This document shows positions 1 to 8,306 of a stretch of DNA of 8,306 nucleotides, piece by piece. Each line of letters begins with the position of its first letter. Within the stretch, counting starts at the first letter, position 1. Origin of the DNA: Candidatus Micrarchaeota archaeon (GTDB lineage: Archaea > Micrarchaeota > Micrarchaeia > Anstonellales > Bilamarchaeaceae); assembly GCA_037440825.1 (NCBI GenBank), contig JBBITJ010000045.1, forward strand, positions 1-8,306. The letters are read 5' to 3'. The translations under genes and the position numbers were made by a program. The notes beneath the pieces are model-generated. The model was given only the letters and a program-made list of their open reading frames with translations. It ran no database searches and had not been told where the DNA came from.

Positions 1-75
1 GAAGTAAGTTATGGCAGAACATAGCGTCTAATAATTAATTAGAATTTCTAATATATATCTAGTGGAGGTTTTCAC

Positions 76-162
76 ATGATCAATGTGGTTGCAACCAAGC
101 CAAAAGAGCAATCCAAGCAAACATATTGCAGTTCTCTAAATATTCTAGAACTTCTAAAATAA
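76..162 (+). CDS. Possible 28-aa small protein (MINVVATKPKEQSKQTYCSSLNILELLK)
   Basis: GGAGGT at 64-69, 6 nt before ATG at 76; TAA at 160-162. No homology recognised. Confidence 0.3.
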   Translation: MINVVATKPKEQSKQTYCSSLNILELLK

Positions 163-180
163 TTAGTAAATAGTGCTATC

Positions 181-879
181 CTAATCTTGTTCTAAAATAG
201 AGTTAGAATTTCTAATATCTTTTATGGAATCAAGTTTTTTAAAGTACATGCGCGGATTATAGAGCTCAAAAACGGAGCAAGGCGGTCTCTTGTCCAGGAT
301 TGCCATGGCCTCAGGGCCATAAATATCAAGCACTATGCGCACGAACTCCGCATATGCGTAATGGACCGGGTTGAGCGTTGCGAGAATCTTGGTCGCCACT
401 TCCGGTCCTGCTTCGCTAGAAATGAATTTGTGCTCGAGCAGGGTCGCATGCCCTTCCAATATAGCCCTCTTTACCGGATTCGACGCATCAGCAAGGATGG
501 AATCCATCATCACGAAATGGTCGCCCTCATGCACGAAAAGCGCATCCATGATCAGGGCAAAACGACTCTTGAGTGGACCTGCAAACAACTCTTCATCGAA
601 AATGTTGTTCAGCAGTACCACCAAGGCGTTTCTGCCGTCTATCCGGAGCGCGGCTGCTGCAGGCCTAGGTTCAGAGCGATGCCGACTGCCCTTGTCGAAC
701 TCGTATGTGACGACGATCGCAGGCGCATCCATCTTCGCCTCTGAATACGCATAGCTGATGCCCTTGTGTATTGCTTCTTCGAGCCGATCGTGCTTGAGCC
801 CGAATAACCTGAGACTGCGTTGGGCATACTTGAGTTCCATGGGACGAACCGCGCTTATAATTCGCGGGGAATCAAACAT
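181..879 (-). CDS. Putative zinc-dependent metallopeptidase (zincin; resembles Zincin_2/DUF2342-like proteins)
   Basis: 232-aa ORF with HEGDH (HExxH), a downstream LEGHA (third-ligand E), then Y..FV..V...G and P...E...P..Y patterns typical of this zincin group. TATA box sits 25-32 nt upstream. Confidence 0.7.
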   Translation of the reverse strand: MFDSPRIISAVRPMELKYAQRSLRLFGLKHDRLEEAIHKGISYAYSEAKMDAPAIVVTYEFDKGSRHRSEPRPAAAALRIDGRNALVVLLNNIFDEELFAGPLKSRFALIMDALFVHEGDHFVMMDSILADASNPVKRAILEGHATLLEHKFISSEAGPEVATKILATLNPVHYAYAEFVRIVLDIYGPEAMAILDKRPPCSVFELYNPRMYFKKLDSIKDIRNSNSILEQD

Positions 880-901
880 GTTTATAATATTTGTACAACT
901 C

Positions 902-912
902 TATTTATAAAA
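902..912 (-). promoter_or_regulatory. Archaeal TATA box of the metallopeptidase gene (probably leaderless mRNA)
   Basis: Minus strand TTTTATAAATA, with TTTATAAA 25-32 nt upstream of the ATG at 879. Confidence 0.6.
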
Positions 913-924
913 GTAGGGATTCTG

Positions 925-960
925 AAAAAAGAGGATAAAAATAAGGGAAAAAAGAAAAAT
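925..960 (-). terminator. Oligo-T archaeal terminator region after the membrane-protein gene
   Basis: Several T4-T6 runs on the minus strand immediately after the TGA at 961. Confidence 0.5.
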
Positions 961-1653
961 TCAGAGCTTGACGTTCTTCCTCATCTTCTTGATGAGATCC
1001 TTGGCATCGTCCTGACCTCCAAGACCGAACGCTATGCCGAACGCGAGCCCCAGCCCGAATATCATAGCCTGCACAATCGTGAGGATCGTGCTGTTCACGA
1101 GGGAGGTGTCGAATCCGACCGTGTTGAGTCCCGTGATCACGCCCATGAGGACAATCACGAACTTCGCACCCCTTGCCACAAACGTGAGGTAGCTCGACTT
1201 GCCGAGCTCAAGGAGCTTGGTCTTCACGTATTCCCCTGTGAGCGCCGCGGCCACTATCACAAGCGCAGCCCCTATCAGGACGGGCGCGTAGATGAGCACG
1301 GTGTATATGTACGTGCTGAACTGCCCGAGCGAAACGAGCGCCGCCGAGACCTCAAGGAATACGAGTATCACGTATATCTTGACGATCTTGGAGAGCACGT
1401 TGCTGAGCTTCACGCTTCCGAGCGCGTCCTGGAGCTTGTGCATCTCCAGGAACTCCTCCAGCTTGACCATTTTCAGTATCTTCTCGAAGATTCTGCTGAT
1501 AAGTACTGCAATTATCCACCCGACCACGAACACTACCGTTGCTGCAATCAAGGACGGCAGCACGTTTATCATGCTCATGACAACTGTTGCCACCGCGTTC
1601 GCCGCGACGGAGCCGGCGTCGGTGATGGAATTCATAGACCAGGCATCTGCCAT
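961..1653 (-). CDS. Conserved TM-helix repeat membrane protein (MscS/CmpX-like small-conductance mechanosensitive channel N-terminal family)
   Basis: Multiple TM segments with LPSLIAA..VGWIIA, APVLIGAA and the C-terminal GLGLAFGIAFGLGG motif. Start moved to ATG 1653 because GGTGA (SD) lies 5 nt upstream. Confidence 0.8.
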   Translation of the reverse strand: MADAWSMNSITDAGSVAANAVATVVMSMINVLPSLIAATVVFVVGWIIAVLISRIFEKILKMVKLEEFLEMHKLQDALGSVKLSNVLSKIVKIYVILVFLEVSAALVSLGQFSTYIYTVLIYAPVLIGAALVIVAAALTGEYVKTKLLELGKSSYLTFVARGAKFVIVLMGVITGLNTVGFDTSLVNSTILTIVQAMIFGLGLAFGIAFGLGGQDDAKDLIKKMRKNVKL

Positions 1654-1678
1654 TCTAATCACCGAGGGAGTAATCACA

Positions 1679-1698
1679 CGAACCTATTTAAATGTTCG
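1679..1698. promoter_or_regulatory. Bidirectional TATA box flanked by an inverted repeat
   Basis: CGAAC-CT-ATTTAAAT-GTTCG in the 60-bp gap between divergent starts at 1653(-) and 1714(+). Confidence 0.5.
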
Positions 1699-1713
1699 CA
1701 TGCACCTCTCGTC

Positions 1714-2193
1714 ATGGATACGAATGAAAAGCCGTATTATCTGCTGAGCCCGCTGAGGGTGGTCCTTGTGAGCGCGAGCAGCAAGGGGAAGGACAATTTC
1801 ATGCCCGCGAGCTGGTGCTTCCCGCTCTCGTTCGAGCCCAAGCTGTTCGGAGTCGCGATTTCGCCGAAAAGATTCACGCACGGGCTGATAAAGGAGAGCG
1901 GGGAATACGTGATAAACATACCGGGTTCCAACCTGCTGGGCAAGATCGTGGAATTCGGAAGGCTTAGCGGCAAGGACTGCGACAAGTTCGAAAAATCCGG
2001 GCTCACGAAAGAGAAGTCCAGGAAGGTGGCAGCGGTTTCAATAAAGGAGTGCCTCGCGAGCATAGAATGCAAGGTCGTGGACGTGCTCAAAACTGGCGAC
2101 CACGACGTATTCGTGGGAGAAGTGCGAAATATAAACCTGCGCGGGAAAGGCCCAGGAATATATCAGAAAAACAGCGAGCTGGTCGAGATCTAG
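1714..2193 (+). CDS. Flavin reductase family protein (DIM6/NTAB-like)
   Basis: MDTNEKPYYLLSPLRVVLVS...NFMPASW...EP....VAI...RFT...I..SGEYVINIP...SG...DKF...ECKV...GDH..FVGEV. This is the real C-terminal part of the 820..2193 ORF. Confidence 0.9.
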   Translation: MDTNEKPYYLLSPLRVVLVSASSKGKDNFMPASWCFPLSFEPKLFGVAISPKRFTHGLIKESGEYVINIPGSNLLGKIVEFGRLSGKDCDKFEKSGLTKEKSRKVAAVSIKECLASIECKVVDVLKTGDHDVFVGEVRNINLRGKGPGIYQKNSELVEI

Positions 2194-2336
2194 TTGAGCC
2201 AATTAGGATCGACCGCAGTAGACGGGTTGCCGGATTGCACGGAAAAGAGCTTTTTAAGGCGCTTCATCTGGCTTTGGGGCATTACCGCATCTTGCTCGGA
2301 TTTCTTGTGTTCCTTGTCCTTTTTCTCCTTCTTCAT
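2190..2336 (-). CDS. Small basic hypothetical protein, 48 aa (MKKEKKDKEHKKSEQDAVMPQSQMKRLKKLFSVQSGNPSTAVDPNWLN)
   Basis: Not in the ORF track. ATG at 2336, TAG at 2190-2192, 4-bp overlap with the convergent flavin reductase gene. TTTATATA (2366-2359) lies 23-30 nt upstream. Confidence 0.6.
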   Translation of the reverse strand: MKKEKKDKEHKKSEQDAVMPQSQMKRLKKLFSVQSGNPSTAVDPNWLN

Positions 2337-2434
2337 GAGTGGTTCTGAGGCAGGAAAGTATATAAATCAGAGCGTTTGGGGGCGAAATGCGGAGCTAAAG
2401 CTGGGGAATTGGACAGAAGAATTAGATTTTGATG

Positions 2435-2743
2435 ATTTTTTCAGGGTTTTTAGGGTCCGAGTAACCTCACGGTGTCATGCACGCCCAGCACGACCTAGGA
2501 TCGCTTGCGCTTACCCTCTTTAAGCTGGAGGCATATCCGCTTGGTACGAATTTCTCGCGTGTGGCAGGTCATTCGTCTTTTTTTGCCAACATGCAGTTTC
2601 AAACCCCTTCCTAATGCATGCAGGCATTTAAAGCAACCACAGAGGCGAAAACCGCAGACCAATGGTGTCCAGACTGACTGGAGCTTTTGGACCAAACCAC
2701 GGGCCCTGCTCGGTTTACCCGAACCCTGAAAAAATATTTCAGG
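2435..2743 (-). ncRNA. Putative BHB-flanked structured ncRNA, copy 1 (predicted excised/circular form 2451-2714, 264 nt)
   Basis: 14-bp perfect outer stem (2722-2735 with 2435-2448), BHB GGGU-AAA / ACCC-UAA, inner stem CCGAG/CUCGG, and covariation with copy 2. Confidence 0.7.
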
Positions 2744-3005
2744 AATATACTTCGTTTCATTCAGGCAATTGCCAGAAGCCACTTCGACTTTTCGAGACTT
2801 TTAGGGTCCAGGTAACCTCACGGTGTCATGCACGCCCAGCACGACCTAGGATCGCTTGCGCTTACCCTCTTTAAGCTGGAGGCATATCCGCTTGGTACGA
2901 ATTTCTCGCGTGTGGCAGGTCATTCGTCTTTTTTTGCCAACATGCAGTTTCAAACCCCTTCCTAATGCATGCAGGCATTTAAAGCAACCACAGAGGCGAA
3001 AACCG
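2461..3005. repeat. Tandem direct repeat, period 351 bp; identical core 2461-2654 = 2812-3005
   Basis: Base-by-base comparison gives 194 bp with no differences. Diverged similarity extends over about 2405-2745 versus 2764-3090. Confidence 0.97.
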
Positions 3006-3090
3006 TAAACAAATGGCCCTTAGTTGTCCAAGGCTTTGTCCATACCACTTGTCCTGCCTGGTTTTCCCAAGCCCCGAAAAGTTTCAGGGG
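2787..3090 (-). ncRNA. Putative BHB-flanked structured ncRNA, copy 2 (predicted excised/circular form 2802-3062, 261 nt)
   Basis: 14-bp outer stem ACUUUUCGGGGCUU/AAGUCUCGAAAAGU (two G-U pairs that form only on the minus strand), BHB GGGA-AAA / ACCC-UAA, inner stem CCAGG/CCUGG. Confidence 0.7.
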
Positions 3091-3096
3091 ATTATT

Positions 3097-3135
3097 ATCT
3101 GCAACGAAACATTTTTAATGCTATCTTTTTTCGCA
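3097..3135 (-). promoter_or_regulatory. Candidate promoter of the RNA pair, overlapping a 14-bp shared motif
   Basis: Minus strand CGAAAAAAGATAGC-ATTAAAAAT (3119-3111), about 25-30 nt upstream of copy 2, followed by GTTTCGTTGCAGAT (3110-3097). Confidence 0.45.
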
Positions 3136-3204
3136 AAATCTACGACGTAGCCAGAAACTGCTTTATGCCGTTTTTCGGCCATCAGACGGTTCGAAAAGCG
3201 CACT

Positions 3205-3804
3205 TTATTTGGTCAGCGAAGACAGCAATTCGTACGCGCGCGAGGTGTCCGCCTCCCCTATCACGAGGAGCGTGTCCGTGTATGAAGAGATGAACTCGTT
3301 GACGTTTATGCCCTCCGCGGCCAGGAGATGGAGCACCGTGGATATCACGCCCGGAGTATCCTCTATCGCAGGGGTGCTCGAGAGTATGAACAGGTTGAGG
3401 TTCTCCTCGACGGAAAGTATGCTCTTGGAGCGCATGGCCTTGGCGGCCTCGCGCTGCTCCGCGATATACGTATAGAAGTGGCCGCTCTTCACCGACGACA
3501 CGGCCTCGAGCTCCAGCGGCGCGGAGGAGATCAGCACCACGACCTTGTTCCTTATGCTTATGGACGTGTCCTTGAGGACTTCGAGCACCTTGCCCTCCAT
3601 CTCAGTCTCCTTCTTCCGTATCCTGGCGCCTATGCGCATGAGCGCGGCCTTCACCGCATAGAAGTTCGACTGGGAGCGGAATACCTCCTTGCACAGCTTG
3701 CGCGCGAGGCGGCTGTAATTCACCAAGTCATATTTCAGCATCTCCTTTATGAACGGCCTGCGCTTCACGTAGAGCCACACGAGCTCGCTCGTCTTTTCCA
3801 TCAT
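3205..3804 (-). CDS. ACT domain-containing protein (N-terminal helical domain + C-terminal ACT; putative amino-acid-sensing regulator)
   Basis: N-terminal P....L...LVNYS.LAR motif and C-terminal ACT motif TPGVIS......LA.EGINV.E..SSYTDT..VI. Start at ATG 3804 (or 3801), 28 nt downstream of the start of TTTAAA (3832-3827). Confidence 0.85.
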   Translation of the reverse strand: MMEKTSELVWLYVKRRPFIKEMLKYDLVNYSRLARKLCKEVFRSQSNFYAVKAALMRIGARIRKKETEMEGKVLEVLKDTSISIRNKVVVLISSAPLELEAVSSVKSGHFYTYIAEQREAAKAMRSKSILSVEENLNLFILSSTPAIEDTPGVISTVLHLLAAEGINVNEFISSYTDTLLVIGEADTSRAYELLSSLTK

Positions 3805-3826
3805 GCATCGCACTATGCGGACAAGG

Positions 3827-3950
3827 TTTAAATCCGTTTCGTTGCAGATTTGTCCCAAATGGAGCGTTTTTGTTTTTTATGCCCGAAATGCAACGCAATA
3901 TTTAAAAGCGTGAAAACGCCCATGTCCAGTATTCTATTGTTTAGGTGGGA
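3827..3950. promoter_or_regulatory. Divergent promoter region ACT gene / argG
   Basis: TTTAAA at 3827-3832 and TTTAAAA at 3901-3907, each preceded in its own direction by TGCAACG (3846-3840 minus; 3889-3895 plus). AGGTGG SD precedes argG. Confidence 0.6.
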
Positions 3951-3952
3951 TA

Positions 3953-5206
3953 ATGGCAGATTTGTTGAACAAAGTCAAGGAGAAGACCGGAAACGCTTAC
4001 GACGACGTGGACAAGGTGGTGCTCGCATTCTCTGGCGGGCTTGACACCACGGTGATCGCGTCGCTGCTCCAGGACATGGGCAAGGAAGTGATAACGTGCA
4101 CGCTGGACCTCGGCCAGCAGGGCGAGTTCAAAGGCATCGCGGAGAAATCCAAGAAGGTGGGCGCGAAGAAGCATTACGGGCTCGAGACCAAGAAGGAGTT
4201 CGTCAAGGAATACCTGTGGCCAGGGGTGAAGGCGAATGCGATGTACGAAGGGAATTATCCATTGTTCACTGCATTGGGGCGGCCTCTCATAGCCAAGAAG
4301 CTCGTGGAAATCGGGATGAAGGAGGGCGCGCAGGCGGTGTGCCACGGCTCGACAGGAAAGGGCAACGACCAGGTGCGCATAGACGCAGGCGTCGCGGCGC
4401 TCAGCCAGATGAAGGTCATAGCTCCGGTGAGGGACTGGGGGCTCACCCGCGACGAAGAAATTGCTTACGCGAAGGAGAAGGGGCTCGACGTGAAGGTCAC
4501 AAAGGACAAACCGTACTCCATTGACGAGAACCTGTGGGGAAGGAGCATAGAGGCAGGACCGATAGAGTTCCCGGAACAGGCGGTCCCGGAAGACGCATAC
4601 GAATGGACCAAGCCCGCGGACAAGGCCCCTGACAAGCCTGCGTTCGTGGACATCGCGTTCGAGAAAGGCGTGCCTGTGGAAATAATCATAGATGGAGTCC
4701 CGTACAAGGACGAGGTCGAGATGCTCAAGGCGCTCACCAAGGTCGCGGGAGAGCACGGAGTGGGGCGCATAGAGCACATGGAGGACCGCACGATCGGATT
4801 CAAGAGCCGCGAGGCGTACGAGGCACCTGCTGCGCTGGTGATACTTCCAGCCCACAAGGATCTGGAGAAGTACGTGCTCACCAAGGACGAAATATTCCAC
4901 AAGAATTACATGGACAACCTCTACGCGGACATGATATATACCGGTAAATGGTTCTCGCCCCTCAAGATCGCAATAGACAAGTTCAACGACGAGGTCGAGA
5001 GCCAGGTCACAGGCACGGTGAAGATGAAGCTATTCAAAGGCAGCGCCAGCGTGGCTTCGAGAAAGAGCGCGAACGCCCTGTACAGCCACAATGTCGCGAC
5101 GTACGACAAGAGCAGCAGCTTCGACCAGAAAGAGGGCGGAGCGTTCACCAAGCTGTGGCTGATGCAGTATTCGACAGCTTATAAAATGAAGTATGGGAAA
5201 GAGTAG
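3953..5206 (+). CDS. argG: Argininosuccinate synthase
   Basis: Motifs LAFSGGLDTT, HGSTGKGNDQVR, SIDENLWGRSIE, KSREAYEAPA. Confidence 0.98.
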   Translation: MADLLNKVKEKTGNAYDDVDKVVLAFSGGLDTTVIASLLQDMGKEVITCTLDLGQQGEFKGIAEKSKKVGAKKHYGLETKKEFVKEYLWPGVKANAMYEGNYPLFTALGRPLIAKKLVEIGMKEGAQAVCHGSTGKGNDQVRIDAGVAALSQMKVIAPVRDWGLTRDEEIAYAKEKGLDVKVTKDKPYSIDENLWGRSIEAGPIEFPEQAVPEDAYEWTKPADKAPDKPAFVDIAFEKGVPVEIIIDGVPYKDEVEMLKALTKVAGEHGVGRIEHMEDRTIGFKSREAYEAPAALVILPAHKDLEKYVLTKDEIFHKNYMDNLYADMIYTGKWFSPLKIAIDKFNDEVESQVTGTVKMKLFKGSASVASRKSANALYSHNVATYDKSSSFDQKEGGAFTKLWLMQYSTAYKMKYGKE

Positions 5207-5259
5207 CTCGAAACTGGAGACGCGGGACGGGAAACTGCTGCGTGCCGAGATGACTGCAA

Positions 5260-6654
5260 ATGGCTGACAAGAAGATGCTCTGGGGCGGGAGATTTGAAAA
5301 ATCCCCCAAGGAGATAGTATTCAATTATATGAGCAAGGAGAACGTGGAGCTTGACTCCCGACTCGTGAGATACGACATCCTGGGCTCAATCGCGCACGTG
5401 AAGATGCTCTGCGAGCAGGGCATCCTGAAGAAGGACGAGGCGGACGCGATCATTTCCGCGCTCAAGGCCGTGCTGAAAAGCCATGAAAACGGGAAATTCC
5501 TGCTGGACAAGAAGCTGGAGGACGTGCACATGAACGTGGAGGCGGAAGTGACCAAGCTCACGCCGCATGGGAAGAAGATGCACACCGCCCGCTCGCGCAA
5601 CGACCAGGTCGCGGTTGATACGCGGCTCTACCTGCGGGACGAGTTGCTTTCGGCAGCGGAGCAGGTGGTGCGCTTGCAGAAATCATTCGCGAAGCTTGCG
5701 GAAAAGGATGCTCCGATGCCGTCCTACACGCACACGCGCGTGGCCCAGCCCATAACCGTTTCTTTCTGGTGCGAAAGCTACGTGCAATCCCTGGGGCGGG
5801 ACCTTGAACGCATATTCGACGTGTACAAGAAGGCGAACCGCAGCCCGCTTGGAGCGTGCGCGATATCCGGTACGCCGTGGAAGATAGACCGCAAGCGCAC
5901 CGCAGAATTGCTGGGCTTCGACTCCGTGCTGGAGAATGAGATGGATGCAATAGGCTCGCGCGGAGAGCTGGAAGCAGAGGTGCTTTTCACACTCTCGCAG
6001 CTCATGGCGAAGCTTTCGCGATTCGCTGAAGAAACGATATGGCTCTCACAGAAAGAGATCATCATAATAGGCGACGAATACACCACCGGAAGCTCTATAA
6101 TGCCGAACAAGAAAAACCCGGACGTTTTGGAATTGGTGCGCGGCCGCACGGGCAGGGTTTACGGAAACCTGCTGCACGCGCTCACCGTGCAGAAGGGGCT
6201 CATGAGCGGGCATAATACCGATACGCAAGAGACGAAGTATGCGGTAATGGCCGGACTGGACACTACGAAAGAATGCCTCGCGGTCCTGATAGACCTTGTG
6301 CCCACGCTTGAATTCGACGGGAAAAAGATGGCTGAGGAAATGAAGAATGGCTACGCGAACGCCACCGAGCTCGCGGATCTGATGGCCATGAACGGAATAC
6401 CGTTCCGCGAGGCGCACGAGAAATCGGGAAAACTGGTAGGCGAGCTTGCGAAGCAGGGCAAATTCATAGAGGACCTGACCCCTGCGGAGATAAACAGGAT
6501 GCTTGGGACCAAGCTGGACGAGAAGAAGATTGCGGAGGCGATTTCACTGAAGAAACCCCGCCTTTCCAGAAAGGTCAGGATCAGCGGAGAGTGGACGGAC
6601 AAGATAGGCGCGGAGCGCAAGAAGATAGATGCGGCTTTCGCGGCGCTCATCTGA
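5260..6654 (+). CDS. argH: Argininosuccinate lyase
   Basis: Motifs LWGGRF, EDVH, HTARSRNDQV, YTH..AQP, fumarase/ASL signature GSSIMPNKKNPD, PFREAH; directly follows argG. Confidence 0.97.
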   Translation: MADKKMLWGGRFEKSPKEIVFNYMSKENVELDSRLVRYDILGSIAHVKMLCEQGILKKDEADAIISALKAVLKSHENGKFLLDKKLEDVHMNVEAEVTKLTPHGKKMHTARSRNDQVAVDTRLYLRDELLSAAEQVVRLQKSFAKLAEKDAPMPSYTHTRVAQPITVSFWCESYVQSLGRDLERIFDVYKKANRSPLGACAISGTPWKIDRKRTAELLGFDSVLENEMDAIGSRGELEAEVLFTLSQLMAKLSRFAEETIWLSQKEIIIIGDEYTTGSSIMPNKKNPDVLELVRGRTGRVYGNLLHALTVQKGLMSGHNTDTQETKYAVMAGLDTTKECLAVLIDLVPTLEFDGKKMAEEMKNGYANATELADLMAMNGIPFREAHEKSGKLVGELAKQGKFIEDLTPAEINRMLGTKLDEKKIAEAISLKKPRLSRKVRISGEWTDKIGAERKKIDAAFAALI

Positions 6655-7096
6655 TTTCTATCCTGTCGCCCTCTCTTATCCCGTGCAACATGGAGAAGTT
6701 CTGGTTGACTTCCAATACGTAATACGAGGGCCATTGCGAGATGTAGATGGTGCAGTTGGGCATCCGGTTTTCAGTCCCTTCGTCGGCGCACGGCTCCATC
6801 TCCTGTATGTCAACTATGGTCAGGTTCCGGTCTATGAATATAGCTTCCAGGGGGATTTTCGTATTCACCATCCAGAACGCGTGGTATGCGCTCTCGCCCA
6901 TGTAGAACAGCATGCCCTCGTTCTCCCTGAGCTCCTTGCGGAACATCAGACCCTTCCCTATCGTTTCAGGCGTGTCGGCTTTTTCAGCCAGGACCGATAC
7001 GTTAGCGCCTTCGAAATGGACCGTGACCCGCTGGCTCAGGCAACCCAGAAGCAGGAGCGAAATGATTAAAAAGAAGACAAATGATCCGCGCCTCAT
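6647..7096 (-). CDS. DUF192 family protein with lipoprotein-like signal peptide
   Basis: MRR-hydrophobic-LLLGC N-terminus; ADTPE...GLMFR, GMLF, FWM.NT.IPL...FID, YVLEVN motifs. ATGA overlap with the fbp stop. Confidence 0.9.
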   Translation of the reverse strand: MRRGSFVFFLIISLLLLGCLSQRVTVHFEGANVSVLAEKADTPETIGKGLMFRKELRENEGMLFYMGESAYHAFWMVNTKIPLEAIFIDRNLTIVDIQEMEPCADEGTENRMPNCTIYISQWPSYYVLEVNQNFSMLHGIREGDRIEIR

Positions 7097-8208
7097 TTTT
7101 CCATCTTGACGAAGCGGTCCTTGAGCTTCTCCATGACTTTCGGCATGCTCGTGTACTCCATCTCTTCTGCCGAGAGCCTGTGCGGCTCGAAGGGTCCGTG
7201 CCTCCTCATGTAATCCGCCACGTCCAGAGCGATCTTCCGGGCGTTGTCGAACGCTATGTCGCCCAAAAGGTCCGCGGGACCGACAAGCTTTCCGTTCGCT
7301 ATCTGGAATCCCAAACCGACTACGCGGGTGGGACCGTCGAACCTGCTCGTCATGGAATTGTGCATCCCAACAGGCATGAGCGGGCCGTTGTGCGAGCCCC
7401 TCATCCAACCTGCGACAAGGTGCGGGAATGCGAACGGCTCGAGCGCCTCGCCTTGCGAGGGAAGCCCGGACTGGCACCTCACTATCGCAACCGGGTCGTC
7501 TTTTCCGACGTATTCTCCGGCAATCAGGTGAAGCTTGTCCGTGCTCACGACCGCGACTGCCTCGTGCTCTGGAACCTTGTTGCCCTTGCGCGGATAGACG
7601 CGCTTGATCACGTATTTGCTCTTTGCGCCTATGAGCGCCAGGAGCGAGTAGAGCTCCTCCGGACTGTTCAGAATGACCTTCTTGTTCTCGTATATGTCCC
7701 AAACCTCGAACGCAAAACCAGAAACCATGTGGGGGTCTATGATGAGCCCCGCGGTCGTGAACGGGTCGCCGAACATCTTGAATATGGGAAGGTTGAACGC
7801 GCCCGGATCCGTCTTGTCCATCATGAATACGATCACAGGCTCGCTCTTTCTCTCCTCGAATTCCAATTCCGCGCATCCGGGGCCCATGCCTTTTATGTTC
7901 CCGCTGAACGCATCCGCGAGCAGGTCCTGGCCTGCGCCGTAGAGCTTGAGCTCCTTGGCGATGGCCGTGGCCGCGACGAACGTGTCCCACGCGAGCGCGT
8001 GCACCTCCTTGCAATCCACGCCTTTGTCGTGCGTCATTATGAGCTGGAGATCATCGCCTACCTTCGCTACGTGATAATCGATGATTATGCCCTTCTTCTT
8101 CGCGGCCCCCAGGCTCTTGTTCGCACTCTCTATGAGCTTCTGGTGCACGTCCGAATGGCCCGTGAATCCGCCTACGTCCGCTTTTATCACTGTCAATGTG
8201 GTCTTCAT
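7093..8208 (-). CDS. fbp: Bifunctional fructose-1,6-bisphosphate aldolase/phosphatase (class V FBPase)
   Basis: Motifs IKADVGG..GH, GDD, LYGAGQDLL, DKT.PGAFN, YVGKDDP (Schiff-base Lys), GWMRGSH.GP, RFDGP, HGPFEPHRL. AGGTGA SD at 8218-8213. Confidence 0.97.
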   Translation of the reverse strand: MKTTLTVIKADVGGFTGHSDVHQKLIESANKSLGAAKKKGIIIDYHVAKVGDDLQLIMTHDKGVDCKEVHALAWDTFVAATAIAKELKLYGAGQDLLADAFSGNIKGMGPGCAELEFEERKSEPVIVFMMDKTDPGAFNLPIFKMFGDPFTTAGLIIDPHMVSGFAFEVWDIYENKKVILNSPEELYSLLALIGAKSKYVIKRVYPRKGNKVPEHEAVAVVSTDKLHLIAGEYVGKDDPVAIVRCQSGLPSQGEALEPFAFPHLVAGWMRGSHNGPLMPVGMHNSMTSRFDGPTRVVGLGFQIANGKLVGPADLLGDIAFDNARKIALDVADYMRRHGPFEPHRLSAEEMEYTSMPKVMEKLKDRFVKMEK

Positions 8209-8306
8209 GGTTTCACCTAGGAATCGAATCCATCCTATTTATGCAAACGAATAATTAATTATTCCTTCTTTTCGCCCTTGCTTGCCTTTGAAAGGAACGC
8301 GCTTAT

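Follow-up and report, generated by a model that had tools for sequence, protein, structure and literature searches.

The archaeal genome G000 (Candidatus Micrarchaeota) very probably carries a stand-alone gene whose RNA has a covarying fold and is processed into a circle, and the making of a covalent circle is well supported, as it is seen in assembled RNA contigs from relatives. The processing route is already known; the RNA itself is uncatalogued. We propose that a TATA promoter of its own drives minus-strand transcription of the gene, probably into a two-unit precursor, and that the ends of each unit form a bulge-helix-bulge (BHB) in which the tRNA splicing endonuclease would cut both bulges. 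RtcB would then seal the inner 261- or 264-nt piece into a circle, the presumed product, which, as covariation shows, folds as a four-way junction with a pseudoknot locking arms 2 and 3. Ligation would also free a CCC loop, the docking of which on a GGG in arm 2 may complete the fold.

The locus, its processing motifs and its promoter

The window, that is the whole stretch of 8,306 nt that was analysed, is the complete contig C45 of G000, a genome of 875 kb that is 95.6% complete. On its minus strand, between a flavin-reductase-like gene and an ACT-domain gene (beyond which lie argG, argH, DUF192 and FBPase genes), sit two RNA units with a period of 351 nt. Positions 2461-2654 of copy 1 are identical to their counterpart in copy 2 (2812-3005), and the copies differ in their closing stems and arm 1. 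Such identical cores beside closing stems that differ with compensation suggest either gene conversion or a sweep in the very recent past; cross-pairing of copy 1 with copy 2 is also made weaker by these differences. The spacer between them (2736-2786, minus strand) holds a second CCUGAAA leader remnant and no TATA-like box. As G002 and G004, which share with G000 the RNA site beside the ACT gene, have one copy there, the tandem is recent; and because most relatives carry a single copy, it reflects local duplication and does not characterise the RNA family. Thus, the tandem genes of the original prediction stand as two copies in G000, but not as a property of the family.

Pairing of the ends closes each unit: between an outer and an inner stem, a 4-bp helix separates two 3-nt bulges that lie on opposite strands, and on either strand the helix precedes the bulge, as EndA requires. 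Copy 2 reads GGGA-AAA-CCAGG...CCUGG-ACCC-UAA, with an A.A mismatch within the 4-bp helix, and copy 1 reads GGGU-AAA-CCGAG...CUCGG-ACCC-UAA, with a C.A mismatch adjoining the helix; both motifs, with one nearby mismatch each, lie where they had been predicted. The 5' half in copy 2 (3062-3068, minus strand, like all RNA features below) consists of GGGA and the bulge AAA, and the 3' half, found together with the 3' outer strand at 2787-2807, of ACCC and the bulge UAA. In copy 1, the 5' outer strand and 5' half (GGGU and AAA) occupy 2714-2735, and the 3' half with the 3' outer strand occupies 2435-2456, followed by a pyrimidine-rich tail that may be a terminator. EndA cuts after the second bulge base. 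By this rule, copy 2 is predicted to be cut between 3063 and 3062 and between 2802 and 2801, and the excised RNAs measure 261 nt for copy 2 (2802-3062) and 264 nt for copy 1 (2451-2714), the same lengths and coordinates as in the original prediction.

Taken as stand-alone evidence, the BHB shape was discarded, since a loose genome-wide scan for it returned 18 instances in G000 and 10, 9 and 1 in three shuffled genomes, which is not a significant difference. The motif rises above chance because 28 homologous rows conserve it, because the structure covaries and because RNA contigs span the junction. Both halves were present in 28 of 28 rows, which bears out the expectation that homologues would keep the motif, with the helix perfect in 17 rows and carrying one mismatch in 11. 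Of the 12 pairs of the outer stem, 10 or more were retained in register in 16 rows, and in 20 when a shift of one base was allowed; in 8 of the 28 this stem was short, interrupted or truncated where the contig ends. Folding gave z-scores of -4.1 and -4.4, with equally stable shuffles in 0 of 100 and 0 of 200 cases. As for the enzymes, G000 encodes EndA-domain proteins of 392 and 159 aa (their type judged by length only) and an RtcB in a frame of 983 codons; the RtcB match is split within this frame (G000:C12:21585-24377), probably by an intein. A broad-specificity endonuclease has been reported for ARMAN archaea (PMC7714728), and by analogy the relaxed BHB motifs of the family would suit such an enzyme.

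Upstream of copy 2 lies a putative archaeal promoter (3111-3127, minus strand), in which a BRE-like purine run is followed by the TATA box TTAAAAAT at 3118-3111, so that transcription would start near 3090-3093. The bases preceding this TATA box resemble those of the 5S gene promoter. A TATA-like box was found 45-49 nt before the core in all six other same-genus copies and, in a permissive search, at 18 of 21 loci. Since such a box precedes copy 2 but not copy 1, both copies are likely to be transcribed as one dimeric precursor. The sequence TTTCG after the TATA box was considered as a signal and dropped, as it occurs at 17 of 1173 TATA-like sites, without enrichment. Positions 3069-3090 of copy 2 comprise the leader CCCUGAAA and the outer processing stem's 5' strand, with which the leader may form an alternative local hairpin. 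In both copies the leader (3069-3090 and 2721-2745, minus strand) has the same sequence as the outer stem's 3' strand and could sequester the 5' strand until the 3' end is made; in other genera there is a separate leader hairpin.

Several further elements were seen in the window. A 22-nt inverted repeat (3097-3118 and 3828-3849) brackets the ACT-domain gene, and the RNA promoter has the same 14 bases after its TATA box as the plus-strand promoter before argG, possibly a common operator. The contig starts with three imperfect AT-rich repeats of about 28 nt (27-54, 133-160 and 191-218), and a 232-aa ORF without a Pfam match (181-879, minus strand) has similar-looking genes at the same site in G002 and G004.

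Circular forms in environmental RNA and the conserved fold

A small share of the stretch occurs in 24 sequencing runs from 20 studies, 20 of these runs being recorded as RNA, and four (X2, X3, X4 and X6, from four studies) were aligned to positions 2740-3300 at 80% likeness. The RNA evidence therefrom consists of assembled contigs of relatives, 80-99% alike, which carry no strand, start or level relative to other genes. In these four metatranscriptomes depth was confined to 2797-3081 (in pieces, 2801-3063) and was zero in the 15 bins outside, where the missing flank cover may reflect divergence of the flanks; within the circle, the depth of X2 ranged from 37 to 506. This analysis revealed back-joints at the expected ends. 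In X2, three contigs run back to 2801 at a depth of 135; X3 holds back-joints to 2801 from 3060, 3057, 3037 and 2896; X4 holds one to 2801 from 3017, with 47 letters between; and in X6 loose contig ends span the junction. The junction letters in X2, X3 and X6 are GG-TT-AGGG (plus strand), as predicted, in place of the four Ts that the genome carries on either side, and, the bulges being A-rich, they fit equally a cut after the second bulge base and both cuts shifted by one. X2 holds the copy-2 type of junction and X3 the copy-1 type, so that the back-splice search proposed originally recovered both types in contigs of relatives, with cover ending at the circle ends. A search for the joined form in DNA gave 35 loose-pattern matches in 28 of 99 genomes of the taxonomic family, about the rate of the reversed control, and none of them was the family junction. 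The junction contigs of relatives, the conserved BHB and the genes for EndA and RtcB support the proposal that the product is a circular RNA.

The alignments describe a fold made of the outer stem, the BHB helix, a 7-bp closing stem (P1) and three arms, which together form a four-way junction; in the 261-nt circle of copy 2, P1 is followed by arm 1 with an A-rich bulge, arm 2, and arm 3 with a GNRA tip. About 45 positions are near-invariant, many of them unpaired. In an alignment of 19 sequences, 89.4% of cells were paired and 65 of 82 pairs showed two-sided change, levels reached by 0 of 500 shuffles and compared with 31-43% in slid controls; because the structure was derived from the same, related 19 sequences, the shuffles overstate the significance. 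Mean column identity is 58-60% within one family. The covariation check proposed at the outset thus supports the fold, as well as the claim that the stems of the two copies differ yet stay paired, since the closing stems differ with compensation and the terminal sequences covary.

The original prediction had recognised neither the RNA family, nor the single copy in most relatives, nor a pseudoknot. In all 19 sequences, 6-10 bp can form between the internal loop of arm 2 and that of arm 3. Among rows from outside the genus, 7 pairs are kept in full in 17 of 17 rows, 3 of the 7 with two-sided change; among same-genus rows, offset from the former by one base in register, 6 pairs are kept in full in 8 of 8 rows, 2 of the 6 with two-sided change. 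In copy 2 the 5' strand, CUUUAA at 2979-2984 in the arm-2 internal loop, pairs with UUAAAG at 2874-2869 in that of arm 3; the corresponding strands of copy 1 lie at 2633-2628 and 2523-2518. Two divergent copies lie outside alignments A5/A6 and A8, namely a 203-nt copy in G008 and a 327-nt copy in G119. The G008 copy (L059) lacks about 60 nt of arm 2, possibly through an assembly slip, near-identical metagenome copies (L122 and L136) being whole, and in the G119 copy (L057) additional hairpins mark the bulge of arm 1 and the tip of arm 2 as tolerant sites.

On ligation, the BHB helix's 3' strand becomes a 7-nt loop, R-CCC-Y-A-W. Because the CCC is kept in 27 of 28 rows, because the partner strand that is discarded carries 5 uncompensated mismatches, and because the pre-16S processing helices of three relatives (two of them read by eye) carry other sequences, the junction-loop sequence is, judging by sequence comparison, under selection in the mature circle. 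A candidate partner lies in the tip loop of arm 2, where A-GGG (2955-2959 in copy 2) is near-invariant. Its GGG could form three invariant G-C pairs with the junction CCC in 17 of 17 rows, and a fourth, adjacent pair changes from A-U to G-C in one genus and is broken in 4 of 17 rows. We therefore put forward, tentatively, that the CCC might dock on the GGG of arm 2, a contact possible only after splicing; pairing with another RNA or protein binding would also explain the conservation of both. Two likenesses were dropped: the arm-2 tip of G000 resembles the double T-loop, a motif of RNase P or of the L1 stalk, a likeness seen in G000 only and not across the 28 rows, and the junction reads like what are presumably 1.5 telomere-type repeats, in a genome in which no reverse transcriptase was found and at bases that sit in a stem.

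Identity and distribution of the RNA family

Searching Rfam with the linear genomic sequence of the window returned 0 matches at E<=10, and the 12 homologue loci, also searched as linear sequence, gave 2 chance matches, both outside the RNA. Together with ARAGORN, which found no tRNA in the window, this agrees with the earlier claims that there is no host tRNA or rRNA and that hallmarks of tRNA, 5S, SRP and RNase P RNA are lacking. We rejected an SRP RNA, linear or permuted, because the helix-8 motif occurs in 0 of 28 circles with the junction included and a normal SRP RNA lies on contig C17, and an RNase P RNA, because CR-I/CR-V occur in 0 of 28 circles and the genome has its own on C9. A tRNA, tRNA intron or tmRNA was set aside on the ARAGORN result and a T-arm word in 1 of 28; an rRNA or rRNA fragment on the Rfam result, a 5S RNA located elsewhere and the column identity, the 23S being absent from the G000 assembly; and a C/D or H/ACA guide sRNA on the lack of Rfam matches, with the C box in 0 of 28 circles and CUGA in 11 of 28. 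The raiA, OLE, ROOL and GOLLD RNAs had no Rfam match in the window or the 12 homologue loci. A coding circle was likewise rejected, as the lengths of 250-264 nt are not in one frame and the longest stop-free runs are 35-72 codons. No TROVE/Ro60 gene was found in G000. In the 16S rRNA of G003 (L171), a match of 1882 nt has insertions near its 3' end, suggesting rRNA introns.

By BLAST, the RNA was found in 4 of 7 other genomes of the genus; since the remaining three, 83-97% complete, are without it, it is probably not essential. A first covariance model found it in 18 of 99 genomes of the taxonomic family and a second, R2, in 19 of the 99, covering 10 of 23 genera and 22 copies, with a maximum of two per genome. 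R2 found none in 77 genomes from the order's other families and none in 124 other-family genomes of a phylum sample, in filtered searches that scored 13-20 candidates per genome and that distant members may escape. An ends-only pattern over 401 genomes yielded 8 extra matches, none matching R2, and no diverged copy was found beside DUF192 in 18 loci. When a genome collection was searched, the RNA model accepted 11 of 17 pattern matches, all from Candidatus Micrarchaeota, and 0 of the 6 bacterial ones; 6 of 26 metagenome pattern matches were family members, later-found members fitting the same model. None of 5 viral contig matches belonged to the family, and plasmid and phage collections held no match to the RNA.

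At 8 loci in several genera the RNA gene lies behind DUF192, itself usually behind FBPase, and at 6 loci it is followed by what we take to be a diphthine synthase gene. This conserved locus (FBPase-DUF192-RNA-diphthine-synthase-like gene), shared across several genera, points to an RNA gene that was for the most part vertically inherited, with moves, duplications and losses; G003 and G006 each have two copies at unrelated sites. No partner protein was found; DUF192 was rejected as a coupled one, since 30 of the 34 genomes tested have it, including many that lack the RNA. At loci L042, L045, L046, L051-L053, L055 and L056, DUF192 remains upstream of the RNA gene, also where a different, presumably GlpX-like FBPase precedes it.

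Possible roles and comparison with known systems

By analogy with raiA or OLE RNA, the circle may quite possibly be an abundant, non-coding and nuclease-proof RNA that serves host proteins as a binding scaffold or sponge and has been lost in some lineages; we lean towards this role without much confidence. It is unlikely that the circle is instead a ribozyme or guide RNA, for example a catalyst of RNA processing or a guide acting through the variable arm 1 or the CCC loop, even though a compact, pseudoknotted fold with a GNRA tip, an A-rich bulge and its many unpaired near-invariant positions would suit one, and arm 1 does differ between the two copies. That variation preserves pairing and therefore leaves no free guide, no significant complement of the RNA was found in the genome (best E 0.09), and RNase P, SRP, C box and hammerhead motifs were found in 0 of 28 circles, and a group I P7 word and a T-arm word each occurred in one circle of the 28. 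A further and rather improbable role is that the CCC, held in the BHB helix of the precursor and freed by ligation, would kiss the GGG of another molecule to build a protein-free multimer or cage. If that were so, archaea would have a wider class, as yet undescribed, of genes dedicated to ornate circular RNAs that the tRNA splicing machinery makes, and this RNA would represent it in DPANN.

Other explanations deny the circle a role of its own or attach it to another entity. As the best-known BHB circles are the circular intermediates pre-16S and pre-23S (PMC7714728, PMC12918454), and as contigs are blind to internal nicks, so that the circle could be nicked later, it might be a by-product or intermediate, with the ligated outer exon or a re-linearised form doing the work, as for most pre-rRNA circles. 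We regard this as improbable: the outer stems are free in sequence and length and without RNA-contig cover, so the exon is not the part selected, and the junction loop is conserved. A selfish element is very unlikely, whether it be a non-autonomous replicon or retro-element in the form of circular RNA, retrozyme- or viroid-like, that exploits the splicing of its host, or a MITE bounded by terminal inverted repeats. The RNA is patchy (19 of 99 genomes), it occupies unrelated sites in G003 and G006, its RNA contigs show many variants at high depth, and the ends of copy 1 form a perfect 14-nt inverted repeat. However, no genome has more than two copies, a common locus is found in several genera, and the terminal sequences covary rather than stay conserved; moreover, every genomic copy keeps the promoter-side leader and BHB halves that are absent from the circle, the joined form was not found in DNA, G000 has no detected reverse transcriptase, and there was no phage, plasmid or viral match. 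Least plausible of all is a 5'-UTR intron or leader of the small gene downstream. This unannotated, lysine-rich ORF of 48 aa (2190-2336, minus strand) follows copy 1 on the same strand, has homologues at the same site in G004 (49 aa) and G002 (45 aa), and would have a precedent in a BHB intron in a Haloferax 5' UTR (PMC7714728), but it occurs at no more than 3 of 21 loci, a TATA-like box of its own lies some 25 nt ahead of its start, and the genes downstream of the RNA vary and are often convergent.

Although dispensable genes are few in the genome-reduced Micrarchaeota, the dedicated gene for a circular RNA that we favour is kept, duplicated and expressed in part of one family. Its exact junctions and covarying fold allow direct tests, and the RNA offers a natural scaffold for stable RNA circles. 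Our literature search, in which subscription journals were poorly covered, found no published account of such a family. The intergenic regions of all of GTDB are clustered in a 2026 preprint (10.64898/2026.10.21.760802) that makes no mention of BHB, DPANN or Micrarchaeota in its accessible text, and the family may sit unnamed in its supplements.

Among structured RNAs, the large bacterial raiA motif, OLE, ROOL and GOLLD RNAs (PMC12968392, PMC12286853) are similar in how they might work, being abundant, multi-helix and pseudoknotted, with an open function and possible kissing-loop contacts; as portrayed in the available text of these sources, they differ in being linear, bacterial and without a BHB. 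Likewise circular, non-coding and pseudoknotted are the omega-RNAs of archaeal IS200/IS605 elements (PMC12558985), which, in the accessible part of that report, lack a BHB and lie at IS elements; no tnpB-like gene was recognised among the ORFs of the window, nor was one recurrent among neighbours. The closest parallel in gene organisation and maturation is the permuted circular SRP RNA of Thermoproteus tenax, a stand-alone intergenic gene with a TATA box and a short leader (Plagens et al. 2015, PMC4731332). Common to both are a BHB formed by leader and trailer, a circle that is the mature RNA and a loop, made by ligation, that matters (PMC4731332). Unlike that RNA, the Micrarchaeota circles lack helix 8 (0 of 28), adopt a pseudoknotted three-arm fold and occur in tandem copies, and they were not found to be a permuted form of any catalogued RNA, in a motif search that crossed the junction and an Rfam search on linear sequence. 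Known BHB circles of archaea comprise tRNA introns, pre-16S and pre-23S rRNA in circular form, mature circular 23S rRNA and the 5' UTR intron of Haloferax HVO_1309 (PMC7714728, PMC12558985, PMC12918454). With these the Micrarchaeota RNA shares the BHB geometry, the presumed enzymes and a 7-nt junction loop. In contrast to those circles, as these sources describe them, it has no host tRNA, rRNA or mRNA, and it is the excised part that is conserved and the flanks that are disposable. A circular RNA built for the purpose would thereby be added to the substrates of the tRNA splicing machinery, besides tRNA, rRNA, one SRP RNA and the rare introns of mRNA.

Follow-up and report, generated by a model that had tools for sequence, protein, structure and literature searches.

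Tandem genes for a structured non-coding RNA of Micrarchaeota, closed by relaxed bulge-helix-bulge motifs and predicted to be released as circles

Circularisation that depends on motifs of the bulge-helix-bulge (BHB) kind is a well-established process for rRNA precursors and for tRNA introns and, beyond these, we know of one special case of an RNA circularised in this way, the permuted SRP RNA. Here, we ask what is encoded by two tandem repeat units, each with ends that pair in a BHB-like arrangement, in an 8,306-nt stretch of DNA (the window) from a relative of Candidatus Micrarchaeota, phylum Micrarchaeota. The answer that we favour, with about even confidence, is that a new family of structured non-coding RNAs, confined to one lineage of Micrarchaeota, is encoded here by two genes in tandem, and that EndA/RtcB would excise the predicted circles.

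The repeat claimed in a preliminary description of the window was recovered: positions 2438-2665 and 2789-3016 (228 nt) are 96% identical at a spacing of 351, and the strings quoted in that description lie where it had placed them. The two units, both on the minus strand and with a period of 351, run from 2735 to 2435 (copy 1) and from 3082 to 2787 (copy 2) and are separated by a spacer (2736-2786, minus strand); copy 2 is the upstream, promoter-proximal unit and copy 1 the downstream unit. Related loci were collected from genome contigs with the neighbouring ACT protein as the query; all five come from Candidatus Micrarchaeota MAGs, and archaeal marker genes are present on the Micrarchaeota related loci (52 ORFs, 57 kb). 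In a second Micrarchaeota MAG (locus L001), an orthologue is present in single copy and is 78-79% identical, and the RNA has the same position, orientation and neighbour genes there as in the window species. In all, three sequences from two genomes were found.

Each unit is closed by a leader-trailer helix of 13-14 bp, a GGG/CCC central helix with staggered bulges and an inner helix of 5 bp. In copy 1, the 14-nt arms (leader arm 2735-2722, trailer arm 2448-2435) are 100% complementary, GGGU (2720-2717) is paired with ACCC (2456-2453), the bulges are AAA (2716-2714) and UAA (2452-2450), the inner helix CCGAG/CUCGG is formed by 2713-2709 with 2461-2457, and C2721, opposite A2449, is left unpaired together with it next to the 3' bulge. 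The minimum-energy fold of copy 1 is exactly this BHB-like arrangement (z -4.09; 0 of 100 shuffles equally stable). In copy 2, the arms (leader arm 3082-3069, trailer arm 2800-2787) form 14 pairs, two of them G-U, GGGA (3068-3065) faces ACCC (2807-2804) in three pairs and an A.A, the bulges are AAA (3064-3062) and UAA (2803-2801), and the inner helix CCAGG/CCUGG is formed by 3061-3057 with 2812-2808 (z -2.83; 1 of 100 shuffles as stable). The central helix of L001 is likewise GGGA/ACCC, with three pairs and an A.A.

As originally described for the two copies, bulges of 3 nt lie on opposite strands, and they do so in all three sequences, AAA 3' of GGG(U/A) and UAA 3' of ACCC. The 4-bp central helix reported for both copies holds for copy 1 but not for copy 2, and the single nearby mismatch reported for each copy is present but was understated, in that one bulge per copy is effectively a 4x1 internal loop. 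The motif is a relaxed BHB, with the strict 3-4-3 form in none of the copies, and an EndA of strict specificity would probably be unable to cut it. The polarity of the bulges is that used by archaeal EndA, by comparison with the tRNA description in PMC4090602, and the epsilon2 EndA of ARMAN-2 (Micrarchaeum) is described as cleaving both strict and relaxed BHB motifs in vitro (PMC3239211). With cuts after the second nucleotide of each bulge, a rule that we infer from the tRNA case as described in PMC4090602, the excised sizes given earlier are reproduced, i.e. 264 nt for copy 1 (2714-2451, minus strand) with a predicted junction joining GGACCCUA to ACCGAGC, and 261 nt for copy 2 (3062-2802, minus strand) with a predicted junction joining GGACCCUA to ACCAGGC; the predicted circle of the orthologue is 259 nt, with a predicted junction joining GGACCCUA to ACCAGGU.

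The outer stems differ between the copies and remain paired, as had been proposed, with 13-14 pairs and both-side changes in 2 of 13 outer pairs; similarly, the compensatory swaps noted in the inner stem are found in 2 of its 5 pairs. The BHB is also kept in the sole orthologue found, in which the motif is present letter for letter and the flanking helices covary. Across the three sequences, the three central G-C pairs and both bulges are constant.

We scanned for this geometry to see how often it arises by chance; a match needed the correct polarity, at least 12 pairs in the outer helix and 5 in the inner helix, and no fewer than 3 of the 4 central pairs. The window gave three matches, i.e. 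the two copies and, on the plus strand of copy 1, the motif in an alternative register, while 60 dinucleotide shuffles gave a mean of 0.033 matches, with any match in 2 of 60. At a short-helix setting (outer helix at least 8, inner at least 4), 134 matches were found in 132 kb, and at the strict setting the other loci gave five AT-rich false matches. Because the short-helix version is common by chance and false matches occur elsewhere, geometry alone is weak evidence, and the case for a BHB rests on the long helices, their conservation and their covariation.

The RNA is encoded on the minus strand, as had been suggested: 43 of 293 paired cells are G-U and would be A.C on the opposite strand. 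On this ground a plus-strand RNA was rejected, even though its fold is similar (z -3.94). The L001 unit has a fold with z -3.96 relative to shuffles, and in the fold of the dimer (z -4.70) each unit is closed by its own ends. Taken over the three sequences, pairing holds in 97.6% of the 293 cells, and 11 of 99 pairs are changed on both sides; shuffles give 4.0 ± 1.6 such pairs, with 0 of 500 reaching 11, and slid controls give 0-3. These statistics are thin, as they draw on no more than three sequences from two genomes, of which two have identical cores, and the structure tested for covariation was derived from the same three sequences. Four of the pairs changed on both sides lie in helices 4 and 5 of domain 1, a variable hairpin on the minus strand (2656-2706 in copy 1, 3006-3054 in copy 2) in which 19 of 51 aligned positions differ between the copies while pairing is kept. 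By contrast, the 194-nt core of domains 2 and 3 (minus strand; 2461-2654 in copy 1, 2812-3005 in copy 2) is identical between them. Within the core, a block of 44 nt (minus strand; 2485-2528 in copy 1, 2836-2879 in copy 2; columns 18-61) is the same in all three sequences and consists of a helix, a 6x7 internal loop, a 5-bp helix and a GCAA-capped tip; it holds helices 13 and 14 of the covarying model.

A predicted archaeal promoter precedes the upstream unit (3111-3125, minus strand), with a GATAG box followed by the TATA box TTAAAAAT (3118-3111). It aligns with GATAG and TTTAATAA at 696-707 of L001, and the TATA box is conserved and equidistant in copy 2 and L001, its centre lying ~26 nt upstream of CCUGAAA, the heptamer in front of the 5' arm. 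From this box we place the transcription start by inference. In L001, a T7 run follows 3 nt past the trailer, and this run, with a separate TATA-like box, parts the RNA from a conserved 48-aa ORF that is located immediately downstream on the same strand, co-oriented in both genomes. In the spacer before copy 1, no TATA box is present at the position conserved in copy 2 and L001, so that only the upstream copy has one; the spacer CCUGAAA (2743-2737) is a direct copy of part of the trailer arm and is also able to pair with the leader arm. A U6 run lies within the 5' (leader) arm of copy 1, and read-through from copy 2 could end there. A dimeric precursor is plausible, because the TATA box is found only upstream and yet the stems of the downstream unit are maintained by compensatory changes; the expression of copy 1, and hence the dimeric precursor, is uncertain because of the U6 run in its leader arm and the lack of the conserved TATA box.

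The alternative that survives best, which we judge unlikely but not markedly so, is a linear structured non-coding RNA in which the closing stem protects the transcript ends and the bulges are an internal-loop motif resembling a BHB, e.g. a site of protein binding or tertiary contact, so that EndA would make no cut and no circle would form. In line with this alternative, none of the copies has the strict 3-4-3 form, short-helix BHB-like geometry is as frequent by chance as described above, the predicted start and the L001 terminator fall within a few nucleotides of the stem ends as an end-protecting stem predicts, and constant bulges and a constant central helix suit any functional motif, EndA site or other. 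On the other hand, polarity, bulge sizes and spacing all match EndA, the long-helix geometry is rare in shuffled windows, a relaxed-specificity EndA is known from the lineage according to PMC3239211, and leader, trailer and TATA spacing parallel the Thermoproteus case described as proven in PMC4731332.

The claim that the RNA belongs to no known family stood: with Rfam 15, 0 of 4227 families reached the gathering threshold in the window, and likewise in the five related loci. At E <= 10, queries of 311 nt and 951 nt gave scores of 11-17 bits only, against thresholds of 45-80. Similarly, no host tRNA or rRNA is present, as ARAGORN found 0 tRNAs in the window and the related loci and Rfam gave no tRNA or rRNA in the window and the five loci, and the reported lack of tRNA, 5S, SRP and RNase P hallmarks agrees with Rfam, in which no match to these was found even at E <= 10.

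These results bear on a second alternative, improbable in our view, that the units encode a universal RNA, RNase P or SRP RNA, which is matured through the BHB and is diverged, rearranged or permuted too far for Rfam. The size of ~260 nt and the single-locus housekeeping context fit such an RNA, and the permuted SRP RNA described in PMC4731332 is a precedent. Moreover, a comparison by eye of 2574-2557 with the E. coli rnpB segment AGAUGAAUGACUGUCCAC gives 14 matching letters in 18, and the stretch is followed by a purine-rich ...GAGAA. This stretch of domain 2 resembles what we take to be the conserved J18/2-P2-J2/4 region of RNase P RNA. However, the Rfam models for RNase P, SRP and other RNAs gave nothing at E <= 10 with either query, and the 951-nt query (2300-3250) held the natural permuted order, i.e. 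the 3' part of copy 2, the spacer and the 5' part of copy 1, so that the lack of an SRP match there includes the permuted order across the copy junction, with ~120 nt of spacer. In blastn-short comparisons of the predicted circles with E. coli rnpB, the best match was 9 nt (E 0.28), and by our estimate a match of 14 of 18 is expected ~0.4 times by chance. The ...GAGAA segment is altered in L001 and belongs to a paired region of the covarying model, no circular permutation of the RNase P order gives the order in which the look-alike segments occur, and two gene copies would be unusual for RNase P or SRP RNAs. SRP RNA was rejected on the absence of an Rfam signal with these two queries and of a rod-like fold, and RNase P RNA on the 9-nt best match to rnpB, on the null Rfam result and on the look-alike segment of domain 2 being paired, and variable in L001.

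Other identities were tried and rejected. H/ACA guide RNAs have a pocketed hairpin with a K-turn or K-loop in the upper stem and a conserved ACA box ~14 nt 3' of the pocket. In the window, 14 nt past the 3' strand of the internal loop in domain 3, there is an ACA that is not kept in L001; no K-turn pattern was seen and the Rfam H/ACA matches are noise. A C/D guide RNA was discarded for lack of conserved boxes. At least two stop codons interrupt every frame of each predicted circle, a 95-aa ORF (2495-2782, minus strand) has no relative in the protein collection among proteins of 52-167 aa, and Pfam assigned no family to the two ORFs of the repeat that were compared with it (2495-2782, minus strand; 2194-2523, plus strand), which together argue against protein coding. 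As for an antisense regulator of the neighbours, perfect complementarity to other parts of the window extends to 10 nt at most, a length that 97 of 100 shuffled RNAs reach or exceed. Finally, the literature titles and abstract openings searched describe no such RNA for Micrarchaeota or DPANN archaea.

The two copies have not diverged evenly. The core shows 0 of 194 differences between the copies and 38 of 191 relative to L001, while 33 of 100 positions in the rest of the RNA differ between the copies, always compensated in the stems (Fisher 6e-18 relative to the core). In domain 1, the divergence between the copies (19/51) equals that from L001 (16/52 and 16/51). The identity of the core, set against the diverged remainder, points to concerted evolution in the core, with the closing stems and domain 1 appearing to have diverged with compensation. 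Searches of 66 kb with a three-sequence nhmmer profile and with a covariance model of domain 3 (filters off) returned only the three known copies. In three Micrarchaeota loci that are more distant, the neighbourhood of the ACT gene yielded no copy of the RNA, so that its conservation is narrow as far as seen.

We consider it very improbable that the units are a selfish or mobile BHB-bounded element, such as an intron-like insert or a retro-copied circular RNA, that is intergenic, duplicated and without cellular function. The tandem arrangement, the short direct repeat CCUGAAA upstream of the leader and again inside the trailer, and the empty equivalent position in the three more distant relatives are what such an element could leave. 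However, the duplicated segment extends past the predicted circle into its flanks (period 351, flank similarity), so that the duplication occurred at the DNA level, position, orientation and neighbour genes are the same in two species, and the invariant 44-nt block together with compensatory changes elsewhere indicates purifying selection. Moreover, no transposase or reverse transcriptase was seen by Pfam near the tandem units in the window, and blastn gave no match in either the phage or the plasmid collection, on which a phage or plasmid origin was rejected. Least of all, and with hardly any weight, the RNA might be a cis-regulatory, riboswitch-like leader of the conserved 48-aa ORF, which it adjoins in the same orientation in both genomes; the T7 run and TATA-like box that separate the two in L001, the oddity of two complete tandem units for a leader and the lack of a match to riboswitch families in Rfam all speak against this.

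Returning to two tandem genes of a new family with predicted circles, we propose that transcription would start ~20-23 nt upstream of the predicted 5' cut, from the TATA promoter before copy 2, and would probably continue through both units. Pairing of leader and trailer over 13-14 bp would present the relaxed BHB atop the 5-bp inner helix, EndA would cut past the second nucleotide of each bulge and RtcB would join the ends into the circles of 264 and 261 nt, or 259 nt in the orthologue. Neither endA nor rtcB is among the 52 ORFs in 57 kb of the related loci. The RNA is probably released as a circle, in which folding predicts four arms round one junction: a 5-bp hairpin that is new and has ACCCUAA as its loop, the fast-evolving hairpin of domain 1, the 110-nt irregular hairpin of domain 2 and the 82-nt hairpin of domain 3, which would contain the 44-nt invariant block. 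A stable circle would be the end product in this reading; it is also possible that the circle is an intermediate to be opened again, as happens when rRNA matures, or that the RNA is not cut. Our guess at a function is a stable protein-binding or scaffold RNA.

The closest known system is the SRP RNA of Thermoproteus tenax and T. uzoniensis, which PMC4731332 describes as encoded by a free-standing non-coding RNA gene whose own TATA box lies 26 nt upstream of the start and whose leader is 23 nt long, comparable to the ~20-23 nt predicted here; there, too, leader-trailer pairing forms a BHB. In its host lineage tRNA introns are numerous and EndA is of relaxed specificity, as may also hold here. 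Circles produced by the tRNA-splicing machinery are demonstrated there (PMC4731332) and only predicted here. The SRP RNA is a recognisable permuted universal RNA in which circularisation restores a functional loop (PMC4731332), whereas the Micrarchaeota RNA matches no known family, shows no sign of permutation and has a gene duplicated in tandem. Circles of pre-16S and pre-23S rRNA, as presented in 10.64898/2026.03.23.713588 and PMC12918454, also rely on a long leader-trailer processing stem with a BHB and on excision by EndA followed by ligation, steps that are only proposed for the Micrarchaeota RNA; their cargo is operon rRNA, and as a rule the circle is an intermediate and is later reopened (10.64898/2026.03.23.713588; PMC12918454), while the cargo here is a 260-nt RNA outside known families. 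With circular tRNA introns, some of which contain C/D box sRNAs, the RNA would share the enzymes, the cut positions in 3-nt bulges and an excised piece that becomes the circle (PMC4090602); unlike them, it has no tRNA host, and the ligated 'exons' would be a hairpin of ~40 nt with no recognisable function. Finally, the IS200/IS605 omega RNA circles of Halobacterium and other archaea are archaeal circular non-coding RNAs outside rRNA and tRNA (PMC12558985), as is predicted here; they are tied to TnpB transposons, whereas the Micrarchaeota locus has no transposase gene, and the abstract of PMC12558985 does not link their biogenesis to a leader-trailer BHB.

A broader interpretation, which we advance only tentatively, is that the units represent a new class of DNA-encoded archaeal circRNAs, with free-standing genes whose only maturation signal is the leader-trailer BHB, so that the tRNA-splicing machinery would serve as a dedicated circRNA factory for cargo that is neither permuted nor rRNA nor tRNA, here in two isoforms. 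The isoforms from the tandem pair would share the identical 194-nt body, kept equal by gene conversion, and the mutually orthogonal closing stems would let each unit be excised as a monomer from one precursor. The differing hairpins of domain 1 could set partner specificity. Moreover, the ACCC freed in the 7-nt loop could form a kissing contact with the invariant GGGGU of domain 2's apical loop, in which case cleavage would switch the fold. If the prediction is true, the moonlighting of EndA/RtcB would extend to ordinary gene expression, in the form of a dedicated, conserved circular non-coding RNA gene in DPANN archaea; a phylum of very small genomes, in which each retained RNA is likely to be important, would gain a new structured RNA family, and the leader-trailer pair would be a natural, compact cassette for the production of circular RNA. 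Because the predicted junction sequences are exact, metatranscriptomes that already exist allow a direct test of the idea.

All three units have a second A/T-rich box immediately upstream of CCUGAAA. If this box is used, transcription would start near the GGG of the central helix and the leader arm would be left untranscribed.

The preliminary description had proposed a tandem repeat on the minus strand, the units of which end in paired bulge-helix-bulge (BHB) motifs, the substrate of the archaeal splicing endonuclease EndA. The repeat was recovered as 228 nt of 96% identity with a period of 351 nt (2438-2665 versus 2789-3016), the minus-strand strings quoted for its ends are present in the sequence, and folding of copy 1 (2435-2735) and copy 2 (2787-3082) with ViennaRNA paired the ends of each unit exactly as had been stated. 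The 14-nt arms of copy 1 (2435-2448 and 2722-2735) are perfectly complementary. Copy 1 folded at -112.7 kcal/mol (z -4.09; 0 of 100 shuffles equally stable) and copy 2 at -105.6 kcal/mol (z -2.83; 1 of 100). Moreover, the 668-nt dimer folded at -233.5 kcal/mol (z -4.70; 0 of 20), with closure within each unit and not between units.

From the outside inwards, each unit comprises on the minus strand an outer helix of 13-14 pairs, a GGG/CCC central helix with the bulges AAA (5' strand) and UAA (3' strand), and an inner helix of 5 pairs. Both bulges lie 3' of their own central-helix strand, i.e. they have the polarity of a true BHB, in agreement with the tRNA case described in PMC4090602. The central helix of copy 1 has 4 bp (GGGU/ACCC), and C2721 and A2449 are unpaired beside the 3' bulge; in copy 2, GGGA/ACCC forms three pairs and an A.A. 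The motif is relaxed in both copies. Assuming a cut after the second nucleotide of each bulge, the excised pieces would be 264 nt (2714-2451) and 261 nt (3062-2802), the sizes originally predicted.

A search of species-representative genomes with the protein of the neighbouring ACT-domain gene (3205-3858, minus strand) identified five loci in four MAGs with 72-90% protein identity, all titled Candidatus Micrarchaeota archaeon; the archaeal markers topoisomerase VI, PolD DP2, aEF-1alpha and L15e are among the ORFs of the related loci. One locus, L001, contains a single RNA copy (737-1030; 78-79% identical) directly downstream of the ACT gene, the same arrangement as in the window. In the more distant loci L002, L003 and L004, other ORFs immediately follow the ACT gene, and the RNA was detected neither by nhmmer nor by a covariance model of domain 3 with filters off; this model assigned 95-110 bits to the three known copies, and E values were at least 2.3 for the nine further matches listed.

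RNAalifold analysis of copy 1, copy 2 and L001 gave a consensus of 99 pairs in which the closing stem leads to a three-way junction with three domains on the minus strand, i.e. a variable domain 1 (~50 nt), domain 2, which is an irregular hairpin of 110 nt with a 19-nt apical loop, and domain 3 (82 nt). On this structure, 97.6% of 293 cells pair. Changes on both sides were found in 11 of the 99 pairs, compared with 4.0 +/- 1.6 in partner-shuffled controls (0 of 500 reach 11) and 0-3 with partners slid by 1-3 columns, counted in only three sequences, two of which are identical in domains 2 and 3, and on a structure derived from these same sequences. The closing stems, previously described as diverged between copies yet still paired, have both-side changes in two of the 13 outer and two of the five inner pairs, and two further outer pairs are G-C in some sequences and G-U in others. 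No change affects the three central G-C pairs or either bulge in the three sequences; thus, the L001 homologue retains the BHB-like motif. G-U pairs account for 43 of the 293 paired cells, so that the opposite strand would pair only 82.9%, and we conclude that the minus strand is the RNA strand. Finally, domain 3 includes a 44-nt block (2528-2485 in copy 1) that is identical in the three sequences.

The chance occurrence of the geometry was assessed by a purpose-written scan that required the correct polarity and was applied to the window and five related loci, each on both strands (132 kb in total). With short helices (outer at least 8, inner at least 4), the geometry was common, with 134 matches. 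With an outer helix of at least 12 and an inner helix of at least 5 pairs, nine matches were left: the three RNA units, one plus-strand match of copy 1 in an alternative register, and five fortuitous matches in L002 and L003 that are rich in AT and in G-U pairs. In 60 dinucleotide-shuffled versions of the window, the mean was 0.033 matches, versus three in the window itself. Because short-helix matches are common and AT-rich coincidences occur at the strict setting, the geometry by itself is weak evidence, and the argument rests on the length of the helices and, most of all, on the comparison between sequences.

Several known identities for the RNA were considered. A segment that we took to resemble RNase P RNA was compared with E. 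coli rnpB and with the class A consensus of Rfam and was rejected as such: the best local match to rnpB was 9 nt (E 0.28), and in the L001 orthologue this segment is paired and varies in sequence. Rfam searches of the sequence in its genomic order gave no support for an SRP RNA. In line with tRNA, 5S, SRP and RNase P hallmarks having been reported as lacking, searches of the linear sequence against Rfam 15 gave no gathering-level match in the window or related loci, and only noise of 11-17 bits at E <= 10, and ARAGORN found no tRNA. Protein coding is rejected by stops in all reading frames of the predicted circles; a 95-aa ORF over the RNA had no relative among proteins of 52-167 aa in the protein collection. 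The RNA locus had no match in phage and plasmid collections, and complementarity of the RNA to neighbouring genes was nothing unusual.

On the minus strand, copy 2 precedes copy 1. Upstream of copy 2, a GATAG box followed by TTAAAAAT (3118-3111) constitutes a predicted promoter, which aligns with GATAG and TTTAATAA in L001 (696-707). The usual archaeal spacing from TATA box to start is ~26 nt, and on this basis the predicted start is placed on CCUGAAA, which immediately precedes the leader arm; the distance from there to the predicted 5' cut is ~20-23 nt. A putative terminator in L001 is a T7 run 3 nt past the trailer arm. Copy 1 has no TATA box, with an alignment gap of 8 nt at that place, and appears to have no promoter of its own. 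The inner helix is CCGAG/CUCGG in copy 1 versus CCAGG/CCUGG in copy 2 and L001, the stems of which represent the ancestral-looking state. Because these changes are fully compensated despite the missing TATA box, transcription must include the copy 1 leader arm, and this favours read-through from copy 2, i.e. a dimeric precursor. U runs can terminate transcription in archaea, and the copy 1 leader arm contains a U6 run (2729-2734, minus strand; U4 in copy 2, U5 in L001) that may act as the terminator of copy 2, limiting read-through and copy 1 expression. A second A/T-rich box lies directly upstream of CCUGAAA in copy 1, copy 2 and L001; if used, it would place the start near the central GGG and count against the proposed leader.

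The CCUGAAA heptamer itself (2737-2743 and 3083-3089, minus strand; L001 730-736) lies just upstream of the leader arms, at or before the predicted transcription start. It repeats part of the trailer arm in direct orientation and can form a local hairpin with the leader arm; it could serve as an alternative pairing partner or belong to the initiator region.

Under the dimeric-precursor model, transcription from the copy 2 promoter would proceed through one or both units, each of which is predicted from the dimer fold to fold independently. EndA would then recognise the relaxed BHB and cut after the second nucleotide of each bulge, as suggested by the geometry, by a motif that stays invariant while its flanks covary, and by the demonstrated relaxed specificity of the enzyme of Micrarchaeum (ARMAN-2) (PMC3239211; structure paper PMC12397907). 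By precedent of tRNA and SRP RNA, the ligase RtcB would join the ends, giving a four-armed circle whose newly created arm would consist of the 5-bp inner helix and an ACCCUAA cap. We give EndA processing of the units about an even chance, and hold it more doubtful that the circle is the final functional form. The invariant 44-nt block and a GNRA-capped tip suggest a possible protein- or RNA-binding platform. After excision, ACCCU (2451-2456, minus strand) would lie in a 7-nt hairpin loop and is complementary to an invariant GGGGU (about 2601-2605, minus strand) in the 19-nt apical loop of domain 2; a kissing contact between them could replace the leader pairing, and both are invariant and thus beyond the reach of covariation.

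The 194-nt core is identical between the copies (2654-2461 versus 3005-2812), while 33 of 100 aligned positions differ in the rest of the RNA (Fisher 6e-18), and 38 of 191 core positions differ from L001. In domain 1, the copies are as far from each other (19 of 51 positions) as each is from L001 (16 of 52 and 16 of 51), and therefore the duplication looks old. The core appears to have been homogenised, most simply by gene conversion, and divergence of the closing stems and domain 1 appears to be tolerated or selected.

Among known cases, the nearest is the permuted SRP RNA of Thermoproteus. The TATA box of its precursor is described as lying 26 nt before the start, and the leader, of 23 nt, as forming a BHB by pairing with the trailer (PMC4731332). 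As far as that account goes, the two share the leader-trailer BHB and, by prediction here, the machinery; however, the Thermoproteus cargo is a known RNA whose permutation is repaired by the circle, whereas the Micrarchaeota units belong to an unknown family with no visible permutation. Circles from pre-rRNA and tRNA introns involve the same chemistry with other cargos, and the Micrarchaeota gene is duplicated in tandem with orthogonal stems. Thus, BHB circularisation itself is already known, and what is new is a cargo of unknown family; in titles and abstract openings, with subscription journals thinly covered, no RNA of this kind was described for Micrarchaeota or DPANN.

The remaining neighbours in the window are ordinary genes, i.e. 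a flavin-reductase-domain gene, argG, argH, a DUF192 gene and a class V fructose-1,6-bisphosphatase gene (7093-8208, minus strand). The latter is 80.6% identical in DNA to L004 140-1252, which encodes the same enzyme (Pfam FBPase_3, E 8e-178), and the overlapping plus-strand ORF 7081-8220 is therefore spurious. In the 457-aa plus-strand ORF 820-2193, the Flavin_Reduct match is confined to residues 312-449, and an overlapping minus-strand ORF (961-1677) matches a mechanosensitive-channel TM helix (E 9.5e-09); the plus-strand ORF is probably over-extended, with two genes in this region. In L004, the ACT-domain gene lies beside a full arginine cluster (argJ, amino-acid kinase, OTCase, argG and argH; 1965-10588), and a link of the ACT protein to arginine metabolism, and not to the RNA, is probable. 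In L003, a 174-aa ORF (1647-2168, plus strand) with an OrfB_IS605 (TnpB-like) match adjoins a DNA methylase fragment; this has the appearance of a transposon remnant and bears no relation to the RNA locus. Finally, in both genomes the RNA is followed after ~100 nt by a conserved 48-aa ORF in the same orientation (window 2190-2336, minus strand; L001 1106-1252, plus strand). It matched no Pfam family at E <= 0.1; its N-terminus is lysine-rich, the two proteins align over their length (..VMP...LKKLFS..SGN..), and the L001 ORF is preceded by its own TATA-like box.

Follow-up and report, generated by a model that had tools for sequence, protein, structure and literature searches.

A candidate BHB-processed RNA in Micrarchaeota: tandem genes with one variable arm and a body probably homogenized by gene conversion

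DPANN archaea have tiny genomes, and to our knowledge few non-coding RNAs have been described from them. Multicopy RNA genes, such as those of rRNA operons, are subject to concerted evolution by gene conversion. C/D box guide sRNAs carry a C box of recognizable consensus, which together with the D box forms a K-turn. In RNAs matured by the splicing endonuclease, the cut falls between the second and third bulge nucleotides.

The BHB motif is defined by a 4-bp central helix and two 3-nt bulges on opposite strands, as set out in PMC7714728. Strict and relaxed BHBs are both cleaved in vitro by the epsilon2 endonuclease of ARMAN-2, according to PMC3239211, ARMAN-2 being Candidatus Micrarchaeum acidiphilum (PMC3488258). 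The same motif occurs in the processing stems of archaeal 16S and 23S pre-rRNA and in BHB introns, as described in PMC7714728, and a circularized, permuted SRP RNA has been reported from Thermoproteus (PMC4731332). Circular isoforms in archaea have also been described for the omegaRNAs of IS200/IS605 (PMC12558985).

Here, two tandem genes of a Micrarchaeota genome, each encoding a three-armed RNA of ~260 nt, are compared with these systems. The preferred reading, to which we give a probability of roughly 0.6, is that they encode an undescribed BHB-processed RNA whose arm 1 evolves fast and whose remaining parts have been homogenized by gene conversion. A conserved gene-sized RNA with an rRNA-like BHB stem would add a substrate to the archaeal splicing-endonuclease/ligase pathway and would extend the short list of stable circular RNAs, and the locus would offer a clean, small case of partial gene conversion in an RNA gene, stopping at helix borders.

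The tandem RNA genes and their relative

The DNA analyzed, referred to as the window, is a stretch of 8,306 nt from Candidatus Micrarchaeota archaeon (GCA_037440825.1 JBBITJ010000045.1:1-8306) and looks archaeal and Micrarchaeota-like (DPANN) in character. Genes encoded in it include those for a class V fructose-1,6-bisphosphatase (FBPase_3, E=1.7e-180) and a DUF192 protein, argH and argG, and further genes for an ACT-domain protein (3205-3813, minus strand), a flavin reductase, and a protein with a mechanosensitive-channel helix. The RNA gene pair sits between the ACT-domain gene and a basic, lysine-rich ORF of 48 codons (2190-2336, minus strand), which lies directly downstream of it; both RNA genes are on the minus strand, spaced 351 nt apart. 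A repeat search of the window detected them as a direct repeat with a period of 351 (2438-2665 and 2789-3016, 96% identical), which Tandem Repeats Finder, reporting nothing for the window, had missed. The gene closer to the lysine-rich ORF is referred to as copy 1, and the other as copy 2. No tRNA or tmRNA was found in the window or in the homologous contig described below.

Homologues were sought in a genome contig collection from which the source genome was absent, by means of a multi-seed scan with the 53-aa translation of the scaffold as query; the pattern was matched in 306 stretches, two of which survived tblastn. One of these, contig L001 (3.6 kb, from a Candidatus Micrarchaeota MAG), carries a true homologue in single copy at ~737-1028, and is the only relative from the genome scan. 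Window and contig have in common the gene order ACT-domain gene, RNA, small basic ORF, and flavin reductase, with the flavin reductase on the opposite strand in L001. The two ACT-domain proteins are identical at 171/199 residues, and 39 of the 85 fourfold-degenerate sites of their genes, used as a neutral yardstick, differ; thus, the genomes are related yet well separated at neutral sites. The second survivor (L002; uncultured Polaromonas MAG, 10001-10102, 38% identity to the translated scaffold) was rejected as a false positive with no nucleotide similarity to the RNA—blastn gave nothing at the reported place, and elsewhere only fragments with E values of at least 0.81—the false match having arisen because a non-coding translation served as the query. 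In the phage and plasmid collections, blastn in distant mode gave no match to the RNA.

A coding role for the RNA region was likewise considered and rejected, with differences from L001 distributed as 8/8/12 over the phases of the open frame, versus 27/13/75 in the ACT-domain gene. Searching a protein collection with the pseudo-ORFs of the region yielded one word candidate and no scored match for the 95-aa frame, and no candidate for the 45-aa frame.

The lysine-rich ORF is itself conserved in L001 (1103-1252; 48-49 codons, 17/35 residues identical, E=2e-12) and has its own TATA-like box ~30 nt ahead of the ATG. Pfam and NCBIfam gave no match for it; its 48-aa product may be an RNA-binding partner. 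Two further features of the surroundings were noted. In the window, the two units of a 28-nt A/T-rich direct repeat (27-54 and 191-218; core TTAGAATTTCTAATAT), with an identity of 82% and a spacing of 164 nt, lie on either side of a short stretch lacking annotation, upstream of a 232-aa ORF (181-879, minus strand) that is also without a match in Pfam and NCBIfam. In L001, two consecutive ORFs downstream of the flavin reductase (1811-3290) have repeated short motifs in common, such as CCCACGAGGCCG, present in three copies, and look like paralogues.

A three-armed fold closed by a BHB

The RNA was assigned to the minus strand because of the many invariant G-U pairs and the better folds on that strand. 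Read in this sense, each copy comprises a leader hairpin, the 5′ strand of an outer helix, a 4-nt strand of the central helix, an AAA bulge, a 5-bp inner helix, and arms 1 to 3, followed at the 3′ end by the 3′ strands of the inner and then the central helix, a UAA bulge, and the 3′ strand of the outer helix. Arm 1 measures ~50 nt, arm 2 110 nt, and arm 3 82 nt, with junctions of 0-2 nt between them.

Copy 2 has an outer helix of 13 bp, the 5′ strand of which (3069-3081) pairs with 2788-2800. Next comes the 5′ half of the BHB (3062-3068), with GGGA at 3065-3068 and the AAA bulge at 3062-3064, and then the 5′ strand of the inner closing helix, CCAGG (3057-3061; partner 2808-2812). The 3′ half (2788-2812) is made up of CCUGG (2808-2812), ACCC (2804-2807), the UAA bulge (2801-2803), and the outer strand (2788-2800). 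In copy 1, the 5′ strand of the outer helix (2722-2735) consists of 14 nt which the repeat search reported as 100% complementary to 2435-2448. The 5′ half of its BHB (2714-2720) contains GGGU at 2717-2720 and AAA at 2714-2716, the 5′ strand of the inner helix is CCGAG (2709-2713; partner 2457-2461), and the 3′ half (2435-2461) is made up of CUCGG (2457-2461), ACCC (2453-2456), UAA (2450-2452), and the outer strand (2435-2448); A2449 faces C2721.

The two 3-nt bulges lie on opposite strands, AAA in the 5′ and UAA in the 3′ strand, and both are invariant in the three sequences. Between them, the central helix is GGGU/ACCC (4 bp) in copy 1 and GGGA/ACCC (3 G-C pairs and one A.A) in copy 2 and L001. 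The motif is strict in copy 1 save for a C.A beside the 3′ bulge, and relaxed in copy 2 and L001. Helices are present on both sides, giving the arrangement hBHBh′: the outer helix of 13-14 bp contains three double compensatory pairs, and the inner helix of 5 bp contains two, both of them changes between copy 2 and copy 1.

As a route of maturation, the precursor would fold such that the outer helix, the BHB, and the 5-bp inner helix together close the three-armed body. A tRNA-splicing endonuclease would then cut both 3-nt bulges, releasing pieces of 264 nt (copy 1) and 261 nt (copy 2) if the cuts fall between bulge nucleotides 2 and 3, and an RNA ligase would join the ends of each piece into a circle of that approximate length. 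Such ligation would leave the inner helix capped by ACCCUAA, a loop of 7 nt that does not vary among the three sequences. Judged from sequence, the RNA is probably excised at the BHB and circularized in this manner. As a separate observation, the ACCCUAA ligation loop (2450-2456 plus 2714) could pair with an invariant GGGGU in the apical loop of arm 2 (2601-2611); the pairing is purely conjectural, both of its sides being invariant.

With respect to expression, a TATA-like A/T-rich box (3111-3119, minus strand), read by eye and a putative promoter, is located 29 nt upstream of the copy 2 leader hairpin, and an upstream A/T-rich box of similar sequence and spacing is found in L001. A promoter and terminator scan of bacterial type was uninformative, the host being archaeal. 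There is no oligo-T run between copy 2 and copy 1, and in L001 a T7 run directly follows the outer helix; copy 1 may have its own promoter box or be transcribed by read-through from copy 2.

The leader hairpins extend over 3069-3090 in copy 2, where 3082-3090 folds back on 3070-3078, and over 2721-2743 in copy 1, where 2737-2743 pairs with 2725-2731, in each case overlapping the 5′ strand of the outer helix. In all three genes (726-746 in L001), the leader repeats the 3′ strand of the outer helix, with a CCCUGAAA-like sequence, and can form a local 7-bp hairpin with the 5′ strand. This hairpin would be the first to form during transcription and would later have to give way to the longer 3′ strand; it may help to direct folding or timing.

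The same three-armed shape was obtained for each of the three sequences independently, and under circular folding as well. The consensus fold of the three-way alignment comprises 99 pairs, with standard pairs in 97.6% of its 295 cells, and 12 of the 99 pairs show double compensatory changes (three in the outer helix, two in the inner helix, four in arm 1, and three in arm 2). Neither the pairing nor the number of double changes in the whole RNA was reached by any of 500 shuffles, and controls with slid partners were only 32-49% paired, with 0-3 double changes; the statistics are weak for a set of three sequences (effectively two for arms 2 and 3), and the shuffle control overstates significance where sequences are related. 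As a whole, the RNA is not unusually stable (z = -1.19), and 23 of 200 shuffles fold as well. Overall, selection on RNA structure is supported, as the first-pass annotation had proposed: L001 brings a third arm-1 sequence that keeps the lower stem, the one-sided loop, and a 6-bp apical hairpin, and extending the covariation check that it had suggested to this one relative revealed compensatory changes spread over the whole RNA.

Arms 2 and 3 occupy 2897-3006 and 2815-2896 in copy 2, and 2546-2655 and 2464-2545 in copy 1. Arm 2 is a long hairpin with internal loops, and its apical loop contains GAAGGGGUUUG, invariant in all three sequences. Arm 3, which includes a GCAA-capped hairpin, is the most conserved arm: ~60 nt of it are nearly invariant between the window and L001, only two positions differing (columns 244-245), a degree of conservation that points to a protein- or RNA-binding surface.

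Searching the window against 4227 Rfam families at the gathering score gave 0 matches, and a search of three stretches, covering the window copies and L001, at E<=10 with lax filters gave only scattered snoRNA- and miRNA-type matches at chance level, with no SRP or RNase P RNA among them. These results bear on the possibility of a highly divergent or permuted SRP or RNase P RNA, maturing by circularization, with arm 1 as an ordinary variable helix. The size of ~260 nt and the BHB maturation recall the permuted SRP RNA reported from Thermoproteus (PMC4731332), and one arm is capped by a GNRA-type tetraloop; however, none of the 4227 families was matched at the gathering score, the permissive search with two diverged sequences returned only chance-level hits to other families, and arm junctions of 0-2 nt leave no room for a P4-type long-range helix, so that an identity of this kind is very improbable.

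Divergence of arm 1 and identity of arms 2 and 3

The variable hairpin, arm 1, is located at 2656-2706 in copy 1 and 3007-3054 in copy 2. In copy 1, it consists of a lower stem GGGCCCGUGGU/ACCAUUGGUCU, an internal loop UUGGUCCAAAAG on the 5′ side, and an apical hairpin UCCAG(UCAGU)CUGGA; in copy 2, the corresponding elements are GGACAAGUGGU/GCCAUUUGUUU, AUGGACAAAG, and CCUUGG(ACAA)CUAAGG. L001 has a third sequence of the same architecture, with the apical hairpin CUUCGG(UAAA)CUGAAG and the internal loop UCGUAAAAAAG. The one-sided internal loop, of 10-12 nt, differs in sequence in all three, with AAAG common to its 3′ end, and the apical loops are 4-5 nt long. Every string quoted in the first-pass annotation was found in the minus-strand sequence at its given place, and the variable arm of ~50 nt with a kept fold that it had described is borne out: between copies 1 and 2, 30 of 51 columns are identical, 18 substituted, and 3 gapped (21/51 differing, including 13 of the 32 paired columns), and standard pairs nevertheless make up 15/16 in copy 1 and 16/16 in copy 2. 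When L001 is included, 47 of 48 pair cells are standard, and 4 of the 16 pairs show double changes and 4 one-sided changes. These pairing values were reached by 7 of 500 column shuffles, and slid-partner controls were 37-50% paired.

Folded alone in the minus-strand sense, the three arm-1 sequences adopt one common shape (-18.6, -16.1, and -14.0 kcal/mol; z-scores -1.85, -3.14, and -2.29) and fold poorly on the plus strand (-14.3, -5.0, and -3.5 kcal/mol). The single-sequence minimum-free-energy structure of copy 1 favors another apical pairing, GUCCA/UGGAC; UCCAG/CUGGA is the pairing that has homologous counterparts in copy 2 and L001. The change from G-U to A-U that had been described for the start of arm 2, with ACCGU as the pairing partner, is real, but the partner is ambiguous between this strand and a local alternative: the columns of the two candidates both show U/U/C across the three sequences. 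The remaining differences inside the predicted circle are CCGAG/CUCGG versus CCAGG/CCUGG, i.e., two swapped pairs, and G versus A at 2655/3006.

The body outside arm 1 is nearly identical between the copies, arm 2 at 109/110 and arm 3 at 82/82 positions, and the longest exact run between them extends over 194 nt (2461-2654 = 2812-3005). The contrast between the paralogues is marked, with 1/192 columns of arms 2 and 3 differing versus 21/51 of arm 1 (Fisher p=2e-15). Compared with L001, however, arms 2 and 3 show differences in 39/192 (copy 1) and 40/192 (copy 2) columns, and many of these belong to compensated pairs. The "constant scaffold" of the first-pass annotation is therefore constant only between the window paralogues. 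Among orthologues, the variability of arm 1 exceeds that of the other arms only modestly—17/51 (33%) versus 39/192 (20%) for copy 1 (Fisher p=0.06), and 15/49 (31%) versus 40/192 (21%) for copy 2 (p=0.18)—and some arm-specific acceleration is compatible with these values. Since arms 2 and 3 vary between genomes and are shared within one, they appear to have been homogenized within this genome; stronger constraint is rejected as the explanation because the identical positions vary between genomes. Thus, identity between paralogues of one genome is not evidence for a functionally constant scaffold, and an orthologue is required to judge.

Both sides of the 194-nt run are flanked by diverged sequence, the spacer, leader, and trailer being barely alignable between the copies. 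One contiguous block of identity with diverged flanks argues for a gene-conversion tract, covering arms 2 and 3. Beyond it, 11 further identical bases (2448-2458) belong to the BHB core, which is identical in L001 too, and their identity is attributable to conservation of the core in its own right. One end of the tract, 2654/2655, adjoins the 3′ strand of arm 1, and the other, 2461, is where the 3′ strand of the inner helix begins. Conversion past either end would pair strands of different copies and break the helix, which suggests that the borders were shaped by selection on pairing; the coincidence of both ends with structural domain borders would fit a modular design too.

The pairwise arm-1 distances (21 between copies 1 and 2, 17 between copy 1 and L001, and 15 between copy 2 and L001) indicate that the paralogues are not younger than the split of the two genomes. 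An account without conversion would instead invoke a recent duplication as the source of the identical 194 nt, after which arm 1, the closing helices, and the flanks diverged fast. L001 is single-copy, so a gain in the window lineage is possible, and the arm-1 branch lengths derived from the pairwise counts are greater for the window copies (~11.5 and 9.5) than for L001 (~5.5). Such a history nonetheless requires arm 1 to have diverged by ~40%, and the spacer and flanks by still more, with no change at all in the adjacent 194 nt, the very stretch that holds most of the 39-40/192 positions changed between genomes; furthermore, a sharp, contiguous block of identity is the expected footprint of conversion and not of rate differences. 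We therefore regard recent duplication as unlikely and favor an older duplication that would have been followed by recent gene conversion, in one or repeated events, over the contiguous tract.

The first-pass annotation had further likened arm 1 to a guide or specificity module. In this proposal, the two genes would yield two isoforms of one RNP scaffold whose arm-1 loops pair with different targets, and selection would keep the arms distinct while homogenization acts on the scaffold. Several observations are in keeping with it: the two predicted mature RNAs differ essentially in arm 1 alone, their most variable part is the 10-12-nt one-sided internal loop ending 3′ in the shared AAAG, the borders of the tract fall at that of the arm, and arm 1 is the most variable arm relative to L001 as well (33% versus 20%). 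Nevertheless, none of the features by which known guide RNA classes are defined was found. At <=1 mismatch, the C box gave 57 matches in the window, none of them on the RNA strand within 2435-2735 or 2788-3081 and hence none within either copy; the match closest to a copy (2429-2435), on the plus strand, reaches the copy 1 outer helix at its last base only. No ACA-type box or two-sided pocket was seen by eye, Rfam gave no match, and neither the window nor L001 contains a TnpB, Cas, recombinase, or RT gene. The neighboring genes (ACT-domain protein, basic ORF, flavin reductase, argG, and argH) likewise include no TnpB, IscB, or Cas protein that could serve as the adjacent effector of an omegaRNA or CRISPR system.

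The loops themselves also speak against guide function. The apical loops are only 4-5 nt long, and L001 has a loop different from either of those in the window, which would not be expected of guides with conserved targets. Complements of the loops were no better than those of shuffled loops, 96, 56, and 40 of 100 of which did as well, in a very low-powered search of the 8.3-kb window and L001 that had rRNA, tRNA, and the rest of the genome outside its space. In addition, the non-functional flanks escaped homogenization just like arm 1. We consider a guide role for arm 1 improbable. A broader version, in which an undescribed Micrarchaeota family of endonuclease-excised circular RNAs has a body kept uniform by conversion and an arm 1 selected as an exchangeable specificity element, strikes us as a long shot of the same order; if true, two such genes in a genome would provide one RNP in two versions with different addresses.

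We prefer the alternative that the first-pass annotation itself had allowed, in which the arm is structural and drifting; its contrast with the scaffold would stem from homogenization. Arm 1 would be a peripheral hairpin whose helices are selected and whose sequence is free, as the kept pairing in part bears out, and it would evolve fast through compensatory and G-U-mediated changes. The RNA as a whole would work as a protein-binding or structural RNA of an RNP, and not as a guide.

Comparison with described RNAs

In literature searches on Micrarchaeota or DPANN archaea with circular RNA, BHB, or RNase P, no description of this RNA was found by title or abstract, and its body matches no described family; it probably represents a new family of BHB-processed, likely circular, archaeal RNAs. 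A close parallel is provided by the processing stems of archaeal 16S and 23S pre-rRNA, which, as described in PMC7714728, also consist of long flanking inverted repeats forming a helix with a BHB and give rise to circular pre-rRNA intermediates, a circle being the expected product here as well. In contrast to those stems, the enclosed RNA here is only ~260 nt long, and no rRNA model was matched. The circularized, permuted SRP RNA that PMC4731332 reports from Thermoproteus is similarly a stand-alone, structured archaeal non-coding RNA of a few hundred nucleotides, circularization being a prediction in the present case; differences are that no SRP signature and no sign of permutation were detected here, and that two tandem paralogues are present.

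BHB introns, such as tRNA introns and the 5′-UTR intron of HVO_1309 in Haloferax volcanii, contain the same motif and are likewise excised as circles, according to PMC7714728. Unlike in these introns, the excised piece here is the conserved, structured part, and the flanks are complementary strands with no tRNA or coding exon; the small ORF downstream has a TATA-like box of its own. The resemblance to C/D box sRNAs and omegaRNAs, i.e., a constant body with a variable segment and a possible circular form, is superficial, as there is no C box, no tnpB or other effector gene, and no Rfam match. Moreover, in contrast to scaffold-plus-guide RNAs, the variable segment is a base-paired hairpin and not a free guide, and the body varies between genomes.

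The divergence pattern itself resembles the concerted evolution of multicopy RNA genes, in that the paralogues are identical over a tract where orthologues differ. Unlike in rRNA operons, the tract covers only part of the gene, leaving one helix and the closing stems unconverted, and a conversion tract that ends at helix borders would indicate that pairing constraints shape concerted evolution. Overall, the combination of a constant scaffold and a variable arm at this locus is likeliest the result of partial concerted evolution, and not a new guide architecture.
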